Origin: a virus
DNA: 64,000 nucleotides
Strand: one strand, 5' to 3'
Virus record (IMG/VR): IMGVR_UViG_3300017917_001112
Coordinates: 1 to 64,000 of that record
In this document: one piece after another, positions 1 to 64,000 of the stretch
How the letters are laid out: every line of letters starts with the position of its first letter
Numbering within the stretch: the first letter of the stretch is position 1
Translations under genes and position numbers: made by a program
Notes under the pieces: generated by a model
What the model saw: only the letters and a program-made list of their open reading frames with translations
What the model was told of the DNA's origin: nothing
Databases searched by the model: none

Positions 1-352
1 ACTAGCTGTATTACTTGCTGACGCACCTGCTGATGCATCTGCTGCAATGACTGCTGCAAGTTTAATGGCACAGAACAATGTATGGTATCCATATGTTGAA
101 ATGGCTGATGATGAATCACTCAAAGGACTACCTGCACAATTGCGTATGAATGCGATTGCGACACATGGTGGAACTACGAAAGAGAGATTCGAATCGTATT
201 CTCTTGCTGCAAGTATTGTTGGTAAGTGTCACTTCTGCGTAAAGGCACACTACGATGGGTTGAAGAAAATGGGTTACTCTGTAGAGCAACTTCGTGACAT
301 TGGTCGTATTGCTGCAGTTATGAATGCGTGCGCTAAAGTGCTAAATAGTTAA
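1..352 (+). CDS. ahpD: AhpD-like alkylhydroperoxidase / carboxymuconolactone decarboxylase family (5' truncated by window edge)
   Basis: C-terminal SLAASIVGKCHFCVKAH (CxxC..H) and AASLMAQNNVWY typical of AhpD; frame open upstream of 47. Confidence 0.8.
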   Translation, partial: LAVLLADAPADASAAMTAASLMAQNNVWYPYVEMADDESLKGLPAQLRMNAIATHGGTTKERFESYSLAASIVGKCHFCVKAHYDGLKKMGYSVEQLRDIGRIAAVMNACAKVLNS

Positions 353-353
353 T

Positions 354-449
354 ATGGATGAAACAGAATTAAAACTTAGACAGATGTATCTTGATACTGC
401 GAAATCAATTGTGCAGTTTATTAAAGCAAAACATTTCGGGTATTGTTAA
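354..449 (+). CDS. small hypothetical protein (31 aa, MDETELKLRQMYLDTAKSIVQFIKAKHFGYC)
   Basis: read manually; follows a CTAAATA late-promoter-like motif at 343-349. Confidence 0.4.
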   Translation: MDETELKLRQMYLDTAKSIVQFIKAKHFGYC

Positions 450-454
450 GAATT

Positions 455-718
455 GTTGTAATCCCTTCAAAGAGAAGGTGTTCTGGACGGGAGTTCGATT
501 CTCCCCACCTCCACCAATTATCTTTTCCAAGATAAAAGAAGATAATTGATGGGGGTGACTAGGTTTCGACAGGGCAAGATATCAGAGACGGCAACACGGT
601 AGGCGATGACCGTAAATCAAGCAAATCAAAGTAAACGCAAACGATGAAGTTTACGCATTGGCAGCTTAATCGCTGACTAGGGTTTCGGTTGGTTTCCTCG
701 TAACAGAATAACCAACCA
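455..718 (+). ncRNA. ssrA: circularly permuted (two-piece) tmRNA, tag peptide ANDEVYALAA
   Basis: acceptor piece with T-arm GGAGTTCGATTCTCC and CACCTCCA-CCA ends at 516; hairpin spacer 517-550; coding piece starts GGGGGTGACTAGGTTTCGAC at 551; G3.U70 pair; tag ORF 637-669. Confidence 0.93.
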
Positions 719-719
719 T

Positions 720-727
720 TATAAATA
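720..727 (+). promoter_or_regulatory. T4-type late promoter TATAAATA
   Basis: exact consensus upstream of the 815 operon. Confidence 0.65.
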
Positions 728-814
728 AGTTTATCCACAGTAAATGGATCATGGTGATAGTAACCATGTAAAAAACTATCAACACTTACACACAACACAG
801 AAAGGAAGTAAACT

Positions 815-1096
815 ATGTCAAATATGACTCCGTTCGAGATTCGCCTTGAACTACTAAAAATGGCGAAAGATATGCTTACTGAGGACTACTACGGTAAGCG
901 AGAGCAAGTTTCTAACGACTGGCAAGTCAAAGTAGAAGTTGCTAAACTAAATGGTGGTGCGATTCCAGAACATCCTGGATTCCCTATCTATCCATCCGAA
1001 GCTGATATTATCGCAAAAGCAAATGCGCTTAATGGCTTCGTAAGTCAAATCCCCCAAACTACACAAGAAAAGACTACTATCAAGAAGTCCACCTGA
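815..1096 (+). CDS. hypothetical protein of T4-like phages (TPFEIRLELLKMA...EADIIAKANALNGFV)
   Basis: ORF with AAGGA SD; sequence style resembles conserved T4-like hypotheticals. Confidence 0.75.
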   Translation: MSNMTPFEIRLELLKMAKDMLTEDYYGKREQVSNDWQVKVEVAKLNGGAIPEHPGFPIYPSEADIIAKANALNGFVSQIPQTTQEKTTIKKST

Positions 1097-1105
1097 TATG
1101 GGATT

Positions 1106-1135
1106 GGAGAGCGCACTCACGTGCGTTCTCTTTAA
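1106..1135 (+). terminator. hairpin, possible terminator
   Basis: GAGAGCGCAC-tcac-GTGCGTTCTC followed by TTT. Confidence 0.5.
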
Positions 1136-1153
1136 CTAATTAAGGAGATTAGA

Positions 1154-1699
1154 TTGAAACACTTACTAGCAATTATAGTAACATTAATACTCATCATATA
1201 TCTACTATTAAATGGAACATCAAGAGCTTTCGAAATTTCTTCAATAATCGAAGTGCCATACAAATTTTTAAATGCTTCAGAAAAAAGAGAAATTGATTGT
1301 TTAGCAGACAATATCTACTATGAAGCAGGATATGAACCCAAAGAGGGAAAGGTTGCTGTTGCTGCAGTGACTATGAATCGTGTTAAATCAAAACAGTTTG
1401 ACAGCACAGTATGTGGTGTTGTTAAGCAAAAAACACAAGGTGTTTGTCAGTTCACATGGTTATGTGACGGATCTAGTAAACGCAGACCAAATCCAGATAT
1501 GTATGAACAAGCAAGACAAATTGCATTATATGTTTACTTCAATCATTCAGTTATTGAAGATATGACAAAGGGAGCTATATATTATCATGCCGACTATGTT
1601 TCTCCAGGTTGGAATAATCTGAAGAAGACAGTTAAGATTGGTCGCCACATCTTTTACATTGACCCGAAAGTGAATACAAACTATGCTTCAAAAACTTAA
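1154..1699 (+). CDS. SleB-like cell wall hydrolase (Hydrolase_2)
   Basis: CLADNIYYEA.GE...GKVAVA.VTMNRV...CQFTW...YYHADYVSP.W....IGRHIFY motifs; N-terminal membrane anchor. Confidence 0.9.
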   Translation: MKHLLAIIVTLILIIYLLLNGTSRAFEISSIIEVPYKFLNASEKREIDCLADNIYYEAGYEPKEGKVAVAAVTMNRVKSKQFDSTVCGVVKQKTQGVCQFTWLCDGSSKRRPNPDMYEQARQIALYVYFNHSVIEDMTKGAIYYHADYVSPGWNNLKKTVKIGRHIFYIDPKVNTNYASKT

Positions 1700-2240
1700 T
1701 ATCAAATTAGATTCAGGCGATTCAAAACAAAATTTCTTTTTATTTATGGATGAGGTTACTACCGCATCTTGTAAAAATATTGTTGAGTGGATCTTTAGTT
1801 GTAATTTTGATGACGAACATTATGATTATTTAAATCTAATCATTTGCTCTCCAGGTGGCGATCTTAATGCTGCATTCGCAGTAATCGACACAATGAAAGG
1901 AAGTCATATTCCAGTAAGAACAATTGGTCTTGGTCAAATTGCTTCTGCTGGTTTGTTGATGTTTATTGCTGGTGAACAAGGAGCAAGAATTCTTACACCA
2001 AATACATCAATACTTTCGCATCAATATTCTTGGGGTTCTTTCGGTAAAGAGCATGAATTGTTTGCTCAAGTAAAAGAATTCGATTTAACAACAAAAAGAT
2101 TAATTACTCATTACAAGAAGTGCACTGGGTTAGAAGAACAAATAATCCGTGATAAATTATTACCACCACAAGATGTTTGGTTATCTGCTCAAGAAGCAAA
2201 GAAACTAAACCTATGTGATATTGTAAAGGATCTATACTAA
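1683..2240 (+). CDS. clpP: ClpP-like ATP-dependent protease proteolytic subunit
   Basis: ICSPGGD, GQIASAG (catalytic Ser), ILSHQ (His), DVWLSAQEAKKLNLCDIV. Confidence 0.9.
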   Translation: MLQKLNIKLDSGDSKQNFFLFMDEVTTASCKNIVEWIFSCNFDDEHYDYLNLIICSPGGDLNAAFAVIDTMKGSHIPVRTIGLGQIASAGLLMFIAGEQGARILTPNTSILSHQYSWGSFGKEHELFAQVKEFDLTTKRLITHYKKCTGLEEQIIRDKLLPPQDVWLSAQEAKKLNLCDIVKDLY

Positions 2241-2404
2241 TGAACTGGCTAAAATACTCAGGTGTGTTTCTTACCTTCGCAGTGAATCCATTTCACTGGA
2301 GATTGGGTTTAGAATGGGGAAAAGACGAACTAAGTGCATGGACGCTCAAGTTGAATTTGCTTCCACTTGGCGTCCATGTTGTTGTTGATAATGGTGATTG
2401 GTAA
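2240..2404 (+). CDS. small hypothetical protein (54 aa, MNWLKYSG...VVVDNGDW)
   Basis: read manually; ATG overlaps clpP stop (TAATG). Confidence 0.65.
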   Translation: MNWLKYSGVFLTFAVNPFHWRLGLEWGKDELSAWTLKLNLLPLGVHVVVDNGDW

Positions 2405-2926
2405 TTATAAAGCAAAGAACAACCAGTGAGCATTAGCCAAAAGCAATGCTCCAACTGCGCCAGCTGCAGCACCAGCCCAGAACAATGACATAGTAACTGC
2501 TAGAATAGAAGCAGTTGTCAAAACAATACCAATCTGCAATAATGAACCAGCGTATGTGAAGAAGGGTGACTTCTTCTTCGCTGCATCACGTTCTTCTTCA
2601 AGAATCTTTGCTTTAGCAGCAATTTCTTTCTTATCTGCTTCCATGCGTTTTGCTTCAGCATCTAATTTAATTTTAGCAGAACCATTTGCTTGAAGAGCAG
2701 CTGTTTCATATAAAACTTGACGCACATTTTTCGCTTGATACCAAGACCAAAGATTGTTTGCTGAAATTGTGTTATTTAAAATTTTACTAGAGTTAGAACC
2801 ACCAACAAGCGTATTGATTGCTAATAGAGCAGCCATAATAGAAATAGTAATAGCTGCCTTTCCTTTTATAATTGCTTCGCGTTCGCTGCGTGATAGTGGT
2901 TTCTTTTCTTGTGTTGTCTCAGACAT
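2405..2926 (-). CDS. membrane protein, DUF4337-like
   Basis: TM segments; NNLWSWYQAKNVRQ and LLQIGIVLTTASIL motifs. Confidence 0.7.
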   Translation of the reverse strand: MSETTQEKKPLSRSEREAIIKGKAAITISIMAALLAINTLVGGSNSSKILNNTISANNLWSWYQAKNVRQVLYETAALQANGSAKIKLDAEAKRMEADKKEIAAKAKILEEERDAAKKKSPFFTYAGSLLQIGIVLTTASILAVTMSLFWAGAAAGAVGALLLANAHWLFFAL

Positions 2927-3013
2927 TACTTGTCCTTCCTAAGTAGTCGAATGGCATATAGTGTAACTGGAGAATCCAGTATACATATATATCAAATAAA
3001 AGAAATGGGATAT

Positions 3014-3514
3014 TCATTTCCCAGCAAGTGGATTATCAAGAGCACGTTGAATTTTTCTATCAACAGCTTGATCAACTTGCTTCAATTCTTTACGCAAATC
3101 ATTAACATCTTGACCAACTTCGCGTTGTGATTGTTTTGCACTACGCTCAACTTGTTCAACTGTATTCTCTAAACGACGGATATCGCTCTTTAAATCATTT
3201 TTAATGTCTTGTGTATATTGAACTGACTTCTCAGATTGAACTGCAATTACATCTAATTTTTTGTGAATCTCGGATAAATCTGGTGATACATATTTCGCAA
3301 TCTTTTCTTTCATGCTTTGATAATCTTTATACACCTCAAAAGCACCATACAAACCACCGAGGATTGAAGATACGATAGTAAATGCTACCATTAATTTTGC
3401 TGGTGTAAACTCGTATCCGCCAATGCTGATAACAGTATCTTTACTAGCATACTTCTTAACAGCAGCTTCTGCTTCGTCAATTTTTTTATTGACGTCTTTG
3501 ATTTCTTCTGTCAT
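3014..3514 (-). CDS. hypothetical membrane-anchored coiled-coil protein
   Basis: one TM helix, heptad-rich region, ends ALDNPLAGK. Confidence 0.7.
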   Translation of the reverse strand: MTEEIKDVNKKIDEAEAAVKKYASKDTVISIGGYEFTPAKLMVAFTIVSSILGGLYGAFEVYKDYQSMKEKIAKYVSPDLSEIHKKLDVIAVQSEKSVQYTQDIKNDLKSDIRRLENTVEQVERSAKQSQREVGQDVNDLRKELKQVDQAVDRKIQRALDNPLAGK

Positions 3515-3524
3515 TTTACTTTCC

Positions 3525-3728
3525 TTATTTTTGTCTTTCTAATTGTTTTACCATACTGCGCATTTTTATCAACTCAGAAGCAGATGGACCTGCTGGTGTT
3601 TCTTTATCCATTTGTATAGTCAATTCTTTTGGTTCACTTTTAGTATACCAATACGCAGCGATTGCAAGAACTAGAACTTGCAGTAAATAATAAACCATAA
3701 ACGATTCGAATAAAACTGTTATTTCCAT
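3525..3728 (-). CDS. small membrane protein
   Basis: hydrophobic N-terminus; overlaps the upstream gene in an operon. Confidence 0.55.
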   Translation of the reverse strand: MEITVLFESFMVYYLLQVLVLAIAAYWYTKSEPKELTIQMDKETPAGPSASELIKMRSMVKQLERQK

Positions 3729-6145
3729 TGTAGTTCTACCATTTCGTTGTGTAATCTTTCTGATGCTCCAGATAAACCTCTAAGTGTTCTTGCATTGTCT
3801 ACGTTTTTTTGATTATTATATACAGTAAATGGTTGATAACCACGTCCGTCTGGTATAAAAGTTTTTCCGTAAACATCAAATCCTGGAACAAATGACATTG
3901 CAGAGATAACTACAGTTTGCACTTGTTTTTGTTGCTCGAAGTTTTGAGCATTCGACATTTCTTTTTGTGCTTCTTTTCCTTTTGATATCTCTTGTTGTTT
4001 TGCTACTTCTGCTCTTCTTTCATTAATTTCCTGTCTTGCTGTTTTTTGACCTCCAGCATTTTGAGAATCTGATTTAGCAGGTGTGCTCTGCGCACTTTGA
4101 GTAGTGCCTCCGCTAGTAGTCCCATCTTGTTTTTTCTCCTCTTGTCTTTTATCTTCTTGTTTCTCTTGTTTTCTTTCTGCGGCAACAGCAACAGCAGTAG
4201 GTGCTGGACCAGTGTTGTTTTCACTATTTTGTTTAGATAATTGAACTGGAGCAGCTGGTTCTGCAGCAGAATTAACTATTGCACTTTCTTTAATTACTCT
4301 GTCAGCATTACTATCACCTGTTTTAGAAACACCTGCCTCTATCTTACCATCAGAAGCAACAGCAATAGTTGTTTCTGTAGTAGATCTTGTAAAAGAAGTT
4401 GGCGATGGATTAGAAGAATTAGAAGCAGTTGAACTAGATGAATTTGAATTGTATCCTGGACACATTTTATTGGATTGTGGATTAGAACCACAAGAAGCAA
4501 GTGTCGTTGTGTAATTTGGGCAATAAGAATATGTTAATTGATTACTAGAGCAAGCATTACTAGCAGTAGTATATCCTGAACAAAGAGTATTACTCAGAGG
4601 ATTTGTTGAGCATGTTGTTTGTGCTGTTGAATATCCTGGACAATATGAAGCATATAGTGCATTCGAACTACATTGTGTTGTAGCATTTTGATAACTTGGA
4701 CAGTAAGACGCATAAAGTGGATTTAATGCGCATTGAGTTGAAGCAGTATTATATCCTGGACAAGCAGAGTCATACAATGGATTCGCTGTGCATTGTTGAT
4801 TTAGATATGCTTGAGCATATCCTGGACACTGCGGTGCATATAGAGGATTTAAAGAACATTGTTGAGTTAAATAAGCAGCAGCATATCCTGGACAAGAAGG
4901 ATTGTATAATTGATTAAGTGTGCATTGTTGATTGAAATATGCAGCAGCATATCCTGGACATTGTGGATCAAACAAAGCATTAGATGAACACTGTTGGTTG
5001 AAATATGCTTGAGCATATCCAGCACAAGATGGTGATGATAGGGGATTCGTTAAACATGGATCTGCTGTGTAAACTGCATTGCTATACATGTTACTGATTG
5101 TAGCAGTACCACTTGTCCAAGGCGACATTGCGAATGCTCCAAGAGTTGACATTGGAACAGAAGAGTTTAATCTGTATTTTTTTGAATACGAACCAGATAC
5201 TCCGTTGTTTCCACCATTATGTGTATTTGATTCGCTGAATATTGTTGCATTGTTGGTATCAGTTATAACTGTAGCAACACCTGCATCTGAATACTGCCAA
5301 CCTGTTAAACAAATACCAAACAAATCAATAAAGCTGCAGTATCTACCAGCAACATTGTAATTATATCCATAATCAAACCCATGAATAGTAGCACCTGCGC
5401 CTGCTAAAGCCAGTGCTTGATTGATAGCATATGCTTGGGTTCCTGTAGTTCCAGGTAAAAGATTATTACTTATTTGTACTGTATTATATCCTGGACATGA
5501 TGGAGAGTATGCTGGATTACTAACACATGGGTCAACTGTATAGTTTAATTTAAAATATGGATCTTTGAATTGTGGTCCATAATAACCTGCCCAAAATCTA
5601 CTGTCTTTACCAGTAAAAGAAAGAGTGGCATCGCCTACGCTCGCCAAAGAATATGGATTAGCAAATGTTTGCGTTTGACTCCATTGTGTCCATCCAGTAG
5701 TTGTTGCTGGTAAATTGTGAGAATATGATTGTAATACTGAACCATTATTACTTTTGATAGCTGCTGTAACTGATAGTGTTCCATCATAAGGATTTTGATT
5801 CATGTAAGTAGCACCATATTCCATGCCACCAATTTGAATTCCAGAACCAGATAGTGCTGAGTTAATTGCTAATGTATAACCGATAGTACCCTGAGTATAA
5901 CCAAACATAAACAATCCAGTTGATGCATTGTATCCAGGTTGATTACCACCAACAAAACCACCACCAGTTGAATTAGTAAGAGTAAATCCAGTCCAGTTAT
6001 ATTGTGTTCCTGCTGGAGCAGGATTAACTGTTGTTCCTGCTAAATTTGGAGTAGTTTGAACTTGTGCGTTAGAGTAAGAGAATGAGCAAAATAATAACAG
6101 GAATGCTCCAACCCACTTTGTTATCGAGTTCAAGATTCTGCTCAT
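3719..6145 (-). CDS. secreted Cys-rich repeat protein (808 aa)
   Basis: signal peptide; 11 repeats of C-x2-N-x6-C-[PAS]-[GSN]-Y; charged low-complexity C-terminus. Confidence 0.8.
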   Translation of the reverse strand: MSRILNSITKWVGAFLLLFCSFSYSNAQVQTTPNLAGTTVNPAPAGTQYNWTGFTLTNSTGGGFVGGNQPGYNASTGLFMFGYTQGTIGYTLAINSALSGSGIQIGGMEYGATYMNQNPYDGTLSVTAAIKSNNGSVLQSYSHNLPATTTGWTQWSQTQTFANPYSLASVGDATLSFTGKDSRFWAGYYGPQFKDPYFKLNYTVDPCVSNPAYSPSCPGYNTVQISNNLLPGTTGTQAYAINQALALAGAGATIHGFDYGYNYNVAGRYCSFIDLFGICLTGWQYSDAGVATVITDTNNATIFSESNTHNGGNNGVSGSYSKKYRLNSSVPMSTLGAFAMSPWTSGTATISNMYSNAVYTADPCLTNPLSSPSCAGYAQAYFNQQCSSNALFDPQCPGYAAAYFNQQCTLNQLYNPSCPGYAAAYLTQQCSLNPLYAPQCPGYAQAYLNQQCTANPLYDSACPGYNTASTQCALNPLYASYCPSYQNATTQCSSNALYASYCPGYSTAQTTCSTNPLSNTLCSGYTTASNACSSNQLTYSYCPNYTTTLASCGSNPQSNKMCPGYNSNSSSSTASNSSNPSPTSFTRSTTETTIAVASDGKIEAGVSKTGDSNADRVIKESAIVNSAAEPAAPVQLSKQNSENNTGPAPTAVAVAAERKQEKQEDKRQEEKKQDGTTSGGTTQSAQSTPAKSDSQNAGGQKTARQEINERRAEVAKQQEISKGKEAQKEMSNAQNFEQQKQVQTVVISAMSFVPGFDVYGKTFIPDGRGYQPFTVYNNQKNVDNARTLRGLSGASERLHNEMVELQWK

Positions 6146-6148
6146 TTT

Positions 6149-6679
6149 TTACTTTAAAGGTTCTGCTGGTTTATCCATGTTTACGACTGGTGGTAATACA
6201 GCATAATTACCAACTGCCTTTTTATCAACATTATCTAATACTCCACGCTTTTTCCATTCTTCTTTTGCTGCTTCTCCAATTTTACCCTCAATAGGACATG
6301 GTGTTCCTGCTGCTAACATAGAAGCAAATACACGCTCGTCTTGACATAGTGTTGCAACTGCTGCTACTTTCATTCCCATGTCATAAAGATTTTTGGAAAG
6401 TTTAATTCTTTCACAATTCATATCTCTCATAGTCCCACCCATGGAGATACCAAGAATTTGAGTTTGAACTGCACCAGATGCTGCTACTGCGCAGACATCG
6501 TTATTGATGGTTGTAATTGCTGGAGCCACTGCTGTAGGAGGTGGCGATTTAATTGTTGTTGTGCTATTTGATGTTGAGTCTGTTGTGCTTCTAGAAGTCG
6601 AGTCGGTTACAATTGGTTGAGCAATCGCAAGTGATGAAACCATGACCAAAAGACTCGCCGATGCGAATTTTTTAATCAT
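6149..6679 (-). CDS. secreted hypothetical protein with Cys residues
   Basis: likely start MIKKF at 6679 with SD; signal peptide; PPPTAVAP...DVC...NCERIKLS...CQDERV...GTPCP. Confidence 0.75.
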   Translation of the reverse strand: MIKKFASASLLVMVSSLAIAQPIVTDSTSRSTTDSTSNSTTTIKSPPPTAVAPAITTINNDVCAVAASGAVQTQILGISMGGTMRDMNCERIKLSKNLYDMGMKVAAVATLCQDERVFASMLAAGTPCPIEGKIGEAAKEEWKKRGVLDNVDKKAVGNYAVLPPVVNMDKPAEPLK

Positions 6680-6744
6680 TTTACTACCTTTACTGTTTAG
6701 GTTTTTATAATTATCATTGTATAGGGGATTCACACATTCAACAT

Positions 6745-6752
6745 TATTTAGT
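6745..6752 (-). promoter_or_regulatory. late-promoter-like ACTAAATA for the minus-strand operon
   Basis: TATTTAGT on + strand; the same motif occurs at other late operon starts. Confidence 0.5.
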
Positions 6753-6769
6753 CTTGTTCGGATATTTAC

Positions 6770-6798
6770 TTGACATATATTATTTGAAAGCGTAAAAT
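6770..6798 (+). promoter_or_regulatory. sigma70-type promoter
   Basis: TTGACA-17bp-TAAAAT. Confidence 0.65.
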
Positions 6799-6848
6799 AC
6801 CAGTGTAGGGGTTGATGTAAAAGACCTTACAAACTGTAGGGTTATCGC

Positions 6849-6877
6849 TTGACAAATATTCAGAACTAGAGTATAAT
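6849..6877 (+). promoter_or_regulatory. sigma70-type promoter
   Basis: TTGACA-17bp-TATAAT. Confidence 0.85.
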
Positions 6878-6883
6878 TGAAGT

Positions 6884-7189
6884 ATGAAAGGAAATATAAT
6901 GATTAATGAAATTGATAAAGAGATCCTGCTCATAACTCAGGAAGAATGTGCTGAAGTCAGTCAAGCAATCAGCAAAGTGTTTCGATTTGGTGCTGATGAT
7001 GTATTCAAAGGAATAAGCAATCGTCAACATCTTGAAGAAGAAGTTGGTGATTTAATGTGTATGATTGATCTTCTCATCGATAATGGTATCGTCAGCGAAG
7101 CAGCTGTGATGACTGCGAAACATGAGAAGATGAACAAGTTGATGACGTGGTCAAAAATTTTTTCCGAAATTGAAGAAAAAAGTGCTTGA
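6884..7189 (+). CDS. mazG: MazG-like nucleotide pyrophosphohydrolase
   Basis: EECAEVSQAISK...LEEEVGDL motif pair. Confidence 0.8.
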   Translation: MKGNIMINEIDKEILLITQEECAEVSQAISKVFRFGADDVFKGISNRQHLEEEVGDLMCMIDLLIDNGIVSEAAVMTAKHEKMNKLMTWSKIFSEIEEKSA

Positions 7190-7214
7190 CATATATAAAT
7201 AGATGAGGTATACT
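7186..7214 (+). promoter_or_regulatory. sigma70-type promoter with an embedded TATAAATA late motif
   Basis: TTGACA-17bp-TATACT; TATAAATA at 7194-7201. Confidence 0.8.
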
Positions 7215-7251
7215 TAATACCTCGATAATTGATAAAAGGATTTCAATTCAA

Positions 7252-7374
7252 ATGTTACAACTCTGTATGCATCAGCAAAGTTTAAGAGCCATCAAGGGAT
7301 GGTCGCTAGATGCACGCACATCAACATTTGCGTATGGCAATCCAGAGATTGATTGTGGGGGTACGGTAAGGTAA
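7252..7374 (+). CDS. putative attenuator leader peptide (40 aa, MLQLCMHQQSLRAIKGWSLDARTSTFAYGNPEIDCGGTVR)
   Basis: AAAGGA SD at 7235-7240; contains all 20 amino acids; last codons carry the antiterminator strand GGGGTAC. Confidence 0.7.
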   Translation: MLQLCMHQQSLRAIKGWSLDARTSTFAYGNPEIDCGGTVR

Positions 7375-7400
7375 ACGACCAAAAGTTTCCAAACCAAAGT

Positions 7401-7437
7401 ACCCCAAGAGATGAAAGTCCTTGGGGTTTTTTGTTTT
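7401..7437 (+). terminator. intrinsic terminator of the putative attenuator
   Basis: ACCCCAAG/CTTGGGGT stem plus TTTTTGTTTT; 5' strand overlaps GTACCCC, complementary to 7358-7364. Confidence 0.85.
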
Positions 7438-7456
7438 GTAGGCTATCAAAAAGTGC

Positions 7457-7485
7457 TTGACAAAATTAAAGAGTTAAGATATAAT
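7457..7485 (+). promoter_or_regulatory. sigma70-type promoter of the tRNA array
   Basis: TTGACA-17bp-TATAAT. Confidence 0.85.
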
Positions 7486-7496
7486 TCTTACTCTAC

Positions 7497-7510
7497 TGTT
7501 CTTTAACAAT
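7497..7510 (+). promoter_or_regulatory. rrn-type boxA antitermination element
   Basis: TGTTCTTTAACAAT vs rrn boxA TGCTCTTTAACA, just after the predicted transcription start. Confidence 0.7.
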
Positions 7511-7523
7511 TTGTTCACCTTGT

Positions 7524-7599
7524 GCTCGGTTCGTCTATCGGTCTAGGACACTGCCCTTTCACGGCAGGAAGAGGGGTTCGATTCCCCTACCGAGTACCA
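7524..7599 (+). tRNA. tRNA-Glu(TTC)
   Basis: cloverleaf; anticodon arm CTGCC-CTTTCAC-GGCAG; CCA. Confidence 0.95.
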
Positions 7600-7600
7600 T

Positions 7601-7715
7601 TTATTTTGCTGATTGTAAGCGATGGGCTTGATCATGCCTGACTAACTATGACGATAAGATGTAAACTCGAGTAAAGCATATGAGTCATAGCATACAGTGC
7701 AGTCAGCAAAATCAA
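7601..7715 (+). ncRNA. unassigned structured RNA (long closing stem with internal hairpins)
   Basis: ATTTTGCTGATTGTA pairs with TGCAGTCAGCAAAAT; inner CTATGAC/GTCATAG and GGGC/GCCT. Confidence 0.5.
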
Positions 7716-7716
7716 T

Positions 7717-7754
7717 GGTAGTAGACTCGTCGGGAGACGCTCAGGCTACCACCA
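7717..7754 (+). ncRNA. CCA-ended tRNA-like minihelix
   Basis: GGTAGT...GCTACC-ACCA acceptor-like stem enclosing a small CGTC/GACG hairpin. Confidence 0.45.
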
Positions 7755-7760
7755 ATTTAT

Positions 7761-7834
7761 GCGGGATTAGTTTAATGGTAAAACGGCAGTCTTCCAAACT
7801 TCAGTCGTGAGTTCGATTCTCACATTCCGCTCCA
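7761..7834 (+). tRNA. tRNA-Gly(TCC)
   Basis: cloverleaf; loop CTTCCAA; TCCA end. Confidence 0.93.
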
Positions 7835-7841
7835 CTTATAT

Positions 7842-7934
7842 GGGTGTGTTGATGCTATGGCGTGTGCATCCTCGGACTGTAAATCCGATCCCTCTGGGTA
7901 AACATTGTTGGTTCGACTCCAACCACACCCACCA
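7842..7934 (+). tRNA. tRNA-Tyr(GTA), atypical extended D-arm
   Basis: TCGGA-CTGTAAA-TCCGA; long variable arm; ACCA. Confidence 0.9.
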
Positions 7935-7939
7935 TATAA

Positions 7940-8014
7940 GGTTCCAAAGTGTTCACGGACGCACGTTGGCTTGTCACGCCAAAAGAAGGGGATCGTTACC
8001 CCTTGGGACCGCCA
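7940..8014 (+). tRNA. tRNA-Asp(GTC)
   Basis: TTGGC-TTGTCAC-GCCAA; non-canonical T-loop ATCGTTA; GCCA. Confidence 0.9.
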
Positions 8015-8022
8015 AATACTAC

Positions 8023-8051
8023 TTGACAATTTTTAATGTTTAGTGTATAAT
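8023..8051 (+). promoter_or_regulatory. sigma70-type promoter inside the tRNA array
   Basis: TTGACA-17bp-TATAAT. Confidence 0.85.
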
Positions 8052-8075
8052 TGTTGTTTTTATTAGGAGAAAGAA

Positions 8076-8138
8076 ATGAAATTTATGAAGCGAAAGCGTA
8101 AGATGAAATGTCGAAAACGATTTGGGGGTATAACTTAG
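8076..8138 (+). CDS. Lys/Arg-rich micro-ORF (MKFMKRKRKMKCRKRFGGIT) running into tRNA-Lys
   Basis: strong AGGAG SD at 8065-8069 right after the promoter; stop lies inside the tRNA-Lys D-arm. Confidence 0.5.
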   Translation: MKFMKRKRKMKCRKRFGGIT

Positions 8139-8197
8139 TGGCAAAGTAGTAGGCTTTTAACCTATTAACCAGAGTTCGATTCTCTGTACCCCTACCA
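8124..8197 (+). tRNA. tRNA-Lys(TTT)
   Basis: GTAGG-CTTTTAA-CCTAT; ACCA. Confidence 0.93.
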
Positions 8198-8246
8198 ATC
8201 GCAATTATAAAAGCACACTAAATTAGTAGTGTATTTCTATAATTGA

Positions 8247-8322
8247 CGCAGAGTATGGAAGTGGTCATCCGTTCGGTCTCATAAGCCGAGAATCGCAGGT
8301 TCGAATCCTGCCTCTGCAACCA
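8247..8322 (+). tRNA. tRNA-fMet(CAT), initiator type
   Basis: C1:A72 mismatch; loop CTCATAA. Confidence 0.88.
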
Positions 8323-8329
8323 GTTTCGT

Positions 8330-8405
<76 letters not shown>

Positions 8406-8410
8406 GTTTT

Positions 8411-8466
8411 AGGATTCTTTCAGCAATTTAAAAACTTTCACTGTTAATGAAAAGAAAGCGAATCCT
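8411..8466 (+). ncRNA. CAGCAA-stem RNA 1 (Y-RNA-like; cargo is an Asn-type anticodon stem-loop)
   Basis: AGGATTC..TTCAGCAA...GAATCCT-GTT enclosing TTTCA-CTGTTAA-TGAAA. Confidence 0.75.
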
Positions 8467-8477
8467 GTTGTTTTATT

Positions 8478-8551
8478 GCCCTCATAGTTAAATGGTATAA
8501 CAGTTGCCTTGTAAGCATCAATTCGCAGTTCGATTCTGTGTGGGGGCACCA
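8478..8551 (+). tRNA. tRNA-Thr(TGT)
   Basis: loop CTTGTAA; ACCA. Confidence 0.92.
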
Positions 8552-8560
8552 AATTTTTAT

Positions 8561-8639
8561 CCGAGTGTAGGAAAGTCTGGTTTAATCCGTCTGCTTTGGG
8601 AGCAGAAGATCGCAGGTTCGAATCCTGCCACTCGGACCA
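8561..8639 (+). tRNA. tRNA-Pro(TGG)
   Basis: TCTGC-TTTGGGA-GCAGA; ACCA. Confidence 0.95.
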
Positions 8640-8646
8640 TCAATAT

Positions 8647-8720
8647 GGGGAATTAGTTAAATGGGATAACATCGGCTTTGCAAGCCGAGATTGAGAGTTC
8701 GATTCTCTCATTCTCCACCA
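8647..8720 (+). tRNA. tRNA-Ala(TGC)
   Basis: G3.U70; loop TTTGCAA; ACCA. Confidence 0.95.
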
Positions 8721-8726
8721 TGTTTT

Positions 8727-8843
8727 AGGATACTTACAGCAAATAAAAACTGCTCTTGAAAAGCAGAGGTTGTTGGTTCGAGTCCAACATTGTGTCTGAT
8801 GGCACGATTAGATCAATTGGTAGATCGCTAGAAAAAGTATCCT
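8727..8843 (+). ncRNA. CAGCAA-stem RNA 2 (YrlA-like circularly permuted tRNA cargo, TGA anticodon loop)
   Basis: AGGATACTT/AAGTATCCT closing stem; order is anticodon arm, variable, T-arm, loop-closed acceptor stem, D-arm. Confidence 0.85.
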
Positions 8844-8853
8844 GTTGTTTTTT

Positions 8854-8930
8854 GCCCCGATGACGGAATTGGTATACGTGCTTGCCTTAGAAGCAAGATT
8901 CTGAGAGTTCGAGTCTCTCTTGGGGCACCA
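8854..8930 (+). tRNA. tRNA-Leu(TAG), short variable loop
   Basis: CTTGC-CTTAGAA-GCAAG; ACCA. Confidence 0.92.
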
Positions 8931-8935
8931 TCTAT

Positions 8936-9025
8936 GGAGAGTTGGCAGAGTCTGGTTTATTGCACCTGTCTTGAAAACAGACGGATAGAAATGTCCCGTG
9001 AGTTCGAATCTCACACTCTCCGCCA
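8936..9025 (+). tRNA. tRNA-Ser(TGA)
   Basis: loop CTTGAAA; long variable arm; GCCA. Confidence 0.95.
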
Positions 9026-9030
9026 AATTA

Positions 9031-9105
9031 GCATCGTTAACTCAGTGGTAGAGTGCTTCCCTTACAAGGAAGAGGTCGGGAGTTCGACCCTCTCACGATG
9101 CACCA
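9031..9105 (+). tRNA. tRNA-Val(TAC)
   Basis: CTTCC-CTTACAA-GGAAG; ACCA. Confidence 0.95.
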
Positions 9106-9110
9106 AGTTT

Positions 9111-9210
9111 AGAATCGGTTCAGCAAAACATTTAACGTAGCTCATCGGTAGAGCAATTGCCTGCAACGCAATCAGAGTGGGTTCGATTCCCATCGATAAA
9201 AAACGATTCT
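9111..9210 (+). ncRNA. CAGCAA-stem RNA 3 (acceptor-less tRNA body, GCA anticodon)
   Basis: AGAATCG/CGATTCT closing stem; D-arm TAGCTCATCGGTAGAGC, ATTGC-CTGCAAC-GCAAT, T-arm GTGGG-TTCGATT-CCCAT; no acceptor stem or CCA. Confidence 0.8.
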
Positions 9211-9220
9211 GTTGATTAAT

Positions 9221-9296
9221 GCCCCATTGGTGAAATGGATGATCATACTGTGCTACGAACGCAGAGGTGGAGGTTCAATTCCTTCATGGGGTGCCA
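9221..9296 (+). tRNA. tRNA-Arg(ACG)
   Basis: loop CTACGAA; GCCA. Confidence 0.93.
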
Positions 9297-9304
9297 AACC
9301 ATTC

Positions 9305-9379
9305 AGCCGTGTAGCTCAGAGGAAGAGCAATCGCTTGATAAGCGATAGGTCGACATTTCGAAACTGTCCATGGCTACCA
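9305..9379 (+). tRNA. tRNA-Ile(GAT)
   Basis: ATCGC-TTGATAA-GCGAT; atypical T-arm GACAT-TTCGAAA-CTGTC; ACCA. Confidence 0.88.
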
Positions 9380-9384
9380 AATAT

Positions 9385-9458
9385 ATCTCGATAGTGTAAC
9401 GGCAGCATACCAGTCTCCAAAACTGTTGGTGGGGGTTCAAATCCCTCTCGGGATGCCA
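9385..9458 (+). tRNA. tRNA-Trp(CCA)
   Basis: loop CTCCAAA; GCCA. Confidence 0.92.
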
Positions 9459-9463
9459 TATAT

Positions 9464-9538
9464 GGTGATGTAGCACAGTGGTAGTGCAACTGCTTCATAC
9501 GCAGTAGGTCGTTGGCTCGAATCCAACCATCACCACCA
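9464..9538 (+). tRNA. tRNA-Met(CAT), probably elongator
   Basis: ACTGC-TTCATAC-GCAGT; T-loop CTCGAAT; ACCA. Confidence 0.85.
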
Positions 9539-9545
9539 AATCTGT

Positions 9546-9624
9546 TGGGGATTAGCCAAGTCTGGTCTAAGGCAGTGGTCTTTGAAGCCATCATTCACTG
9601 GTTCGAATCCAGTATCCCCTGCCA
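9546..9624 (+). tRNA. tRNA-Gln(TTG)
   Basis: loop CTTTGAA; unpaired 1:72; GCCA. Confidence 0.93.
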
Positions 9625-9631
9625 ATTCTAT

Positions 9632-9707
9632 GGTGTCTTTAGTGTAGAGGTTCGCACCCGACTCTGTGAAAGTCGTAGTATGGGATCGTTCCCCATAAGG
9701 CACCCCA
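9632..9707 (+). tRNA. tRNA-His(GTG)
   Basis: 8-bp acceptor with G-1; CGACT-CTGTGAA-AGTCG; T-loop ATCGTTC. Confidence 0.9.
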
Positions 9708-9716
9708 AACAATTTT

Positions 9717-9792
9717 GCTGCTTTAGCTGATGTGGTCATAGCAGGGGTCTGAAGAGCCTCGGAAAGTAGTTCGATTCTACTAGGCAGCACCA
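9717..9792 (+). tRNA. tRNA-Phe(GAA)
   Basis: loop CTGAAGA; ACCA. Confidence 0.92.
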
Positions 9793-9797
9793 AACAT

Positions 9798-9873
9798 GCG
9801 GAAGTAATTCAGTTGGTAGAATGTCTGCTTGCCAAGCAGAATGTCGCGAGTTCGAGTCTCGTCTTCCGCTCCA
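9798..9873 (+). tRNA. tRNA-Gly(GCC)
   Basis: TCTGC-TTGCCAA-GCAGA; TCCA. Confidence 0.95.
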
Positions 9874-9893
9874 GTCTTAGATCTTGTAGGGTA

Positions 9894-9922
9894 TTGACAT
9901 TTATTCGTTTTCGAGGTATAAT
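9894..9922 (+). promoter_or_regulatory. sigma70-type promoter
   Basis: TTGACA-17bp-TATAAT. Confidence 0.85.
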
Positions 9923-9942
9923 ATACTTTTAAGGAGAAATAA

Positions 9943-10104
9943 ATGAACGTCTATATTCTTTTTTCTAATAAAAATGTTATCGGTCTCGCTAAAGATGAAG
10001 CCGAAGCGAATCTTATGCTGTCTGAATATGAAATGGCTTTAGGTGCTGAAGACGCTGGTGATTTGTCTTTTATGGTTTGTGAAGTTAGCGAATATTGTGA
10101 TTAA
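9943..10104 (+). CDS. small acidic hypothetical protein (53 aa, MNVYILFSNK...)
   Basis: read manually; AAGGAG SD directly after the promoter. Confidence 0.7.
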   Translation: MNVYILFSNKNVIGLAKDEAEANLMLSEYEMALGAEDAGDLSFMVCEVSEYCD

Positions 10105-10123
10105 ATTTTAAGGAGATTGATTT

Positions 10124-10708
10124 ATGCCTAGTGTGTTTTTAGTGAGCGACACGCACTTCGGACACGCAGGTGTTTGTAAATTTTTGCGTGAGGATGGAAG
10201 TAAACTTCGACCATGGGACAATTCAGAAGAAATGGACGAAGACATGGTTAAGAGATGGAACGAAACAGTAAAACCAACTGACAAAGTTTACCATCTAGGT
10301 GATGTTGTTATTAATCGCAAAGCATTAAACATTATGCGTAGATTAAATGGTGATAAAGTTTTGATTCGTGGCAACCATGACATCTTTAAAGATGAAGATT
10401 ATCGTCAACACTTTAGAGAACTTCGTGCATATCATGTGATGAACGGAATGATTCTTTCACACATACCTATTCACGCAGATAGTCTTGGTCGTTTCGGTGT
10501 CAACATTCACGGACATCTACATTCTGGTAGAGTTATGAGACAACCTGAAGGTAGATACGGAATTCCAATAATTGATGCAAGATATCATTGCGTTTGTGTT
10601 GAACAAACAGACTTTCGTCCGATTTTATTTGAAGATGTTATTCAAAGAATTAAAGACGAGGGTGGGGTTATTGGTTTTAGAAATGGTAATGGTCCCTGTA
10701 TAGATTAG
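10124..10708 (+). CDS. calcineurin-like metallophosphoesterase
   Basis: SDTHFGH, HLGDV, RGNHD, LSHIP, IHGHLH motifs. Confidence 0.92.
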   Translation: MPSVFLVSDTHFGHAGVCKFLREDGSKLRPWDNSEEMDEDMVKRWNETVKPTDKVYHLGDVVINRKALNIMRRLNGDKVLIRGNHDIFKDEDYRQHFRELRAYHVMNGMILSHIPIHADSLGRFGVNIHGHLHSGRVMRQPEGRYGIPIIDARYHCVCVEQTDFRPILFEDVIQRIKDEGGVIGFRNGNGPCID

Positions 10709-10797
10709 GAGATTGGGCAGGATGGTAATGCAGCAGTTTGCTAAACTGTAGATCGTAGGAATGCGGTCAGTGGGTTCGACTCCCACAGTCTCCGCCA
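10708..10797 (+). tRNA. tRNA-Ser(GCT)
   Basis: loop TTGCTAA; long variable arm; GCCA. Confidence 0.95.
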
Positions 10798-10802
10798 TTT
10801 TT

Positions 10803-10879
10803 GTCGCCATAGTTCAGTTGGATAGAACAACTGCCTTCTAAGCAGTAGGTCGCAGGTTCGAGTCCTGCTGGCGACGCCA
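10803..10879 (+). tRNA. tRNA-Arg(TCT)
   Basis: ACTGC-CTTCTAA-GCAGT; GCCA. Confidence 0.95.
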
Positions 10880-10890
10880 TATATATTTTT

Positions 10891-10968
10891 GCCCCTGTGG
10901 ACAAATTGGTAAAGTCGTCTCTCTCAAAAGGAGAAGTTCTCTCAGTTCGAATCTGAGCAGGGGTACCA
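10891..10968 (+). tRNA. tRNA-Leu(CAA), short variable loop
   Basis: loop CTCAAAA; ACCA. Confidence 0.9.
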
Positions 10969-10973
10969 AATTT

Positions 10974-11048
10974 GGGCTGGTAGCTTAATGGTAAAGCAGC
11001 CGACTCATAATCGGTTGAGTGAGAGTTCAATTCTCTCCCAGCCCACCA
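10974..11048 (+). tRNA. tRNA(CAT), probably Ile2 (lysidine) type
   Basis: GCCGA-CTCATAA-TCGGT; GGGCTG acceptor; ACCA. Confidence 0.8.
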
Positions 11049-11062
11049 TTAATGGAGATAGT

Positions 11063-11596
11063 ATGAATCTAAACAATTTTGTAAAAGTTTATAATGTTGT
11101 GCCGAAAGATATATGTGAGTCGGTGATATTGTTATACGAGAATGATGAAGAGTGGAAAACACACAACTGGTATAACAATATTTCTGATGAAAAGAAAGCA
11201 CATCACACAAAGGAACTTGATGTCCTTTACAATAAAAATTTAGATGTTCTAAAACAATTTTTACAAAGTGCTTTACATAAATACTATGATGAGTTAAAAT
11301 TAAGTAACTTGGTAAGCAATCACAGTAATATAAGATTGAACAAGTATAAGACAGGAACTGTAATGTCAGAGCATTTTGATTTGATACGCAGAAATCCAAC
11401 AGATGGAATTCCTGTTCTTACATTTCTTGGCATACTAAATGACAATTTTAAAGGTGGACAATTTGTTTTAAACGGAGAGGTATTGAAATTAAAGCAAGGG
11501 GACATTATTATGTTTCCTTCTACGTTTCTATATCCGCATAGTGTAACAGAGGTAACAGAAGGAACAAGATATACATTTGTTGCTTGGGCATATTAA
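11063..11596 (+). CDS. 2OG-Fe(II) oxygenase
   Basis: HFD...LNDNFKGG...FPSTFLYPHSVTEVTEGTRY; start reassigned to MNLNNF (GGAG SD) because 10988 lies inside a tRNA. Confidence 0.88.
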   Translation: MNLNNFVKVYNVVPKDICESVILLYENDEEWKTHNWYNNISDEKKAHHTKELDVLYNKNLDVLKQFLQSALHKYYDELKLSNLVSNHSNIRLNKYKTGTVMSEHFDLIRRNPTDGIPVLTFLGILNDNFKGGQFVLNGEVLKLKQGDIIMFPSTFLYPHSVTEVTEGTRYTFVAWAY

Positions 11597-11597
11597 T

Positions 11598-11675
11598 GTT
11601 GGGGTGCCAGAGTGGTCTAATGGCGCAGTCTGCAAAACTGTCGATTCGTGGGTTCGAATCCCACCCTCAACTCCA
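11598..11675 (+). tRNA. tRNA-Cys(GCA)
   Basis: loop CTGCAAA; U73; TCCA. Confidence 0.93.
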
Positions 11676-11681
11676 AACAAT

Positions 11682-11758
11682 GCGGATGTGACGGAATAGG
11701 TATACGTATCGGACTTAAAATCCGAGTTTTGAGGGTTCGAGTCCCTCCATCCGTACCA
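11682..11758 (+). tRNA. tRNA-Leu(TAA), short variable loop
   Basis: TCGGA-CTTAAAA-TCCGA; ACCA. Confidence 0.92.
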
Positions 11759-11777
11759 GTTTAAATCGGAGGTTGAT

Positions 11778-12266
11778 ATGAGATATAGAGAAAAAATCAA
11801 TATTCAAGAAGTCAGAGATTTCGTTGAACAATGTGATCCAACAACAAAGATTTACATTGGTTGTGACTCTGAGAGATATAAAGTTGGCAAACAATGGTAT
11901 GCTGACTATATTCTTGCTGTTGTTGTTCATATCAATGGTAACAATGGATGTAAAATTTTTGGTGCGGTTCAGAAAGAAATGGACTTTGATCAAAAATACA
12001 ATCGTCCACGTATGCGTTTAATGAATGAAGTGTACAAGGTTGCGGAACTTTACTTAGAGCTTGCTCAAGAAATTCCGAATGATATCGAAGTTCACTTAGA
12101 CATTAATCCGAATGAAAACTATGGTTCTTCATGTGTAATAAACGAAGCAGTTGGTTACATTCGTGGAATGTGTAATGTTGTACCTTTGGTAAAACCGAAC
12201 GCATTCGCAGCATCTTATGCTGCAGATCGAATGAAACATGTTGTTGATTTTAGAAAAAGTGCTTGA
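11778..12266 (+). CDS. RNase H-like YkuK (DUF458) family protein
   Basis: IYIGCDS...RLMNEV...IEVHLDIN...KPNAFAASYAAD. Confidence 0.8.
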   Translation: MRYREKINIQEVRDFVEQCDPTTKIYIGCDSERYKVGKQWYADYILAVVVHINGNNGCKIFGAVQKEMDFDQKYNRPRMRLMNEVYKVAELYLELAQEIPNDIEVHLDINPNENYGSSCVINEAVGYIRGMCNVVPLVKPNAFAASYAADRMKHVVDFRKSA

Positions 12267-12291
12267 CATTTAAACATGTATCAAGTATAAT
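12263..12291 (+). promoter_or_regulatory. sigma70-type promoter for RNAs 4-5 and the Ro60-like gene
   Basis: TTGACA-17bp-TATAAT. Confidence 0.85.
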
Positions 12292-12311
12292 ATGATTTGT
12301 AAATTGAGAAA

Positions 12312-12529
12312 AGGATGGGTGCAGCAAGTATAAATTACTTAATGCCGAATGCCAGACAGAGGAGGACCACCGAAAGGTGTATTTTAAAACTGGCTAGACA
12401 GAAAAGTTGAAGTAAATCTGACGCTGGAAAGACAGCAAGATGATAGTATCCTATCAGTTTTCAGTGGGGCTGTCCGAAAGGAGACACTGGGGTTAGAATA
12501 AACCAAGTTAACATCAACCCAACCATCCT
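12312..12529 (+). ncRNA. CAGCAA-stem RNA 4 (218 nt, multi-hairpin cargo)
   Basis: AGGATGG..TGCAGCAA...CCATCCT-GTT; inner hairpins include CACC-GAAA-GGTG, GCTG-GAAAGA-CAGC, TGATAG/CTATCA, CAGTG/CACTG. Confidence 0.75.
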
Positions 12530-12553
12530 GTTATTTTTTGTTATAGGAGTTTT

Positions 12554-12668
12554 AGAATAGGTTCAGCAACCAAAATTACTAACAGCGAAAGCTGTATCAA
12601 GGGGTCGGGTTCGCCTGACGACCTGAGTTTCGAGTTCTCAGGTAAAACAAAAAGTAGAAAACTATTCT
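12554..12668 (+). ncRNA. CAGCAA-stem RNA 5 (three-hairpin cargo)
   Basis: AGAATAG..TTCAGCAA...CTATTCT-GTT; ACAGC-GAAA-GCTGT, GTCGGG-TTCG-CCTGAC, ACCTGAG/CTCAGGT. Confidence 0.75.
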
Positions 12669-12684
12669 GTTAAATGAGGTAATT

Positions 12685-14103
12685 ATGAACACTTTTGTTT
12701 CTGCCGTACAAAATCAATCTGCACGCACAACTAACGGCATGCGTGCCCGTAAATCTACTGCGTCTGCTTGCGTAGACTTGTTCTTCAAGATCGGCGCATC
12801 TCGTGGTAAAGATATCACGAAAGACTTCGTTGCTGCTTATGTTGAGAATCGCGAAGTAGCATTGCGTATTGCGCAGTGGGTTCGTGACGCACGTGGTGGC
12901 GCAGGTGAACGTGACTTGTTCCGTCAAATCCTGAAGTATCTTGACAAGCATCAACCTGAAGATGCTGCTCTTCTGTTGAACAAAGTTCCAGAGATCGGTC
13001 GTTGGGATGACATCTTTGTCGTAGAGAAAAACAAGCCAAAAGCATTTACTATGCTGGGTGATGCTCTGCGTGAACGTAATGGTCTTGCTGCTAAGTGGAC
13101 TCCACGTCAAGGTAAGTTGGCTGTTGAAATCCGTAACTTCTTTGGTATGTCTCCAAAGTTTTACCGTAAGTCTTTGGTCGAACTGACTAAAGTTGTTGAA
13201 ACTCAGATGTGCGCAAAAGACTGGGATAACATCAACTTCAGCCATGTGCCTTCTGTTGCGTCTGCACGCTACAAGAAAGCATTTTACCGTAACACTCAAG
13301 AGTACGCAAAGTACGTTGCGGAATTGGTGAAAGATCCAAAAGACCGCACTATGGATGTGAAGGTAAACGCTGGTGCAGTATATCCATACGATGTACTGAA
13401 GGGTGTTGTTGGTCACTATGTGACTAACTTCAACAAGACAGAACTTGACCTTGTTGAAAAACAATGGGAAGCACTCGAAAACTTTGTTGGTGACGCAAAC
13501 GTGTTGCCACTGGTTGACGTGTCTGGTTCTATGTCTGTGCCTGTTGGTAAGAACGCAAACCTTTCTTGCCTTACTGTTGCTGTATCTCTGGGTCTATACC
13601 TAGCAGATAAAAACACAGGTAAGTTCAAGGACACGTTCTTGACTTTCTCTGGCTCACCAGAGTTGCTGCATCTGAAAGGTACAATCCTGCAGAAAGTGCA
13701 ACAAATGGTTAAGTCTAACTGGGATATGAACACTAACTTGGTGAAGGCGATGGATAAAATCCTGAAGACTGCCAAGGACGGTAACGTGCCTCAGGAAGAA
13801 ATGCCAGAAATGCTTCTGATTCTGTCAGACATGCAGTTCGATCAATGCGCAAAGTTTGACGACTCTGCGATGAAAATGATTGAACGTAAGTTCAACGAAG
13901 CTGGTTACGATCTGCCAAAGATCGTGTTCTGGAATCTGAATGCGCATGACAATGTGCCTGTGAAGTATGACACACGTGGGGTTGCTTTGGTTTCTGGATT
14001 CAGCCCAGCAATCATGAAAGCAGTTCTTGCTGGTGATACTGAACAGTTTACACCAGAAGCAATTATGCTGAAGGCAGTTATGGTGGATCGTTACGCCATC
14101 TAA
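12685..14103 (+). CDS. Ro60/TROVE-like RNA-binding protein with C-terminal vWA domain (DUF2828-type)
   Basis: RDARGGAGER, GRWDD, AAKWTPR, VPSVA, YPYD; MIDAS DVSGSM; LSDMQFD; IVFWNL; VSGFSP. Confidence 0.85.
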   Translation: MNTFVSAVQNQSARTTNGMRARKSTASACVDLFFKIGASRGKDITKDFVAAYVENREVALRIAQWVRDARGGAGERDLFRQILKYLDKHQPEDAALLLNKVPEIGRWDDIFVVEKNKPKAFTMLGDALRERNGLAAKWTPRQGKLAVEIRNFFGMSPKFYRKSLVELTKVVETQMCAKDWDNINFSHVPSVASARYKKAFYRNTQEYAKYVAELVKDPKDRTMDVKVNAGAVYPYDVLKGVVGHYVTNFNKTELDLVEKQWEALENFVGDANVLPLVDVSGSMSVPVGKNANLSCLTVAVSLGLYLADKNTGKFKDTFLTFSGSPELLHLKGTILQKVQQMVKSNWDMNTNLVKAMDKILKTAKDGNVPQEEMPEMLLILSDMQFDQCAKFDDSAMKMIERKFNEAGYDLPKIVFWNLNAHDNVPVKYDTRGVALVSGFSPAIMKAVLAGDTEQFTPEAIMLKAVMVDRYAI

Positions 14104-14116
14104 ATAAAGTAACAGG

Positions 14117-14140
14117 TGGGGCACTTGTGCCCCATTTTTC
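14117..14140 (+). terminator. intrinsic terminator
   Basis: TGGGGCAC-tt-GTGCCCCA followed by TTTTT. Confidence 0.8.
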
Positions 14141-14152
14141 ATTGGAGGTAGG

Positions 14153-14965
14153 ATGACGGAAAGAACAGTAAAAGAAATATTTGATGAGCAGGGTTATTAT
14201 GGACCTGTTCGTTTTTTAGCAACACATAAAATTTATGAATATCAAACAGAAGTATATCGTTTGATGCGTGAGATGGATTGGATGAATACCGATTATCGTT
14301 GTAAAGCAAATGTTCTTTTCCCATTTATTAATGAGATATCAAAACAAATTGTAATTGTTGATTATGTAAAACAAATTCTTGGACCTAACTTTTCTTGTTG
14401 GGACACACTCATTTGGGTTAAAGATCCAGAGAGCGATAATTATGTTTCATGGCATCAAGATGCTACATATTGGAACTTCTTGCCAAAAGAAAGAGGATTG
14501 ACTGTTTGGGTAACTCTATCTGGGGCAACAAAAGAAATGGGTTGTCTTCAGTATGTTCCTGGATCACATAAACATGGGCAGAGAATGCATTCAGATATTA
14601 AGAATGATGAAAATTTACTTATGCGTGGACAAACAATTGATGAACATGATAAAGAAAATGTTGTTCATGTTGAGGCGAGACCAGGAACATTTATAATGCA
14701 TAATCCATTTATTGTTCATGGCTCAGATGCAAATCGTTCTCAAACACCAAGAGTTGCTATGGGTTTTATTTATGTTGCTACTGACGCAAAACCGATTGCT
14801 ACATTTTCTCCAGAATCAACTGTGATGGTTTCTGGTGTTGATGAATATAACTATATGTTACATGATCCAGAGCCAACAGGAAAATGGGAAGAGGATATTA
14901 AAGTTTGGAAACAAGCATATGATAGGCAGCACGACAATTACTACAAGATGGAACAAGTTTTCTGA
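14153..14965 (+). CDS. phytanoyl-CoA dioxygenase (PhyH) family 2OG-Fe(II) enzyme
   Basis: WHQDATYW, GCLQYVPGSH, HGSDANRSQTPR. Confidence 0.9.
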   Translation: MTERTVKEIFDEQGYYGPVRFLATHKIYEYQTEVYRLMREMDWMNTDYRCKANVLFPFINEISKQIVIVDYVKQILGPNFSCWDTLIWVKDPESDNYVSWHQDATYWNFLPKERGLTVWVTLSGATKEMGCLQYVPGSHKHGQRMHSDIKNDENLLMRGQTIDEHDKENVVHVEARPGTFIMHNPFIVHGSDANRSQTPRVAMGFIYVATDAKPIATFSPESTVMVSGVDEYNYMLHDPEPTGKWEEDIKVWKQAYDRQHDNYYKMEQVF

Positions 14966-15446
14966 TTGGCGTGATGCTGATATAAGTAAAACTAATGTTC
15001 TCAAACACATAAAATTACCAGCTACTTGTTTTCTCTCTGCGAATGCTTGGGGATTAAAAGGAAAACTTCCAGGAGGTAAACACTCTTGGATTGCTGAGTA
15101 TAATGGTTATACTTGGAAAACATTTGAGATCACCGATCGTGAAACAATAGAAGTTCAGCAAGCAAATATTCTCTTCTGCGAAAGAGACAATTATACTGAG
15201 AGACAGCTGATAGTTTCCGATCGTGATCCATCTACTCTCTGGTTTGGTAATCAACCAAGATTAGATGGTATCTTCAATTGGAAAGGTATAGAAGAATACT
15301 ATCCTCTCAACACAAACATCAATCTAGCGTTCAATAATTGTAACACATATTTGAGTTACATTGCTTGGCGTTATCATTTTAAATTGAAACTTCCATACAT
15401 CGGTTTCAAAGACAAGTCATTTTGGGAAAAGCATGAAATTAGATGA
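14835..15446 (+). CDS. hypothetical protein (true start probably further downstream)
   Basis: fills the gap between neighbours; HSWIA and NNCNTY could be a permuted papain-like His/Cys pair. Confidence 0.55.
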   Translation: MLMNITICYMIQSQQENGKRILKFGNKHMIGSTTITTRWNKFSDWRDADISKTNVLKHIKLPATCFLSANAWGLKGKLPGGKHSWIAEYNGYTWKTFEITDRETIEVQQANILFCERDNYTERQLIVSDRDPSTLWFGNQPRLDGIFNWKGIEEYYPLNTNINLAFNNCNTYLSYIAWRYHFKLKLPYIGFKDKSFWEKHEIR

Positions 15447-16614
15447 GTTGAATTTTCAATACTCTAAAGACAATCATTATCGTTGGGGTTGGGGCGATGA
15501 TGATACTGAATGGTTTAATGAACCAAATTACGAACAACCATTCAAGATGACGATTGGTAGATGCACAAGAAAGCCAAAGTCATTTCGCGAAGAATGCATT
15601 CTAGCAACAGAACATTTATGTACTCAATATGATAAGCCAATCTATGTTGGTTTGTCTGGTGGTCTTGATTCTCAGATTGTGTGTCTAACTCTACTAGAAC
15701 TTAAGATGCCATTTATACCATGTATTATTGTTATGGAAGATAATTATAATTTACACGATGTTCTAAACGCAAAAGAATTTTGTGAGAAATACAACTTAAA
15801 GTATAAAGTATTTAACATTAACATGGGCGAGTTTTATTCCAAATACTGCCCAGAGATTGTTAAGAAATATAAAATCACAAATGCAAGAACAACAATGCAG
15901 TTGTGGCTTGAACAGTTTACTAAAGATGGAATCTTTATTATGGCTGGTGGTGATATGCAACTTACCAGATATAAACTTGGAGAACCATCATATGATACCA
16001 CAGATGGATTGCTAATTAATCCTCTATCATCAACAGCCCCAATGACAAAATGCACATGGGGTTCTCATCCAACACCAATTTTACAACATCTTATTTCGCA
16101 AGGGGGAATGGGAACAACAAAGTATTTTATGTATAGTCCCGAACTAATTGCTTCTGTTGTTCTTAGTAAAGAAGTTGAATCATTCGTAAACATACAAGAC
16201 GTATTATACAGCACAGCATTAGTGCCACGTTCGAAGTTTTGGTTGTTGTATAACTACATTGCCAAATCGCAATTATATGCGAACAATTGGCCAGAGTTAA
16301 TTCTTCGACCAAAATATCATGGTTTCGAATTCGTCGAAAAGAATCTTGAATATTCGAAACTAAAGAAAGAAGCGATCGAAGAATATAGTAAAGAGAACGA
16401 CAAGAAAGGTATTTACATAGAGTACACAGAATTGAAGGAGTATTTTTCTTCGGTTGGACCACAGAAGATATGGTATAGTAATCCGTTGGTCAAACAAACT
16501 TCTTCGATCAAGGGTTTTATTGAGAGCATATCCCTCAGGGAACAAACGAAGAATGATTTGTTCGAAGATGAGGATTTATTGGATGAATATGAGGGTGGGG
16601 GTATTGACATTTAA
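15433..16614 (+). CDS. PP-loop (adenine nucleotide alpha-hydrolase-like) protein
   Basis: VGLSGGLDSQ motif; ends LRPKYHGFE. Confidence 0.65.
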   Translation: MKLDELNFQYSKDNHYRWGWGDDDTEWFNEPNYEQPFKMTIGRCTRKPKSFREECILATEHLCTQYDKPIYVGLSGGLDSQIVCLTLLELKMPFIPCIIVMEDNYNLHDVLNAKEFCEKYNLKYKVFNINMGEFYSKYCPEIVKKYKITNARTTMQLWLEQFTKDGIFIMAGGDMQLTRYKLGEPSYDTTDGLLINPLSSTAPMTKCTWGSHPTPILQHLISQGGMGTTKYFMYSPELIASVVLSKEVESFVNIQDVLYSTALVPRSKFWLLYNYIAKSQLYANNWPELILRPKYHGFEFVEKNLEYSKLKKEAIEEYSKENDKKGIYIEYTELKEYFSSVGPQKIWYSNPLVKQTSSIKGFIESISLREQTKNDLFEDEDLLDEYEGGGIDI

Positions 16615-16632
16615 TCAATATTCAGGTATAAT
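16604..16632 (+). promoter_or_regulatory. sigma70-type promoter
   Basis: TTGACA-17bp-TATAAT. Confidence 0.85.
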
Positions 16633-16665
16633 ATAATTACCTAAACTTAAAAAGGGAATTTTAAA

Positions 16666-17334
16666 ATGAAACGAAGTGTAGTTGTTATGGCTGTTGTTGC
16701 GTTATTTGCTACTGGTTGTTCTTCAACCAAAACAGTAACAAAACTTCCACCTGATGCTCCAGCACCAGTGGCAAAACTTGAAAAGAAAGAAGCAGAGTTT
16801 TTAAAATCTAATGGTTCTATCAAAGTTGAATTTGATGAATCAGGAAATTTTTATGGACTTGTTTCAACTGGAACTGCATATATTCAAACCAATCATACAT
16901 CATCACGCGAAGATGCAATGAATGTTGCTTTGATGCGTGCTAAACGAAATGTAACTGAGTTTCTGAATAATGATGTAAGTTCAAATAAGTTTTCAAAAAC
17001 AATCACCAAAACTCTTATGAAGAGCGATGCTAATGAATCACTCAAATCTAATAAAATTGAGGGAAATGACAAAGCATCAAATTTAGATGACTTAGAAGAT
17101 GGTGGTGGTAATTCAGAAACAGCAACTGCCGAAGATCGTGCTAAGGGACAGCGTGTTGCTACTTATGTTAAAGAGCAAATGACTGATAATTCTGCTGCTT
17201 TGTTGCGTGGTTTGGTAATTACCAATCGTAGCGTAGAGAAAGACAGTAATCTAGTATCAGTTGAAGTTCGTGTTTCTAAACACTCAATTGCTGCTTCTCA
17301 TCAACTTAAATCTATGATTGAAGGATTGCGATAA
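16666..17334 (+). CDS. lipoprotein (LPP20-like)
   Basis: lipobox FATG-C after a hydrophobic signal; TGTA...AMNVALMRAKR. Confidence 0.7.
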   Translation: MKRSVVVMAVVALFATGCSSTKTVTKLPPDAPAPVAKLEKKEAEFLKSNGSIKVEFDESGNFYGLVSTGTAYIQTNHTSSREDAMNVALMRAKRNVTEFLNNDVSSNKFSKTITKTLMKSDANESLKSNKIEGNDKASNLDDLEDGGGNSETATAEDRAKGQRVATYVKEQMTDNSAALLRGLVITNRSVEKDSNLVSVEVRVSKHSIAASHQLKSMIEGLR

Positions 17335-17335
17335 A

Positions 17336-18367
17336 ATGAAAACTCTTGTTGTGGCAACTTTGTTTGTCTCACAAGTTGCCTTTGCTGCTACAACAATCCA
17401 CTCAACAGGTAAGGGTGAAACGCAAGACGAAGCAGTTCGCCGAGCGAAGATCTCTGCTGTTGAGACGATAACAGGTTCTTTCAATCTTGGTCATCGCAGT
17501 GTTCGTGGCGATCGATACAATGAAGAAATTGATGATTATGTTTCTGGAATCATTATCGAATCAGAGATCTTGACTTCTGAGAAGAAAGATGGACTGTGGC
17601 ATGTTAAAATTCGTGCTGTTGTTGATGATAGCAAACAAGGTACGTTCGAAGTCCAGCGTGACAAACCTTTGTTCAATGAGCGAACGCAAAATAAAATCGC
17701 TGAGATGAACAATCGTAAAGAGGTTATGGACAAACTTGACTCTAATGGTCAGATGCTTTATGTTTCTGACCAGCGAGTTGATGTGAGACCCCACCATGAT
17801 GTTACTGTTGTTACGATTAGTGGTCGGGTGAAGTGGCAACAAAAATGGGTACAGGATTTTGAGAAGTTTGTTCTTTATGCTGGTAATATGAATACAGCAA
17901 AGAAGACTTACCAAAGCAGTGTTTACTTACCAGTTTCTTTCTCTAATCCAATTTTTGTTGTTGGTAATATCCTGTCGAATCCATCGGAAAGTGAAACACG
18001 TCCAGGATATGCTTATTGTTTTGTTGAAAGTGGTAGTAGACTTGATCAACAACGATGCGCAAATCTTGGATATGAGATGCGAAACTTTCCCAAATTTAAC
18101 ACCATCAAAGCAACGATTGTGTTTAAGGATACCGAGGGAAGGGTTATTCAGAATTTGAATTACACCAAGTTTGACATCAAAGTAGCAGATTTTGCTAGTG
18201 CTGGAACAACCAAGAAAGACAACTTCTTATTCTTTAGCACCTCGCATTATTTCAAAACAAATACATCTATCGTAATGACAGATGCATCTGTTCCTGTTAC
18301 TTTTGATTTTACTGTGAGAAATGAACTTGTGCCGAAGATTGGCTCATATTCAGTTGTTATTAACTAA
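17336..18367 (+). CDS. secreted protein, FlgT/LPP20 N-terminal-like domain
   Basis: signal peptide from MKTLV; STGKGETQDEAVRRAKISAVE motif. Confidence 0.6.
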   Translation: MKTLVVATLFVSQVAFAATTIHSTGKGETQDEAVRRAKISAVETITGSFNLGHRSVRGDRYNEEIDDYVSGIIIESEILTSEKKDGLWHVKIRAVVDDSKQGTFEVQRDKPLFNERTQNKIAEMNNRKEVMDKLDSNGQMLYVSDQRVDVRPHHDVTVVTISGRVKWQQKWVQDFEKFVLYAGNMNTAKKTYQSSVYLPVSFSNPIFVVGNILSNPSESETRPGYAYCFVESGSRLDQQRCANLGYEMRNFPKFNTIKATIVFKDTEGRVIQNLNYTKFDIKVADFASAGTTKKDNFLFFSTSHYFKTNTSIVMTDASVPVTFDFTVRNELVPKIGSYSVVIN

Positions 18368-18373
18368 GGAGAA

Positions 18374-18523
18374 ATGATGGAAATCAATATTAAAAAAGTG
18401 GATAATGGATTTGTCGTAGACTTCCAAAATCCAGAACATGATGTATACCAAACATATGTTTTTACAAAATACAGCCAAGTTGTTAAGTTCTTGCGTGAGC
18501 ACCTTAACGGAAAGGTTGAGTAA
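18374..18523 (+). CDS. small hypothetical protein (49 aa, MMEINIKKVDNGFVV...)
   Basis: read manually; AAGGAG SD; stop overlaps the next ATG. Confidence 0.7.
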   Translation: MMEINIKKVDNGFVVDFQNPEHDVYQTYVFTKYSQVVKFLREHLNGKVE

Positions 18524-18798
18524 TGACATTAGAACAAGCAAAGAAAGAGTTCGCTAATTATTTGAATTCAGCTGACCCTGATGCTAGTTTGTATGAGATT
18601 TATAATGCGTTCGTTCTTGAAAAGATGAAAATGGATAAATATTTTTCTATCTTTCTTGATGAGAATGAACACGAAATGAATCTTTCAGAAAACTATGACA
18701 GCCCAGCTTGGCAAATTTATAAACAAAAAATGAAAGATTATAATGTTATCGAAAGATTTGTTAACCAATCGAGGTATTACCTTACTAAAAATGTTTGA
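18523..18798 (+). CDS. hypothetical protein
   Basis: translationally coupled ORF. Confidence 0.65.
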   Translation: MTLEQAKKEFANYLNSADPDASLYEIYNAFVLEKMKMDKYFSIFLDENEHEMNLSENYDSPAWQIYKQKMKDYNVIERFVNQSRYYLTKNV

Positions 18799-19006
18799 TA
18801 ATCCAAAACAATTTTCTTTACACATAGAAGCAATGGTAAAAGAAAAAAAGATTTCGCACATGGATGCTGTGTTGGAATATTGTAAAGAAAATTATCTTGA
18901 ACCAGAAGATGTTAAAAAGTTGATCAATAAATCACTTAGAGATAAGATTAAGGTAAATGCTACAGAACTCAATTACTTCCCAAAACAAGCCACACTCGAT
19001 GTCTAA
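18791..19006 (+). CDS. gp33: late transcription coactivator gp33
   Basis: FSLHIE..VKE..ISHMDAVLEYC...LINKSLRDKIKVNA.ELNY; synteny with gp59/gp32; start at MFDNP. Confidence 0.88.
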   Translation: MFDNPKQFSLHIEAMVKEKKISHMDAVLEYCKENYLEPEDVKKLINKSLRDKIKVNATELNYFPKQATLDV

Positions 19007-19619
19007 TGATAAAGCATTAAATGCTTATAGGATGTATCTCGCAGCAAAATTACATTTTACAACTGACAAATACGACATAACAGAGTTTCATGCTAAAGTT
19101 CGTGTGTCACGTAAAGCATTTGATGGGAGAAACCAGCATGCATTATATGAAAAATTTGCGGATAAGTTTGATTCCAAATTAGATATGGCACAATATTTAA
19201 TCGCAAATTTTGCCTATGGTGCTTGGGGCAATACAGATATTGTTTATGGTACAACAGAGTCCGATCAAAACTTTAAAGAATGGAATCGTAGGAAACAGTC
19301 TTTAACACAGGTGTTTAAAACTGACCTAAGTAAAATTAGACTTGAGTGGGAAACAAATAAGTTGGATCCATTTCTTGAGGACTTAACTTCTAAGTTTCCT
19401 AAAGTCCCACATTTGTTTCAAATGTATATTGGTAAACACATAACACTTGAAACAATTATTTTGCTAGATAGATTTCAACCTTTTCTTAAACTATGGAAAG
19501 AAAATATGGGACAACTGTTTGAGGATGATATGCGTAGGATTATTAAATCAAAACCATTTATTAGATTCGATGAGAAAAAAATAAAACCAGTTTTTGTGGA
19601 GTTTATTGAAGAGATTTAA
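18999..19619 (+). CDS. gp59: helicase loader gp59
   Basis: AYRMYLAAKLHFTTDKYD...YLIANF...ITLETIILLD. Confidence 0.9.
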   Translation: MSNDKALNAYRMYLAAKLHFTTDKYDITEFHAKVRVSRKAFDGRNQHALYEKFADKFDSKLDMAQYLIANFAYGAWGNTDIVYGTTESDQNFKEWNRRKQSLTQVFKTDLSKIRLEWETNKLDPFLEDLTSKFPKVPHLFQMYIGKHITLETIILLDRFQPFLKLWKENMGQLFEDDMRRIIKSKPFIRFDEKKIKPVFVEFIEEI

Positions 19620-19621
19620 TT

Positions 19622-19831
19622 ATGGGTCACACCTACCGAAAAGAAAAGACCTTCGACGAGAGGTCTAGTAACAAAACCAAAAGACATATTACTGCTGAAC
19701 ACCAGCGAAAAACAAATAAGAATCGAAGAGTCATCGATGTTCTTTATGAAGACGATGATGAAATTGATTATGAAGACGACTATGAGGATGACTATGAACC
19801 TGACGAAGTTCAACACAATAAATCGAAGTGA
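19622..19831 (+). CDS. small basic/acidic hypothetical protein
   Basis: ORF directly after gp59. Confidence 0.6.
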   Translation: MGHTYRKEKTFDERSSNKTKRHITAEHQRKTNKNRRVIDVLYEDDDEIDYEDDYEDDYEPDEVQHNKSK

Positions 19832-20594
19832 ACACTTTGATGCTATTGCTATCAACAAGAAATTAGATATTGAAACTGTAAAAGACAAAGAAACTGGATT
19901 GCGTTATTTTGTTGTCAAGAATGTGCTTGAAAATCCAGATAAGTTTGTTGATTTAATTTCTAAGCACAATGCATATGGTGGCGACGTGGAAGTTACAACT
20001 CCTGGATATCGTCAATTGATAAGTTCTCTTGAGATTCCAACAATCTCAAAATTATATGCTCAAGTGTTTCGTGAATTTACTAAAGTTGATACCAAATTAT
20101 CAAGTTGGTATTATACTACAAATATCTTTCATAAAGACATGGTAATCAAAAACAGCAATAATATGCCAAGATTTGAACCATATCCTGTAGCAACATCATT
20201 ATGCTTGACAGAAAACCCAACAGTTGGCTTGGGATTCTATAAAATTAAACTTGACAAATATCAAGCAGTAAGGTATAATGATGATATTAAAGAATTGTCT
20301 GATGATATGTTTAAGAAAGCATTTCCTATTTACTCAGGAAATGATGAACAAGAACTAAAGTCATGGACAAACTTTGAAAGAAATGAAAATTGGGAACTGT
20401 ATGCGTTTGAAAAATTCGAATACAACAGTGCGGTTATTTATGACCCATTGTTCTTTCATCAAGTGTTATTCGATAACAACAAACTAGACAGTGTTCAATA
20501 TTCATTAGTTGGCTTTTTGGATTCTCCAATTGTTAAAGTTCCTTTTTGGGATATGACGGAAAAAAATATTGAAGAGAACAAAAAGAATGACTAA
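19794..20594 (+). CDS. hypothetical protein, degenerate 2OG-oxygenase-like (DUF6445-like)
   Basis: VVKNVLENPD...PGYR...YNSAVIYDPLFFH pattern; start uncertain. Confidence 0.5.
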   Translation: MNLTKFNTINRSEHFDAIAINKKLDIETVKDKETGLRYFVVKNVLENPDKFVDLISKHNAYGGDVEVTTPGYRQLISSLEIPTISKLYAQVFREFTKVDTKLSSWYYTTNIFHKDMVIKNSNNMPRFEPYPVATSLCLTENPTVGLGFYKIKLDKYQAVRYNDDIKELSDDMFKKAFPIYSGNDEQELKSWTNFERNENWELYAFEKFEYNSAVIYDPLFFHQVLFDNNKLDSVQYSLVGFLDSPIVKVPFWDMTEKNIEENKKND

Positions 20595-20663
20595 ATAGTT
20601 GTATATCATGGTAATGTGACATACGACAAAACTTATATACTTTTATACGACAAAGGAAAACAT
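20590..20663 (+). promoter_or_regulatory. gene 32 leader: late-promoter-like ACTAAATA plus putative autoregulatory operator
   Basis: ATACGACAAA repeated at 20621 and 20645; GTTGTAT can pair with ATACGAC; G-poor tract. Confidence 0.5.
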
Positions 20664-21584
20664 ATGGATATCAATACACTTCGCAAATCTCGCACACAAG
20701 ATTTCTCTAAAATTCTTGGTGAGTTTGATAAAATCGCAAAGCCATCAGGCGAGGGTGGTAAATCTTACGAAGACGATCGTTTCTGGAAACTAACTCCAGA
20801 TAAAGCAGGTAATGCTACAGCTACGATCCGTTTTCTCCCACGTGTCGAGGGCGACGAGTTTCCGTGGGTTCGAATCTTCAATCACAGTTTCCAAGGACCA
20901 ACTGGTAAATGGTACATCGAGAACAGTTTAACGACTCTCGGTGAGAACGATCCTGTTGGTGAATTAAATTCACGTCTATGGAACAGTGGCTCTGAAGCAA
21001 ATAAAGAAATCGCTCGTAAGCAAAAACGTAAGTTGACTTACATTGCTAATGTCCTAATCATCAACGATCCTGCTAAACCAGAAAACAATGGACAAGTTAA
21101 ATTGTTCAAGTTTGGTAAGAAAATCTTTGATAAAATTATGGATAAAGCCAATCCTACTTTTGAAGATGAGAAACCAGTTCTTGTTTTCGATTTGTGGGAA
21201 GGTGCAGATTTTAAATTGCGTATGCGTAAAGTGGATGGTTATGCTAATTACGATCAATCACAGTTTATGGATCAGACAGAAATTGCTCCAACTGATGAAG
21301 CAAAACTTGCTATTGTCGAAAAACAATACAAGTTGTCTGAGTTTTTGGATCGTAAGAACTTTAAAACTTATGATGAACTCAAGCGTAAACTTGAACAGGT
21401 TTTAAGTGGTGAGGGTGCTCCATCTCGTACTGCTGCGCAGATTGCTGAAGAAGAAGATCGTCCTGAAGCACCTGCTCCAAGAATCGCTTCTAAGCCAGCT
21501 GTTGCTCCAGCAAAATCATTAGCTACTACTGCTGATGATGAAGAAGATGATTTGTCTTACTTTCAAAAACTAGCAAACGAATAA
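20664..21584 (+). CDS. gp32: single-stranded DNA-binding protein gp32
   Basis: DDRFWK, IRFLP, GKWYIENSLTTLG..DPV, FKFGKKIFDKI; acidic tail DDLSYFQKLA. Confidence 0.97.
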   Translation: MDINTLRKSRTQDFSKILGEFDKIAKPSGEGGKSYEDDRFWKLTPDKAGNATATIRFLPRVEGDEFPWVRIFNHSFQGPTGKWYIENSLTTLGENDPVGELNSRLWNSGSEANKEIARKQKRKLTYIANVLIINDPAKPENNGQVKLFKFGKKIFDKIMDKANPTFEDEKPVLVFDLWEGADFKLRMRKVDGYANYDQSQFMDQTEIAPTDEAKLAIVEKQYKLSEFLDRKNFKTYDELKRKLEQVLSGEGAPSRTAAQIAEEEDRPEAPAPRIASKPAVAPAKSLATTADDEEDDLSYFQKLANE

Positions 21585-21593
21585 TAATCTGAC

Positions 21594-21620
21594 TGGGGAA
21601 CTTCGGTTCCCCATTTTAAT
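21594..21620 (+). terminator. intrinsic terminator with UUCG loop
   Basis: TGGGGAAC-TTCG-GTTCCCCA-TTTT. Confidence 0.9.
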
Positions 21621-21621
21621 T

Positions 21622-22281
21622 ATGCAAGCGATAGAATTTCACAAACTATTTTATACACCTGTTTGGCGTTTTAAGTATCCAGACTTTAAGAACGATCAAG
21701 AATTTTTTGTAAAATATCTTGCTAAAGATGAAATGTATTTAAGTGATCGTGAGAAGAATGGTCTTCAAATAACAAGAGCAAATTTACACAAAGATCCAAA
21801 ACTTCAAAAGTTGACTGACTTCATACACGAATGTGGCAAGTCTGCGATGAGTGATATGGGTTATGTCCCCAATTGTGCAATTACAAGTTTATGGGCAACT
21901 CGTCAGCGTGCACAAGGTTACCATCACCCACACTATCACAGAAATAGTTTCTTGGGTGGTGCTTTTCATTTATTTGATATTGATGGTAATGCTAGTGGTA
22001 CTGTAATGTATAATAATGAATCATCGAAATATGCAGTTGAACCTGCTATTGATGTAACACGTGAACAGATGTTACAGAATGATGCTATTATGCCTTTTAT
22101 ACCAGGAACAATGATACTATTTCCTTCTTGGGCAATGCATTATACACAACCAACATCATGTCGTTATAGAATTGTTCTTGCAACAAATATTATGCCAATA
22201 GGAAAAACTAACAGCGATCATTTTGATAGATATAACTATCCAGATCCAAGTAATATGGAATTAAAGGAATACGGCGATTAA
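21622..22281 (+). CDS. putative 2OG-Fe(II) oxygenase (TIGR02466-like)
   Basis: HHPHYHRNSFLGG...ILFPSWAMH...RIVLATN. Confidence 0.8.
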   Translation: MQAIEFHKLFYTPVWRFKYPDFKNDQEFFVKYLAKDEMYLSDREKNGLQITRANLHKDPKLQKLTDFIHECGKSAMSDMGYVPNCAITSLWATRQRAQGYHHPHYHRNSFLGGAFHLFDIDGNASGTVMYNNESSKYAVEPAIDVTREQMLQNDAIMPFIPGTMILFPSWAMHYTQPTSCRYRIVLATNIMPIGKTNSDHFDRYNYPDPSNMELKEYGD

Positions 22282-22871
22282 CGCCAATATGGTCCTTCCC
22301 AATACAAGTCTAAATGATATTTTTTTCCTGATAGAACAGGCATTAATTGTGTAAATCGGAATGCTGGATAGATGACCAGCGTTCCCCTCATTCTCATTTC
22401 TTGTGGTTTTGGTTGATCTTTTGTTCCCCCAAAATACATAATAAAATCTCCACCTTCGTATTCATTTGTATCAGATAAAACTACTGTTGCGCAGAGTTTT
22501 CTTTGATTCGCATTTGAAATCCAATTAACATTTTGATGTTTTGTCCAGAATGCTTTTTCTGCTCCATCATATTCACTTATCAAAAAGTTTTTTGGTTTCC
22601 ATGATTCATCCCAATTAATACTGAATAGGAACACTTCTTCGTTGATGTGTTTCGCTGTTTCTGTTATTTTGTCTATAATAGATTTAATCTCTGGTTTATC
22701 AATATCAAGCTGTAGAGATTTACTAATTCTATATGTGAAATCAACTTTTGCTGGCGCAAAGCCAATCATTGAGCGGACAGATTTTTCCTCATTAGTTTTG
22801 TAATGATTTAATAGAATACTACATTCATTTTCTGTTAAAAATTTTGTTGAATAATATAATTCGCCAAGCAT
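22278..22871 (-). CDS. 2OG-Fe(II) oxygenase fold protein with altered metal ligands
   Basis: RKL.ATVVLSD..EYEGGD...GTLVIYPAF...PVLSG...W.EGP; HxD is HQN and the distal His is missing. Confidence 0.7.
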   Translation of the reverse strand: MLGELYYSTKFLTENECSILLNHYKTNEEKSVRSMIGFAPAKVDFTYRISKSLQLDIDKPEIKSIIDKITETAKHINEEVFLFSINWDESWKPKNFLISEYDGAEKAFWTKHQNVNWISNANQRKLCATVVLSDTNEYEGGDFIMYFGGTKDQPKPQEMRMRGTLVIYPAFRFTQLMPVLSGKKYHLDLYWEGPYWR

Positions 22872-22885
22872 TATAATCTCCTGTT

Positions 22886-24541
22886 TTACGCTGTTGGATA
22901 ATATCTTCTATCTAGGTATTTCTGATAAGTGGTATCTGTATTCTTGGTGTCTTTTGGACCTTGTTGTGTCGTAGTATTATTTACTACGTTTGTCACTGGG
23001 GCATTTACACTAGTGTTATTCGCTGTTGATTGCGAATTGACTGCTGCCTGCGCATCTTCAACACCACGTCTGCGGAGTTTAATTTCTCCTGCTTGAGATG
23101 GTGGAATTGGTTCTGGGGCTGGAGCAGTAGATGGTTTATCAGAAACCTTTACCATTCCAGACTTAGGTTGTAGATTTTTTTCTTGTAGATATCTTTTGTC
23201 TGCAAATTTTTCTGCCATTGAACGATTATTGCCTGACAGTTTTAATTCTTCTTGGAAAATTTTCTGATAAAGTGGATCTTTTGCTTTTACTTCAGGATCA
23301 ACTGACTGTCCTTGAGATGTGCTTTCTGTGCTAATTGGTGCTGCTTGAGCTGCTGCTGGTGCTGCCATATCCCCACCAGTTCCTGTTACTGCTTGATAAC
23401 CAGATACTGCTCCACCACCTGCTTTTTTACCTAACCATTTACCACCAATATAACCTGCTGCTCCACCAAGTAGACCACCAACAGCCATTCCGATTGGACC
23501 ACCGAATGCGCCAAGCATAGCACCTGCTTTTGCACCAGCGAGAGCACCACCAGCAGCACCTACGCCACCACCTACTGCTTCACCTTTTTTAACTTGTCCT
23601 TGTTCTTTTGTAATTTCTCCAGCATCAACTTGTCTTTGTGCCTCAGAGTAATCACCATATGCATCAGCTGCAGCTGTTCCTACTGCTAGTATACCACCAC
23701 CAACTTTTGCAACTGTACCAAGTTTACCAGCCATTCCTGCTAGTTTGCCCACTTTTCCTGCAGTTCCTGCTGCTTTACCACCACGTCCGAGCAGGTCAGC
23801 AGCACCACTAAGTAAGCCACCTCCACCACCTCCACCAACACCATTTTCCGCAATGGTTTTCAATGCTTCAAGCATCTCTTCAGTGCGTTTATCCATTTTC
23901 TTAAAATGGTCATCGGTAATTGTATAAAGAGCAGTAATATCTTCTTGTTCTTTTTTCTGTACCTCGAAATGTTCAGTCGCAACTTCTGCTGCTTCCATTT
24001 CCTTTTCAGCAGATTGTATTTGATTTAAACTTTGATCAGCGGAACCTTCTTGTTTGTCGCCTGTTCTTGGATCTAAATTCTTAATCGCATCAACAAGTTC
24101 TTTTTGTTTCGCAAGATTTTCTTCGCTTACTTTATAACCTGCTTCTCGAATTCTTGCTTCTTCTTCTTGAAGTCGTTTCAATTCTTCACGTTTAGATGTA
24201 ATTTCTTCAAACAATGAATCAGCAATTTGACGAGAGGTGTCTGCTGATAATGTTTTTCCTGCTTCTGAATATTGCTGAAAGTCGCCAATAAATTTTTCTT
24301 TATCTTGACGACGTTGCTCTTTTGCTTCTGATTTGTCTTTATATGCCTTAGCAATGCCTGTTAGACCCAAACTTTCGAAAAAAGATGAACCAGTTAAACC
24401 AGCACCTTGTTTGCCACCTGTTACGGATGTTCTTCCTCTCTCGTAGTTAGATTTGATACTATCTGCGAGGTCTCCTGCAAACTGTCTAAGTTTTAAGTTT
24501 CCAGGTTGGTATTCTTCTAGTTTGTCTAACACTAATCTCAT
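22886..24541 (-). CDS. baseplate hub / tape-measure-like protein (gp29-like)
   Basis: position after gp26-gp51; Gly/Ala-rich GGAAG segment; C-terminal NAPVTNVVNN. Confidence 0.55.
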   Translation of the reverse strand: MRLVLDKLEEYQPGNLKLRQFAGDLADSIKSNYERGRTSVTGGKQGAGLTGSSFFESLGLTGIAKAYKDKSEAKEQRRQDKEKFIGDFQQYSEAGKTLSADTSRQIADSLFEEITSKREELKRLQEEEARIREAGYKVSEENLAKQKELVDAIKNLDPRTGDKQEGSADQSLNQIQSAEKEMEAAEVATEHFEVQKKEQEDITALYTITDDHFKKMDKRTEEMLEALKTIAENGVGGGGGGGLLSGAADLLGRGGKAAGTAGKVGKLAGMAGKLGTVAKVGGGILAVGTAAADAYGDYSEAQRQVDAGEITKEQGQVKKGEAVGGGVGAAGGALAGAKAGAMLGAFGGPIGMAVGGLLGGAAGYIGGKWLGKKAGGGAVSGYQAVTGTGGDMAAPAAAQAAPISTESTSQGQSVDPEVKAKDPLYQKIFQEELKLSGNNRSMAEKFADKRYLQEKNLQPKSGMVKVSDKPSTAPAPEPIPPSQAGEIKLRRRGVEDAQAAVNSQSTANNTSVNAPVTNVVNNTTTQQGPKDTKNTDTTYQKYLDRRYYPTA

Positions 24542-24723
24542 TTGTTAATTCTCTCTTGTAATCTTTGTCGTTCTTCTTCTAGATGTTGTAACAACATCGA
24601 GACATATATCTCCCTCTCAAATGGCATCATATTCTCTAGTTCCTCAAGCGAGTATTTATGATGCTGAACTAAACCGAAATTTATTTGATAATGATTAAAC
24701 AAGTTTTCATGACTAAGGCACAT
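24538..24723 (-). CDS. gp51: baseplate hub assembly catalyst gp51
   Basis: NFGLVQHHKYSLEELENMMPFEREIYV. Confidence 0.92.
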   Translation of the reverse strand: MCLSHENLFNHYQINFGLVQHHKYSLEELENMMPFEREIYVSMLLQHLEEERQRLQERINK

Positions 24724-25433
24724 TAAAAAAAACTGTCAATTCCTTCAATGATATATTCATTATGAGTGTCACATTTAGAACATTTGTATTCAATTTTTTG
24801 TTGTAAACGTGGTGTGGTTTCAAAAAACTTTTTAATTTTATCAGTAGGTGCTCTCGGCAGTCCCTCAACGAATTTAATCAAATCTTGTTTTTTCTGTTCT
24901 TTTGCAGGATAAACTGATTCTTTATCATAAATGTAATCAATACAATTTACAATAAGTTCCAAAATTTGATCAGGATTTGATATATCTAATTTGGAAATAT
25001 CTTTTAGAATGGAAGCATTCGCATACTTCATAACTACACCAACATCATCAAACAAATCGATCTTATTACTATGACCTTCTGGCTTAATCACTTCTGGTTC
25101 AATCTTAAAAGATATCTTTGTTTTTTCTTTACATTCATCATTCTTACATGTAAAAATCAATTCAACCTCTTCACCAACTGATTTAGAACGCAACTGAGTA
25201 AACATATATTCTAAATCAAAAATGGCAAGATCATCAACATTAATTTCTTTATCTAAAATACAATCAGCAATAACTGTTTTTAGAGTATCAATCATATTTA
25301 ATTCTTCTTCGCTTTGTTGCGCAAGAAGAAGGTTTTTCTCATCCTTAACAAGAAATGGTCTATATTTAATTTGCTTTCCAGTAGAAGGCAAAGTAGTTGT
25401 ATAGACAGGATGTTTATACATTGGTAATGTCAT
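24723..25433 (-). CDS. gp26: baseplate hub subunit gp26
   Basis: LPSTGKQIKYRPFLVKDEK, FDLEYMFTQLRSKSVGE, CxxxxC/CxxC, ends EGIDSFF. Confidence 0.92.
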   Translation of the reverse strand: MTLPMYKHPVYTTTLPSTGKQIKYRPFLVKDEKNLLLAQQSEEELNMIDTLKTVIADCILDKEINVDDLAIFDLEYMFTQLRSKSVGEEVELIFTCKNDECKEKTKISFKIEPEVIKPEGHSNKIDLFDDVGVVMKYANASILKDISKLDISNPDQILELIVNCIDYIYDKESVYPAKEQKKQDLIKFVEGLPRAPTDKIKKFFETTPRLQQKIEYKCSKCDTHNEYIIEGIDSFF

Positions 25434-25435
25434 TA

Positions 25436-25867
25436 TTATTCCCCTTTAGACATATTACTAATTAACTTATTCAACTCAGCTGTACTTCCAACAAATATTG
25501 CATTGTTGTTTGTTACATTTTTCTTAGGAGATGAACCATCTTTTGTTTCTTCTAAATTCTGTTTCTGTTTATGAAGATCCATGAGTTGTTGATTCACATC
25601 AGCAAGTTGTTTAATTAAAGTGCCAACAACTTCAAAGGCACGTGGATGCTCAGAGGCTTTGGCAACCTCAAGAGCACCCATCAAAGCATCTTCCCCTTGT
25701 AACAGAAGAAGATGTAGATTCTTTCTTGTCTGATCGAAGTCAGACTCAACTTTTTCAGTAGGTGTTTCAACAACATCATCTTTAATTACAAGATTTGTTG
25801 TTACACCTACTTTTTCATTTTCAACTTCAATGTCAAAAACTTTACTCAATTCTTTATCAATCTTCAA
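25436..25867 (-). CDS. gp16: terminase small subunit gp16
   Basis: SEHPRAFEV...NNNAIFVGSTAEL. Confidence 0.9.
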   Translation of the reverse strand: MKIDKELSKVFDIEVENEKVGVTTNLVIKDDVVETPTEKVESDFDQTRKNLHLLLLQGEDALMGALEVAKASEHPRAFEVVGTLIKQLADVNQQLMDLHKQKQNLEETKDGSSPKKNVTNNNAIFVGSTAELNKLISNMSKGE

Positions 25868-26279
25868 TTTTCATGCGTCCTTTAGGAACAACAGGAGCAT
25901 CATCAGGAATTTTAGCAGATGCCATTGGTGATGGTGTTACTGTTGGTGTTGGTGATAATGATGGCATACTTGAACTTATTGGAGATGGAGTTGGTGAACC
26001 TACTGATGTTGGAACAGTTGATGCTCCAGCAACTTTCTCTTGCGTTCTACCCCAAGCAGCAATACCTAATACAGCACCCATAGCCAAGTGAAATAAACCT
26101 GCACCCTGTAGTGTTAGAGGATTCCATTGTGTAACAGGTTGATGTAATACTGCTTGTAGAATTGACCAAGCTACTGGAAATAAAACCATGTCACAGAAAC
26201 ATACAACCATATACATCCATCCCATAGCAGGACGCCATTTCTTTTGCATCCAATCTTCTTTTGCCTTTTCTTCTGACAT
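25857..26279 (-). CDS. 3TM-type holin
   Basis: KWRPAMGW...W.PLTLQGAGLFHLAMGAVLGIAAWGRTQEK. Confidence 0.8.
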   Translation of the reverse strand: MSEEKAKEDWMQKKWRPAMGWMYMVVCFCDMVLFPVAWSILQAVLHQPVTQWNPLTLQGAGLFHLAMGAVLGIAAWGRTQEKVAGASTVPTSVGSPTPSPISSSMPSLSPTPTVTPSPMASAKIPDDAPVVPKGRMKIED

Positions 26280-26306
26280 AATTACCCTTTCTTTTTATTA
26301 TTGTTG

Positions 26307-26975
26307 TTATATGTCAAGTTCCATTAATGGCCAATCTAATGATGTGCCAGCTACATTAAATGATGTAATTCCACCATCAAGTAAATTTTGAAATGATGGT
26401 GATCCCATATTAAAATCAGGGATTGTTGCTTCTTGCCCATCACCACTGTCTACAACTAATGGTATCCAATATTTGTATTCTATTGTTACTGATAATTTTG
26501 TTATTTCTTTTGAACCAGCACTATAAGAAATTGGTGCTACTGTTTTAGGATATGCTTCATATAATCTTACAGCATATTTTGGTTTCTCTTGATCGCTCGC
26601 ATCTAGTTGATCAATTTCAATTGTTCCAACATAATCTTGATAATAAGTTATCATTCTGGAAACAGGATTTATAATGAGTTGTTGCCATTGGTCCCAAAAT
26701 CTTTTTATGTCCATTCTATTATCTAAGATCCATTCCATAGTAATTGGATCATATTGTCTATTATAAATTACTTCACGTTGTTCGCCATATGTTAATACTG
26801 GATTTGATACAAAATTTAATCCAGGCATAGATACACCTTGACAAAGAAGTCTTAGTTTTGTATCTGGCGCACCACCAACCATTGATTGTGGTGGTGTAAT
26901 TGTTACAAGATAACGATTGTCTCTTGCCAATCCTTCTGCTTTTACTTGTGATATAAACTCGTTAATTGATGCCAT
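26307..26975 (-). CDS. gp54: baseplate-tail tube junction protein gp54
   Basis: GLARDNRYLV, LCQGVSMPG, LYEAYP...LSVTIEYKYW; start MASINEF; adjacent to gp2. Confidence 0.8.
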   Translation of the reverse strand: MASINEFISQVKAEGLARDNRYLVTITPPQSMVGGAPDTKLRLLCQGVSMPGLNFVSNPVLTYGEQREVIYNRQYDPITMEWILDNRMDIKRFWDQWQQLIINPVSRMITYYQDYVGTIEIDQLDASDQEKPKYAVRLYEAYPKTVAPISYSAGSKEITKLSVTIEYKYWIPLVVDSGDGQEATIPDFNMGSPSFQNLLDGGITSFNVAGTSLDWPLMELDI

Positions 26976-27559
26976 TAGATTGCCCTCTTGGAGTCTCTCC
27001 AAACTGTGTCTTTGCTTGTTCCAACAAATCTTTCAACAGGAAGCAACATAGCAGTTACCCAATCATTTGGATTTATCTCAACGAATCTACTCATAACATG
27101 ATTATTCAAATACATTTTTACGCAAGGCTGTGCCGATGCGAATTTTGCGCTTCCAGCAATAAGTTGATATTTGAATCTTAATCTTGTTTGTTCTGTTAAA
27201 CCAGCTGTGGTTGAAAATTGTAATAATCTATCTAACAACCTTACACGCAAAAGTGGTGGTAGATAGTGAAAATTTAATCCATAAAATCCACCCTTCACTT
27301 TTCTAAATGGCAAAACTAGCGGAAATCTATCATAGTATGGAAGCGTGTCTTTATGTTTTGGGTCATAGTAAAATAGATACATACTACCAGGAACCATTGT
27401 TGATGTTAGAGTTCCATCTCGCAAAACTTTTTGCGGTGTTGCTGTAGATAGTTTTTTGATCTGTGCGGTGAACCACTGTTGCGACCTTTTAGCAGCAGTC
27501 ATATCATATGCGCTATCGTTAAAGATAGATTCTAATTTACCAGTTGATTGTTTTTTCAT
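26975..27559 (-). CDS. gp2: DNA end protector gp2
   Basis: YDPKHKDTLPYYDRFPLV, GLNFHYLPP..R. Confidence 0.95.
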   Translation of the reverse strand: MKKQSTGKLESIFNDSAYDMTAAKRSQQWFTAQIKKLSTATPQKVLRDGTLTSTMVPGSMYLFYYDPKHKDTLPYYDRFPLVLPFRKVKGGFYGLNFHYLPPLLRVRLLDRLLQFSTTAGLTEQTRLRFKYQLIAGSAKFASAQPCVKMYLNNHVMSRFVEINPNDWVTAMLLPVERFVGTSKDTVWRDSKRAI

Positions 27560-27563
27560 TCAA

Positions 27564-28022
27564 TTATTTAGTCTTATACCAATTATTTGTTATACCAAGA
27601 TGTTTTTCAGTAAGAATTATAAATTCCCATCCTCTGTCATTGGCGTACTCTTTTGCAGCTTTCCACTTGGCTTCGTTTTTACCCCATGTTACAACTTCTT
27701 CTAAATACTTTTTGGTGACTCTTCTTTGTATTTCTGGTGGTTTTGTTTGAGTTTCTGGTTTTATTTCAATAAGATAAGTTTTTAATTTGCCAGTTTTTTC
27801 TTTGACCTGTACCTGAAAATCTACAAAGTAGCGATGCAGTTTGTTGTCGATTGGAGATAAATATGGAATGACAGTCTCCTCAGAACGCCACTTTGTTACA
27901 GTGGGTTTCTCATCTGCCCAAATCATAAAACGAAGTTCCCAACTGCTACGATATATTATGTTAGTTGGGTCTCCATCATATTTTTGAGGATTTTTCGGTC
28001 TAAATTTGCCTTTATGAAACAT
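27564..28022 (-). CDS. gp4: head completion nuclease gp4
   Basis: NPQKY.GDPTNIIYRSSWE, HRYFVDF, EIKP, NEAKWKAA. Confidence 0.95.
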   Translation of the reverse strand: MFHKGKFRPKNPQKYDGDPTNIIYRSSWELRFMIWADEKPTVTKWRSEETVIPYLSPIDNKLHRYFVDFQVQVKEKTGKLKTYLIEIKPETQTKPPEIQRRVTKKYLEEVVTWGKNEAKWKAAKEYANDRGWEFIILTEKHLGITNNWYKTK

Positions 28023-28066
28023 GAATAAATAATACTAAATAACAACCTTCTCTATTTAGGACCATC

Positions 28067-29290
28067 ATGGCAGGCACAAAACAAGCTCCTCAAACACCAA
28101 AAGTAACAAGAGAAACTTCACTTGACCGAAGCAAATATAATGTAGAAAATTTACACTATCCAATTGACTTATTCAGCAGTCAAGGTGGCGAAACTGGAAG
28201 ATCGGAAAATAGTTTTTACAATCAACCATATCTTAATTACGTTGTGTTTTACATTAATGTTTCTGAACAATCACGTGTGTTTTCAGAAGGAAAAATTGCT
28301 GTAGTTGGAGATGTTGACAAAACAGATCAAAACACTGTTCAAGGTAAACAAGTAAGTATGGGTGCTGCTACTGGTGCTGCAGCAACAGGTGGGGCTGCTC
28401 TTGGTGGTGTAACAGGAGCAGCAGCAGGAGCAACAAAAGGTGCTGGTGAAATTGGAACACAGGGTGGAACTGCTCGTTTCTTAAAAGGAACAATTGGCTC
28501 TGCTGCAGGTGGCGCAGTCGCAGGTGGTGCTGGTGCTGGCGCAGCAGTTGCATATGGAAAACTTTTAGAAAACACTCCAGGTCTTACTGGTTTAAAAGCG
28601 ACGCAAAAAATTAAACGTCTTAGAAATGCTATTGCCCTTCATGTACCAAACGAAGTAAACGTAGGTTACAGAGCGACATATGGCGAAGAAGAACTTGGTG
28701 CAATTTTTGGTGCAGCTGCTGAAGCAGGAACATCTACTGCTGGTGCTGCTAGTACTGGAGCAGCAGGTGCTGCTCTCAAAGGTCTTGAGATGAATCCTGC
28801 TAGAGGAATGTTATCTGCTTTGTATAAAGCAGCACCAAATCCAAGAAAAGAACAACTTTTTAAATCTATGGAATTTCGTAGATTTTCTTTTAACTATCAG
28901 TTTGCTCCTCGCTCACCACAAGAAGCAGCTAATGTAAAAAGAATTATCAATACATTTAAATTTTACATGCATCCAGAATTTCAAAACAATGTGAATAAAA
29001 TGCTTTATTTGTTTCCTTCTGAATTTGATATTGTTTATTATTTTGGGGATAAAGAACATCCTCATTTAAACAGAATTTCAACTTGTGTTCTTACTGATTT
29101 ACAAGTTAACTACTCACCAAACGGACAATTAGCTACACATCCTGATGGTTTCCCAACACAAATAAATGTGCAGATGCAGTTCTTAGAACTAGAGACATTG
29201 ACGAAAGAAAGATTCTTAGGTCAAGGTCCAGATGGAAAAGCGAACTTCAGCAATCAGAACTTTGCAGATGCCAACTTAGCGTCATTCTAA
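28067..29290 (+). CDS. gp48: baseplate tail tube cap gp48
   Basis: NPRKEQLFKSMEFRRFSFNYQFAPRS..EA, CVLTDLQVNYSP, FLELETLTK. Confidence 0.88.
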   Translation: MAGTKQAPQTPKVTRETSLDRSKYNVENLHYPIDLFSSQGGETGRSENSFYNQPYLNYVVFYINVSEQSRVFSEGKIAVVGDVDKTDQNTVQGKQVSMGAATGAAATGGAALGGVTGAAAGATKGAGEIGTQGGTARFLKGTIGSAAGGAVAGGAGAGAAVAYGKLLENTPGLTGLKATQKIKRLRNAIALHVPNEVNVGYRATYGEEELGAIFGAAAEAGTSTAGAASTGAAGAALKGLEMNPARGMLSALYKAAPNPRKEQLFKSMEFRRFSFNYQFAPRSPQEAANVKRIINTFKFYMHPEFQNNVNKMLYLFPSEFDIVYYFGDKEHPHLNRISTCVLTDLQVNYSPNGQLATHPDGFPTQINVQMQFLELETLTKERFLGQGPDGKANFSNQNFADANLASF

Positions 29291-29291
29291 C

Positions 29292-29810
29292 ATGTCATAC
29301 TTTAAAAATTTCCCAGTTGCTGTTATAGATTTTTCTGAATTTGGTGAAGAGCCAAAAGAATATTTAATATCAGACATAATTACAAATGTCAGAATTAAAA
29401 GTGAATTATTCAACAATTTAATATATTACGAAGAATATGATATTCGAGATGGTGAGAATCCAGAAATAATTTCTGAAAAATTTTATGGAACACCTTTTTA
29501 TCATTGGGTAATAATGTTAACAAACGAAAGATATGATTACATAAATGATTTTCCCCTATCACAAAAACAATTAGAAAATTTTATTGATGAAAAATATGGA
29601 GCAACAAAAGACAACATTAGACATTATGTTTCCACAGATGGTTATATTGTCATGTCAGATTATGTAAATGATAATGGTGTTGCCGATGCTACACCTGTGA
29701 CTAATTATGAATATGAGATTCAAACAAATGAAGATAAACGAAGAATAAAAATTATTCCACCAGATGTTCTTGGTGAAGTTTTACGACAGTTTAGAGAGAT
29801 TCTTAAGTAA
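29292..29810 (+). CDS. gp53: baseplate wedge subunit gp53
   Basis: YFKNFP, YDIRDGENPEIISEKFYG...HWVIML.N, NYEYE...NEDKRRIK. Confidence 0.93.
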   Translation: MSYFKNFPVAVIDFSEFGEEPKEYLISDIITNVRIKSELFNNLIYYEEYDIRDGENPEIISEKFYGTPFYHWVIMLTNERYDYINDFPLSQKQLENFIDEKYGATKDNIRHYVSTDGYIVMSDYVNDNGVADATPVTNYEYEIQTNEDKRRIKIIPPDVLGEVLRQFREILK

Positions 29811-31102
29811 TGAGTGATATTGAACAGATTAAATCTGCTGGTGATTATCAATTAGTTGATGTGAAAATTGGTTCCGCTAGAGGAACAATTTTTGATGTAT
29901 TTAATTTCGTGGTTGATATTAACATATATGAAGACATGTTTTCTCCAACTATGTCTGGTAACATCACATTAAATGATGCTCAAGATCTTATCAATTTAAT
30001 GCCAATGATTGGAGAAGAAAAACTTTTAATCACATTTAAAACTCCATCTATCGATGAGAAAGATGGTTTATATGAACAAGAGTTTTACATTTATAAAATG
30101 ACGGATAGAGAATACACAGCTGAGAGAGCTGTTCGCTATAAATTACATTTTATTTCATTTGAAACTGTTCGCGATTTAAATTCAAAAATAAGCAAAGGGT
30201 TTGCTGGAACAATTAGTACAGTTGTTGAACAAATTCTTACACAAGAATTGAGAACTACTAAAAAACTTAATATTGAGAAAACAAAAAACACAACAACATA
30301 TGTTTCTAATTTTTGGACACCATTTACCAATATTAGTTTTTTGTCGAAAAGATCTATATCGCAAGAAACTGAATCAGCGAATTTTATATTTTTCGAATCA
30401 AACAGAGGATTTAATTATGCGAGCATTGATACATTATTAACTCAGAATGCAAAAACCAAATACATTTATGATAACAACTCAAGAGATCCAAGTGGTGATG
30501 GTGGTGGTTCAGTAAGAGATATTGCAGAAACTTTGTCACGCATCAATTCTGTAAAAATTAATACTGGGTTTGATTATATGAATAGAATTCAATCTGGTAT
30601 GTATAAAAGTAGATTGATTACACATGAGATTGTTACAAAAACATATAATGTTCAAACATTAACATATGAAGATGAGTTTAAAAAACACAATCACCTGAAC
30701 AAATATCCTTTATCTACAGTAAATTTACCATCAAAAACATTTGCTTTCTTAGACGTTCAACCAAGAGCATTAGAAAATTTTAGTAATTTTAAATCAGATA
30801 AGATGAAATCTTGGTATTTAAAACATATTATGCAGATGTCTGAAGCGAATGCATATTATATGGATTTAACTGTTCCAGGAAGAAGCGATTTGTGTGTTGG
30901 TGATATTGTAGATGTTTATATGTATAGACCCACACCATTTAATCAGAAAGATCAAGAAGAACAATTACTTGATAAAACATTTTCTGGAAGATACATGATT
31001 GCTTCATTGTGTCATAACTTAAATAGAGAAAAGCATGAAATACATATGTCAGTAATTAAAGATTCCTTAATTATTGATTTACAGAAAGAAGGCACAGATT
31101 AA
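29810..31102 (+). CDS. baseplate hub protein (gp27-like)
   Basis: NIYEDMFSP.MSG, IGEEKL, FFES..GFN, VPG...VGD, SGRYMI; between gp53 and gp5. Confidence 0.7.
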   Translation: MSDIEQIKSAGDYQLVDVKIGSARGTIFDVFNFVVDINIYEDMFSPTMSGNITLNDAQDLINLMPMIGEEKLLITFKTPSIDEKDGLYEQEFYIYKMTDREYTAERAVRYKLHFISFETVRDLNSKISKGFAGTISTVVEQILTQELRTTKKLNIEKTKNTTTYVSNFWTPFTNISFLSKRSISQETESANFIFFESNRGFNYASIDTLLTQNAKTKYIYDNNSRDPSGDGGGSVRDIAETLSRINSVKINTGFDYMNRIQSGMYKSRLITHEIVTKTYNVQTLTYEDEFKKHNHLNKYPLSTVNLPSKTFAFLDVQPRALENFSNFKSDKMKSWYLKHIMQMSEANAYYMDLTVPGRSDLCVGDIVDVYMYRPTPFNQKDQEEQLLDKTFSGRYMIASLCHNLNREKHEIHMSVIKDSLIIDLQKEGTD

Positions 31103-34020
31103 TGATTCTTTATACAGGTGTTGTTGAAAATAGAATTGATCCCGCTCGACTTGGACGTTGTCAAGTTCGAGTAGTAGGATTGCATTCAGAAAATAGAAAA
31201 GATTTACCAACAGAGTTGCTTCCTTGGGCATATCCAATGCAACCTGTAACTTCTGCTGCAATGAATGGAATTGGTTACACACCTCTTGGTCCTGTTGAGG
31301 GAACATGGGTTATTGTATTTTTCCGTGATGAGGAAAAACAACAACCAATTATGATGGGAACTATTGGTGGCATTCCACAGAATACAGAAATTAGTACAAA
31401 TTATTTGAATGATGGTGACGATTACTTAATCAAAACAGATGGTCAAGTAGAAACAGGTTCTAGTACTCCACAACAACAAACTGAGGGTGGTTCGAACAGC
31501 ACAACACCAACACAAGAAAATCAACAACAAACAACTGAACAAGCAATTGGTGTTTTAACTGATGGTGATTTAGAAAAATACAAAATTGCTGTCGCTAGAT
31601 TAGAAACAACTTCTGAACCTGGAGGTGCTTTAGAGTTTGGAACTAAAGGTGTTCTTGGTGCACAAAACTATGGTGCTGTAAATGCGCAAGGACGTGTTGG
31701 TAAATATCAAATGACTGGACCAGCATTAAACTCTCTTGGTTATGTTGGAAGAACATTAAACGCAAACGCAGAAACGGAGCCACCATCTAATCAAAAACTT
31801 GCTGATGATACAATTTGGCAAGGCAAAAGTGGATTAAAATCTGTTACAGAATTTCTTGGTAATGCTGAGATCCAAGAAAAAATTATGGAAGAGTGGACAC
31901 GTTTTAATTATAATGAATTAAAGCGTTACGGATTAATTGATGATAAAACTGATAAAAAGATAATTCTTGGTTATTTGCATGCATCTCACCCAGAAGGTGT
32001 TGCTCGTGCAAGAGCATTAAAATCAGGACAAGATGTTCAAGATGGATATGGTAATACAACAACTGAATTATACAAAAATGGATATGCTTCGCTAGAAGGA
32101 GATCCGCCAAAAACATTACCTCAAAATGTGCCAGCTGGTGTTGATGCAAATACTGTGCCGATTGGTGAAAAGAATCCTGATGGTACAGTTTCTAATGGTG
32201 GACCAGGAGTTCCACAGTTTGGTTTTAAAGATCCATTCAACAAATATCCATTAAAAGAATTATTAAACGAACCAGACACAAATCGTTTGGCTAGACATGA
32301 ACAAGTATCTAAAACAATTGTTGGTTTAAAAGATTCAACAAGAACTACAAAAGTTCCAGTGGCAATTACTAAAGCAACTTGGAACCAACCAGAATCGCCA
32401 TATAATGCAATTTATCCATACAATCATGTGTACCAATCAGAATCTGGACACGTGCAAGAATGGGACGACACACCAAACAATGAGCGAATTCACACTTATC
32501 ACACCAAAGGCACTTTTACTGAAGTAGATGCTAATGGCACACAAGTAAATCGTATTGTTGGAGATGGCTATTATGTTGTTGATAGAAATGGATATTTGTA
32601 CATTAAAGGCGCATATAATCTAACAGTTGATGGATCTACTAATGTTTTCTTTAGAAGTGATGCTAACATTGAAGTAACAGGCGATGCTAAAATCTATGCT
32701 AAGAACAACGTAGATATGCGTGTTTCTGGAAAAATGGATTTGTCCGTTTTAGAAGATTTAAACATCAGATGTAAAAATTTCAATTTAGAAACTGTTGAAT
32801 CTGCTAATGTAAATACTACTACAACATTAAATTTATTGTCTAAACAAGATACGAATATCGTATCTAAACAAAATTTATTTTTAACAACTACACAAAACAC
32901 AAATATCAAAGCCAAAGGTAACTTGTTTTTGACTAGTAACCTTTCGACAAACTTTAAAGTTAAAAGTATTCTTAACATAACAGCAGACAAAAACATAAAC
33001 ATGCGTTCAGAAGACGACATGAACATTGCTTGTTTCTCTATTTTAAATATTCGTGGCTCTGCTGTTGCGACACGTGCTAATCAGCGTTTTGATATTAGTT
33101 CTGGTACAAATGTGAATATTGTTGGTTCTGGTAGAATTGGTTTAAACTCTGGTGGACTTGGCGCATTACCACCACAGAGTATTACTACTGCTTCTGAAGC
33201 AACTGATGCTACTGAAGTAGATGTTACAGATTTAGAAGAAGCAGAAGCAAGAGAAACTCCAGTAAATTCTAAGTTTGAGCACTTAGCATTACCACCAAGA
33301 GGTGCTTCTGCAGCAACACAATTCGAGGCTCCAGAAGATGGCGATCCAACTGCATTCGTAGAAGGAAAAAGACAGAGAGGTGATATGCCACCAACAGACC
33401 AAAAACCAAAAGAAGTTGAGGGTTCACCAAAACCACAAGGAATACCACCAGAGGGTAAAGCTGTAACTTGTGAAGCATTTAAAGATATGACAGAATTCCC
33501 ACTGAATACTAAATTGTCAGACAATTTCTATCTTGGCGACTTCGTTCCAGGTGGTGGTAAAGGATACATCAATGGCGCAACTTTACCGCATAAATTACAA
33601 GACCAAGCAGGTTTAACTAAAGCGCAAATTATATGTAATTTAAAAGCATTGGCACAAAATACTATGGAAGCAATTATTAAAATTGTTCCGAAATCAGACA
33701 TAATTATCACTTCTGGTTATCGACAACTTGGTTTACTTGGTGTTGAAAGCGCAACATCACAGCATCCAAGAGGTATGGCTTGCGATATTGTATTAAGAAA
33801 ATCAGCAACTGATCGTAAAAAACATCATGATTTGATACAAGAAATTGCTGCTAAAGTTCCACACGATCAGTTAATTTTAGAATATCAGGATCCAAATGTA
33901 GTATGGATTCATGTATCATACAATGGACAGGGCAATCAAAGAAAACAAGATTTTACTATGAACAATCACAAGACTTATGCTGGAACATATCCAAATGGTG
34001 GTCATAAACTAATCGTATAA
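31102..34020 (+). CDS. gp5: baseplate central spike gp5 with a lysozyme-like domain and C-terminal peptidase M15
   Basis: OB-fold GVVENRIDP.RLGRCQVR; YPYNHV..SESGH..EWDDTP; GKYQM; SGYR...SQHPRGMACDI...WIHVS. Confidence 0.92.
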   Translation: MILYTGVVENRIDPARLGRCQVRVVGLHSENRKDLPTELLPWAYPMQPVTSAAMNGIGYTPLGPVEGTWVIVFFRDEEKQQPIMMGTIGGIPQNTEISTNYLNDGDDYLIKTDGQVETGSSTPQQQTEGGSNSTTPTQENQQQTTEQAIGVLTDGDLEKYKIAVARLETTSEPGGALEFGTKGVLGAQNYGAVNAQGRVGKYQMTGPALNSLGYVGRTLNANAETEPPSNQKLADDTIWQGKSGLKSVTEFLGNAEIQEKIMEEWTRFNYNELKRYGLIDDKTDKKIILGYLHASHPEGVARARALKSGQDVQDGYGNTTTELYKNGYASLEGDPPKTLPQNVPAGVDANTVPIGEKNPDGTVSNGGPGVPQFGFKDPFNKYPLKELLNEPDTNRLARHEQVSKTIVGLKDSTRTTKVPVAITKATWNQPESPYNAIYPYNHVYQSESGHVQEWDDTPNNERIHTYHTKGTFTEVDANGTQVNRIVGDGYYVVDRNGYLYIKGAYNLTVDGSTNVFFRSDANIEVTGDAKIYAKNNVDMRVSGKMDLSVLEDLNIRCKNFNLETVESANVNTTTTLNLLSKQDTNIVSKQNLFLTTTQNTNIKAKGNLFLTSNLSTNFKVKSILNITADKNINMRSEDDMNIACFSILNIRGSAVATRANQRFDISSGTNVNIVGSGRIGLNSGGLGALPPQSITTASEATDATEVDVTDLEEAEARETPVNSKFEHLALPPRGASAATQFEAPEDGDPTAFVEGKRQRGDMPPTDQKPKEVEGSPKPQGIPPEGKAVTCEAFKDMTEFPLNTKLSDNFYLGDFVPGGGKGYINGATLPHKLQDQAGLTKAQIICNLKALAQNTMEAIIKIVPKSDIIITSGYRQLGLLGVESATSQHPRGMACDIVLRKSATDRKKHHDLIQEIAAKVPHDQLILEYQDPNVVWIHVSYNGQGNQRKQDFTMNNHKTYAGTYPNGGHKLIV

Positions 34021-34023
34021 TAT

Positions 34024-34293
34024 ATGGCAAAAGTAGCATTACAAGGAATCTCGACAGTTGGTGCAGGTGTTCTACTTGGGAACATTAGCGCAGGTGTATT
34101 TGTAAATGATAGAATACCAGGAGTCGTTGGAACAAGAGCTGCTTCTCATGGTAGAGCACCACATAATGCGTCAGTAATAACTCAAGGAAATCCTCGTGTT
34201 TTTGTTGGAAATATTCCTCTGTCTTTTGAGGGTGCTGCAACAAGTTGTGGTGATCCAGTAACGAATGGGTCTGCAGATGTTACTGTTGGATAA
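34024..34293 (+). CDS. PAAR-type spike tip (gp5.4-like)
   Basis: VFVN...H...H...VFVGN...SCGD....GS.DV.VG. Confidence 0.85.
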   Translation: MAKVALQGISTVGAGVLLGNISAGVFVNDRIPGVVGTRAASHGRAPHNASVITQGNPRVFVGNIPLSFEGAATSCGDPVTNGSADVTVG

Positions 34294-34299
34294 AAATCA

Positions 34300-34629
34300 A
34301 TGTCAATTAAAGAACTTGATGATCAAAAGAAAAACTTTGTTAAAACATATACCGCAAGGGAGTTGTTTGACTTAGTATTTACAGACTATAAAAATGCACC
34401 ATCCGAGTTGGCTAAGATTCCAAACTTAGAAAATTTGGCTAAACAAAGAGTTTCCCAGTTGGTAAATGCAACTGGTATTCCTCCCAAAGTTATTGAAGAC
34501 TTTTTTGAAATTGTTCAGGAAGTTAAAATTGAAGCAGTAATTATTCAGGAAGAAGCAGCAGCTACTGCTGCAGCAGCAGAAGCAGCAGCATCAAGTTCTG
34601 GTGGTGACTCAGGTGGTGGTGGTGGATAA
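34300..34629 (+). CDS. hypothetical protein
   Basis: ORF in operon; Ala/Gly-rich tail. Confidence 0.6.
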   Translation: MSIKELDDQKKNFVKTYTARELFDLVFTDYKNAPSELAKIPNLENLAKQRVSQLVNATGIPPKVIEDFFEIVQEVKIEAVIIQEEAAATAAAAEAAASSSGGDSGGGGG

Positions 34630-34646
34630 ACGAATAAATAACAAAT

Positions 34647-35048
34647 ATGGCTACAATTAACAGAACAACTCAAATATTTAGAGATTTCGATCTCGCATTT
34701 GCAGCGCACCCAAACACTAAAGATTTAGCAGTAAAGCGCAATCAAGATGCAGTTAAGCAGTCTCTTAAAAACTTAATTCAAACTCAATATTTTGAGAGAC
34801 CATTTCACAGTGAAATTGGTTCTCCTGTTAGAGCACTATTATTTGAGTTGGCAACACCACTAACAACCAACGCAATTAGACGTGGAATTATCGATGTTAT
34901 TTCTAACTTTGAACCGAGAGTTCGTCTCGAAGATGTTCAAGTTCTTATGAGAGATGAAACTAATGAATGTGACATTTCAATCACTTATTCTGTTGTTGGT
35001 TTACAAACTTTAGAACAACTTGACATAACATTAGAGAGAACAAGATAA
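34647..35048 (+). CDS. gp25: baseplate wedge subunit gp25
   Basis: DFDLAF..HP, AVKQSLKNLI.T..FERPF, NFEPRV. Confidence 0.95.
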   Translation: MATINRTTQIFRDFDLAFAAHPNTKDLAVKRNQDAVKQSLKNLIQTQYFERPFHSEIGSPVRALLFELATPLTTNAIRRGIIDVISNFEPRVRLEDVQVLMRDETNECDISITYSVVGLQTLEQLDITLERTR

Positions 35049-35049
35049 A

Positions 35050-36816
35050 ATGGCTGACTCAACAAAACTTAGAGTAACAGAATTAGACTTCGATGCAATT
35101 AAAAATAATCTTAAAGATTATTTACAATCACAAACAGAATTTACTGATTATGATTTCGAAGGCTCTGCCCTATCAAATCTTTTAGATTTACTTGCATATA
35201 ACACACACTATAATGCTGTATATGCAAACTTTGTTGCCAACGAAATGTTTTTGGATACAGCATCAAAAAGATCTTCTGTTGTATCATTGGCAAAACATTT
35301 TGGTTATACACCAAGATCTATTCGTTCTCCAAAAGCAAGGATTAATTTATCTGTTGTAACAACAGGAGCACCACAGTCTTTATTATTACCAATCAACACT
35401 CCATTCGTAACGACTATTGATGGGATTGACTATACTTTTTATAATCGTAGTAATATTATTGTATCTCCCACATCAACAAATAATTTTACATTTTCTAATA
35501 TAGAAATTGTTGAGGGAACACCATTGTCATATAGATTTACTGTAGCGAATGGACAAAAAACTTTTATTTTACCAAACCTAAACATAGATACAACAACATT
35601 AACAGTTGAAGTGCAAAACAGCATTTCTGATGCAACAAGAACAACATACTCATTAGCTGAGGATATTGTTGCTGTATCTTCAACAGATACTATGTATTTT
35701 CTAGAAGAAACACGTGATGGTTTCTATCAGATGGTATTTGGTGACGACAATATTGGTAAAGCATTGGCTGATGGTAATATAATAAATGTTACATATTTAA
35801 TTTCAAATGGAAAAAAATCAAATAACGCTACTTCATTTACGCTTGGTAGTTCTGCTGGTTTTACTATCTCATCAGCAACAATAACACTTGCGCAAAAAGC
35901 TGCTGGTGGTAAAGATGCAGAAACAGTTGATTCTATTCGTTATAATGCTTCAAGATTTTTCACATCACAAAATCGTGCTGTTACTGCTGAGGATTATAAA
36001 AATATTATTTTAGCAGAATATTCAGACATTGATGCAATTTCGGCATGGGGTGGTGATGAAAATGATCCACCAATTTACGGAAAAGTTTTCATTAGTGCTA
36101 AACCAACAAATGGAACAACTCTATCTAATGAACTAAAAACAGAATTGGGAAGAATTTTACAAAAGAAAAATGTTGTTGGTATTACACCAGAGTTTGTTGA
36201 TCCAGAAATTTTATATCTAACAGTAGATACAAAATATTATTTTGATCCATCCAAATCAACACAACAAGAATCAACAATTACAGCAAATATAATTTCTGCA
36301 ATTAAACAATACAGAGATGCATATTTGGACAATTTTGATTCTATTTTTAGAAGAAGTAAATTCAGCAGAGCTGTTGATTACACAAACAAAGCAATTTTAA
36401 ACAGCAACACAGATATTAAGTTGTTTAAAATTTTAAAAGTAAATACAGAAAATCCAGTAAATTATACAATAAATTTTGTTAATCCAATCAAAAACATAAC
36501 AAGCACTGCGTTTAGATTGTTTAATGATTCAGAATTGTATTACATAGAAGATGATGGAATCGGTAATATTAGAAGATTTCATTACAGCAATAATCAAAAA
36601 ATTTTTGATTCACTAACATTTGGTACGATTAATTATGAATTAGGAACAATTAAAATTCCTACTGTTGCTATTTCATTATTAACAGATAATTGTAAAATTT
36701 TCGCTGAACCAAAACTGCAAGATGTGGTGTCATTAAGAAATCAAATTATTACAATTTTAGACTCTGACATTATTGTCGAAGGCATCGCTGATACAAGAAA
36801 ACCATTGGTACGATAA
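35050..36816 (+). CDS. gp6: baseplate wedge subunit gp6
   Basis: LDFDAIKNNL, FTDYDFEGS, LAYNTHYNA, QNRAVTAEDY, WGGDENDPP.YGKV. Confidence 0.95.
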   Translation: MADSTKLRVTELDFDAIKNNLKDYLQSQTEFTDYDFEGSALSNLLDLLAYNTHYNAVYANFVANEMFLDTASKRSSVVSLAKHFGYTPRSIRSPKARINLSVVTTGAPQSLLLPINTPFVTTIDGIDYTFYNRSNIIVSPTSTNNFTFSNIEIVEGTPLSYRFTVANGQKTFILPNLNIDTTTLTVEVQNSISDATRTTYSLAEDIVAVSSTDTMYFLEETRDGFYQMVFGDDNIGKALADGNIINVTYLISNGKKSNNATSFTLGSSAGFTISSATITLAQKAAGGKDAETVDSIRYNASRFFTSQNRAVTAEDYKNIILAEYSDIDAISAWGGDENDPPIYGKVFISAKPTNGTTLSNELKTELGRILQKKNVVGITPEFVDPEILYLTVDTKYYFDPSKSTQQESTITANIISAIKQYRDAYLDNFDSIFRRSKFSRAVDYTNKAILNSNTDIKLFKILKVNTENPVNYTINFVNPIKNITSTAFRLFNDSELYYIEDDGIGNIRRFHYSNNQKIFDSLTFGTINYELGTIKIPTVAISLLTDNCKIFAEPKLQDVVSLRNQIITILDSDIIVEGIADTRKPLVR

Positions 36817-39800
36817 ATGACTATCGCTAAAGTAAATCCATCAGTAGTTGTTGATTATCAAGCACCTGAGTTTATTCGCTCAGATTATGCTAAGTTTATC
36901 ACATTCTTACAAAAATATTATCAATACTTAGAACAATCTGATAAAGCACTTGGTGTTATTAGAAATCTAGAAACATATAATGACATCGATGAACAAGACG
37001 ATGATGATATTGTTACTACATTTTATACATTGTTTTTACCAGACTTTCCTCAAGTATTAAAAGCAGATAAGAAATTTGTTCTTAAAAACATTGTTGAGTT
37101 TTACAACTCAAAGGGTTCTATTGACTCGGTTAAATCTTTCTTTAGAATTTTATATGGTGAAGAAATAGAAGTATATCTACCAAAAGTAGATGTATTAAAA
37201 TTAAATGCTGGTATTTGGACAAAAGTATTTAAAATTAAGATATACAATCTTTCTTCTGGAACAATAGACAAACTTTTAAATTCTGAAATTTATCAGATCG
37301 ATTCAGTAAATGGAAACATTACTGTAAGAGCAAGAGTAGTTGATTATGATCCACTTGATAGCGTTCTGTATTTAACTGCTGACAATGTAATTTTAAATTT
37401 CTCATCATCTTCTGTTGTTTATGCTATAAACAGCGAAGGAACTTCCGTAACATTTAATTTAAGAACACAACTATCAGAAACATCAATAACATATACAGGT
37501 CTTGGTTATATTCCAGGCGATGATGCAATTCTGTCAACTTCAGTTTCTAATACTGAGGATATTAAAGTTGATGGTATTTCCGCTGGCTATGTTCAAGATA
37601 TAGTTTTAGAAAATGCAGGTGACAATTATTCTATTTTTGATACTATTTCTTTTGGCACATTAAATGCTGGCGATAGAGCAGCTACTGCTAAAATTGCTAG
37701 AACAATTAACAAAGATGTTGTTTCCGAAATAGGTGATGTTAATTGGGTAGATTCAGAAGATAGAATTGTGTATGAAGATGGATTTGAATTGAGACAAGAG
37801 ATGGGCAATTTTGGTTCAGAAATCTCAACACCAAATTTAAAACTTTCTGACGAAACTACAACAAATATAAACACAGGATCAATATCTTCTTCTGAATTTG
37901 GATTTTTGTTAGAGCAACAGGGCGATGAAGTTATAACTTATTCAAGAGCATCATACACATATAATCAGGGATTATTCAGAGCAATTATTCCAAGAATTGG
38001 TTCTACATCAAACTATTCAATCAATTGGGCAAGAAATGAAGGCATTGCTGTTGAGTTGATTGATGAGGAACTTTGGGTTGGTACAAATCAATGCACAACA
38101 GGAACACCATCTTGTCCAGGAACTGTTATTATTGAGTTTGATACAGAGACAGATTATAACGCATTAGACAGAATTGAAGCAACAAATAGATCTACAGTAA
38201 ATGCACCAATTGTATCAACTCTAACTTCAAAATCAACAGACACAAAAATTTTAGATCAAAAAATTGGTGGTCTTTCAGAAACACAACAAATTGGTGTATA
38301 TAAATTCGGACAAGAAACACTTTCTCCATTATACCCATTTTCTGAATCAGATATTGTTAGAGACAGACCTATTGTTTACATTCGTGAAAGAAACACATTA
38401 TATGGTCATGACTTAAACACAACAAGACCATGGGAATATAAATTTATTTTTAAAAAGAACATAAAGGTTAATCTTAAAATTTTTATAATGCCAGTGCAAT
38501 ATGACATAAGAGCAATACAAATTTTAGATGAAGATGGCAGTGATTATATTTCTGAAACAAGTTCCAATGATACTTTTATTTTAGAAAACTCGGAACAAAC
38601 AATTAATGTAAAAAACTTTGATCCTCTAACAGATGTTTCCTCAAATCAAATAACAATTGCAAATCATCCATATAAACAAGGAGAAATTGTTCGTTTTAAT
38701 ACGACAGAGGGTTCTAGTATTATGGGTGGTGCAACCGATGGCGAATTATTTTATGCGCATATTGTTAATGCAAATACAATTAAACTTATTCCATATGGTA
38801 GAGAAAATTTACATTATCAATTATTCAGAACAATTACGCCAGCAGCAAGTTCTGGTGTAAATACAATTTGTTCTTTTGTTGGAGCGCATGTTACTAATGG
38901 TGTTGATTATACATCAAATGATGTTGAACAATCTGCCATTTCAATTTATGCAAGAAAGCGTTCATGTGGATCAAGAGATCTAGATCTAAAATATAATTTA
39001 GATCCAAACATCCCAGTAGATTCTGTTACCAATTTAAAAACAACATATCCATATACTGTTGATAATAAAGTTTATCTTTATCAGTCTATTAATGAAAATG
39101 TTGACTACATTATTTTAGAACGTGCAGATTTTGCAACTAGTGACCAAGTAAATTTAGAATTTGAAATTGATAAAAGAAGCGACAATGAAGCAGAAGGTTA
39201 TGTTACATATCCATATCTTGCTATGGAAACTTCTTCCACAGCAATTGTTCCTCACAATGATGAAATTGAAATTCCAGATTTTAATTCTGTTCGTGTTATG
39301 ATTGAGCGTAAATCTTTACAATCAGTAGATGACATTAATCGTGGTGAGCAAAGATTATTTAAATCATGGGATGACTATGCAGAAATAAGCCCAGCTCAAG
39401 AATTGTTTCATGTTGCACAACCAGTTTACAATGATGAATATGGTGAAACTCCATATTTAACAGTAGCATATCCAACAAATACATCAGATTATGTTTCTGG
39501 TCCATCCGAATTTTCAAATATTGGATCAACCGTAATGATCGCTTCATCTAAAAATAACTCAGTATATTTTACAGATGGTACTGGTGTTGGATCTTTCAAA
39601 TTTGCAGCAGAGTTCGAAGAACAAAGAAGAATTAGTATTATTGAACAAGAATATTACGACAATGTGCCATCATTAGTTACATCGGAAAATGGTCCACTGG
39701 GACAAACTTCTTCTAGTTCTGGCGCATATAAATCTAATGCGAAAAGATATTTTACTATTGGATTTTCATTGCCAGAAGAGTTAAATGTTTATTTTGATTT

Positions 39801-42800
39801 ACCCTTTGAAGTAAATTTAAGAAATATTATCGACAGTTTACCTCATACTACATCTACAATTAAACGTGATACTAGAGAATATATTTCTACTGAAGATACA
39901 GCGTTTAGAGGAGAGTCTGTTTACCTTGCGGAAGATGGAGAATATTTGGCATATGAAATAAATGATGATGGTTTTAATTCACTTGCTGAAGGCAATCTAT
40001 CAATTTTAGAACCAACTATAATGATTGAATTCTTTTCTCCTTCTCTACCATCAACAGATCCAAAAAAACATGTTGTGTATTATGGAAATAAAGCTGAGTA
40101 TACTAAAATATCAAGCGATGTGCAAAGAACAACATATCAATTTTTAAATTGTTGGTCACCAAATTCAATAGTAGTTCCAGACACAACAATTAGAGATTAT
40201 ACTGTATCAATTAGATCATTACATAAAACAGATACTATTATTGAAAAACTTTCTGATAATAGAATGTTAGTAGTAGATCCATCTACGTCAGTTCTTAATG
40301 GTGCATATGTTTCCCCATTCGTTAGAGATTTATATATTCGCAAGGGCGAAAACGATTACGGCAAATACATTAAGTTTTACTCAAATCAAACTGATGCAAT
40401 AGCAGACACAAATTCAATTGTTCCTTTCTCTTTAGGAACAAGTTTTGGTTCTAATTTTGATGGAAATGAATTGTTTTATAATCCTATTGTTTCTGGAAAT
40501 ACTGTTGCTTCAGCAGTAAGTAATCCTGTAAACAAATCATTCAATGGTATGACCACTGAGAATAATATTTCAATATCAAGATATTTTGATCCAGCATCAG
40601 ATGTTACAACAGGAACACCTGGAAGTATTACTATTCAAAATCATGGTTTTGCTGATGGTTCATGGGTAAGATTTAGAGCAGATTTTAATGGGACAACACC
40701 AACAGGATTAACTGATGATACAACATATTATATTAAAGTTATAAATTCTAACACAATTAGATTAGCAACATCCAAAGATAATTATAATTCTTCTACATTT
40801 GTGAACATAACTGCATTTGGTTCAACTGGTAAAACTTGTTCTCTTCAAACAATACCACAGTCTTTCACATATAATTCAATCAAAGAAAATTCATTTGATA
40901 CAAGAAAATATATTGACAATGTACAAATTATTTCAGTTGATACAGTATCAGGTATTTTAACAACAGCCTCAAATCATACATTGAGAAGTTTAAGCACTTT
41001 AGTTTACAATACATCAGGAACTCCAATAGGTGGATTAGTTGCTGGTAAAACTTATTATGCAATATTTGTTACCGAAACTCAATTGAGATTAGCAGAATCT
41101 AAGAATGATGCTCTTCTTTCAATTTATGTACCAGTAACATCTGCTGGAACAGGAACACATGTTATTGAAATTGATGGTTCTAATGGTAACATGCTTGCTA
41201 ATTCAGCTACAAAAGAGCAGTTCTTCTATACACCAAACTACAAAAATTATTTTAAAAATGGTGATGAAGTAGAATTTAGACAACAAAGAGTATTAAGTCC
41301 AGGAATTGTTTCTGGGCAAACTATGTATGTTAAAGATTCAATAAGCACAGGATCTCAAGAACATTTTACGCTAACTACAAATTCTAATGGAACAACAATA
41401 AACTTTGGAACTGCAACAACAAATGCTGCAGGTGTTAACACCTCAACTGATATAATCACTGCATCAAATCATGGTTTCTACACTGGCGAAGAATTGACAT
41501 ACTCAAGCAGCGGAACTTCTATTCAAACTGCTAGTGGCAATTTACCATCAACTGTTTATGTTATTCGTTTAAGCGCATCAACATTTAAAGTTGCCTCTAG
41601 TTCTGAAAATTCATTGGTTGGAACTCCGATTAATCTTACAGGAGCAGGTAGTGGTACACATTATTTTTATAGAACAAACATAACAACTGCTTCAGAAATC
41701 GCTGAGGTAATTCCTCTGTCAACTAGATCGAATGTTAATATGGCATTGAATCCCTCAACTACAGGTACTGGTTATGAAGAGTTTACAATTATGTTTTCAG
41801 ATTCTCTACAAACAGAAACAGGTGTTATTGACAACATCGTATTAACATCTCCTGGATCTTACAAAAGAATACCAGAAATGTCGATTGATGTTGGTCCAAG
41901 AAATGGATCTGGTGCAGTTTTGTATCCAATCATCAAAGACATTGGAAAATTAAGATCTCTAGAAATTTTGGATGGTGGTTTACATTCTACAAATAGAACT
42001 CTATTATTACCAGCCACATTTATTGGAACAACAGCAACTGGAACATTTACTATTGGTGAAACAGTTAAAGTTGGATTGACCGAAGTTGGAACATTGGTTT
42101 CAGTAATTGGAAGATATTATAAAGTTAAACCAAATGGTGGTGCCACAATAATTACATTTGGTGATACAATTACAGGAGTAACATCTGGAGCAACTGTTGT
42201 TGTTGGAAGAAATTATACAATTACTGCTGTAACTATTTCTTCTGCAGCAGCATTTACTACTAGCGAAAAACACTACATTGCAAGAGGCGATAAAGTTAAA
42301 ATATCTGGTTTAGCCACTCAAGGTGTCGCGAATGGAATATACTATGCTTCGCCAATTAATGATACACAATTTAGATTATACACCGATTCTTCACTATCTA
42401 CAATCGTCGGAACAAACGCACCAGCATATGTAAGTGGTGGTTCAATTATTGTTGGTCTTTACATAGCAGATGCAATTGCATCTCCTGGATCAATTACGTC
42501 ATCAACAGCCAACGGATCGACTGTCAATTACGAGGGCGATAAACAGTTGCTTAACACAACAATGAAACTGCAGGATTCATACTATTATCAAGATTATTCA
42601 TATGTTGTAAGAGGTTCTAATACATTCGATAACTGGAAACCATATTTTAACAGATTGGTTCATCCAGCAGGCATGGCTGTATTTGGAGAGGTTGATTACT
42701 TTATGACAAGTAAAGCCAATGAAAAACTAGGTAATACAGAGGTTACTGGAAGTTCAATAAATAATACAAGCACTGCAATCATAACAGAGATGACTACATA

Positions 42801-42801
42801 A
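36817..42801 (+). CDS. gp7: baseplate wedge initiator gp7-like (1994 aa)
   Basis: N-terminal PEFIRSDY.KFITFL..YY, FYNSKGS..S...FFRILYG; C-terminal LQDSYYYQDYSY...LVHPAG. Confidence 0.85.
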   Translation: MTIAKVNPSVVVDYQAPEFIRSDYAKFITFLQKYYQYLEQSDKALGVIRNLETYNDIDEQDDDDIVTTFYTLFLPDFPQVLKADKKFVLKNIVEFYNSKGSIDSVKSFFRILYGEEIEVYLPKVDVLKLNAGIWTKVFKIKIYNLSSGTIDKLLNSEIYQIDSVNGNITVRARVVDYDPLDSVLYLTADNVILNFSSSSVVYAINSEGTSVTFNLRTQLSETSITYTGLGYIPGDDAILSTSVSNTEDIKVDGISAGYVQDIVLENAGDNYSIFDTISFGTLNAGDRAATAKIARTINKDVVSEIGDVNWVDSEDRIVYEDGFELRQEMGNFGSEISTPNLKLSDETTTNINTGSISSSEFGFLLEQQGDEVITYSRASYTYNQGLFRAIIPRIGSTSNYSINWARNEGIAVELIDEELWVGTNQCTTGTPSCPGTVIIEFDTETDYNALDRIEATNRSTVNAPIVSTLTSKSTDTKILDQKIGGLSETQQIGVYKFGQETLSPLYPFSESDIVRDRPIVYIRERNTLYGHDLNTTRPWEYKFIFKKNIKVNLKIFIMPVQYDIRAIQILDEDGSDYISETSSNDTFILENSEQTINVKNFDPLTDVSSNQITIANHPYKQGEIVRFNTTEGSSIMGGATDGELFYAHIVNANTIKLIPYGRENLHYQLFRTITPAASSGVNTICSFVGAHVTNGVDYTSNDVEQSAISIYARKRSCGSRDLDLKYNLDPNIPVDSVTNLKTTYPYTVDNKVYLYQSINENVDYIILERADFATSDQVNLEFEIDKRSDNEAEGYVTYPYLAMETSSTAIVPHNDEIEIPDFNSVRVMIERKSLQSVDDINRGEQRLFKSWDDYAEISPAQELFHVAQPVYNDEYGETPYLTVAYPTNTSDYVSGPSEFSNIGSTVMIASSKNNSVYFTDGTGVGSFKFAAEFEEQRRISIIEQEYYDNVPSLVTSENGPLGQTSSSSGAYKSNAKRYFTIGFSLPEELNVYFDLPFEVNLRNIIDSLPHTTSTIKRDTREYISTEDTAFRGESVYLAEDGEYLAYEINDDGFNSLAEGNLSILEPTIMIEFFSPSLPSTDPKKHVVYYGNKAEYTKISSDVQRTTYQFLNCWSPNSIVVPDTTIRDYTVSIRSLHKTDTIIEKLSDNRMLVVDPSTSVLNGAYVSPFVRDLYIRKGENDYGKYIKFYSNQTDAIADTNSIVPFSLGTSFGSNFDGNELFYNPIVSGNTVASAVSNPVNKSFNGMTTENNISISRYFDPASDVTTGTPGSITIQNHGFADGSWVRFRADFNGTTPTGLTDDTTYYIKVINSNTIRLATSKDNYNSSTFVNITAFGSTGKTCSLQTIPQSFTYNSIKENSFDTRKYIDNVQIISVDTVSGILTTASNHTLRSLSTLVYNTSGTPIGGLVAGKTYYAIFVTETQLRLAESKNDALLSIYVPVTSAGTGTHVIEIDGSNGNMLANSATKEQFFYTPNYKNYFKNGDEVEFRQQRVLSPGIVSGQTMYVKDSISTGSQEHFTLTTNSNGTTINFGTATTNAAGVNTSTDIITASNHGFYTGEELTYSSSGTSIQTASGNLPSTVYVIRLSASTFKVASSSENSLVGTPINLTGAGSGTHYFYRTNITTASEIAEVIPLSTRSNVNMALNPSTTGTGYEEFTIMFSDSLQTETGVIDNIVLTSPGSYKRIPEMSIDVGPRNGSGAVLYPIIKDIGKLRSLEILDGGLHSTNRTLLLPATFIGTTATGTFTIGETVKVGLTEVGTLVSVIGRYYKVKPNGGATIITFGDTITGVTSGATVVVGRNYTITAVTISSAAAFTTSEKHYIARGDKVKISGLATQGVANGIYYASPINDTQFRLYTDSSLSTIVGTNAPAYVSGGSIIVGLYIADAIASPGSITSSTANGSTVNYEGDKQLLNTTMKLQDSYYYQDYSYVVRGSNTFDNWKPYFNRLVHPAGMAVFGEVDYFMTSKANEKLGNTEVTGSSINNTSTAIITEMTT

Positions 42802-42802
42802 A

Positions 42803-44830
42803 ATGCCACAGTACGCAATAATCAAACAAAAAACTAAAGCAAGAAATGCTGCGAATTACGCAGCACAGATCGCTGATGGGGATACTTCTTTGTATTTTTA
42901 TTTTGGAAATCCAGTTTCTTGGGCAACAGTTCCAGGTGGTACAAATAATGACACAAATCCACCAGCACCTAAAGATAACTTAATTGTTGAAAAACAAATT
43001 TGGGATGGAATTATAGGTTTAAAGAAAATAACTGGTTCTGATGTTAAGCGTGGTTTTAAGAGAGTAAACTGGACCAATGGTCAATACTATGATATGTATC
43101 GAGACGACTATGATGGTTCAACAGTTACTGGTGTAAGTTTAGCTGGTGACTATACAAACACAAAACCATTGTCATTAGCAAGATCTAATAATTTGGTGTT
43201 GGTCGACGATGCTGGTGTTTTTAAACTGTATCGCTGTATTGACAACAGAAGCACAACAACAGGAAATCCAATAGCATCCACTACTAAACCAACATTTACA
43301 ACAGCAAGTATTCAAACTCTTGCTGATGGTTATAAGTGGAAATTTATGGGCGAATTAAGTTCAACAGATATTTCCAACTATCTAACAACAAATCATTGCC
43401 CACTCCCAAGTATTGCGGCAACTTCTGCAGCAAATGGTAACGCAACTTCTGTTGTTATGACTAGTCGTGGTGAAGGATATGCGTCAGTTCCAACAGTTAC
43501 TGTTAAGGGCGATGGTACTGGTTTGACTTTAGGAACACCTGTTGTTGTTTCTGGACGTGTGGTTTATGTTCCAATTACTAGCGTAGGAACAGGTTATACT
43601 TATGCAACAGTTACATTTTCTGGTGGTTCGCCAACAACTGCTGCTACTGCTAAAATTATTGTTGCACCAAAAGGTGGATTTGCCAACAATGTAGAGCAAG
43701 AAATAGAACCAAACTTTTTGTTAATCTCCGCATCTAATGAAGAAACTGATGATTATTTTACAACAAGAGGAAATGCACCTACACAATATGGCAACTCTGA
43801 TGTAGCTGGATTGACTTATCGTGTCGTTGGATTATTAGAAAATCCATATAACTATGGAACAACAACAGTTTCTACTGCTAGTTTACTTACAAATTTTACA
43901 GAACACAAAGTTAATTTAATTTCTGGATCAGTTTCATATGGAGACAGATTTACAACAGCAACAAGTGGTTTGAGTAATCCAGTTGCTACAGTTGTTTCGG
44001 TAAGAGATAATACGTCATCAATTGTTAACACAATTTCATTTAATGCAGCAACAGCAGTAAATGGAACAACAAATGAACTAACATCTATTGGTCACAATCT
44101 TGTTACTGGTGACTCTATTCTTTATAATAACAATGGTGGAACTTCTGTAGGTGGATTAACAACAGGTCAAACATATTATGTAATCAAAATTACTGTTGAC
44201 ATTATTAAATTGGCGACTTCTTATGCTAATGCAACATTAGGAAATGCTATACCAATAACTCCTGGAATAGGACTTGGTCATACATTGACACAAACTATCG
44301 TTCAAAAATATGTTGGCTTGGTTAAAACTACAGAACAGTTAATTCAAAATAATCCAATTGTTTCTGGAAACTTACTAACAAGAACAGACAATACAGCTTC
44401 TATGTATGTTGGTCCATATGTTGCGTTTAATGGAAGCAATTTGGGTGTTGTTGGTGTTGGAACAGACATTCTAACTATTCCTGGACATCCGTTTAAAACT
44501 GGAGATTCAGTAGTTTATAGTTCTGGTGCTGGAACAGCAATTGGCACTACAGGTTCTGTCCTTGTTTCTGGAAATACATACTATATAATTCGTATCTCAA
44601 CAAATGAGATTAAATTAGCAACATCATTGGCCAATGCAAACAATGGAATTGCCATAGATTTAATTGGTGCTGGTACTGGAACAACCCACACCTTAACCTA
44701 CAACGGAACAGACAGTGTATATTTACCAACTGCTGAAAAATACAGTGGTAATATAATTTTCACAGAATACAGAAATGCTGTAACTAGAAGTACAGTAAGA
44801 GAAAAATTTAGATTTGTTCTTGAGTTCTGA
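42803..44830 (+). CDS. gp8: baseplate wedge subunit gp8-like
   Basis: W..G..YDMYRDDY, YRCIDN, DGYKWKFM, KYSGNIIF.E.R...R....EKFRFVLEF. Confidence 0.85.
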   Translation: MPQYAIIKQKTKARNAANYAAQIADGDTSLYFYFGNPVSWATVPGGTNNDTNPPAPKDNLIVEKQIWDGIIGLKKITGSDVKRGFKRVNWTNGQYYDMYRDDYDGSTVTGVSLAGDYTNTKPLSLARSNNLVLVDDAGVFKLYRCIDNRSTTTGNPIASTTKPTFTTASIQTLADGYKWKFMGELSSTDISNYLTTNHCPLPSIAATSAANGNATSVVMTSRGEGYASVPTVTVKGDGTGLTLGTPVVVSGRVVYVPITSVGTGYTYATVTFSGGSPTTAATAKIIVAPKGGFANNVEQEIEPNFLLISASNEETDDYFTTRGNAPTQYGNSDVAGLTYRVVGLLENPYNYGTTTVSTASLLTNFTEHKVNLISGSVSYGDRFTTATSGLSNPVATVVSVRDNTSSIVNTISFNAATAVNGTTNELTSIGHNLVTGDSILYNNNGGTSVGGLTTGQTYYVIKITVDIIKLATSYANATLGNAIPITPGIGLGHTLTQTIVQKYVGLVKTTEQLIQNNPIVSGNLLTRTDNTASMYVGPYVAFNGSNLGVVGVGTDILTIPGHPFKTGDSVVYSSGAGTAIGTTGSVLVSGNTYYIIRISTNEIKLATSLANANNGIAIDLIGAGTGTTHTLTYNGTDSVYLPTAEKYSGNIIFTEYRNAVTRSTVREKFRFVLEF

Positions 44831-44864
44831 TAAATATAAAAGATTACCATTCGGAGAAAAATAA

Positions 44865-47800
44865 ATGGATTTTAATGTAGCTCCATACTACGATGATTAT
44901 GATGAGGATAAGAAATTCCTCCGTGTCTTGTTTCGTCCTGGATATTCACTGCAAGCACGTGAATTAACACAAGCGCAAACAATTTTACAAAAACAAGTTC
45001 AGAGAATCGGCGACTATATTTTTCAAAATAAGTCGAGAGTTATTCCTGGAGCAGCGACTTTTGCAGGCGCATTTTCCATTAAACTTGAACCATTAGAAGT
45101 CGACACAGGAACAAATTTAGACACATTTATTAGAGCAGTTGATGGCATTACTGTTATTGGTGAAACAACAGGTGTCCGTGCAACTATTGTTTTATGTGAA
45201 CCATCATCTACAGCAGGCGATCCACCATTATTGTATATCAAATATCTTGCTGAGGGATTTAATGGCGAAACTGAGTTTGCCCAAAATGAAATTTTAAGTT
45301 TTACTGTTGTTCCTATTAGAACAATAAATTCTCAAGGACAAGAAGTTGAGACATCACCAACATATACAGATCCAATTAGTGGAGAAGTAACTACCGCTCT
45401 TGTTGGATCATATCGTGTTAGAATTCAAAATGCTACTGATTATCAGTCGTTAGCATCTATTGCCTTAATTAATACTGGTATTTTCTATGTAAATGGAGCA
45501 TTTGTAAAAGTAGATGCACAAAAAATATCATTAGCAAAATACAGTAATGAACCATCATGCATGATAGGTTTAGATATTGTTGAAACAATTGTAACACCAG
45601 AAGAAGATGATTCGTTATTAGACAATTCAACTGGTGCACCAAACTATACAGCTCCTGGTGCTCATCGTTATAAGGTGGATTTGGTTCTTAATAAAAAAGA
45701 AATTGGTTTCGAGTCTGAAAATTTTATTCTTTTATTAACATTAAGAAGTGGTATTTTAGAGTATTCCGCAAAAGGAACAAGTCTTTCCTATTTAGAAACA
45801 TTGTTGGCACGTAGAACATTTGACGAATCAGGCGATTATACAGTTAGACAATTTGAAATTGAAGTAAAAGAGCACAGAAATTCAGACCAAGGTCAATGGG
45901 CTGGTATTACAAATTATCAAGTTGGGGATGTGGTTTATTACACAAATCCAACAACAAACATAGTTCAATATTATGTGTCATTAGACAATGGTGTTTCTGG
46001 AACAAGTGCCCCAACACATTCATCAGGATCAGTTAGTGATGGTGGCATTCGCTGGAGATATACCCCAGAAGCCAGATATGATTATGGTCTTTATAATGAT
46101 GCTGAGGGTGGCGATACAGATAAAATAGCATTTGGTCTCAAAAATGGTAAAGCATATGTTAAAGGATTTGAGTATGAAACTAATGGTGTTCGCTATATCG
46201 AAGCACCAAAGGCAAGAGATTTCGCTAGAATAACAAATACAGGCATTCCAATTGCTATTGGTAATTTAATTGATGTCATTCCATTCGGTGTTCCTGATAT
46301 TGATGGTTATCAAATTGTTGATTTATTTAAAGTCGACACACCACCAACCACTGCTCAAACTATGGGCACTATGACAGCATCTACAGATGGGTCTGGTACT
46401 GCCACACCAAACAATGCAGTAGCAAAATTAACTTATGCAATTGTTCAAACACAAGCAGGCGCAACAGCAATTACTGAATATCAAGTTGCAAAATTATTAG
46501 CATCCAATGTTACAACAACTACATTCCCAGTTGCATTAAATTCTTTTGCATCTTCTGGTGGTGCTGCTAACAGCTATGGCACATATTTAACAACATCAAG
46601 AGTTGGTACTGCTCGTATTCGTTATATGGAGGGTGGTCAAACATTAAACGGACGTGCTACTGCTAAGATCTCTCTAATGGATGTTCAGATGAATCCAGGA
46701 GAAGATTTCCGTAAAGTTCGTGTTATCGGCACACCTCTGTCACTCGGCTCAACATCAGCAGGTGGAGATCCACAGTGTTTCCGTGCTTTGGTAATTCCAA
46801 CAACATATAACTCAACATTCATTGGTCAATCTACTGTTGCTACAACAGGAAACAATAACGTAGATATGTCTGGTCTTGGAACAAAATGGGTTTCTGGATC
46901 AACATTAACTGCTGGAGATATGGTTTGGTTCCCAAATGCTCCAACACAATTTTTCTTTGTTCGCGATTTACAAGGTTCGGATCGTACAGCCAAAGTAACT
47001 ACATGGGGATCTTTCGCATTATCTGGTCCATTAAATCGAGCAGATTGTGTATATCAAGCACCAGAAGATTTTGATTCCTTGTTTGCGATGCCAAAAACGG
47101 ATATCTATACAATCCGTGGTGGCGAAACATTACAAGATAACAACACAACCTATACAACATTAGAAAAATATACTGCTTCTGGAGATGCTGGTTCTACATT
47201 CGTAAGTATTAATCTATCGGTTCCAGATCCAGACCAATTACAAATTACTACACCAACTGCGTTTGTTGTTATTAACAATACAACTGGAGAAGCAATGAAT
47301 GTGTTTGATGTAACATTAACAACATCAAACACAGCAACAATTAGATTAATCGCATCATCAAGTCGTGTTGGAGCGATTGCTAATTTGCAGAATGATTCAT
47401 ATACAGTTTATGCTCCAGTATTAAAGCGTTTAATTAATGCAAAAGAAAAAGTAAAATCTCTTGTTTCTTCTACATTAAATCTATCATTACAAACAACAGT
47501 AGAACTTGACATTATTAACATCAATAAAGCTGACATTTATCGTGTGTTAAAAGTTGAAATGTTCCCAAATGTTATCTTTGGTAATGACATTTCTGGATTA
47601 GCGACTGGTAGTGGTATTGACATTACAAGTAATTATGAGTTCGATAATGGTCAGCGTGATACGCACTATGACTTAGGTCGTTTGATTAAAGGTAAATCAG
47701 TACCTTTCCCAACAGGTCCAATTAGAATTACGTTTGAATATTTTGAACACTCGTCTGGCGATTATTTTTCTGCTGACTCATATCCTGATTTGTTATACGA

Positions 47801-50800
47801 AGAAATTCCAAATTTCTTTAGTAAAATTACAGGAAGAACAACAAGTCTTCGCGATGTATTAGATTTCCGTCCACGTGTTAATGATGGTGGAACATTTGAT
47901 GGTGGAACAGCGTCATTAACTTCTTTACCACAACGCCAATATGGATTGCAGTGTGACTTTGCTTACTATCTACCAAGAAAAGATAAAATTGTTTTAAGCA
48001 AAACAGGTGGTTTCAATTTAATTCAAGGTGTTTCTTCTGACAATCCACAGTTGCCAGCAACTCCTGACGATACAATGCACTTGTTTGATGTAGAATATAA
48101 ACCATATACTTATCGTGCAAACTCTAGTAATATCGTAATTAAACCAATCGATAATCGAAGATTTACAATGAAGGATATTGCTAAACTAGAAAAGCGTATT
48201 AGCAATTTAGAACAAGCAGTGACTTTGAATTCATTGGAAAAAGAAACAGCTCAGTTCTCTATCAAAGATCAAGATGGTTTAGATAGATTTAAAAATGGAT
48301 TTATAGTTGATAACTTCACTGGGCATAAAGTTGGTAATGTATTAGATCCAGATTATGAATGTTCTATTGATATTGTTAATCGTGTTCTTCGTCCATCGTT
48401 TAATACAATCGGTGTTGATTTATTGGAAGTTGCAACAACAAATCAAGATCGTAATACTGCTGGTTATCGCATTCACGAAGGTAATATCGTAACATTGCCA
48501 TATTTTACTGGAACAGAATTTTATTATAAAAATAAAAACGAAATTCAATCCATCACTAACAAAGGCAATAATGCAACTGCAGCAGAGAGATCTAGAAAAG
48601 AATCTTTGATTCGTGAAAACAATGATTTGGTTATTATGGAACAACCATATGCAACAGAGTCCACACAAATCACATCTCTTACTCAAGGTCCAGGAACTGG
48701 TATTATTTCGTTGTTCCCATCAACAGACTCTTGGGTTGAAACAGATATTCCACAAGAGTTGGTAATTAATGAAGGTGGAACATATGATAGCGTTGCTGCG
48801 CAAGCAGATGCTCTTGGTATTGATTTTGGTACTATATGGAATCAGTGGCAAGTTTCATCTCTTGGAACACCAGTTACAACTGTTTCTGCAAATTCTTGGA
48901 GACAGGGTGGTGGTACATATACAGCAACAACAACAGTTGTAACACAACAAGTCAATGAAACAGCAAAAGGAAAGTCGACTTCTTTAAATGAAAGTGTTGG
49001 ATTAACAGAAGTTAGAGGAAGATTATCAGCAAGACAATCTGTATCGTATGTTCGTTCTCGTCCAGTTGTATTTGTTGCATCTGGTATGAAAGCAGGAACA
49101 CGTGTTTATGGATTCTGCGATGAAACAAATGTAACAGATTATTGTACACAAGCATCTAGACTGTATCTAGCTGCTAGAAAATTTAATTACGGAGTAGTTC
49201 CTTTTCAATTTGGCACAGCCAATACTGAAAGACAAGTATTTTTAACATATAATACGGATTCAGTAGAAACAGGAAATGCTTCTAATTACGAAAGAACTTT
49301 TATGGGTTCTTTAGCGAATGATTTAGCATCATTTACCAGTATTTTTACATCTATCTATACAGGTACAGAAACATCACCAACATCATTAACAATAAGCCAA
49401 ACATTAAATGACACTGCTCGTGCAATTATTGCTCCAAACTCAGAAATTACTGCGTTTACTAAAGGAGAAATTATTCGTGGTCAAACATCAGGTGCTACTG
49501 CTATTGTTATTCTGCATGAACAATCAACAAATGCAACAACTGGTCAACCAGATGGTGTTCTAGATACTTTACACGTAATTAATGTGCGTGGTGTGTTCCG
49601 TGCTGGTGAGGCTATTTTAGGAACAATCAAGAGAAATGAATTAAATGGTGGTGTATTAACACTACAATTACGTGGCGCAAATCATATTGAAGCAGCTGCA
49701 CCAGGAGTATTAGTAACAACTGGTACTGGTCGTATCGCTGGTGTTTGGCATTTGACTTCAGGACAAGTTATTAACAATCGTGCTTCACCAAGATTTTTAA
49801 CAGGTCGTCGTGTGTTTATGTTGTCAGATTCTACAACAAATGCATCAACTGCGAGAACAACTTATGCTGAAGCTGTTTATGCTGCTGTCGGTATCATTGA
49901 TGCTTCTCAGGGTGGTGTAATTGGTGTTCGTAATGCATCTATCGGTGTTGGTGATGTTAGTCGTGACAGAACATATACACAACAATTATCATCAACTACA
50001 AAATACACATTTGTTCCAGATCCACCACCACCAAGAAGATCTACCGATCCTCTAGCACAAACATTTATGGTTACTGCGCAAGATGGATCTAATCCTGAAG
50101 GATGTTTCTTAACAGAAGTTGAACTGTTTTTTGAAACTAAAGATGCTATTACACCAATCATTCTTGAAGTTCGCACAACAGACAATGGATTCCCAACAAC
50201 TACTGTTCTTCCATTCGCACAAAAAGTTGTTTACCCAGGAGACATTTTAACATCAAGAGATGCAAGTATTGGAACACCAATTAGATTCCCTGCTCCTGTT
50301 CATGTTAAAAACGATACTCTTTACGCTTTAGTTGTAACAGCTATGTCGCCACAGCATAGATTGTTTACTGCGACATTGGAAAAAACAGATATTACTCCAG
50401 CAAAACTCGGCAAAGTATTAAAGACGCCATCTCTTGGTTCTATGTTTAAATCGCAGAACTCAACAACATGGACGGAATCACCAACACAAGATTTGAAGTG
50501 TAATATTTTTAGAGCAGTGTTTAATACCACAACTGGCACAACGACTTTGGGTGGAACTGCTGCTACCACAGGAAATTATTTAACACTTAGAAATGGTGAT
50601 GTTTTGCCAGGATCTAACGCAGGAAGAAGCACAAAATTTACTGCTCTTGCTACAAACCCCTTCCGTGTAGAATTAGGTAAAAGCGAGATTATTGTTCGTC
50701 ATCCAAATCATGGTATGTCAACTGGTTCATATGTCTCTTACAGAAATGTTACTGGTTCAGATCAATTTGGATTTTTGAATACACAGTTTAACAGTGAAAC

Positions 50801-53054
50801 ATTTGTTAAAAATCAATTTGATGTTAAAACATCTACGTTTATTTCTACTGGTAATCTTGTAAAACACTTAGTTTATAAAGTATACAGTCACGATCTATAC
50901 AGTATTCGAATTTATGATGGTACTGCTGCTAAACTTGCAACTGCATCTGGTCAATTCGGTGGCGATCAAATTATTGCTACAAGAAATGCTCCGTTTACAA
51001 CATTACATCCAGTTCTAGAAGTATTAAATTTCCAATCAACTGGTGTTAATGCTCAAATTAAAACTACATCAGGTCGTAGTCCAACTGGTTCTGAAACACC
51101 CTATCAGAAAGATAGTAATTGGACTGATATTGTACTAAATGATAATAATTATTTTAATTCGCAGCGTGTTATTCTTAATCGTCAAAACGAAGCAGATTTG
51201 TTAGATAGAGCGTTCTCATTTGAAATGCGTGTTCAATTACAATCATCTACTAAGTTTTTATCACCAATTATAGATTTAGATCGTGCGATGGCTATCGTTA
51301 CACAAAATCGCATTGATGACCCATTAACAACTAAAAGTATTAACAGCAACTATTTCTCAGTTACTGGTGGGTTTGATGGTACAGCAATTTATAACTCTGA
51401 ATACGACAATAAAGAAGGTGGTGTTCAAATGGGTTATATTACAAGAAAACTACAATTTAAAAATACTTCTAAGTTATTAAAGGTTCAACTTGCTGCTTCT
51501 ATTCCTTCAAACTGCGGAGTCAATAAGAGCACACCAACTATAACATTACCAATTAAGTTTCAGTCTGGATCAAGAGTTTCTGAACATCCTGCAATTATTG
51601 TTCAAAGATCTAAAATATCTACATCATATCCAGTCAATTCAACTGCTATCGAATTTCAAGCAGTAACAGGTATTGTTGATGGTATGTATGTTTATGGTCC
51701 AGGTATTCAAGAGGGAACACGTGTTAACGGTATCGCTGGTTTAATTTTAACTTTGGATAAAGCAATAAAAGCAACAATTCCTTCTTCAACACAAGGTTCT
51801 GTTTATTTCTTTACTGCGTTTGATATTTCTCAGTCAGATAAAACTAAACAAATAGATGTTGGAGATTATGTAACATACAGTGGAGCAGGAACACCAGTTC
51901 CAGCCAATACATATGTTACTTTTGCTCCAAAGAATACATACTTTACTAAGAAAGTTGGTTCATATGCCACTGGGTCATTTGTTCAAGCATCTGCTGATAA
52001 TCCAGTAACTTTAACAAACACAACTACTGGTGGTATTGATCCAACAACAAACAATATGACAGTTTTTGTTGATAATATTTCTGATATTAAATTGGGTATG
52101 TATTGCTATGTCAAGTTCTACAACTCTAATGACGGAACATTCACTTGGTCTGCTGCAACTGTTCGTCGTGTTTTAAGAATAAATACTGATGCTAAATCAA
52201 TTGTTCTTGAAAAATTGAGCACATTGGATGAATGGTCATCGATTGGTTTTAGTAGTTCATTCTACTTCAACCAAAACAATAGTATTATTACATTCTTTAA
52301 TCCTGTAATTAAACTAAATCAAGCAGTCACTGGTGCAGTTGAACCAACATTGAGCACAAGAACACCAACGAATTTATTAACATTTACTTCACCTCCAAAT
52401 GCTGAGATTGAAGTATATGCTAAAGTTTCGAATGCTGGTAATGCCACATCGGCAGCTGCTTTGTCATTCAGCTCTAATGAATACAACGCAGTAACAAACC
52501 CATATGGTGTTGATAGTACAAATGACATTATATATTTCCCAATTGCGCACAATTTAAATACTGGTTCTGCTGTTTTATATAACGCTGGTTCTAATACAAT
52601 CACAAACCTAAGAACAGGAACAGTATACTATGCAGTTGTTGTAAGTACGACCTCAATTAAATTGGCTACAACATTTGCAAATGCAATTGAAATCGGAAGA
52701 GCAACACCTGGATTTACACCAATAAACATTGCAGCTACAGCTGTTCAAGAATCTCATTCGTTTACTGATGTAAACCAGAAAGATCAGGCATCAATTGATG
52801 ATGATTTGTTCTTTAGAATTCTTCCTGATGTTGTTGTATCTGGTGATTCTTCTAACTATGGTGGTAATAATCCAATATTAACAAGTAAAGGTTTATTAAC
52901 TACTACAGATAATCCTGAAGAATTTGTTGATCATTCATTTACTGTTGACAATTTACAACCATTTAATACAGCGATCATTAAAATTGTTATGAGATCTAGA
53001 AATCCAGCGTTTGTGCCAAGAGTTCAGGATCTAAGAATTATTGCTACAGCATAA
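44865..53054 (+). CDS. large virion structural protein (VrlC/DUF4815-like, 2729 aa)
   Basis: FNVAPYYDDY, LFRPG..QARELTQ.Q, LARRTFDESGDY, RFKNGF.VDNF, DPLAQTF. Confidence 0.85.
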   Translation: MDFNVAPYYDDYDEDKKFLRVLFRPGYSLQARELTQAQTILQKQVQRIGDYIFQNKSRVIPGAATFAGAFSIKLEPLEVDTGTNLDTFIRAVDGITVIGETTGVRATIVLCEPSSTAGDPPLLYIKYLAEGFNGETEFAQNEILSFTVVPIRTINSQGQEVETSPTYTDPISGEVTTALVGSYRVRIQNATDYQSLASIALINTGIFYVNGAFVKVDAQKISLAKYSNEPSCMIGLDIVETIVTPEEDDSLLDNSTGAPNYTAPGAHRYKVDLVLNKKEIGFESENFILLLTLRSGILEYSAKGTSLSYLETLLARRTFDESGDYTVRQFEIEVKEHRNSDQGQWAGITNYQVGDVVYYTNPTTNIVQYYVSLDNGVSGTSAPTHSSGSVSDGGIRWRYTPEARYDYGLYNDAEGGDTDKIAFGLKNGKAYVKGFEYETNGVRYIEAPKARDFARITNTGIPIAIGNLIDVIPFGVPDIDGYQIVDLFKVDTPPTTAQTMGTMTASTDGSGTATPNNAVAKLTYAIVQTQAGATAITEYQVAKLLASNVTTTTFPVALNSFASSGGAANSYGTYLTTSRVGTARIRYMEGGQTLNGRATAKISLMDVQMNPGEDFRKVRVIGTPLSLGSTSAGGDPQCFRALVIPTTYNSTFIGQSTVATTGNNNVDMSGLGTKWVSGSTLTAGDMVWFPNAPTQFFFVRDLQGSDRTAKVTTWGSFALSGPLNRADCVYQAPEDFDSLFAMPKTDIYTIRGGETLQDNNTTYTTLEKYTASGDAGSTFVSINLSVPDPDQLQITTPTAFVVINNTTGEAMNVFDVTLTTSNTATIRLIASSSRVGAIANLQNDSYTVYAPVLKRLINAKEKVKSLVSSTLNLSLQTTVELDIININKADIYRVLKVEMFPNVIFGNDISGLATGSGIDITSNYEFDNGQRDTHYDLGRLIKGKSVPFPTGPIRITFEYFEHSSGDYFSADSYPDLLYEEIPNFFSKITGRTTSLRDVLDFRPRVNDGGTFDGGTASLTSLPQRQYGLQCDFAYYLPRKDKIVLSKTGGFNLIQGVSSDNPQLPATPDDTMHLFDVEYKPYTYRANSSNIVIKPIDNRRFTMKDIAKLEKRISNLEQAVTLNSLEKETAQFSIKDQDGLDRFKNGFIVDNFTGHKVGNVLDPDYECSIDIVNRVLRPSFNTIGVDLLEVATTNQDRNTAGYRIHEGNIVTLPYFTGTEFYYKNKNEIQSITNKGNNATAAERSRKESLIRENNDLVIMEQPYATESTQITSLTQGPGTGIISLFPSTDSWVETDIPQELVINEGGTYDSVAAQADALGIDFGTIWNQWQVSSLGTPVTTVSANSWRQGGGTYTATTTVVTQQVNETAKGKSTSLNESVGLTEVRGRLSARQSVSYVRSRPVVFVASGMKAGTRVYGFCDETNVTDYCTQASRLYLAARKFNYGVVPFQFGTANTERQVFLTYNTDSVETGNASNYERTFMGSLANDLASFTSIFTSIYTGTETSPTSLTISQTLNDTARAIIAPNSEITAFTKGEIIRGQTSGATAIVILHEQSTNATTGQPDGVLDTLHVINVRGVFRAGEAILGTIKRNELNGGVLTLQLRGANHIEAAAPGVLVTTGTGRIAGVWHLTSGQVINNRASPRFLTGRRVFMLSDSTTNASTARTTYAEAVYAAVGIIDASQGGVIGVRNASIGVGDVSRDRTYTQQLSSTTKYTFVPDPPPPRRSTDPLAQTFMVTAQDGSNPEGCFLTEVELFFETKDAITPIILEVRTTDNGFPTTTVLPFAQKVVYPGDILTSRDASIGTPIRFPAPVHVKNDTLYALVVTAMSPQHRLFTATLEKTDITPAKLGKVLKTPSLGSMFKSQNSTTWTESPTQDLKCNIFRAVFNTTTGTTTLGGTAATTGNYLTLRNGDVLPGSNAGRSTKFTALATNPFRVELGKSEIIVRHPNHGMSTGSYVSYRNVTGSDQFGFLNTQFNSETFVKNQFDVKTSTFISTGNLVKHLVYKVYSHDLYSIRIYDGTAAKLATASGQFGGDQIIATRNAPFTTLHPVLEVLNFQSTGVNAQIKTTSGRSPTGSETPYQKDSNWTDIVLNDNNYFNSQRVILNRQNEADLLDRAFSFEMRVQLQSSTKFLSPIIDLDRAMAIVTQNRIDDPLTTKSINSNYFSVTGGFDGTAIYNSEYDNKEGGVQMGYITRKLQFKNTSKLLKVQLAASIPSNCGVNKSTPTITLPIKFQSGSRVSEHPAIIVQRSKISTSYPVNSTAIEFQAVTGIVDGMYVYGPGIQEGTRVNGIAGLILTLDKAIKATIPSSTQGSVYFFTAFDISQSDKTKQIDVGDYVTYSGAGTPVPANTYVTFAPKNTYFTKKVGSYATGSFVQASADNPVTLTNTTTGGIDPTTNNMTVFVDNISDIKLGMYCYVKFYNSNDGTFTWSAATVRRVLRINTDAKSIVLEKLSTLDEWSSIGFSSSFYFNQNNSIITFFNPVIKLNQAVTGAVEPTLSTRTPTNLLTFTSPPNAEIEVYAKVSNAGNATSAAALSFSSNEYNAVTNPYGVDSTNDIIYFPIAHNLNTGSAVLYNAGSNTITNLRTGTVYYAVVVSTTSIKLATTFANAIEIGRATPGFTPINIAATAVQESHSFTDVNQKDQASIDDDLFFRILPDVVVSGDSSNYGGNNPILTSKGLLTTTDNPEEFVDHSFTVDNLQPFNTAIIKIVMRSRNPAFVPRVQDLRIIATA

Positions 53055-53281
53055 TGGAAAATTTATTAAAAGTCGAAGGCGAGCGACATCTGTATAAAGA
53101 TCCTAATACAGGTGTTGTTCTAAATAATGATAGAGCAGGATACGAAGCATATTTGGCTCAGCGTGCTGCTAATGAGGCAAAACGAGAGCAGATGAATAAT
53201 GTTCAAGAACAAATTGACAGCTTGAAGGGTGACATTGCTGAGATAAAACAAATTCTAAAATTTTTAGTAGAGAAACTTTAA
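53054..53281 (+). CDS. hypothetical coiled-coil protein
   Basis: KVEG..HLYKD..TG.V.N; usually follows the VrlC-like gene in T4-like phages. Confidence 0.75.
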   Translation: MENLLKVEGERHLYKDPNTGVVLNNDRAGYEAYLAQRAANEAKREQMNNVQEQIDSLKGDIAEIKQILKFLVEKL

Positions 53282-53619
53282 TGGCACTAGTACAAGCACT
53301 TTATATCGACCAAGGAGCAGATTTCTCCACTGGCATCACATTATATGCTGACAACGGTATTACACCATTAAATCTTACTGGTTACTCATTTACTTCGCAA
53401 ATGAGAAAATCATATGCATCATCTACTGCTACAACATTTGTGTGCACAGTTCCCTCTCCTGCAACAGGACAGGTGATTCTTACGCTGACTGCTACTCAAA
53501 CAGGCTCATTAAAACCAGGAAGATATCTTTATGATATCGAAATGGTAGATACGAGCAACTACAGAACAAGACCAGTAGAAGGAATTGTTGTCGTATCGCC
53601 ACAAATTACTCAAGTCTAA
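53281..53619 (+). CDS. virion structural protein
   Basis: IDQGADF...NLTGY...QMRKSY...LKPGRY.YDIE...VEGIV.VSP. Confidence 0.75.
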   Translation: MALVQALYIDQGADFSTGITLYADNGITPLNLTGYSFTSQMRKSYASSTATTFVCTVPSPATGQVILTLTATQTGSLKPGRYLYDIEMVDTSNYRTRPVEGIVVVSPQITQV

Positions 53620-53676
53620 TAACTAGAAACCCAACACTGTTATTATACAGGGTATACAAATAAATGTCAAATTAAA

Positions 53677-56600
53677 ATGTCAAATGCCAAAGGTTCTGAC
53701 AAAAGTAACAAGATAAGCAGTACACCTAATAAGGTTACGGCAACATCTCGTTCAGAAACCAAAGGCATTTCTTCAGAAAATCTAAGACAGACAGTACAAA
53801 AAGCAGTCGCAATGCCTGCTGCAGCTGTTCGAGCAGCAATGGCAAGCGCACGCACTGGTGCTGCAGCTGTTCGAGTTGCTTACGATGTTCTTAGTAGACT
53901 TCTTACTCTTGTTGAGTCTGGTGTTGTTATCGATGCCAAAACTTTACAATTAACAAAAGCAGCAATTGATGCTGTTGGAATTACCGATGATGTTTCTATT
54001 GTCAATCTTGGTAAATTCCATGCTCAAATCGTCACACTTAATGATGTTCTTACTCGAGTTGTTTCGTTCTATAGATCGTATAACGATACAACAATATCTC
54101 AAGATCAACCAGCCAAGACAATATCCAAAGCACCATTCGCAGATACTGCGTCTTATACTGATGCACGTGTATTCACTGTAGGTAAAAACTTTACTGAGGT
54201 TTTACAATCATCTGATAACTTCAGTAAAGTTGTTACATTCTTGCGCAGTAAACAAGACATCATTCAAACTGCTGATGCGAAAACATTTGCAATAACTAAA
54301 CCAAAAACTGATGTTGTTTCTCTTGCTGATACTTTCCCCAAACTGATTAGTAAACCAAGATCTGATACATTTGGATTAAGTGATTCTGATATAATTAACT
54401 TTGGTAAAAATGTTAGCGAAATACTTAGAGGCAATGATTCGAGAACATTAGTATTTACTAAAAGAGTTTCTGATTTCTTATTGGTTGCTGATCAGTTTCT
54501 TGGTGAGTCAGGTGTTCTTGTCGTAAGTGATTCAGAAGTTGATCTTTCTGCTATCTCAGATTCGCTTGCAAGAATTGTTTCATTTGTTCGTTTTTTCCAA
54601 GATGTTGCAAGACCACAAGAAAATCTTTCTAGAGTTGTAAACAAACCAAGAACAGACAGACTTACAGTTAATCAACAATTAACAAGAGTTGTTTCGTTTA
54701 ATCGTGTTTTTAATGACACGGACACTGCAGTTGATGTATTTTCTAGAATTGTCAATTTCGTAAGAGCATATAGTGACACACTAACAATACCAGAATTACC
54801 AGCAAAATCATTAAGCAAAGCACCATTTAGTGATACTGAAGCAACAGCAGATGATTCAACAATACAATATTCTAAACTAAAACAAAATTTAATTGCAGCT
54901 GGAGACAGTTTTAATAAAATTGTTCAGTTCTCTCGCAGCTTTAACTCTGGCGCAAATACAGTTGATACTGCTGACATTATTGCAACGATAAAACAGTTTA
55001 ATCGTGCTTTCTCAGAAGTTCCAAACATTGTAGAAAACTTTAGTAAAGTTGTTTCTTACATCAGAAGCAAGTCAGATACCTCTTATCTAGCAGACAATTT
55101 TTCTAAGGTTGTTTCTTTCGTTCGTTTATTTTCCGAAACACCATCAGCAGTAGATAATTTTAGTAGAATAGTTTCTTATTTAAGATCGTTTAGTGACACT
55201 GCTGGCGCATCCGAAACATTTTCTCGTGTTGTTTTGTATCCAAGATCGTTCGCTGATGTTTCTAGATCAGCTGATCAAATTACAGCAAGAGTGTTTAGTA
55301 AAGTTCTTGCTGATGTTATTCGTGTTAGCGATAGTATGTACTTCAGTTCTATTATTGAACCAGCTGCATTTCCACCAGCAGATACACAAAGAATTACGGA
55401 TAGTGTTAGAAAAATTGTATCATATGTTAGAAATTATGCTGACACAGCAAAAGCACAAGATGCTGACACAATTACATACAATAAAGTTGCTGGTGCAAAT
55501 GTATTCAATGTCTGGTCCGACTTTAATGAACTTCAGGGAACATTTGAACTTTGTCAATATTATCCAGATTATAGAGTTGAATACCTAAAACTAAATGAAA
55601 CATTTGCTAAGAATTATTCTAAGCGAATTGGTCCATTTACATATTATTATGATGCTACTTGGACTGATTTTAATGAACTGTCGCTTGGTGCAACTATCGA
55701 TCAAGAAATTGCGCAAGAGTTTTGGAGACAAGCGTATTCATTAGATCACGATCTCGTAACCTTTACAGAAACATTTAGAAAAACTGTTTCTTATGTTAGA
55801 AGTTACTCAGACACTGCAGCAGGTTCTGATACTGCTGGAAGATTTTTATCTAGAACAGTTGGTGATGTAAGAAGTCGAGTATTTAATGATTTTGCTGAAC
55901 TATTTTATACACAAGAAACATATACAAATATTCGTGGTTATGGAGCAGTAATTTCTGTTTCTCTTGTTTCAGGTTCATATGTTGCAACAATAACAAATGC
56001 TGGAACAGGTTATACTGCAGGAAATTTGTTTACTGTTGATTTGGGTGGTGGTAAATCTTGTTCATTTACTGTTGCTACTATAAATGGAACTGGTGGTATT
56101 TTAACTATTTCTGGATTATCGGTTAATTTTTCAACAGTTAGATCTTCAGTTCTAAGTGATTTTTTAGATTTTACATATCCTATTATTGACGATAGCGAAA
56201 GCATTAATAACTTTACCATTACGTTCTCAGAAACAGGTCCATTTGTTTCTAACATTGGTCCAACAGCGTTAAGTCGTCACAATGTTTTAGGACAAGAATT
56301 ATTATTTACACTTCGTGATAAATCTGATGGGGATAAAGTTTCTTATACAGATTCAACAGCAAGAACATTTACTAAAATTGCTGTTGATCCATATCCACAA
56401 GGTTTTTGGAATGACTATAATGAATTGACATTTGGTGGTCTGCCATATTTGGATCAAGATTTAACACAAACATTTATTAAATCTAAACCAACAAGTGTTA
56501 CTATTCTTGATGTTTGTTCAAAAGCCACACTTGGTCTGACTAAAACCAATTCTGAAATTATTAACTTACTTGAAGTAAAAACTCTTACACTTCGTAAACC

Positions 56601-59001
56601 AAGTGCTGATACTGCAGCTGCTGGTAATGAAACATTAACAAAAGTTATAAACAAAACTGCTGGAGAAATTCAAGTAAATACTTGGACAGATTTACAAGAA
56701 TTTATTTTCTCTGGAATAATGGGTATTGACTATGGAACAAAATATGATGCTATTCTTGTTCCCGATTTGGCAGCAAAAGGATTTACAAAAACATTATATT
56801 TCGATTCGTATGTTTGGAGAGATTATAATGATTTAACATTCGCAACAGCAACGGATCAATTCTCTACATTTACGTGGGGAACTAGAGAATACACAGAAAT
56901 AACTAGAGTTGCTGATGATGCTAGAAGATCTATAAGACCAAATAAATCAGAACAAATCAACCTAGCAGAAGGAATTGGTAAAGAAGTTTCTATTGATGGT
57001 GGTGATGGTCGTTTAGCATCATATTTCCGTGATTGGCTTGGTATTAATCCTATTGGAGAACACAGTATTACTGGTGAACCAATTATGGATGAAGAGTTAA
57101 CATTAACATTTGTTCCAGGTAGCAAAACAGATTTTGTTAGAACAACAGATTCTGCTCCAAAAACATTTACGAAGTCACCAATTATCAGAGTGTCGCCATA
57201 TTGGAGTGACTTTGCTGAGTTAACATTGGCAACAGCATATGACCAAGAGTTGGTTCAGTATCAACCAACAACAAGACCAGAGACTATTAAAACTGCTGAT
57301 CTATTCACTAAAATTTGGACAGCATCTAGAACATTTAATGACACAGTTACAATAACTGATTCATTGTTATTATCTAAGAATGGTGGACCGCTATTCACAT
57401 TGCTTTATGGCACCAATGACATTTCAAGAGCATCTGAATCTCTTGCTAGATACATCGGTTTGGCAGCAGGTAATGTTTCTTCATATTATAGCACTTGGCA
57501 AGATTATCCAGAACTTGAAGTATCTTTAGAATTAGCGCAATATTATTATCGTGGAACAGATTCTACAGTTGATATTGGTAAAATTACTGATCAAAAGGCA
57601 AACCTGTTTACAAAACAGGGTGGTAGAACACAAAGTATCATGGACTATTCCTTCAATGAGGAAATATTCTATGATAGAGATTTGCGTTTACAATTTGCTC
57701 AGGATTATGTAACAGAAATAATTAGACCAGTCGAAGTTATTACATTAGATTATGGAAAAAATCCAGTAGAATTTGTTCGTTTAACAGAAACAATGCCAAG
57801 GTATATAACAAAACCATATATTGGCGACACTACTGTTTCTGTTGATAGAAATATATGGAATCCTCTTTACATCGCATATGTAAGTAACTATGAGGAAGAT
57901 ATTCGTCTTGGCAATTATCCAGATTACAAAATTGATAGAGTTACATTACCAGACACTGATGTAATTAATTACACAAAAGTTGGTGGACAATCACCAGTAA
58001 ATACTTGGAATGACTATTTAGAAACAGCAAGATCTGTTTATGATTTAACATTGTTGACATATGGCTATTATGGACCATCGAACAATGCATTTCCTTATAC
58101 AATATTCAATAAGTATACTGAGGAATTTGTTTACGAAGAACTATATGAGCTGATTAGAACTCCATTTAGAACAGAGTTTTTAGATGCTGCTGATGCGTTA
58201 TTTAGAACTGTAAATTTCAACAGAGTTTATACAGAAACAACGACAGCTGTTTCCCAACCAAGCATTCAGTTTTCTCCAGCAGCAAAAGCGGAGATTATAA
58301 CTGCTGGATTTAATAGCAACAGACAATTCGGAAAAACTGCTGGTTCTAATGTATGGCAAGTTTGGAATGATTATAATGAATTGCATCCATTTAATGAACT
58401 TGCTCAAAATTATCCAGATTACAGAGTTGAGTATTTAACTTCAGTTGATGTAACTGTAAAAAAACCAACAAAAGGTTTAAGCGATGTTCCAAGAGCGACT
58501 GATTCTGTTATATTTGTTAAGGGCAAAAATCCAAGCGATTTACCAAGAGCAACTGATTTGCCACAAAAAGGATATAGCAAAATCCTTGGCGATCAATCTG
58601 ACTTCTTCTGGATTGATTCATATGAAGTATTAAGTTTTGATCCAAGATTATTGACATTTGGAGCATATACAGAGTTTAAGAGAGATAAAGCAAGAACCGC
58701 AGACTCTGACACTATACAATATGGCAAACAGGGTGGCTCATATAGAGCACACATCTGGAACGATTATATGGAACTCGAAAATTTTAACGAGTTAACACAA
58801 TATTGGCCAGATTATGTAACTGAACTGATGTTGCCAGCAGATGAAACGATATTCAGTGTAACAAAAAGAGTTTCGGATACATTCGAAGCGAACACGTCAG
58901 GTGCAGCAAGATTATATCCACCAAATGGCTACGCAACTAATACTCCAATCATCTATTTTGCGGACGATTATGAGCAAAGTATCGTAACCTCAACATTTTG
59001 A
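53677..59001 (+). CDS. large repetitive virion (tail/fibre-like) protein, 1774 aa
   Basis: tandem ~19-aa D.F.[KR].VS[FY].R.FSD repeats and recurrent W.D[YF].EL motifs. Confidence 0.7.
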   Translation: MSNAKGSDKSNKISSTPNKVTATSRSETKGISSENLRQTVQKAVAMPAAAVRAAMASARTGAAAVRVAYDVLSRLLTLVESGVVIDAKTLQLTKAAIDAVGITDDVSIVNLGKFHAQIVTLNDVLTRVVSFYRSYNDTTISQDQPAKTISKAPFADTASYTDARVFTVGKNFTEVLQSSDNFSKVVTFLRSKQDIIQTADAKTFAITKPKTDVVSLADTFPKLISKPRSDTFGLSDSDIINFGKNVSEILRGNDSRTLVFTKRVSDFLLVADQFLGESGVLVVSDSEVDLSAISDSLARIVSFVRFFQDVARPQENLSRVVNKPRTDRLTVNQQLTRVVSFNRVFNDTDTAVDVFSRIVNFVRAYSDTLTIPELPAKSLSKAPFSDTEATADDSTIQYSKLKQNLIAAGDSFNKIVQFSRSFNSGANTVDTADIIATIKQFNRAFSEVPNIVENFSKVVSYIRSKSDTSYLADNFSKVVSFVRLFSETPSAVDNFSRIVSYLRSFSDTAGASETFSRVVLYPRSFADVSRSADQITARVFSKVLADVIRVSDSMYFSSIIEPAAFPPADTQRITDSVRKIVSYVRNYADTAKAQDADTITYNKVAGANVFNVWSDFNELQGTFELCQYYPDYRVEYLKLNETFAKNYSKRIGPFTYYYDATWTDFNELSLGATIDQEIAQEFWRQAYSLDHDLVTFTETFRKTVSYVRSYSDTAAGSDTAGRFLSRTVGDVRSRVFNDFAELFYTQETYTNIRGYGAVISVSLVSGSYVATITNAGTGYTAGNLFTVDLGGGKSCSFTVATINGTGGILTISGLSVNFSTVRSSVLSDFLDFTYPIIDDSESINNFTITFSETGPFVSNIGPTALSRHNVLGQELLFTLRDKSDGDKVSYTDSTARTFTKIAVDPYPQGFWNDYNELTFGGLPYLDQDLTQTFIKSKPTSVTILDVCSKATLGLTKTNSEIINLLEVKTLTLRKPSADTAAAGNETLTKVINKTAGEIQVNTWTDLQEFIFSGIMGIDYGTKYDAILVPDLAAKGFTKTLYFDSYVWRDYNDLTFATATDQFSTFTWGTREYTEITRVADDARRSIRPNKSEQINLAEGIGKEVSIDGGDGRLASYFRDWLGINPIGEHSITGEPIMDEELTLTFVPGSKTDFVRTTDSAPKTFTKSPIIRVSPYWSDFAELTLATAYDQELVQYQPTTRPETIKTADLFTKIWTASRTFNDTVTITDSLLLSKNGGPLFTLLYGTNDISRASESLARYIGLAAGNVSSYYSTWQDYPELEVSLELAQYYYRGTDSTVDIGKITDQKANLFTKQGGRTQSIMDYSFNEEIFYDRDLRLQFAQDYVTEIIRPVEVITLDYGKNPVEFVRLTETMPRYITKPYIGDTTVSVDRNIWNPLYIAYVSNYEEDIRLGNYPDYKIDRVTLPDTDVINYTKVGGQSPVNTWNDYLETARSVYDLTLLTYGYYGPSNNAFPYTIFNKYTEEFVYEELYELIRTPFRTEFLDAADALFRTVNFNRVYTETTTAVSQPSIQFSPAAKAEIITAGFNSNRQFGKTAGSNVWQVWNDYNELHPFNELAQNYPDYRVEYLTSVDVTVKKPTKGLSDVPRATDSVIFVKGKNPSDLPRATDLPQKGYSKILGDQSDFFWIDSYEVLSFDPRLLTFGAYTEFKRDKARTADSDTIQYGKQGGSYRAHIWNDYMELENFNELTQYWPDYVTELMLPADETIFSVTKRVSDTFEANTSGAARLYPPNGYATNTPIIYFADDYEQSIVTSTF

Positions 59002-59005
59002 AGTT

Positions 59006-59013
59006 TATAAATA
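59006..59013 (+). promoter_or_regulatory. T4-type late promoter TATAAATA
   Basis: exact consensus in an intergenic region. Confidence 0.75.
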
Positions 59014-59061
59014 AAACAGTAGAAATTTGATTCCTACCATAGATCTAAGGAGAAAAAAACA

Positions 59062-59529
59062 ATGATTTACGAAGATTTAGCTGCAGTTGGACGCCTGAAA
59101 ATTCAGGTTATTAGTCCAGATGGCAAAGTTAAAGATGAGAGAGAAGTTAAGAACTTAGTTGTCGATAGTGGTAAAACATTTATCGCAGCTTCTATGCTCA
59201 AAACAACAACAAACTCACCAGCTGCTATGACACACATGGCGATTGGTACCAACGCTACTGCTGCAGCTGCAGGTGATACTGCCCTTGGTGGAGAGGTTGG
59301 AACACGTGTTACATTTTCACCAGCAGCTTCAAATGCCTCGAACGTAGTCACTTACGTTGGTACATTCCTACCAAACAATCCATCTACTTCGCAAGGTATT
59401 CAAGAAGCAGGTATTTTCAACAATAGTTCTGGTGGAACAATGTTGTGTCGTACTACTTTTGCTGTTGTTAATAAAGACCCAGCAGATACATTAGCAATTA
59501 CTTGGACAATCACAATCAACGCACCTTAA
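59062..59529 (+). CDS. tail fibre N-terminal/collar-like structural protein
   Basis: KNLVVDSG...HMAIGT....A.GDTALGGE...EAGIFN...GTMLCRT.F.V.NK...D.L.ITWTI. Confidence 0.75.
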   Translation: MIYEDLAAVGRLKIQVISPDGKVKDEREVKNLVVDSGKTFIAASMLKTTTNSPAAMTHMAIGTNATAAAAGDTALGGEVGTRVTFSPAASNASNVVTYVGTFLPNNPSTSQGIQEAGIFNNSSGGTMLCRTTFAVVNKDPADTLAITWTITINAP

Positions 59530-59543
59530 TATAGGGGTTTGAT

Positions 59544-60011
59544 GTGGCTGGCAATTTAACGCTAAGAACATTAAGTAACGCAGGAGATACCACAAAAGGA
59601 TCTCCTCTTACTGCTTCTGAGATTGATCAAAATTTCATCAATCTGAGAGATGCAGCGACTGTTACATTGTTGGATGAATTAACAAACAACTTTGATGGAT
59701 CAACAAAATCATTTTCGTTGACCTATAATACAGTTCCTGTTAGTGTTAGCAGTCCACATGCGCTGTTAGTATCTCTTGGCAATTTGTTGCTGACACCATA
59801 TAGTGTTAATACATACGAAGAGTATGTATTTCAACAAGAAGTGGATGTTGTTCTTGAGGGTGACTATACTGTTTCTGGAAGTAATATTACTTTCGTAAAC
59901 GCACCCAACAGAGGACAAAAATTTTATGGAAGATTGTTGGGAACATATGTTAATAGTGTTAACACTGCAACAAGGAATATTTTCAGAGCAATCCCAATTG
60001 TGCTTTCTTAA
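59544..60011 (+). CDS. virion structural protein
   Basis: TKGSPLT..EID.NF.NL motif; FDG.TK.F.L. Confidence 0.65.
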   Translation: MAGNLTLRTLSNAGDTTKGSPLTASEIDQNFINLRDAATVTLLDELTNNFDGSTKSFSLTYNTVPVSVSSPHALLVSLGNLLLTPYSVNTYEEYVFQQEVDVVLEGDYTVSGSNITFVNAPNRGQKFYGRLLGTYVNSVNTATRNIFRAIPIVLS

Positions 60012-60058
60012 GTAAACTAAATAAAGAAAATTGGACTAATAATCAACGGAGACTAAAA

Positions 60059-63000
60059 ATGGCAAGAAATGTCCTACCTGATCAATATTATACATTTGAC
60101 CCATCAACAAGAACAATTACACTAAGACGTGCTGTCAAACGTGAATCGCTCCTGTTGATTACCAATGTAACAACAAATACAGTGATTTACAACTTCAGTG
60201 ATCCAAACCTGAAGGCAACATCTTACACGCACACTACAGGTGGTGCAGCGTTAGGATACCAAAGTGATGCGATTACAACAATCGTATTACAATACAATAC
60301 AACATCCATGTCGGCAACTGATAAATTACAAGTTATCGTTGACGAATACGAAAGTAAGTTTACTCCTGGCGAAACATTAATGGATCCAGTTGGTAAATTC
60401 CGTACTTCTCAGCCACAATCTTTAATTGATACTGACTTTGAATATGGTTTACAGCCAACTAAATGGGAACAATTATCATTAATCAATAATCGTCCATCCG
60501 CTTTCATTAACTTGGATCGTCCAAACTTTGGTCGTTCTCAAGCATCCGCTACAACTATTACTAACTTAACAGTATCAAATGGATCTCGTCTTGTTACTGT
60601 TACTGTTGGCGCTTCCACTGGTTTCGCAGTTGGTCAAATGGTATTGATCCAAGATTCTGCTTGGGCTCCAGCTAATGGTCTTTTTATGATCGAAACAGTT
60701 CCAAGTGGTACTACTTTCACTTATAAAGCAAACGAAGCATGGATAACTGGTGCTACACCATCAACCGATATTAATGATGCTAATATCCCAACAACAATTT
60801 ATGACGCACAGTTTTTTACTGGCGCAGGTTTGGGTGGTACACCAACATATGCTGCTCCATCTGGTCAGTTACAACAAGTTACTTGCACATTACCACATGG
60901 TCTTGAGATTGGTAACGAAATTGCTTTGATTAACAGCAAAACAGGTGGTGCAACAGATTCTCAATATGGTAATCACTTTGTTTACTCTATTCTATCACCA
61001 ACTGTATTCTGCTACTACACAGATACTACTGCTAACGCTGGTGCTCCAACAGGTTCTGCTAACACCATTTACATGCGTCCTCCTGGAACATCAAATCATC
61101 GTCCATTTGATGGTGGTGTAACATTCTCTACAAATACACCTTCTCACAATCAACAAATGATTCGTCAGACACGTCGTTACTTCCGTTACCAGTCTGGTAA
61201 AGGTGTTCAAGTATCGACTGGTACAGCACTAAAGTCACAGATTTCTGTTGATGCGATGACATCATCAGGCTCTACTGTAACTGTTTACACCAAGTTCCCA
61301 CACAACTTACAGCCAACAGTTAGTATTAAAGTGTTTGGCGCAACCGAATCTGCATATAACGGAACATACACTGTAACACGTGTAATTGATCGTTATCGTT
61401 TTGAATATACTGCTTCTGGTACACCATCAGCAGCAACAGCTTCTGGTAACTTCCAAATCAGTGTTGACTCATGGTATGGTGGTACAAACCGCACTGGTAT
61501 ATTTGACAGTCAGAATGGTATCTTCTTTGAACACGATGGACAAGGACTGTTTGCTGTTCGTCGCTCTTCAACATATCAAATCGGTGGTTTCGTTTCCATC
61601 AACGCTGCTGATAACACAGTTACTGGTTTAACAACAAATGGTGTAACAACTCAGTTCGCTAAACAATTACAACCAAACGATTTTATCGTATTGCGTGGTC
61701 ATACTTATCGTGTTCTAAACATCGCTTCTGACACAAGCATGACAATTTACCCAGCATATCGTGGTACTTCTAACTTGACAAAAGGTATTATTTCTAAGAC
61801 AGTCGATACCAGAGTTGCACAATCTGCTTGGAACATGGATCGTTGCGATGGTACAGGTCCAAGTGGCTTTATTTTAGATACATCTAAGATGCAAATGTAC
61901 TACATGGATTACTCATGGTACGGTGCTGGTTACATTCGTTGGGGTTTCCGTGCTGCTGATGGTAACATTATTTACTGTCACAGACAAATGAATAACAACT
62001 TGAATTCTGAAGCATATATGCGTTCTGGTAACTTACCAGCTCGCTATGAGACAAATACTATTTCTAAGTATACATTCTCTACTGCTACTTTCGGTTCTTC
62101 TGATACAACAATCAACGTAGCATCAACTACCGAATTTCCAAGTTCTGGCACATTGATGGTCCGCAACGGCACTCAAACAGAATATATTAACTACACAACC
62201 AAATCAGCTACTACATTTGGTGGTATTACTCGTGGTCAAGCAGGTGCTTCTATAAGCAGCACACATACTAGTGGTTCTAATACAGTAACTGTTTCTTCAA
62301 CAACAGGTGTTCAGGTTGGACAGTTTGTCGTACCTCCTTCTTTGGGCATTTTCCCACACGGTACATATGTTGTAAGTTTTATTGCTAATACATCGATCAC
62401 ACTAAGTCGTGCTGCTCAGTCTTCAGCAACTACTACATTGGTATACGCTCCAATGGGTCAAACTGCTCAGACATTTACATACTCAGCAACAGCACCAACA
62501 ACTGTTCAGTTGCACGCTCCGCTAGTTGGTTCACAAATTAACCACTGGGGTACTTCCGTAATGATGGATGGTCGCTTCGATGACGATAAATCATTCGTGT
62601 TCTTGCGTGGTATGACAGCACCAATTAACATTGGTATTGGCGCAACAAACGCATTGTTGGCTCTACGTATCGCACCTCACGTATCGAACGGATCAGCTGC
62701 TTCTGCAATTAGTTCTCGTGATATCGTAAACCGCATGCAAATGGTTCTACGTCAAATCGGTATTCTATCTAATGGACGTTTCCTAGTTCAGTTGTTCTTG
62801 AACTCAACCCCATCATCTGCTGGTACATGGGTATCACAAGGTGGTTCGTCATTGGCTCAGTATATCATCTACACAGCTGGTACAACAATGTCTGGTGGTG
62901 AAATTATCGGTGGTTTCTATACAAACCCAGGATCTGGTACTGGTTATACAACAACAACCAGCGATTTGAATCTTGTCCGTGATCTAGGTAACTCTATCCT

Positions 63001-63136
63001 TGGTGGTGGTGGTACTGCTGGTAACACAAACATTTATCCAGATGGTCCAGATACTATTCACGTTGTTGTAACAAATATTACTGGTACTGCACAGGATATT
63101 GCTTGTCGTGTGGCTTGGACTGAAGCACAAGCATAA
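60059..63136 (+). CDS. virion structural / tail fibre protein (1025 aa)
   Basis: DPVGKFRTSQPQSLIDTDFEYGLQPTKWE, RQTRRYFRYQSGKG, YSWYGAG.IR.G, HWGTSVMMDG.FD.DK. Confidence 0.75.
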   Translation: MARNVLPDQYYTFDPSTRTITLRRAVKRESLLLITNVTTNTVIYNFSDPNLKATSYTHTTGGAALGYQSDAITTIVLQYNTTSMSATDKLQVIVDEYESKFTPGETLMDPVGKFRTSQPQSLIDTDFEYGLQPTKWEQLSLINNRPSAFINLDRPNFGRSQASATTITNLTVSNGSRLVTVTVGASTGFAVGQMVLIQDSAWAPANGLFMIETVPSGTTFTYKANEAWITGATPSTDINDANIPTTIYDAQFFTGAGLGGTPTYAAPSGQLQQVTCTLPHGLEIGNEIALINSKTGGATDSQYGNHFVYSILSPTVFCYYTDTTANAGAPTGSANTIYMRPPGTSNHRPFDGGVTFSTNTPSHNQQMIRQTRRYFRYQSGKGVQVSTGTALKSQISVDAMTSSGSTVTVYTKFPHNLQPTVSIKVFGATESAYNGTYTVTRVIDRYRFEYTASGTPSAATASGNFQISVDSWYGGTNRTGIFDSQNGIFFEHDGQGLFAVRRSSTYQIGGFVSINAADNTVTGLTTNGVTTQFAKQLQPNDFIVLRGHTYRVLNIASDTSMTIYPAYRGTSNLTKGIISKTVDTRVAQSAWNMDRCDGTGPSGFILDTSKMQMYYMDYSWYGAGYIRWGFRAADGNIIYCHRQMNNNLNSEAYMRSGNLPARYETNTISKYTFSTATFGSSDTTINVASTTEFPSSGTLMVRNGTQTEYINYTTKSATTFGGITRGQAGASISSTHTSGSNTVTVSSTTGVQVGQFVVPPSLGIFPHGTYVVSFIANTSITLSRAAQSSATTTLVYAPMGQTAQTFTYSATAPTTVQLHAPLVGSQINHWGTSVMMDGRFDDDKSFVFLRGMTAPINIGIGATNALLALRIAPHVSNGSAASAISSRDIVNRMQMVLRQIGILSNGRFLVQLFLNSTPSSAGTWVSQGGSSLAQYIIYTAGTTMSGGEIIGGFYTNPGSGTGYTTTTSDLNLVRDLGNSILGGGGTAGNTNIYPDGPDTIHVVVTNITGTAQDIACRVAWTEAQA

Positions 63137-63146
63137 TGATGTGTAA

Positions 63147-64000
63147 ATGTCAACAGAACTATCTTTACCTCAAAATGGTCTAAGAGTAGGTGATCAAATT
63201 GTTGCTGAGGGAGATAATGTCTCCCTTGGTAATAATGTTGGCGTTAGAAACGATCTCCGTGTTGGCAACACCCTTTATACGAAGCGTGTTGCCTCACCAT
63301 TTGTGACGACATATCATGACATTAATAGTCAAAATGTTGTTATAGATTGTAATTATCAAACGCACAATGTTATTCTTCGAGCAAATGCAACAGGAATTAC
63401 ATTTAACAACGTCCCACCCTCTACTGACGGATCTCTTATCATTACCGTATATTTTAATCAAGATACGGTAGGTGGTAGAGCAATCTCATGGAACACAGCA
63501 ACTAATATTCGTTGGCCAAATACTGGTTTATCTGCTGGTAATCCAATTTATCCAGCATTACAATCATTACCAAACAGAATTGATGTTTTTAAATTTGTAA
63601 CTTTTGATGGTGGAACTTCTTGGATTGGCTATCTAGACAATCCAGTAACATATTTGGATGTGCCTTCAATACAGTATTTGACTACTGCTATGAATGCACC
63701 AACTGTTGTTCAGGAGAGATTCTTTACAACAATGCCAACTTCGCATATATCAACAGCCACAACAACACCTGCTGATGCTCCTCTGACAGCTACCATAACA
63801 CCAAAGTTCGCAAATAGCAGAATAGAAGTTGTTTTCTTTTCAACCATGGCTTATGGTGCTGCTGCTTCATCTCAACTTGGCGCAATATTGTTGCGTGATA
63901 TCAATGGTGGTGGATACACCACATTAACTCCAAGAACTGGTAGCGCAAGTAGATATACATATGGTTGGTTCTATAAAGAGAGTGGATGGGACGAGGCAAC
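63147..64000 (+). CDS. tail fibre-like protein (3' truncated by window edge)
   Basis: read manually from MSTELSLPQ; QD.VGGR.ISW...IRWP...D.F.F.T.DGG..W motif. Confidence 0.65.
   Translation, partial: MSTELSLPQNGLRVGDQIVAEGDNVSLGNNVGVRNDLRVGNTLYTKRVASPFVTTYHDINSQNVVIDCNYQTHNVILRANATGITFNNVPPSTDGSLIITVYFNQDTVGGRAISWNTATNIRWPNTGLSAGNPIYPALQSLPNRIDVFKFVTFDGGTSWIGYLDNPVTYLDVPSIQYLTTAMNAPTVVQERFFTTMPTSHISTATTTPADAPLTATITPKFANSRIEVVFFSTMAYGAAASSQLGAILLRDINGGGYTTLTPRTGSASRYTYGWFYKESGWDEA

What the first reader, a model, noticed from the sequence alone, without database searches (positions are those of the whole stretch)
8727..8843. Circularly permuted tRNA inside a CAGCAA stem (YrlA-like but retaining an anticodon arm)
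Seen, 5' to 3': anticodon arm CTGCT-CTTGAAA-AGCAG (8750-8766), variable AGGTT, T-arm GTTGG-TTCGAGT-CCAAC, acceptor helix ATTGTGTC/GGCACGAT sealed by a TGAT loop (8789-8808), then TA and D-arm GATC-AATTGGTA-GATC. This is a whole tRNA opened between the D and anticodon arms, with no chargeable end. Known: YrlA RNAs have the permuted T/closed-acceptor/D order but lack an anticodon arm. The loop CTTGAAA equals that of tRNA-Ser(TGA) at 8936. Inference: an unchargeable tRNA mimic, possibly a decoy for tRNA-targeting toxins.
Basis: partly seen in the sequence, partly recalled or inferred. Interest (0 to 1): 0.85.

Follow-up and report, generated by a model that had tools for sequence, protein, structure and literature searches.

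The report
Permuted tRNA mimic on Ro-partner RNA
A lake phage encodes a complete tRNA shape whose chargeable end is sealed, mounted on a conserved RNA "handle" that travels with a Ro60-like phage protein gene. It is most likely a bait-carrying partner RNA of that protein, and this kind is not yet described in papers or in Rfam.

Summary
Bases 8727-8846 fold into a 9-bp closing stem around a whole tRNA body: anticodon arm, 5-nt variable loop, T arm, an acceptor helix sealed by a UGAU loop, and D arm. The backbone is opened between positions 26 and 27.

- **Covariation:** 29 relatives, including E. coli phage wV8 and mycobacteriophage Faith1, keep 94.7% of pair cells. 24 of 29 pairs show compensatory changes, and the 15:48 tertiary pair also covaries.
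- **tRNA likeness:** re-permuted in silico, 12 of 13 are called full tRNAs. None is called in native order.
- **Not chargeable as encoded:** it has no CCA, while all 27 real tRNAs of the array encode one. It carries a Ser anticodon on a body without the long arm of bacterial tRNA-Ser.
- **Family:** it is one of five window RNAs, and one of 239 distinct RNAs in 80 related phage loci, that share a G-closed stem, CAGCAA and a 3' CUGU. This handle tracks a DUF2828/DUF7788 gene (12685-14103) whose model matches Ro60 best.
- **Reading:** a Y-RNA-like partner displaying a tRNA bait. It works like YrlA but fails YrlA membership (31 vs 69 bits, different handle, intact anticodon arm).

The decoy role is untested. 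This scan has met the handle family before in at least 10 other genomes; I found it in no paper and not in Rfam.

The parts
8727..8735 (+). Handle, 5' strand of the closing stem (AGGAUACUU)
   Evidence: Pairs with 8835-8843 in the minimum-energy fold. Six of the eight stem pairs covary in 29 relatives, and the terminal G-C is invariant.
8737..8742 (+). Invariant CAGCAA motif of the handle
   Evidence: Invariant in the E2-type alignment. Shared by all five window elements and by the handle RNAs of 80 related loci.
8743..8749 (+). A-rich 5' tether between handle and tRNA body
   Evidence: Unpaired in the fold. A/C-rich in relatives.
8750..8766 (+). Anticodon arm mimic: 5-bp stem and 7-nt loop CUUGAAA (anticodon UGA)
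   Evidence: All 5 pairs have compensatory changes. Loop positions 37 and 38 are A. The anticodon differs among relatives.
8767..8771 (+). 5-nt variable loop (AGGUU); its last base pairs with D-loop position 15
   Evidence: The 15:48 pair covaries: UA 8, AU 3, CG 1, other 1.
8772..8788 (+). T arm, GUUGG-UUCGAGU-CCAAC
   Evidence: 100% paired with 3 covarying pairs. The loop bases UUCGA are invariant.
8789..8808 (+). Acceptor helix (8 bp) sealed by a UGAU loop; no CCA
   Evidence: 97.5-98.9% paired; all 7 modelled pairs covary in 29 relatives. Loops are 3-6 nt in most relatives, with long hairpin extensions in a few.
8809..8826 (+). U8 and A9 equivalents plus D arm, GAUC-AAUUGGUA-GAUC
   Evidence: The U8, A14, G18, G19 and A21 equivalents are invariant. 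The stem covaries.
8827..8834 (+). 3' tether (position 26 equivalent and an A-rich linker)
   Evidence: Mostly unpaired in the fold. A-rich in relatives.
8835..8846 (+). Handle, 3' strand of the closing stem plus the conserved tail (stem ends ..CCU, then GUU)
   Evidence: C-U-G-U-U is invariant in the 13-sequence alignment. The same tail is found in 80 loci.
8411..8469 (+). Sister RNA E1: same handle, cargo is a bare anticodon-like hairpin (loop CUGUUAA)
   Evidence: Dicty_Class_I_RNA model scores 33.4 bits.
9111..9213 (+). Sister RNA E3: same handle, cargo is a tRNA-like body in normal order with a weak acceptor and no CCA (ARAGORN 'tRNA-Cys')
12312..12532 (+). Sister RNA E4: same handle with a cargo of about 190 nt, first in the DUF2828 operon
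   Evidence: Consensus promoter at 12263-12291.
12554..12671 (+). Sister RNA E5: same handle, directly upstream of the DUF2828 gene
12685..14103 (+). Gene for the Ro60-like protein (DUF2828 + DUF7788), the proposed partner of the handle
   Evidence: Pfam: DUF7788 at 4e-49 and DUF2828 at 8e-23. The AlphaFold model's best PDB matches are full-length Ro60 structures, E 2e-9 to 3e-5.
8023..8051 (+). Sigma-70-type promoter (12 of 12 consensus positions), the likely driver of the tRNA/E1-E3 transcription unit
   Evidence: Consensus scan only.

Best explanation
The element is a small non-coding RNA of about 120 nt, made as part of the phage's tRNA precursor. It has two modules.

- **Handle.** A 9-bp stem closed by a terminal G-C pair, an unpaired CAGCAA on the 5' side and a 3' CUGU tail. 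I infer that it docks on the phage's Ro60-like DUF2828/DUF7788 protein, as Y RNAs dock on Ro60.
- **Cargo.** A complete L-shaped tRNA body tied to the handle by two A-rich tethers at the 26/27 hinge. Its acceptor end is sealed by a tetraloop and it lacks CCA, so as encoded it cannot be charged or used in translation.

The ribonucleoprotein would therefore present an authentic elbow and anticodon loop, here Ser-type UGA, to a tRNA-recognising factor. The most likely purpose is to bait, sequester or tether host enzymes or defence nucleases that act on tRNA anticodon loops.

**Shown:** the fold, its conservation, the lack of a chargeable end, membership of the handle family, the handle-gene linkage and the Ro60-like fold.
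**Inferred:** binding to the protein, release by tRNA-processing enzymes, and the bait role.
For: **Fold and tRNA likeness**
- Fold and covariation.
- The tertiary 15:48 pair covaries, and the U8, A14, G18, G19, A21, T54, Psi55, C56 and A58 equivalents are invariant.
- ARAGORN of 13 re-permuted sequences as 70-73-nt tRNAs (11 with a standard three-base anticodon) and 0 of 13 in native order.

**Not chargeable as encoded**
- There is no CCA, while 27 of 27 true tRNAs here encode one.
- The body is constant and has a 5-nt variable loop, but the anticodon changes among relatives: UGA, UAA, UGU, UAU, UCU, GAA, UCA. That fits a display scaffold. A decoding tRNA with a Ser or Leu anticodon would need the long variable arm that bacterial tRNA-Ser and tRNA-Leu carry (established knowledge).

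**Handle family**
- There are five copies in the window.
- A strict scan of the whole genome gives 7 hits against 0.15 expected. All 5 real ones lie within 4.3 kb upstream of the DUF2828 gene.
- 239 distinct handle RNAs occur in 80 loci fetched through the protein. 98 of them display a strict anticodon-like hairpin, against 8.3 expected.

**Linkage tested the other way**
- Loci were fetched by the 5' half of the handle alone. DUF2828 was present in 31 of 53 with a complete handle but in only 1 of 27 without one (Fisher p = 7e-7).

**Position next to the gene**
- Permuted-tRNA RNAs lie directly upstream of the gene in L045, L058 and L074.
- In Faith1 one lies about 100 nt downstream of the 'Ro-like RNA binding protein' gene. 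In wV8 one lies in the tRNA array after the gene.

**Protein**
- Its model's best PDB matches are Ro60 structures over the full length.
- A preprint reports that the Ro60-like gp130 of the Felix-O1-type phage Bas63 counters the Ppl defence. Its authors suggest that nearby 'tRNA genes' may be its Y RNAs (10.1101/2024.10.10.617714).
Against: - No binding, expression or end-mapping data exist for this RNA.
- The protein model is only moderate (mean pLDDT 64, TM 0.5-0.56).
- The handle differs from the known Ro60-binding helix, so the docking mode cannot be carried over.
- Bas63 gp130 alone protected T7, which has no handle RNAs, against Ppl. The protein therefore has at least one activity that does not need these RNAs.
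- I did not check individually that gp130 is a DUF2828 protein. I infer it from the presence of the gene in all 251 Felix-O1-type records matched.
- E2 lies 3.8 kb from the gene, inside the tRNA array, so linkage in this genome is at the level of the region.
- The target of the bait is unknown.
Confidence: 0.68

Rival explanations
1. It is a free-standing decoy or competitor. The sealed tRNA mimic acts alone, soaking up an anticodon nuclease or a tRNA-modifying enzyme. The handle only stabilises the RNA ends or directs processing, and no Ro60-like partner is involved.
For: - The anticodon loop is canonical and interchangeable on a constant body.
- Minimal family members display only an anticodon hairpin.
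- The Ro60-like protein of Bas63 works without handle RNAs in T7.
- E2 lies in the tRNA array and not beside the gene.
Against: - The handle sequence (terminal G-C, CAGCAA, CUGU) is invariant across phages of cyanobacteria, enterobacteria and mycobacteria while everything else changes. That points to a conserved protein partner.
- The handle co-occurs with DUF2828 in both search directions.
Confidence: 0.15
2. It is the precursor of a working tRNA. RNase P and 3' trimming open the sealed loop and CCA is added, giving a two-piece tRNA held together by the handle. Alternatively the handle ends are ligated, as happens for the permuted tRNA genes of Cyanidioschyzon merolae.
For: - Permuted genes do yield functional RNAs, for example the two-piece tmRNA encoded in this same window.
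- Position 1 of the acceptor is usually G.
- Related loci hold CCA-ending tRNAs with the same handle inserted as a closed hairpin at 26/27. The handle is therefore compatible with an open acceptor end.
Against: - There is no encoded CCA, although all 27 true tRNAs have one.
- Sealing loops are only 3-6 nt and are not conserved.
- A Ser (UGA) or Leu (UAA) anticodon sits on a body with a 5-nt variable loop, which lacks the long arm of bacterial tRNA-Ser and tRNA-Leu.
- The phage already encodes a normal tRNA-Ser(UGA) at 8936.
- The same handle carries bare hairpins and cargoes unrelated to tRNA.
- The phage genome has no RtcB or Rnl2-type ligase. The Rnl1 search was uninformative.
Confidence: 0.08
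3. It is a structural spacer, processing signal or terminator-like insulator inside the tRNA operon, or a decaying tRNA rearrangement without a function of its own.
For: - It sits between tRNA-Ala and tRNA-Leu, with 6-7 nt gaps on each side.
- The 3' flank is U-rich.
Against: - Compensatory changes occur in all five helices, and tertiary-contact bases are invariant across very distant phages. A spacer or a pseudogene would not preserve these.
- The terminator scan reports only partial hairpins inside the element.
Confidence: 0.04

Closest known systems
YrlA-type bacterial and phage Y RNAs bound by Ro60/Rsr (Rfam RF02553; Chen et al. 2014, PMC4201824)
   Same: - Two-module design: a terminal stem that serves as a protein handle plus a tRNA-like domain.
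- Same order of T arm, closed acceptor-like hairpin and D arm.
- Encoded near a Ro60-fold protein gene.
- Not chargeable as encoded.
   Different: - The handle sequence and layout differ: G-closed stem, CAGCAA and CUGU here, against the CGAA-containing bulged helix of Y RNAs.
- The tRNA body joins the handle at the 26/27 hinge through single-stranded tethers and keeps a complete anticodon arm. YrlA joins through the anticodon stem and has no anticodon loop.
- The partner protein is DUF2828/DUF7788 and is not a Pfam TROVE protein.
- The RF02553 score is 31.2 bits against a threshold of 69.
Class I RNAs of Dictyostelia (Rfam RF01414; Kjellin et al. 2021, PMC7919456)
   Same: - A 6-bp terminal stem with an invariant 5' G paired to C.
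- An adjacent unpaired motif ending in CAGCAA.
- A 3' CUGU tail and a variable interior.
- The window's minimal sister RNA E1 scores 33.4 bits and this element 20 bits.
   Different: - Class I RNAs are about 60 nt, eukaryotic, reported as unique to dictyostelids and bound by an RRM protein.
- No tRNA-like cargo is described for them.
- Both scores here are below the 41.5-bit threshold.
- I could not test whether dictyostelids have a DUF2828 protein.
Circularly permuted tRNA genes (Cyanidioschyzon merolae, some archaea) and permuted two-piece tmRNA genes
   Same: The 3' part of the tRNA is encoded upstream of the 5' part, with a short linker between the acceptor strands. A permuted tmRNA gene lies in the same window.
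   Different: - Those precursors mature into functional open-ended RNAs. In the tRNA case this goes through a bulge-helix-bulge splice and a circular intermediate (my own knowledge).
- Here there is no bulge-helix-bulge motif and no CCA.
- The flanks form a conserved protein-type handle that is shared with cargoes unrelated to tRNA.
Phage tRNAs that overcome tRNA-cleaving defences (for example T5 tRNAs against PARIS or retron effectors)
   Same: They are encoded in phage tRNA arrays, and the anticodon loop is the business end.
   Different: Those are working, chargeable tRNAs that replace cleaved host tRNAs (my own knowledge; only mentioned results). This RNA cannot be charged as encoded, so it would act by binding, not by decoding.

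Membership tests
YrlA / Y RNA-like (Rfam RF02553) | Reaches the family's curated covariance-model score (69 bits) | tested here: not met
   31.2 bits over model positions 1-114 at 8740-8854. The Faith1 and wV8 relatives were not hit at E <= 0.05.
YrlA / Y RNA-like (Rfam RF02553) | tRNA-like domain with T arm, closed acceptor-like hairpin and D arm in that order | tested here: met
   Aligned to the model's T, acceptor and D helices. Covariation supports each helix.
YrlA / Y RNA-like (Rfam RF02553) | tRNA-like domain joined to the Ro60-binding stem through the anticodon-stem position, with no anticodon loop | tested here: not met
   A closed 5-bp/7-nt anticodon arm is present. The ends leave between positions 26 and 27.
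YrlA / Y RNA-like (Rfam RF02553) | Ro60-binding bulged helix with the conserved Y-RNA sequence (CGAA-type) | tested here: not met
   The handle is a G-closed stem with CAGCAA and a 3' CUGU. In the model alignment these positions do not match. The CGAA motif is as described in PMC12135203.
YrlA / Y RNA-like (Rfam RF02553) | Physical binding to a Ro60 ortholog | not testable with these tools
   Only genomic linkage to a Ro60-fold DUF2828 gene is shown.
tRNA (Rfam RF00005 / ARAGORN) | Cloverleaf in standard 5'-to-3' order, detected by tRNA finders | tested here: not met
   ARAGORN finds nothing at 8727-8846 or in native order in 13 relatives. RF00005 gives only a partial match of 25.1 bits, below the threshold of 29.
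tRNA (Rfam RF00005 / ARAGORN) | All four arms plus conserved tertiary-contact bases | tested here: met
   After in-silico re-permutation, 12 of 13 are called as 70-73-nt tRNAs. The tertiary-contact equivalents are invariant and the 15:48 pair covaries.
tRNA (Rfam RF00005 / ARAGORN) | Free acceptor end with 3' CCA (encoded in this phage's tRNAs) | tested here: not met
   The acceptor is sealed by UGAU and there is no CCA. All 27 true tRNAs of the array encode CCA.
Dictyostelid Class I RNA (Rfam RF01414) | Reaches the curated score (41.5 bits) | tested here: not met
   20.0 bits for this element and 33.4 bits for sister RNA E1.
Dictyostelid Class I RNA (Rfam RF01414) | 6-bp terminal stem with a 5' G, an adjacent motif ending in CAGCAA, and a 3' CUGU | tested here: met
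   The sequence at 8728-8846 has GGAUAC-UUA-CAGCAA ... GUAUCC-UGUU. The family features are as described in PMC7919456.
Permuted tRNA genes (Cyanidioschyzon type) | 3' half upstream of the 5' half, with acceptor strands joined by a linker | tested here: met
Permuted tRNA genes (Cyanidioschyzon type) | Maturation to an open, CCA-ending functional tRNA through a spliced circular intermediate | not testable with these tools
   The indirect evidence points against it. The body type does not fit a Ser anticodon. The phage has no RtcB or Rnl2-type ligase. The flanks form the shared handle, not a bulge-helix-bulge motif.
Ro60/TROVE proteins (for the partner gene 12685-14103) | HEAT-repeat ring plus vWA domain fold | tested here: met
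   The top Foldseek matches are Ro60 structures (9kop, 9l5y, 2i91, 1yvp, 2nvo), E 2e-9 to 3e-5, over 500+ aligned columns and TM 0.36-0.56. The model's mean pLDDT is 64.
Ro60/TROVE proteins (for the partner gene 12685-14103) | Sequence membership (Pfam TROVE) | tested here: not met
   Pfam reports only DUF7788 and DUF2828. Sequence searches of the PDB give E = 0.22 to a phage TROVE protein for the single sequence and nothing with a profile.

The most novel reading that the evidence does not exclude
The handle and the DUF2828 ring may form a general 'tRNA-display' particle.

- One 3D object, a tRNA L-shape with the handle attached at the 26/27 hinge, is encoded in two circularly permuted ways. 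In one, as here, the acceptor is sealed and the handle is open. In the other, seen in CCA-ending Met/Asn/His/Tyr-type tRNAs of related phages, the acceptor is open and the handle is sealed.
- The particle would hold either baits or real tRNAs to defeat tRNA-directed host immunity.
- The orphan Class I RNAs of Dictyostelium would be eukaryotic members of the same handle family, with a DUF2828-type protein as their unidentified partner.
Probability: 0.22. Interest if true: 0.9.

Novelty: new variant of a known kind. Interest (0 to 1): 0.72.

Why it matters
- **A second branch of the Ro60/Y-RNA world.** It has its own protein family (DUF2828/DUF7788, present in 711 cultured phage records) and its own RNA handle. 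Its cargo is a full tRNA with a working-looking anticodon loop, more than the partial mimic seen in YrlA.
- **Interchangeable anticodons.** Because the anticodon varies on a constant scaffold, the system looks programmable. It may explain how some phages cope with tRNA-targeting defences without spending real tRNAs.
- **Tractable systems.** It occurs in Felix-O1-type coliphages and in mycobacteriophage Faith1. In wV8 the RNA is currently annotated as a protein gene. A Felix-O1-type homolog of the protein already has a reported anti-defence phenotype.
- **Annotation.** The result warns that 'tRNA' and 'hypothetical protein' calls in phage tRNA arrays can hide such RNAs.

Tried and rejected
- **Rfam.** At gathering thresholds only tRNAs and the tmRNA were found in the window. 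A permissive search gave sub-threshold YrlA and Class I hits only.
- **A wasted Rfam call.** I scanned 11 loci to see whether any small handle RNA passes the Class I threshold. The list was swamped by tRNAs and showed only the top 150 hits, so the question stays open.
- **Pseudoknot idea.** I considered CAGCA pairing with the UGUUG just 3' of the stem. The linker would be zero nucleotides long and the motif is invariant, so no covariation can support it. I dropped it (reasoning).
- **Ribozyme idea.** CUGAUG near the sealed loop briefly suggested a hammerhead-like ribozyme. No ribozyme family was hit, and the bases belong to the covarying acceptor helix.
- **Sequence searches of the PDB with the protein.** These were uninformative. 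Only the fold search worked.
- **Literature.** 'DUF2828' returns plant lists only. Searches on decoys, anticodon nucleases and Ro60 found no description of this RNA.
- **Dictyostelium.** The ESM Atlas call gave only viral DUF2828 clusters, so the Dictyostelium partner question did not complete. The 2011 paper listing Class I RNA-binding proteins is not in the library.
- **Bas63.** Guessing its accession failed: MZ501108 is Bas27.
- **Rnl1 search of the genome.** It was uninformative because the control genomes did not respond.

Full report
**Context.** The window is the first 64 kb of a complete 165,256-bp phage genome with direct terminal repeats. It holds a permuted tmRNA gene (407-737) and an array that ARAGORN reads as 28 tRNAs between 7524 and 11758. 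One of these calls, 'tRNA-Cys' at 9131-9201, turns out to be a handle RNA. The finding lies between tRNA-Ala (ends 8720) and tRNA-Leu (starts 8854).

**Observation.**
- AGGAUACUU (8727-8735) pairs with AAGUAUCCU (8835-8843).
- Inside the stem, in order: CAGCAA, an A-rich tether, a 5-bp/7-nt anticodon arm (loop CUUGAAA), a 5-nt variable loop, a canonical T arm, an 8-bp acceptor helix closed by UGAU, the U8 and A9 equivalents, a canonical D arm and a second tether.
- The minimum-energy fold gives exactly this structure (-35.7 kcal/mol, z = -3.8).

**Is it more than chance?** I fetched 80 viral contigs through the neighbouring DUF2828 protein and found permuted-tRNA elements of the same build in many of them.
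- An alignment of 13 has 95.4% of cells paired and 19 of 29 pairs with compensatory changes. Slid controls give 34-45%.
- A covariance model built from it finds 29 hits at E < 1e-6 (48-126 bits). They include one in mycobacteriophage Faith1 (54.9 bits) and one in E. coli phage wV8 (48.3 bits).
- On these 29, 94.7% of cells pair and 24 of 29 pairs are compensatory. This alignment is fitted to the model, so it leans toward the structure. The hand-made alignment gives the same picture.
- The bases that build the tRNA elbow and core are invariant: the U8, A14, G18, G19, A21, T54, Psi55, C56 and A58 equivalents.
- The tertiary 15:48 pair covaries: U-A 8, A-U 3, C-G 1, unpaired 1.
- When the two halves are swapped back in silico, ARAGORN of 13 as 70-73-nt tRNAs, 11 of them with a standard three-base anticodon. 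In native order it calls none.
- So the description 'a whole tRNA opened between the D and anticodon arms' is correct.

**Can it be charged?** Not as encoded.
- The acceptor is sealed and there is no CCA. All 27 genuine tRNAs of the array encode CCA, and the only other exception is sister RNA E3.
- Among relatives the body stays the same, with a 5-nt variable loop, while the anticodon changes: UGA, UAA, UGU, UAU, UCU, GAA, UCA.
- Bacterial tRNA-Ser and tRNA-Leu carry a long variable arm (established knowledge). A short-arm body with a Ser or Leu anticodon looks like a display scaffold and not like a decoder.
- The phage also has a normal tRNA-Ser(UGA) at 8936.

**The wider family.** The 'CAGCAA stem' is a shared handle.
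- Five window elements carry it: 8411-8469, 8727-8846, 9111-9213, 12312-12532 and 12554-12671. Their closing stems covary and their interiors are unrelated.
- A strict scan of the whole genome gives 7 hits against 0.15 expected. The 5 real ones all lie within 4.3 kb upstream of one gene.
- In the 80 related loci I count 239 distinct handle RNAs. 98 display a strict anticodon-like hairpin (5 bp, 7-nt loop with U33 and purine 37 equivalents), against 8.3 in shuffles. The commonest anticodons are UGU, UCU, UUU and UGA.
- Cargo types range from a bare anticodon hairpin, through permuted tRNA bodies with or without an anticodon arm and tRNA-like bodies in normal order, to RNAs of more than 200 nt.

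**The partner gene.**
- ORF 12685-14103 follows E4 and E5 behind a perfect sigma-70-type promoter. It is DUF7788 + DUF2828.
- Its AlphaFold model is moderate (mean pLDDT 64). Its best PDB matches, over the full length, are Ro60 structures: Thermus phage phiLo, Xenopus, human and Deinococcus, at E 2e-9 to 3e-5.
- The gene occurs in 711 cultured phage records, including Felix-O1-type, KVP40-like, Listeria P100-like, Campylobacter and mycobacterial phages.
- Handle RNAs, including permuted-tRNA ones, lie next to it in wV8, Faith1 and Synechococcus phage BUCT-ZZ01. In L045, L058 and L074 the permuted-tRNA RNA sits directly upstream of the gene.
- I also tested the link from the RNA side. Of 80 contigs fetched by the 5' half of the handle alone, 31 of 53 with a complete handle have DUF2828 in the fetched stretch. 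Only 1 of 27 chance-like matches does (p = 7e-7).

**How it most likely works.**
- By analogy with Ro60 and Y RNAs, the handle would bind the ring protein and the cargo would engage a second factor. In that system a terminal helix binds the ring and a second module recruits partners such as PNPase (Chen 2014; phiLo Ro60).
- The cargo here is a faithful tRNA that cannot be charged, so it suits a bait or tether for enzymes that read the tRNA elbow and anticodon loop.
- A preprint reports that the Ro60-like gp130 of the Felix-O1-type phage Bas63, which lies directly upstream of its tRNA genes, counters the Ppl defence. It works even when moved into T7, and the authors guess that some 'tRNA genes' may be its Y RNAs.
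- That fits an anti-defence role. It also shows that the protein has an activity independent of handle RNAs.
- Binding, processing by RNase P and 3' trimming enzymes, and the bait role are all inferences.

**Comparison with known families.**
- It works like YrlA but is not a member. It scores 31.2 bits against a threshold of 69, has a different handle, keeps an intact anticodon arm, attaches at the 26/27 hinge, and its partner is not a Pfam TROVE protein.
- The handle closely resembles the frame of Dictyostelium Class I RNAs: a 6-bp stem with a 5' G, a motif ending in CAGCAA and a 3' CUGU. Scores are below threshold (20 and 33.4 against 41.5 bits). This is a lead and not a membership.
- It shares gene order with permuted tRNA genes but lacks their maturation signals.

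**Prior notes of this scan.** Earlier reports on this genome and on at least 10 other genomes describe the same handle family and its Ro60-like gene. One of them pointed me to the Ppl preprint, which I then read. I re-tested the fold of the protein, the linkage and the Class I resemblance myself. I found the family in no paper and not in Rfam 15.

**A new observation.** Several related loci, and BUCT-ZZ01, encode CCA-ending tRNAs that carry the same handle as a closed hairpin inserted at position 26/27.
- The insert reads: 3' strand, UGUAAA-type loop, 5' strand, then C(A/U/C)GCAA.
- ARAGORN misses them intact. It calls Met, Asn, His or Tyr tRNAs of 74-76 nt once the 40-54-nt cassette is removed in silico.
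- They are the circular-permutation counterparts of the present element. Two such genes in tandem, as in BUCT-ZZ01, would yield the present architecture by loss of the outer ends (inference).

Noticed in passing
L083:5581-5693 and 5711-5824 (Synechococcus phage BUCT-ZZ01); L019:880-1007; L046:4646-4775; L061:5051-5180; L010:270-399: These are CCA-ending tRNA genes carrying the handle as a closed hairpin inserted at position 26/27, the inverse connectivity of the finding. ARAGORN misses them intact but calls Met, Asn, His or Tyr tRNAs after the 40-54-nt cassette is removed in silico.
   Followed up: partly
window:7597-7760: An unassigned structured stretch lies between tRNA-Glu and tRNA-Gly. 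It has a 15-bp long-range stem (UUUUGCUGAUUGUAA with its complement) followed by a small hairpin ending in ACCACCA. Fold z = -3.15, and there is no Rfam match at E <= 1.
   Followed up: partly
window:8077-8133: An 18-codon ORF rich in Lys and Arg (MKFMKRKRKMKCRKRFGG..) has a good ribosome-binding site. It lies just after the consensus promoter at 8023-8051 and runs into the start of tRNA-Lys (8124). It may be a leader peptide that senses Lys/Arg tRNA supply.
   Followed up: no
L082:4905-5032 (Escherichia phage wV8): The permuted-tRNA handle RNA of wV8 lies under an annotated minus-strand 'hypothetical protein' (gp048, locus 4871-5128), so that CDS call is probably wrong. Three further handle RNAs sit between annotated tRNAs at 4256-4319, 4422-4477 and 4818-4883.
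   Followed up: partly
L081:3970-4270 (Mycobacterium phage Faith1): Three handle RNAs lie directly downstream of the gene annotated 'Ro-like RNA binding protein'. Their 3' tail reads CAG instead of CUG. The middle one is a permuted tRNA with an Asn-type loop. Rfam YrlA does not detect them.
   Followed up: partly
window:11778-12266 and 10124-10708: An RNase H-like protein (PF04308) and a calcineurin-type metallophosphoesterase accompany the DUF2828 gene in 43 and 36 of the 80 related loci respectively. The genes downstream of DUF2828 are not conserved.
   Followed up: partly
window:407-737: A circularly permuted (two-piece) tmRNA gene with tag peptide ANDEVYALAA is encoded by the phage. BUCT-ZZ01 has a related one near its DUF2828 gene.
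   Followed up: no
window:8412-8467 and 8728-8844: The Rfam model for Dictyostelium Class I RNA aligns end to end with the phage handle RNAs (33.4 and 20.0 bits; threshold 41.5). It matches the stem, the CAGCAA motif and the 3' CUG.
   Followed up: partly

What the first reader, a model, noticed from the sequence alone, without database searches (positions are those of the whole stretch)
9111..9210. tRNA body whose acceptor stem is replaced by the CAGCAA handle
Seen: canonical-order D-arm, anticodon arm with GCA (Cys) and T-arm are intact, but only 2 bp (CG/CG) of acceptor remain, there is no CCA, and A-rich linkers join to the shared closing stem. A true tRNA-Cys exists at 11598. Inference: intact arms plus the conserved handle argue for a purpose-built mimic rather than a decayed tRNA; automatic tools would probably call it a pseudo-tRNA.
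Basis: partly seen in the sequence, partly recalled or inferred. Interest (0 to 1): 0.75.

Follow-up and report, generated by a model that had tools for sequence, protein, structure and literature searches.

The report
tRNA look-alike on a Ro60-partner RNA
Inside its tRNA gene cluster, a lake phage carries a tRNA-shaped RNA that lacks the end needed for charging and sits on a conserved "handle" shared by small RNAs next to a Ro60-like protein gene; it is most likely one of that protein's partner RNAs, a family I found in neither Rfam nor the papers searched, though this scan has met it in other genomes.

Summary
The element is real (window 9109-9215, + strand). A 7-bp closing stem (AGAAUCG/CGAUUCU), then GUU-CAGCAA, and a 3' GUUG tail enclose a tRNA body with D, anticodon (GCA) and T arms.

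Six of seven positions can pair, but only two are G-C. ARAGORN and Rfam call it a plain tRNA-Cys (60.7 bits), not a pseudogene.

It is still not an ordinary tRNA. It is the only one of 28 array tRNAs without an encoded CCA, and its discriminator is A. All 26 distinct real tRNA-Cys genes in related phages have U73-CCA.

The same handle frames four other RNAs in this genome and 225 in 80 related phage loci, with compensatory stem changes. It lies next to a DUF2828 gene whose predicted fold is Ro60 (Z 22.3). I also found it in Synechococcus phage BUCT-ZZ01, coliphage wV8, Bacillus phage KoopaTroopa and bacterial assemblies.

Fifteen further framed tRNA bodies keep the arms but never a normal acceptor or CCA. 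The two nearest share this element's handle, D arm and T arm but show other anticodons.

Most likely this is a Y-RNA-like partner of the Ro60-like protein that displays an unchargeable tRNA shape. Binding and function are inferred. This scan found the system before in at least 87 other genomes.

The parts
9109..9215 (+). Whole framed element E3: UU, closing stem, GUU-CAGCAA, tRNA-shaped cargo, closing stem, GUUGA tail
   Evidence: Handle model R1 scores 42.9 bits, E 6.8e-08, over the full model. Sequence read.
9111..9117 (+). 5' strand of the closing stem (AGAAUCG)
   Evidence: Pairs 7 of 7 with 9204-9210. The same stem sequence occurs in the homologues L177, L184, L007 and L012.
9118..9126 (+). 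3-nt spacer GUU plus the invariant CAGCAA motif
   Evidence: CAGCAA was required by the scan that collected the 76 aligned frames, so its invariance there is by construction. The spacer is 3 nt in 220 of 225 frames although 2-4 nt were allowed.
9131..9137 (+). Acceptor-like 5' strand (UUUAACG), weak
   Evidence: 6 of 7 positions pair with 9194-9200, only 2 of them G-C, with one A-A mismatch. The helix is not formed in the minimum-energy fold.
9140..9154 (+). D arm (GCUC-AUCGGUA-GAGC) with the G18 G19 equivalents
   Evidence: Rfam tRNA alignment. Identical over 19 of 19 nt to L177 and L184. All 4 D-stem pairs covary in alignment A3.
9156..9172 (+). Anticodon arm, loop CUGCAAC, anticodon GCA at 9163-9165
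   Evidence: Differs from its nearest homologues in the loop and by a compensatory change in the closing pair.
9177..9193 (+). T arm (GUGGG-UUCGAUU-CCCAU)
   Evidence: Identical to L177 and L184 except for the last base of the 3' strand.
9194..9203 (+). Acceptor-like 3' strand CGAUAAA, discriminator A (9201), AA linker; no CCA
   Evidence: the only one of 28 array tRNAs without an encoded CCA. The real tRNA-Cys genes have U73-CCA.
9204..9215 (+). 3' strand of the closing stem (CGAUUCU) and GUUGA tail
   Evidence: GUU follows the stem in 216 of 225 frames although the scan required only GU.
8411..8470 (+). E1: same handle carrying only an anticodon stem-loop (loop CUGUUAA, Asn-type)
   Evidence: R1 69.9 bits. 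Rfam Dicty_Class_I_RNA 33.4 bits, below the 41.5 cut-off.
8727..8848 (+). E2: same handle carrying a circularly permuted tRNA-like body (anticodon arm, T arm, closed acceptor hairpin, D arm)
   Evidence: R1 48.9 bits. Rfam YrlA 31.2 bits, below the 69 cut-off.
12312..12535 (+). E4: same handle with about 190 nt of cargo of unknown type
   Evidence: Mechanical scan. No Rfam family matches. A consensus promoter lies at 12263-12291.
12554..12672 (+). E5: same handle, cargo type conserved directly upstream of the protein gene in relatives
   Evidence: R1 38.4 bits. Related cargos in many loci.
12685..14103 (+). Ro60-like protein gene (DUF2828 + DUF7788, 472 aa), the proposed partner
   Evidence: Pfam. 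AlphaFold2 pLDDT 92.9. Ro60 1yvr Z 22.3, 404 residues aligned, rmsd 4.0; Foldseek E 6.6e-09 to 9e-07.
11598..11675 (+). The phage's ordinary tRNA-Cys (GCA), for contrast
   Evidence: 7 of 7 acceptor pairs, U73, encoded CCA.
8023..8051 (+). Consensus TTGACA-17-TATAAT promoter, the nearest one upstream of E3
   Evidence: That E3 is co-transcribed with the flanking tRNAs is inferred.

Best explanation
E3 is a non-coding RNA of a 'CAGCAA-handle' family, not a working tRNA.

The handle is a 7-bp closing stem that starts AG and ends CU, a 3-nt spacer, CAGCAA, an A-rich 3' linker and a short GUU(G) tail. I infer that it is the binding module for the phage's Ro60-like DUF2828 protein, in the way the stem of a Y RNA binds Ro60.

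The cargo is a complete tRNA-shaped body with a Cys (GCA) anticodon loop. Its acceptor end is weak, lacks CCA and has A instead of the U73 that every real tRNA-Cys of this phage group carries. It therefore presents a tRNA shape that should not be charged.

E3 is probably made as part of the tRNA-array transcript and released when the flanking tRNA-Val and tRNA-Arg are processed.

Its most likely job (inference, low confidence) is to present a tRNA or anticodon-loop look-alike to proteins that recognise tRNAs. It could act as a decoy or tether in the conflict between the phage and host systems that attack tRNAs.

Shown: the anatomy, family membership, covariation, linkage to the gene and the protein's Ro60 fold. 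Inferred: binding, processing and function.
For: Not an ordinary tRNA:
- It is the only one of 28 array tRNAs without an encoded CCA. It has 2 G-C acceptor pairs against 3-6 in the others, and discriminator A.
- All 26 distinct real tRNA-Cys genes of related phages end U73-CCA and match it at only 32-41 of about 71 positions.
- The genome has a normal tRNA-Cys and encodes no CCA-adding enzyme.

Family membership:
- Model R1 hits E1, E2, E3 and E5 and nothing else below E 0.3 in the window. E4 is found by the mechanical scan only.
- The scan finds 225 frames on the gene strand, 11 on the opposite strand and 2 in shuffles over 869 kb. Features the scan did not require are conserved: AG start in 206 of 225, 3-nt spacer in 220, GUU tail in 216.
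- Both stems covary.

Linkage to the protein:
- A frame ends within 300 nt upstream of the DUF2828 gene in 36 of 37 loci with a full flank.
- E4, E5 and the gene share one promoter.
- Frames also lie beside the gene or in the adjoining tRNA array in Synechococcus phage BUCT-ZZ01, coliphage wV8 and Bacillus phage KoopaTroopa.
- In bacterial and archaeal assemblies, 34 of 35 hits are on the gene strand, most just upstream of the gene.
- Four tRNA-rich phages without the gene gave no hit.

Protein: the Ro60 fold over 404 of 472 residues, Z 22.3, against about 10 for vWA-only matches.

Modular display: L177 and L184 share E3's handle, D arm and T arm but carry UCU and UCC anticodons. Across the family the cargos show at least 13 different anticodon loops.
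Against: - No expression data, RNA ends or binding data exist for this element.
- ARAGORN and Rfam accept it as a full tRNA. Its acceptor can form 6 of 7 pairs. Relative to L177 and L184 it has about 3 extra bases on each side of that helix. RNase P cleavage and CCA addition by a host enzyme therefore cannot be excluded.
- E3 lies 3.5 kb from the protein gene, is absent from the closest relatives, and no second GCA version was found. Conservation is shown for the class, not for this copy.
- The stem pairing in my frame set was required by the scan, so its 100% pairing is partly by construction.
- R1 missed the KoopaTroopa frames, so the four negative phages are weak controls.
- The genome encodes no RtcB or Rnl2-type ligase.
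- The decoy or tether role has no direct support.
Confidence: 0.65

Rival explanations
1. E3 is a working, if unusual, second tRNA-Cys. RNase P and 3' processing would cut it out of the frame, a host enzyme would add CCA, and it would be charged.
For: ARAGORN calls it tRNA-Cys, and Rfam gives 60.7 bits over the full model. U8, G18 G19 and a canonical T loop are present. A 6-of-7 acceptor helix is possible, and it is lengthened on both sides compared with the nearest homologues.
Against: It is the only one of 28 tRNAs without an encoded CCA. Its discriminator is A, whereas all 26 distinct real tRNA-Cys genes in relatives have U. U73 is a major CysRS identity element by established knowledge. 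It has only 2 G-C acceptor pairs plus an A-A mismatch, and the helix is absent from the minimum-energy fold. Its D arm is unlike those of the real tRNA-Cys genes. It sits inside a handle that scores E 6.8e-08. A normal tRNA-Cys exists 2.4 kb away.
Confidence: 0.07
2. E3 is a decaying tRNA pseudogene that happens to lie between short inverted repeats.
For: The acceptor end is degraded and CCA is missing. The element is absent from the closest relatives.
Against: All three arms are intact. The flanks match a specific family model. Homologous framed bodies keep their arms with compensatory changes, 13 of 21 pairs. [quoted passage not shown] That is the opposite of random decay.
Confidence: 0.02
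3. The handle is a cis-acting processing, termination or insulator signal of tRNA operons, for example a nuclease entry site. It would not be a protein-partner module, and its nearness to the DUF2828 gene would follow from that gene sitting next to tRNA arrays.
For: Frames lie between tRNA genes on the tRNA strand. E1, E2 and E4 are followed by U runs. UU before the stem is nearly invariant. No binding data exist.
Against: Frames sit directly upstream of the gene in 36 of 37 loci, and also in the bacterial and archaeal assemblies searched; whether those loci carry tRNA arrays was not checked. E4 and E5 share the gene's promoter. The cargos are conserved, covarying structured RNAs, not spacers. 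Four tRNA-array phages without the gene gave no hits. The arrangement of gene plus adjacent partner RNAs is the known one for Ro60.
Confidence: 0.12
4. E3 is a tRNA-derived mobile insertion, a small inverted-repeat element that copies itself into tRNA spacers and has no function for the phage.
For: Compared with the 7-nt Val-Arg spacer of L009, the window has a clean insertion of about 108 nt. The 7-nt ends are inverted repeats. Copy number and position vary between relatives.
Against: The strand bias is strong, 225 against 11. The copies in this genome do not share cargo. Selection acts on RNA pairing, not on DNA ends. Linkage to one protein family holds across distant phages.
Confidence: 0.04

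Closest known systems
Bacterial and mycobacteriophage Y RNAs of the YrlA type with Ro60/Rsr (Chen et al. 2014, PMC4201824; Rfam RF02553)
   Same: Small RNAs are encoded next to and on the same strand as a ring-shaped Ro60-fold protein gene. A terminal stem plus internal loop acts as the presumed protein module. [quoted passage not shown]
   Different: The protein is DUF2828/DUF7788, not a Pfam TROVE match. The handle has CAGCAA instead of the GNCGAA(N)G motif, and E3 contains no CGAA. E3 keeps the natural arm order and a full anticodon arm, both of which YrlA lacks. E3 gives no YrlA hit and E2 scores only 31.2 of 69 bits. There are many copies per genome, scattered through a tRNA array.
Thermus phage phiLo Ro60 with Yrl1 and Yrl2 (PMC12135203; PDB 9KOP, 9L5Y)
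   Same: A phage-encoded Ro60-fold protein with partner RNAs encoded just upstream of its gene. The structure matches this protein's model (Z 15.7-16.7).
   Different: phiLo has a canonical TROVE protein, and its RNAs carry the CGAA motif without tRNA cargo. Here the protein belongs to another family and the RNAs have another motif and tRNA-part cargos.
Class I RNAs of dictyostelid social amoebae (Kjellin et al. 2021, PMC7919456; Rfam RF01414)
   Same: The frame is the same: a conserved 5' (A)AG, a short closing stem, an adjacent motif ending CAGCAA, a variable interior, a 3' stem strand and a CUGU end. E1 aligns over the full model at 33.4 bits, and relatives score 32.5 and 25.5.
   Different: All scores are below the 41.5-bit cut-off. 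E3 is about 105 nt against 42-65 nt. The promoters are bacterial-type, not DUSE. Class I RNAs are reported as unique to dictyostelids, with an RRM protein as their known binder. I could not check whether those amoebae have a DUF2828 protein.
Phage tRNA arrays and virus-encoded tRNAs that offset host attacks on tRNAs (reviewed in PMC7824862)
   Same: The genomic setting is the same, and the presumed arena, the host's and phage's struggle over tRNAs, is the same.
   Different: Those are chargeable replacement tRNAs. E3 lacks the chargeable end and is mounted on a handle.

Membership tests
Functional tRNA-Cys | Cloverleaf with D, anticodon (GCA) and T arms | tested here: met
   ARAGORN calls tRNA-Cys(gca). 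Rfam tRNA scores 60.7 bits over model positions 1-71.
Functional tRNA-Cys | Stable 7-bp acceptor stem | tested here: inconclusive
   6 of 7 positions can pair, 2 of them G-C, with an A-A mismatch. The helix is not formed in the minimum-energy fold.
Functional tRNA-Cys | 3' CCA, encoded in every other tRNA of this array | tested here: not met
   27 of 27 other tRNAs encode CCA and E3 does not. No phage CCA-adding enzyme was found.
Functional tRNA-Cys | U73 discriminator | tested here: not met
   E3 has A at 9201. All 26 distinct tRNA-Cys genes of relatives and the window's own have U.
Functional tRNA-Cys | Aminoacylation with cysteine | not testable with these tools
   Needs a charging assay.
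CAGCAA-handle RNAs linked to DUF2828 (no published family found) | 7-bp closing stem starting AG and ending CU, 3-nt spacer, CAGCAA, 3' GUU tail | tested here: met
   Read directly. R1 scores 42.9 bits, E 6.8e-08.
CAGCAA-handle RNAs linked to DUF2828 (no published family found) | Same strand as, and in the neighbourhood of, a DUF2828 gene or its tRNA array | tested here: met
   E3 lies 3.5 kb upstream of the gene, on the same strand, within the array.
CAGCAA-handle RNAs linked to DUF2828 (no published family found) | Physical binding to the DUF2828 protein | not testable with these tools
   The complex predictor takes no RNA. Pull-down or gel-shift experiments are needed.
YrlA / Y RNA (RF02553) | Reaches the Rfam gathering score of 69 bits | tested here: not met
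   E3 gives no YrlA hit at E up to 10. E2 scores 31.2 bits.
YrlA / Y RNA (RF02553) | GNCGAA(N)G Ro60-binding motif near the 5' end | tested here: not met
   No CGAA occurs anywhere in 9109-9215. The motif is as defined in PMC4201824.
YrlA / Y RNA (RF02553) | Adjacent TROVE-domain Ro60 gene | tested here: not met
   PF05731 is absent from the genome. The neighbour has the Ro60 fold but belongs to other Pfam families.
Dictyostelium Class I RNA (RF01414) | Reaches the Rfam gathering score of 41.5 bits | tested here: not met
   E3 gives no hit. E1 scores 33.4 bits; relatives score 32.5 and 25.5.
Dictyostelium Class I RNA (RF01414) | 5' G, short closing stem, 11-nt motif ending CAGCAA, 3' CUGU | tested here: met
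   E3 has AG, a 7-bp stem, CGGUUCAGCAA (8 of 11 positions match the D. discoideum motif) and CUGU.
Dictyostelium Class I RNA (RF01414) | 42-65 nt long with a DUSE promoter | tested here: not met
   E3 is about 105 nt. The promoters here are TTGACA-17-TATAAT.
Ro60 fold (the neighbouring protein) | HEAT-repeat ring plus vWA domain with a MIDAS motif | tested here: met
   Z 22.3 to 1yvr over residues 9-453. D278, S280 and S282 are invariant.

The most novel reading that the evidence does not exclude
The CAGCAA handle is a universal adaptor for a second, unrecognised branch of Ro60 particles, and phages load it with interchangeable anticodon loops and whole tRNA bodies. E3 would be the Cys-displaying version of a scaffold that elsewhere shows UCU or UCC. 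The resulting panel of unchargeable tRNA decoys would trap or mislead host nucleases and enzymes that read anticodon loops. The same adaptor would underlie the unexplained Class I RNAs of social amoebae.
Probability: 0.2. Interest if true: 0.9.

Novelty: new variant of a known kind. Interest (0 to 1): 0.7.

Why it matters
DUF2828 is a very large protein family of unknown function. The search found 6256 representative clusters and 711 isolated phage records, including Felix O1-like, Listeria P100-like, KVP40-like and Campylobacter phages. A conserved partner RNA gives the family a testable function.

E3 shows that the cargo can be a whole tRNA shape stripped of its chargeable end. Its near-twins with other anticodons suggest that the anticodon loop is the swappable part. 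That points to proteins that read anticodon loops and makes the idea testable in laboratory phages such as wV8/Felix O1, BUCT-ZZ01 and KoopaTroopa.

There is also a practical point. Annotation pipelines will list such elements as ordinary tRNA genes and so overcount phage tRNAs.

Tried and rejected
- Other copies of the GCA version: an exact 22-nt search and a degenerate framed-GCA pattern in IMG/VR both found nothing. The window's own record may be hidden from such searches.
- Orthologues at the same locus: the Val-Arg spacer is only 1-8 nt in L001, L023 and L009, so there is no locus-level conservation test.
- Rfam at gathering threshold over ten related loci: the 150-row list was filled by tRNAs and said nothing about other families. 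A short targeted search replaced it.
- Rfam on the E4 and E5 cargos: no meaningful match.
- Phage RNA-repair or CCA enzymes: no RtcB, Rnl2-type RNA ligase, PolyA_pol/CCA-adding enzyme or TROVE protein in the genome.
- Sequence-only link of the protein to Ro60: E about 0.07. The fold comparison was needed.
- Model R1 on Bacillus phage KoopaTroopa: no hit, although a relaxed pattern finds four to five frames there. R1 is therefore too narrow for divergent handles.
- Burroughs and Aravind 2016 (PMC5062991) is not held.
- A pseudoknot between CAGCA and the UGUUG tail was considered. Both sides are almost invariant, and the last tail base varies (G, A or U) without a partner change, so nothing supports it.
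- A hairpin presenting CAGCAA as a loop appears in the E3 fold but cannot form in E1 or E5.
- Complex prediction was not used because it does not take RNA.

Full report
WHAT IS THERE

The window is the first 64 kb of a complete 165,256-bp virus record with direct terminal repeats and 36.9% G+C. It carries a permuted tmRNA and an array of 28 ARAGORN-called tRNA genes at 7524-11758.

The finding lies inside that array, between tRNA-Val (ends at 9105) and tRNA-Arg (starts at 9221). Read directly, the order is:
- UU, then the closing stem AGAAUCG (9111-9117);
- GUU, then CAGCAA (9121-9126), then the linker AACA;
- a 71-nt tRNA-like body (9131-9201);
- AA, then CGAUUCU (9204-9210), then GUUGA.

The D arm, the anticodon arm (loop CUGCAAC, anticodon GCA) and the T arm are intact and in natural order.

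IS IT A tRNA?

ARAGORN calls it tRNA-Cys. Rfam's tRNA model gives 60.7 bits over its whole length, inside the 46-76 bit range of its neighbours. Its count of two acceptor pairs is also too low: six of seven positions can pair.

The element is nevertheless the odd one out.
- All 27 other tRNAs encode CCA, have 3-6 G-C acceptor pairs and pair at 6-7 of 7 positions.
- This one has no CCA, two G-C pairs, an A-A mismatch and four A-U pairs.
- Its discriminator is A.

The window's real tRNA-Cys (11598-11675) and all 26 distinct tRNA-Cys genes in related phages end U73-CCA. They match the element at only 32-41 of about 71 positions, and their D arms are of a different type. The minimum-energy fold forms the closing stem and the three hairpins but not the acceptor helix. 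The genome encodes no CCA-adding enzyme.

THE HANDLE IS A FAMILY

A mechanical scan of the genome finds five elements built as AGRAUNN-NNN-CAGCAA-[cargo]-NNAUYCU-GUU:
- E1, 8411-8470: a bare Asn-type anticodon stem-loop.
- E2, 8727-8848: a circularly permuted tRNA-like body.
- E3: the finding.
- E4, 12312-12535: about 190 nt of cargo.
- E5, 12554-12672.

I fetched 80 related viral loci through the neighbouring protein (65-94% identity). The same scan gives 225 frames on the gene strand, 11 on the other strand and 2 in shuffled sequence over 869 kb. Features the scan did not demand are conserved: an AG start in 206 of 225, a 3-nt spacer in 220 and a GUU tail in 216.

Seventy-six distinct short frames align cleanly. 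Six of the seven closing-stem pairs show changes on both sides. Pairing itself was a condition of the scan, so its 100% value is partly by construction. The inner anticodon-like stem was not selected for. It is 86% paired, and all five of its pairs vary on both sides.

A covariance model of these frames (R1) finds E1, E2, E3 and E5 and nothing else below E 0.3 in the window and nothing else convincing in the whole genome.

THE NEIGHBOUR IS A Ro60-FOLD PROTEIN

The gene at 12685-14103 follows E4 and E5 behind a perfect consensus promoter. Its product matches DUF2828 and DUF7788. Pfam TROVE is absent from the genome.

An AlphaFold2 model built from 82 diverse relatives is confident (pLDDT 92.9, pTM 0.91). 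Its best structural matches are Ro60 proteins over nearly the full length:
- Foldseek E 6.6e-09 to 9e-07.
- VIA-align Z 22.3 to 1yvr, with 404 residues aligned at rmsd 4.0.
- Z 15.7-16.7 to the Thermus phage phiLo Ro60.
- Only about Z 10 for proteins that share just the vWA domain.

A DxSxS MIDAS motif is invariant. Sequence profiles alone reach Ro60 only weakly, at E about 0.07.

LINKAGE ACROSS DISTANT GENOMES

- In 36 of 37 related loci with a full upstream flank, a frame ends within 300 nt of the gene start.
- Synechococcus phage BUCT-ZZ01 (48% protein identity) has five R1 hits, two directly upstream of its gene.
- Coliphage wV8, a Felix O1 relative at 38% identity, has three frames of the form AGACCNN-NNN-CAGCAA...NNGGUCU-G in the tRNA array that starts right after its gene.
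- Bacillus phage KoopaTroopa has four to five frames (AGACAC-ACA-CAGCAA...GUGUCU-GUU) in its array and in front of its gene. R1 missed them and a relaxed pattern found them.
- In 80 bacterial and archaeal assemblies with the gene, 34 of 35 R1 hits are on the gene strand, most within 300 nt upstream.
- Four tRNA-rich phages without the gene gave no R1 hit. This is a weak control, because R1 is narrow.

The protein occurs in 711 isolated phage records, some annotated 'Ro-like RNA binding protein'.

WHERE E3 SITS IN THE FAMILY

Fourteen framed elements (E3 and 13 from relatives) share the plan handle, A-rich linker, short acceptor remnant, D-type hairpin, anticodon arm, T arm, A-rich linker, handle. 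On this alignment 99% of cells in the four stems pair, and 13 of 21 pairs show compensatory changes. With partners slid by 1-3 columns, only 32-46% pair.

A pattern search of IMG/VR for CAGCAA followed by E3's type of D arm gave 15 more framed bodies.
- Their anticodons are UCU (6), UCA (3), UCC (2), and CAU, UUU, UAG and CUC (one each).
- 1-6 of 7 acceptor positions can pair, with 0-4 contiguous pairs next to the T stem.
- None encodes CCA.
- All 15 lie in a tRNA array on the tRNA strand, beside a DUF2828 gene, or both.

The two closest, L177:6598-6698 and L184:2580-2681, are 82-83% identical to E3. They have the same closing stem, the same 19-nt D arm and the same T arm. The differences are concentrated in three places: the anticodon loop (UCU or UCC against GCA), a compensatory flip of the stem's closing pair, and about 3 extra bases on each side of E3's acceptor helix. 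The scaffold therefore looks conserved while the anticodon is exchanged.

E3 itself is a lineage-specific gain. L001 (94% protein identity), L023 and L009 have only 1-8 nt between tRNA-Val and tRNA-Arg. Against L009's AGTTAAT spacer, the window has a clean insertion of about 108 nt. No second GCA version was found. A bare Cys-type loop on a handle does occur in relatives.

HOW IT PROBABLY WORKS

By analogy with Ro60 and its Y RNAs, the closing stem with its CAGCAA-containing asymmetric loop would bind the ring protein, and the second module would engage something else. The precedents are bacterial YrlA RNAs, encoded next to the gene and mimicking tRNA, and phage phiLo Ro60, which binds RNAs encoded just upstream of its gene and recruits host PNPase.

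Here the second module is a tRNA shape or an anticodon loop. At least 13 anticodon types occur among the 60 short frames with canonical loops, led by UGU, UUU and UGA. The handle is joined at different points of the tRNA body: the acceptor end in E3, the D/anticodon junction in E2. This suggests that what matters is showing the tRNA part, not a fixed geometry.

I commit to this reading. E3 is released from the array transcript by the processing of its tRNA neighbours. It is bound by the DUF2828 protein through the handle. It offers an unchargeable Cys-type tRNA look-alike to tRNA-recognising proteins, as a decoy or tether in the phage-host contest over tRNAs.

The anatomy, the family, the linkage and the fold are shown. 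Binding, processing and the decoy role are inferred, and the decoy role has the least support.

COMPARISON WITH WHAT IS KNOWN

The element works like a Y RNA but is not a member of YrlA. It gives no Rfam hit for that family, has no CGAA motif, has no TROVE neighbour, and has natural arm order with a full anticodon arm.

The handle has the build of dictyostelid Class I RNAs: a 5' (A)AG, a short stem, a motif ending CAGCAA, a variable interior and a CUGU end. Short frames align to that Rfam model over its full length, but below the cut-off (33.4, 32.5 and 25.5 bits against 41.5). Those RNAs were reported as unique to social amoebae. I could not test whether the amoebae have a DUF2828 protein.

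I found no paper on DUF2828 function or on these RNAs.

This scan has met the DUF2828-plus-handle system before: 105 notes in at least 87 genomes, including a first-reader note on this window. I reached my reading before opening those notes, and it agrees with them.

VERDICT

The object is real and is not a decayed tRNA. It is almost certainly a member of an unpublished handle-RNA family tied to a Ro60-fold protein. I class it as a new variant of a known kind, the Ro60/Y-RNA particle.

Noticed in passing
window 7598-7760 (+): The 160-nt gap between tRNA-Glu and tRNA-Gly folds much better than shuffles (-47.7 kcal/mol, z -3.5). It forms a long closing helix of about 15 bp (UUUUGCUGAUUGUAA paired with a downstream strand containing UCAGCAAAA), followed by a mini-helix with a GGGA loop whose 3' side is followed by ACCA. 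Neither Rfam nor ARAGORN calls anything here. It may be another small RNA with a tRNA-like end.
   Followed up: partly
window 8076-8138 (+): Behind the consensus promoter at 8023-8051 and a Shine-Dalgarno-like AGGAG lies a 20-codon ORF (MKFMKRKRKMKCRKRFGGIT). It has 6 Lys and 4 Arg codons and runs into the first bases of tRNA-Lys (8124). It may be a second leader-peptide type control of the array, beside the one already noted at 7186-7437.
   Followed up: no
window 8727-8848 (+): E2 is a circularly permuted tRNA-like body on the same handle: anticodon arm, T arm, acceptor closed by a UGAU loop, D arm. It gives a full-length but sub-threshold YrlA match (31.2 of 69 bits).
   Followed up: partly
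window 12312-12535 (+): E4 carries about 190 nt of cargo with two CGAAAG-type hairpin loops. It matches no Rfam family. Relatives have 150-280-nt framed cargos at the same place in front of the protein gene.
   Followed up: partly
L193:10551-10659, L206:431-538 (-), L214:1769-1876 (-): Three framed tRNA bodies in other viral contigs show a UCA anticodon (complementary to the UGA codon). ARAGORN labels them tRNA-SeC.
   Followed up: no
L082:7755-7821, 7919-7983, 8317-8385 (Escherichia phage wV8) and L252:3687-3809, 4328-4398, 4891-4953, 5135-5261 (Bacillus phage KoopaTroopa): Cultured, laboratory-tractable phages carry handle RNAs between annotated tRNA genes and next to their DUF2828 gene. None of these RNAs is annotated. 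The handle stems differ (AGACC.., AGACAC..), but the spacing and CAGCAA are kept.
   Followed up: partly
window 8411-8470 and L019:4062-4119, 4297-4353: Short handle RNAs repeatedly align end to end with Rfam's Dictyostelium Class I RNA model, just below its cut-off. The shared frame (AG, stem, ...CAGCAA, ..., stem, CUGU) may mean the amoebal RNAs belong to the same wider class.
   Followed up: partly
window 11778-12266 (+), 10124-10708 (+), 10988-11596 (+): Protein genes are interleaved with the tRNA array and handle RNAs: an RNase H-like PF04308 protein directly before E4, a calcineurin-like phosphoesterase, and a 2OG-Fe(II) oxygenase. They may be RNA-end or RNA-modification enzymes of the same module.
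   Followed up: no

What the first reader, a model, noticed from the sequence alone, without database searches (positions are those of the whole stretch)
12312..12529. 218-nt multi-hairpin RNA at the head of the Ro60-like operon
Seen: within the shared handle about eight small helices radiate, including AAGTA/TACTT, GCCAG/CTGGC enclosing CACC-GAAA-GGTG, GCTG-GAAAGA-CAGC, TGATAG/CTATCA, CAGTG/CACTG enclosing TCC-GAAA-GGA, and GGTT/AACC. GNRA loops and high pairing density in AT-rich DNA with no ORF indicate a structured RNA that is not tRNA-derived. Inference: a scaffold or multi-site protein sponge.
Basis: partly seen in the sequence, partly recalled or inferred. Interest (0 to 1): 0.7.

Follow-up and report, generated by a model that had tools for sequence, protein, structure and literature searches.

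The report
Pseudoknotted partner RNA of phage Ro60-like protein
A lake phage makes a 216-base, tightly folded RNA just ahead of its gene for a ring-shaped Ro60-like protein; it is most likely one of that protein's partner RNAs, and its body is far larger and more elaborate than in any partner RNA described so far.

Summary
Window 12312-12529 (+) is a real, conserved, structured non-coding RNA. It follows a perfect sigma-70 promoter. 46 distinct relatives from viral and metagenome contigs keep nine helices: 96% of cells are paired, against 80% in shuffles and 30-41% when partners are slid. 28 of 43 pairs show compensatory changes. The pseudoknot joins the P7 loop to the 3' tail beside the closing stem. 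It was not in the model used to align the sequences.

No Rfam family matches, and there is no tRNA likeness. The body was not found in 185,579 cellular genomes or in cultured phages.

The closing stem plus unpaired UnCAGCAA and a 3' UGUU is a "handle". The same handle appears 193 times on the gene strand upstream of the DUF2828/DUF7788 gene in related loci, and never on the opposite strand. The predicted fold of that protein matches only Ro60 structures over its full length.

Best reading: a Y-RNA analogue with a compact pseudoknotted effector body. A "multi-site sponge" is not supported. What the body binds is unknown. This scan has met the handle family in other genomes; this cargo is new.

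The parts
12263..12291 (+). Sigma-70-type promoter TTGACA-17-TATAAT (12/12 match); expected start about 7 nt downstream, roughly 14 nt before the RNA's first paired base
   Evidence: A comparable promoter sits 12-30 nt upstream of the RNA in 24 of 27 relatives.
12312..12532 (+). RNA1, probable mature span: A + GGAUGG ... CCAUCC + U, followed by GUU
   Evidence: The flanks UA before and UGUU after the stem are conserved across the handle family.
12312..12318 (+). P1 5' strand (closing stem of the handle)
   Evidence: Pairs with 12523-12529. Two positions covary: AU33/UA10 and AU20/GC20.
12320..12327 (+). Unpaired handle motif U-N-CAGCA-A; U and CAGCA are invariant
12326..12340 (+). P2, a weak AU-rich hairpin (AAGUA/UACUU). 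The motif aligned with the relatives' CUAAAG follows it at about 12338-12344 (CUUAAUG in the window)
   Evidence: Folding this segment alone in 24 relatives gives a hairpin in most, mean z = -1.8; the register varies.
12351..12394 (+). P3 domain. Outer stem 12351-12355 with 12390-12394. Internal loop with near-invariant GGAGGA (12361-12366), opposite an A/U-rich strand. P3b 12368-12371 with 12376-12379, capped by a GNRA loop
   Evidence: All 9 pairs covary. GGAGG occurs in 88% of RNA1-type cargos and 5% of other handle cargos.
12397..12408 (+).
   Evidence: Pair types GU28/GC16/AU2; GC32/AU14; GC25/CG15.
12409..12423 (+). Conserved single strand J4/5: GAA-N-UAAAU-N-UGAC
   Evidence: Invariant positions listed.
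12424..12435 (+). P5, the invariant 12-mer CUGGAAAGACAG (CUG/CAG stem, GAAAGA loop)
   Evidence: Identical in 46 of 46 distinct sequences, so pairing is neither supported nor refuted by covariation.
12441..12456 (+). P6 hairpin (GAUAG-UAUC-CUAUC)
   Evidence: Four of six pairs have compensatory changes.
12462..12489 (+). P7 (12462-12466 with 12485-12489), with distal P7b (12474-12475 with 12480-12481, GNRA loop). The distal part is replaced by a GUUCAAUUG loop in one subgroup
12467..12470 (+). Pseudoknot 5' strand (GGG(G)), immediately after the P7 5' strand
   Evidence: Pairs with 12517-12520. Variants are GGG:CCC, GAGU:ACUC, GUUC:GAAC, GGU:ACC, GGC:GCC. The three core pairs are paired in 46 of 46 sequences. 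Not part of the covariance model.
12517..12520 (+). Pseudoknot 3' strand in the 3' tail, 2 nt before the P1 3' strand
   Evidence: Same as above.
12491..12504 (+). P8 hairpin (GGUU/AACC)
   Evidence: Three of five pairs have compensatory changes.
12523..12529 (+). P1 3' strand
12530..12540 (+). Conserved GUU, then a U-run (GUUAUUUUUUG); possibly a partial terminator or a processing/3'-end signal
   Evidence: The U-run is missing in some relatives (L004, L032).
12554..12668 (+). Second handle RNA (different cargo), ending 16 nt before the start codon
12685..14103 (+). Ro60-like protein gene (DUF2828 + DUF7788, phrog_850)
   Evidence: Pfam and PHROGs. AlphaFold model with mean pLDDT 69.7; Foldseek ranks 1-10, 12 and 13 are all Ro60/TROVE structures.

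Best explanation
RNA1 is a stable non-coding RNA of the 'CAGCAA-handle' family. This family is the Y-RNA analogue of a phage branch of Ro60-like proteins (DUF2828/DUF7788).

Shown:
- It is transcribed from a consensus host-type promoter together with a second handle RNA and the protein gene.
- It folds into nine helices plus a pseudoknot, all conserved by compensatory change except the invariant P5.
- Its ends form a 7-bp stem, followed on the 5' side by unpaired U-N-CAGCAA and on the 3' side by UGUU. This is the same handle carried by many unrelated cargos beside this gene.

Inferred:
- The Ro60-like ring binds the handle, as Ro60 binds the terminal stem of Y RNAs.
- The 200-nt body is a compact effector or adaptor domain. 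Its pseudoknot packs P7 against the handle, so the body sits on the ring.
- Its invariant exposed elements are GGAGGA in the P3 internal loop, CUGGAAAGACAG, GAA-N-UAAAU and CUAG. They would be read by a second partner such as a host exoribonuclease (as in Ro60-Y RNA-PNPase particles), the small ribosomal subunit, or another protein.
- Because the last handle in each locus ends 16-21 nt before the start codon, protein binding may also damp its own translation.
For: Real RNA:
- Perfect promoter.
- Fold z = -3.46.
- A structure-blind MAFFT/RNAalifold alignment already gives 12 compensatory pairs out of 26.
- 46 distinct homologues are 96.0% paired, against 80.4% in shuffles and 30-41% when slid. 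28 of 43 pairs change on both sides.
- The pseudoknot was found by an unbiased column-pair scan. It is 100% paired at its three core positions with three pair types, although it was absent from the model.

Link to the protein:
- The DUF2828-like gene lies downstream on the same strand in 25 of 25 loci with enough sequence. This includes loci retrieved by DNA pattern alone.
- The handle occurs 193 times on the gene strand, 0 on the other strand, and 0.15 times in shuffles. 49 of 50 full-flank loci have at least one within 600 nt upstream.
- Handle RNAs also flank the homologous gene in Cronobacter S13, Ralstonia RSP15, BUCT-ZZ01, E. coli phage Alf5 and a mycobacteriophage.

Link to Y RNAs:
- The protein model matches only Ro60 structures over its full length (9kop E = 8e-9; 2nvo, 1yvr, 9nen).
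- In the mycobacteriophage, a handle RNA carries a tRNA-like body that hits Rfam YrlA at 39.8 bits, E = 1.5e-7 in the local search.
- Published phage Ro60 binds upstream Y-like RNAs and host PNPase (PMC12135203).

Modularity: a sister group keeps the P2-P3 and P7-P8-pseudoknot domains but swaps P4-P6 for an 80-100 nt insert.
Against: - No binding has been shown for any member of this protein family. Handle-protein contact rests on co-location and analogy.
- The handle lacks the published Ro60-binding motifs (GGUCCGA, GNCGAA; PMC4201824), and no Rfam Y RNA model matches RNA1.
- The protein has no Pfam TROVE hit and only E = 0.22 by sequence to a solved Ro60. Its model is of moderate confidence (pLDDT 69.7, TM about 0.5).
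- In RNA1 the 3' strand next to the stem is used by the pseudoknot, unlike the A-rich strand of other handle RNAs. The docking surface may therefore differ.
- The partner of the body is entirely unknown.
- An RNase H-like (PF04308) gene is also often adjacent and could be the true binder or processor.
Confidence: 0.6

Rival explanations
1. Chiefly a cis-acting leader. The folded 5' UTR controls the operon, either as a protein-binding autoregulatory operator for the Ro60-like protein or as a ligand-sensing riboswitch whose P1 plus U-run acts as a terminator. It would not be a trans-acting RNP component.
For: - It lies between the promoter and the gene in every locus.
- P1 is followed by UGUUAUUUUUU in the window.
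- In L004 the handle ends 21 nt before the start codon, with the ribosome-binding site directly after it.
Against: - The same handle closes tRNA-like and minimal cargos inside tRNA arrays, far from the gene.
- In L169 two unrelated ORFs (2.2 kb) separate RNA1 from the gene.
- The U-run is absent in several relatives.
- No alternative terminator/antiterminator pairing was seen, and no riboswitch family matches.
- This reading is compatible with the best explanation as a secondary role.
Confidence: 0.15
2. Decoy or sponge. The body titrates a host factor. Candidates are a GGA-binding translational regulator of the CsrA/RsmA type, ribosomal protein S1 or the 30S subunit through the Shine-Dalgarno-like GGAGGA, or a host defence nuclease. 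The Ro-like protein would only stabilise the RNA.
For: - Invariant unpaired GGAGGA, and GGA within CUGGAAAG, lie about 62 nt apart.
- The strong early-type promoter implies high copy number.
- Other cargos in the family display tRNA parts that look like decoys (unverified notes).
- A related protein in phage Bas63 counters the Ppl defence (PMC11482910). Homology of Bas63 gp130 itself was not checked; FelixO1-like phages do carry the family at about 38% identity.
Against: - Only two or three GGA sites, against many in known sponges.
- The loops carry no repeated motif.
- Conservation of the junctions and a pseudoknot indicate one specific fold, not a string of sites.
- No similarity to any E. 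coli RNA or to cellular genomes, so nothing identifies what it would mimic.
Confidence: 0.15
3. A self-contained functional RNA (ribozyme or aptamer) that uses the handle only as a processing or stabilising cassette shared with neighbouring RNAs, with no role for the Ro60-like protein.
For: - Size, pseudoknot, GNRA loops and invariant junction nucleotides resemble small ribozymes and aptamers.
- Ornate RNAs of unknown function are known near phage tRNA genes (background knowledge: GOLLD, ROOL).
Against: - No ribozyme or riboswitch family matches, even at E <= 10.
- The hammerhead-like CUGA...GAAA stretch fails at required positions (G8 varies, A9 is C; read).
- Strict co-location of the handle with the protein gene across distant phages would then be unexplained.
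Confidence: 0.05

Closest known systems
Ro60 (Rsr/TROVE2) with Y RNAs: bacterial and mycobacteriophage YrlA/YrlB (Rfam RF02553; Chen et al. 2014, PMC4201824) and Thermus phage phiLo Ro60 with Yrl1/Yrl2 (PMC12135203; PDB 9KOP, 9L5Y)
   Same: - Several small RNAs are encoded beside, and on the same strand as, a ring-plus-vWA protein.
- The 5' and 3' ends pair into a stem next to a conserved unpaired motif, and the rest is a variable 'module'.
- The protein's predicted fold matches Ro60 structures.
- A family member in a mycobacteriophage has a YrlA-type tRNA-like body.
   Different: - The protein is DUF2828/DUF7788, with no Pfam TROVE hit.
- The handle motif is U-N-CAGCAA plus 3' UGUU, not GNCGAA or GGUCCGA.
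- RNA1's body is about 200 nt, pseudoknotted and not tRNA-like. Described Y RNA modules are tRNA-like domains or simple loops in RNAs of roughly 80-130 nt.
- No Rfam Y RNA model matches.
- No binding data exist.
Class I RNAs of dictyostelid social amoebae (Kjellin et al. 2021, PMC7919456)
   Same: - A short stem joins the 5' and 3' ends; its structure, not its sequence, is conserved.
- A conserved motif of about 11 nt lies next to the 5' strand.
- The ends are conserved (start AAG, end CUGU), as read in the paper. The phage handle starts UAGG and ends CCUGUU.
- The interior is variable.
   Different: - Class I RNAs are 42-65 nt, eukaryotic, and reported only from Dictyostelia, with an RRM protein (Rnp1A) as the known binder.
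- The letters of their 11-nt motif are not in the searchable text. I recall them as CCUUACAGCAA, from memory and unverified.
- RNA1 is four times longer, with a complex body.
Large ornate phage-associated RNAs near tRNA genes (GOLLD, ROOL; background knowledge, both in Rfam)
   Same: Phage-borne, located near tRNA arrays, elaborately structured, function unknown.
   Different: - No sequence or structure match.
- RNA1 is much smaller.
- RNA1 is built on a handle tied to a specific protein gene.

Membership tests
Y RNA / YrlA (Ro60 partner RNAs) | Encoded close to a Ro60 orthologue, on the same strand | tested here: met
   The gene lies 157 nt downstream in the window and 21-403 nt downstream in 24 of 25 relatives. 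The protein is Ro60-like by predicted fold but not by Pfam TROVE.
Y RNA / YrlA (Ro60 partner RNAs) | Terminal stem formed by the 5' and 3' ends, carrying the Ro60-binding motif (GGUCCGA in animals, GNCGAA(N)G in bacteria; PMC4201824) | tested here: not met
   The terminal stem is present and covaries. The motif next to it is U-N-CAGCAA, not GNCGAA.
Y RNA / YrlA (Ro60 partner RNAs) | Match to the Rfam covariance models (RF00019, RF02553) | tested here: not met
   No hit in window 12200-12720, even at E <= 10.
Y RNA / YrlA (Ro60 partner RNAs) | tRNA-like module (defines YrlA) | tested here: not met
   No ARAGORN or Rfam tRNA signal inside 12312-12529. No loop fits a T-loop or an anticodon loop.
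Y RNA / YrlA (Ro60 partner RNAs) | Physically bound and stabilised by the Ro60 protein | not testable with these tools
   Needs immunoprecipitation or a gel-shift assay.
CAGCAA-handle RNAs beside DUF2828 genes (defined by this scan; I found no publication) | A 6-7 bp covarying closing stem preceded by UA and followed by UGUU | tested here: met
   Window: uaAGGAUGG...CCAUCCUGUU. Consensus from 156 distinct handles.
CAGCAA-handle RNAs beside DUF2828 genes (defined by this scan; I found no publication) | Unpaired U-N-CAGCAA directly after the 5' strand | tested here: met
   12320-12327 is UGCAGCAA. C, G, C and the following A are 100% conserved and the first A of CAGCA 90%.
CAGCAA-handle RNAs beside DUF2828 genes (defined by this scan; I found no publication) | Co-location with a DUF2828/phrog_850 gene | tested here: met
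   Also seen in five cultured phages of different families.
Dictyostelid Class I RNAs | Short terminal stem, conserved ends (AAG...CUGU), 11-nt motif by the 5' strand | tested here: inconclusive
   The architecture and end letters agree with the paper's text. The motif letters could not be read from the text, and no Rfam hit was obtained.
Dictyostelid Class I RNAs | Length 42-65 nt; found in Dictyostelia | tested here: not met
   RNA1 is 216-221 nt and is carried by a phage.
Protein-sponge RNAs (CsrB/RsmZ type) | Many copies of one short binding motif displayed in hairpin loops | tested here: not met
   The loops differ from one another. Only two or three conserved GGA elements are present, one of them in an internal loop.
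Riboswitch / transcription attenuator | Match to a known aptamer class, or mutually exclusive terminator/antiterminator folds | tested here: not met
   No Rfam match. No + strand terminator hairpin lies between 12529 and 12684. The U-run is not conserved. Alternative folds were not searched exhaustively.

The most novel reading that the evidence does not exclude
The phage Ro60-like ring is a programmable particle whose target is set by interchangeable RNA cargos on a common handle. RNA1 would then be a new class of compact pseudoknotted adaptor RNA. It would dock the ring onto a specific host machine, for example the 30S subunit through its invariant Shine-Dalgarno-like GGAGGA, or an exoribonuclease. 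That would let the phage remodel or destroy host RNA early in infection.
Probability: 0.25. Interest if true: 0.85.

Novelty: new variant of a known kind. Interest (0 to 1): 0.62.

Why it matters
Ro60 and its Y RNAs are conserved from bacteria to humans, yet what the variable part of a Y RNA does is known in very few cases.

In this system one handle carries many different bodies. RNA1 is, as far as I could find, the largest and most intricately folded of them:
- It has a covariation-proven pseudoknot next to the docking stem.
- It has invariant exposed motifs that must be read by something.
- A sister form swaps one domain.

That makes the question 'what does the Y RNA body recruit?' directly testable. 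One can express the promoter-RNA-protein cassette, pull down the RNA, and mutate single motifs.

It also adds a well-supported new structured RNA family (46 distinct sequences). I found it only in viral and environmental metagenome contigs, and it could be deposited in Rfam.

Tried and rejected
Searches that found nothing for RNA1:
- Rfam at gathering threshold on the whole window, and at E <= 10 on 12200-12720. Only chance-level hits appeared (RAGATH-34, snoR9, SCARNA7), all far below their cut-offs.
- megablast and blastn against cultured phages, and blastn against all complete E. coli genomes.
- Two motif scans of 185,579 cellular genomes, one for the P3b-to-P5 pattern and one for the P5-P6 pattern. 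Both returned zero hits. This gives no sign that the body copies a cellular RNA, but short or structural mimicry would be missed.

Motif ideas checked by eye on the alignments and rejected:
- Hammerhead core: required positions vary.
- Kink-turn or C'/D' K-loop at CUGA...GAUGAU: conflicts with the covarying P6.
- Kink-turn in the P3 internal loop: no GA after a 3-nt bulge.
- T-loop in the GUUCAAUUG variant of P7: those bases form the pseudoknot instead.
- Sarcin-ricin-like GAGGACC: a 7-mer likeness only.
- 11-nt GAAA receptor: the strands are not opposed.
- A mini-ORF after GGAGGA: neither spacing nor frame is conserved.

Further tests:
- No further long-range pairing beyond the pseudoknot survived a scan of all column pairs with 46 sequences.
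- GGAGG is not enriched in other cargos.
- Neighbour genes do not single out RNA1. The RNase H-like PF04308 gene is commoner beside RNA1-type loci (17/23 against 15/57), but it also occurs without RNA1, and the loci are related to each other.
- Literature searches for DUF2828, YrlA with phage, and Ro60 with phage-encoded RNAs found no description of this RNA.

Complex prediction was not used, because it does not take RNA.

Full report
**Setting.** The window is the first 64 kb of a 165,256-bp virus record with direct terminal repeats. It carries a tmRNA and 28 tRNA genes. The finding lies between an RNase H-like gene (PF04308, 11778-12266) and a 472-codon gene (12685-14103). That gene has Pfam domains DUF2828 and DUF7788 and belongs to PHROG 850, 'RNA-binding protein'.

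**Observation.**
- A 12/12 sigma-70 promoter (TTGACA-17-TATAAT, 12263-12291) precedes the element.
- The 218-nt stretch folds to -60.5 kcal/mol, z = -3.46 against dinucleotide shuffles. The opposite strand scores similarly, so energy alone does not fix the strand.
- No Rfam family matches, even at E <= 10, and there is no tRNA signal.
- A 31-codon frame begins at the ATG inside GGATGG. Relatives break it.

**Homologues and structure.** I collected relatives in three ways:
- The protein retrieved 80 related loci from IMG/VR. BLASTN found the RNA upstream of the gene in 13 of them.
- A structure-blind MAFFT alignment of 13 sequences already gave 12 compensatory pairs among the 26 predicted by RNAalifold.
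- I built a covariance model from four close sequences with a hand-drawn structure, then a second model from 27 hits. I added loci found only by conserved DNA patterns in viral and metagenome contigs.

The final alignment has 57 hits, 46 of them distinct. The counts are:
- 96.0% of cells form standard pairs, against 80.4% after shuffling partners and 30-41% when partners are slid by 1-3 columns.
- 28 of 43 pairs have changes on both sides.
- Every helix covaries except P5, which lies in the invariant 12-mer CUGGAAAGACAG.
- Frequent G-U pairs fix the + strand.

Because this alignment was fitted to the model, the structure-blind result and the pseudoknot below are the cleaner evidence.

**Pseudoknot.** I scanned all column pairs outside the model. 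The only stacked signal was between the bases just after the P7 5' strand (12467-12470) and the 3' tail (12517-12520), two bases before the closing stem. The variants are GGG:CCC, GAGU:ACUC, GUUC:GAAC, GGU:ACC and GGC:GCC. The three core pairs are paired in 46 of 46 sequences, with three pair types at two positions. This helix was never in the model. It shows that the RNA is a compact fold and not a set of free hairpins. It also explains the 'T-loop-like' GUUCAAUUG seen in one subgroup.

**Anatomy in the window.**
- P1: 12312-12318 with 12523-12529.
- Unpaired UGCAGCAA: 12320-12327.
- P2: 12326-12340. It is weak and its register varies.
- P3: 12351-12355 with 12390-12394. It encloses an internal loop with GGAGGA and P3b with a GNRA loop.
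- P4: 12397-12408.
- Conserved strand GAA-N-UAAAU-N-UGAC.
- P5: 12424-12435.
- P6: 12441-12456.
- P7/P7b: 12462-12489.
- P8: 12491-12504.
- Tail with the pseudoknot strand, then UGUU and a U-run.

A sister group (L002, L005-L007, L010, L012, L017, L035) keeps the P2-P3 and P7-P8-pseudoknot domains. It replaces P4-P6 with an insert of 80-100 nt. The body is therefore itself modular.

**Context.**
- In 25 of 25 loci with enough sequence, the DUF2828-like gene follows on the same strand. The gap is 21-403 nt in 24 of them. In one lineage (L096/L169) the gap is 2.2 kb and holds two unrelated ORFs.
- A near-consensus promoter lies just upstream in 24 of 27 loci.
- The closing stem with U-N-CAGCAA and 3' UGUU is a shared handle. 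A regular-expression scan of the 80 loci finds 193 on the gene strand, none on the other strand, and 0.15 in shuffles. 49 of 50 full-flank loci have at least one within 600 nt upstream of the gene.
- The cargos range from 47 to 315 nt, and most are unrelated to RNA1.
- Handle RNAs, but not the RNA1 body, also sit beside the homologous gene in five cultured phages: Cronobacter phage S13, Ralstonia phage RSP15, phage BUCT-ZZ01, E. coli phage Alf5 (FelixO1-like) and mycobacteriophage OhShagHennessy.
- In the mycobacteriophage, the middle handle RNA hits Rfam YrlA at 39.8 bits (below the cut-off of 69) through its tRNA-like body.

**The protein.**
- Sequence search of solved structures gives only E = 0.22, to the Thermus phage Ro60.
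- An AlphaFold model from 21 homologues has mean pLDDT 69.7.
- In Foldseek against the PDB, ranks 1-10, 12 and 13 are all Ro60/TROVE structures: phiLo Ro60 (E = 8e-9, TM 0.53), Deinococcus Rsr, and Xenopus and human Ro60. Isolated vWA domains follow.
- The family is very large. There are at least 7,972 clusters in the protein collection and 711 phage records, including mycobacteriophage proteins annotated 'Ro-like RNA binding protein'.

**Interpretation.** Together these results place RNA1 in a Ro60/Y-RNA-like system with a different handle motif. Three points are inferred and not shown:
- that the ring binds the handle;
- that the body recruits something;
- that binding near the ribosome-binding site feeds back on translation.

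Published precedents are Ro60-Y RNA-PNPase particles, including one assembled by a phage Ro60 with host PNPase (PMC12135203; PMC4201824). A FelixO1-like phage protein with Ro60-like structure counters the Ppl defence (PMC11482910). I did not check that exact protein.

The perfect host-type promoter suggests early expression. This is an inference from the behaviour of T4-type early promoters.

**What the body is not.**
- It has no detectable relative in 185,579 cellular genomes, in E. coli or in cultured phages.
- I found it only in about 46 distinct sequences from viral and environmental metagenome contigs.
- It lacks repeated loop motifs, so a classical sponge is unlikely.
- Several 3D-motif ideas failed on inspection (see Tried and rejected).

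**Earlier notes of this scan.** Follow-ups on other genomes reached the same Ro60-partner reading for the handle family, and they pointed to the Class I RNAs of social amoebae. I confirmed from the paper that Class I RNAs share the short terminal stem, the conserved ends AAG...CUGU and a motif next to the 5' strand. I could not read the motif letters. The handle family is therefore not new to this scan. The RNA1 body, its pseudoknot and its domain swap are the new content here.

**Verdict.** Class: a new variant of a known kind (a Y-RNA-like partner RNA) with an unprecedented body.

Noticed in passing
window 11778-12266: An RNase H-like (PF04308, YkuK-type) gene sits directly upstream of RNA1. 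A homologue lies within 2.5 kb of the Ro-like gene in 32 of 80 related loci, sometimes downstream. It is commoner in RNA1-type loci (17/23) than in others (15/57), but the loci are related to each other. It could process or bind the handle RNAs.
   Followed up: partly
window 15433-16614; L169:6494-7672 (-): A protein of about 392 aa with a PP-loop signature (SGGxDS) lies near the Ro-like gene in the window. A protein of similar size with the motif LNYSGGSDS lies between RNA1 and the gene in L169. The two show no BLAST similarity. Two 2OG-Fe(II) oxygenase genes (10988-11596, 14153-14965) and a metallophosphoesterase gene (10124-10708) are also in the island. This suggests RNA modification or repair.
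   Followed up: partly
L206 (Escherichia phage Alf5) 4255-4320, 4421-4478, 4876-4942, 4962-5087: Four unannotated handle RNAs (AGACC...ACAGCAA...GGUCUGGU) lie among the tRNA genes just downstream of the phrog_850 gene of a FelixO1-like coliphage. Their tail is UGGU instead of UGUU. This fits the guess in PMC11482910 that some 'tRNA' genes of Bas63 are Y RNAs.
   Followed up: partly
L205 (Mycobacterium phage OhShagHennessy) 3461-3514, 3528-3649, 3663-3708: Three handle RNAs lie downstream of the 'Ro-like RNA binding protein' gene, none annotated. The middle one is the sub-threshold YrlA hit (39.8 bits).
   Followed up: yes
L202 (Cronobacter phage S13) 4396-4638 and 4654-4788: Two oversized 'tRNA' annotations (121 and 113 nt, one labelled tRNA-OTHER) are followed by a handle RNA (AGGAUGCCUACAGCAA...GCAUCCUGUU) downstream of the phrog_850 gene.
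   Followed up: no
window 12380-12389 and the same place in relatives (A3 columns 98-107): The 3' strand of the P3 internal loop is an A/U-rich palindrome in most members: GUAAUUAC in many, UUUUAAAA in the window. It could allow RNA-RNA dimerisation, but such palindromes are common in A/U-only sequence.
   Followed up: no
window 12508-12537: A weak promoter-like site (TTAACA-18-TATTTT with TG) overlaps the 3' end of RNA1. It might give RNA2 and the gene a second start.
   Followed up: no
A6 columns 6 and 17 (window 12318 and 12329): The last 5' base of P1 (G/A) also covaries with a U/C in the 5' strand of P2 (93% pairable). This is unexplained; it may be an alternative pairing or shared ancestry.
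   Followed up: no
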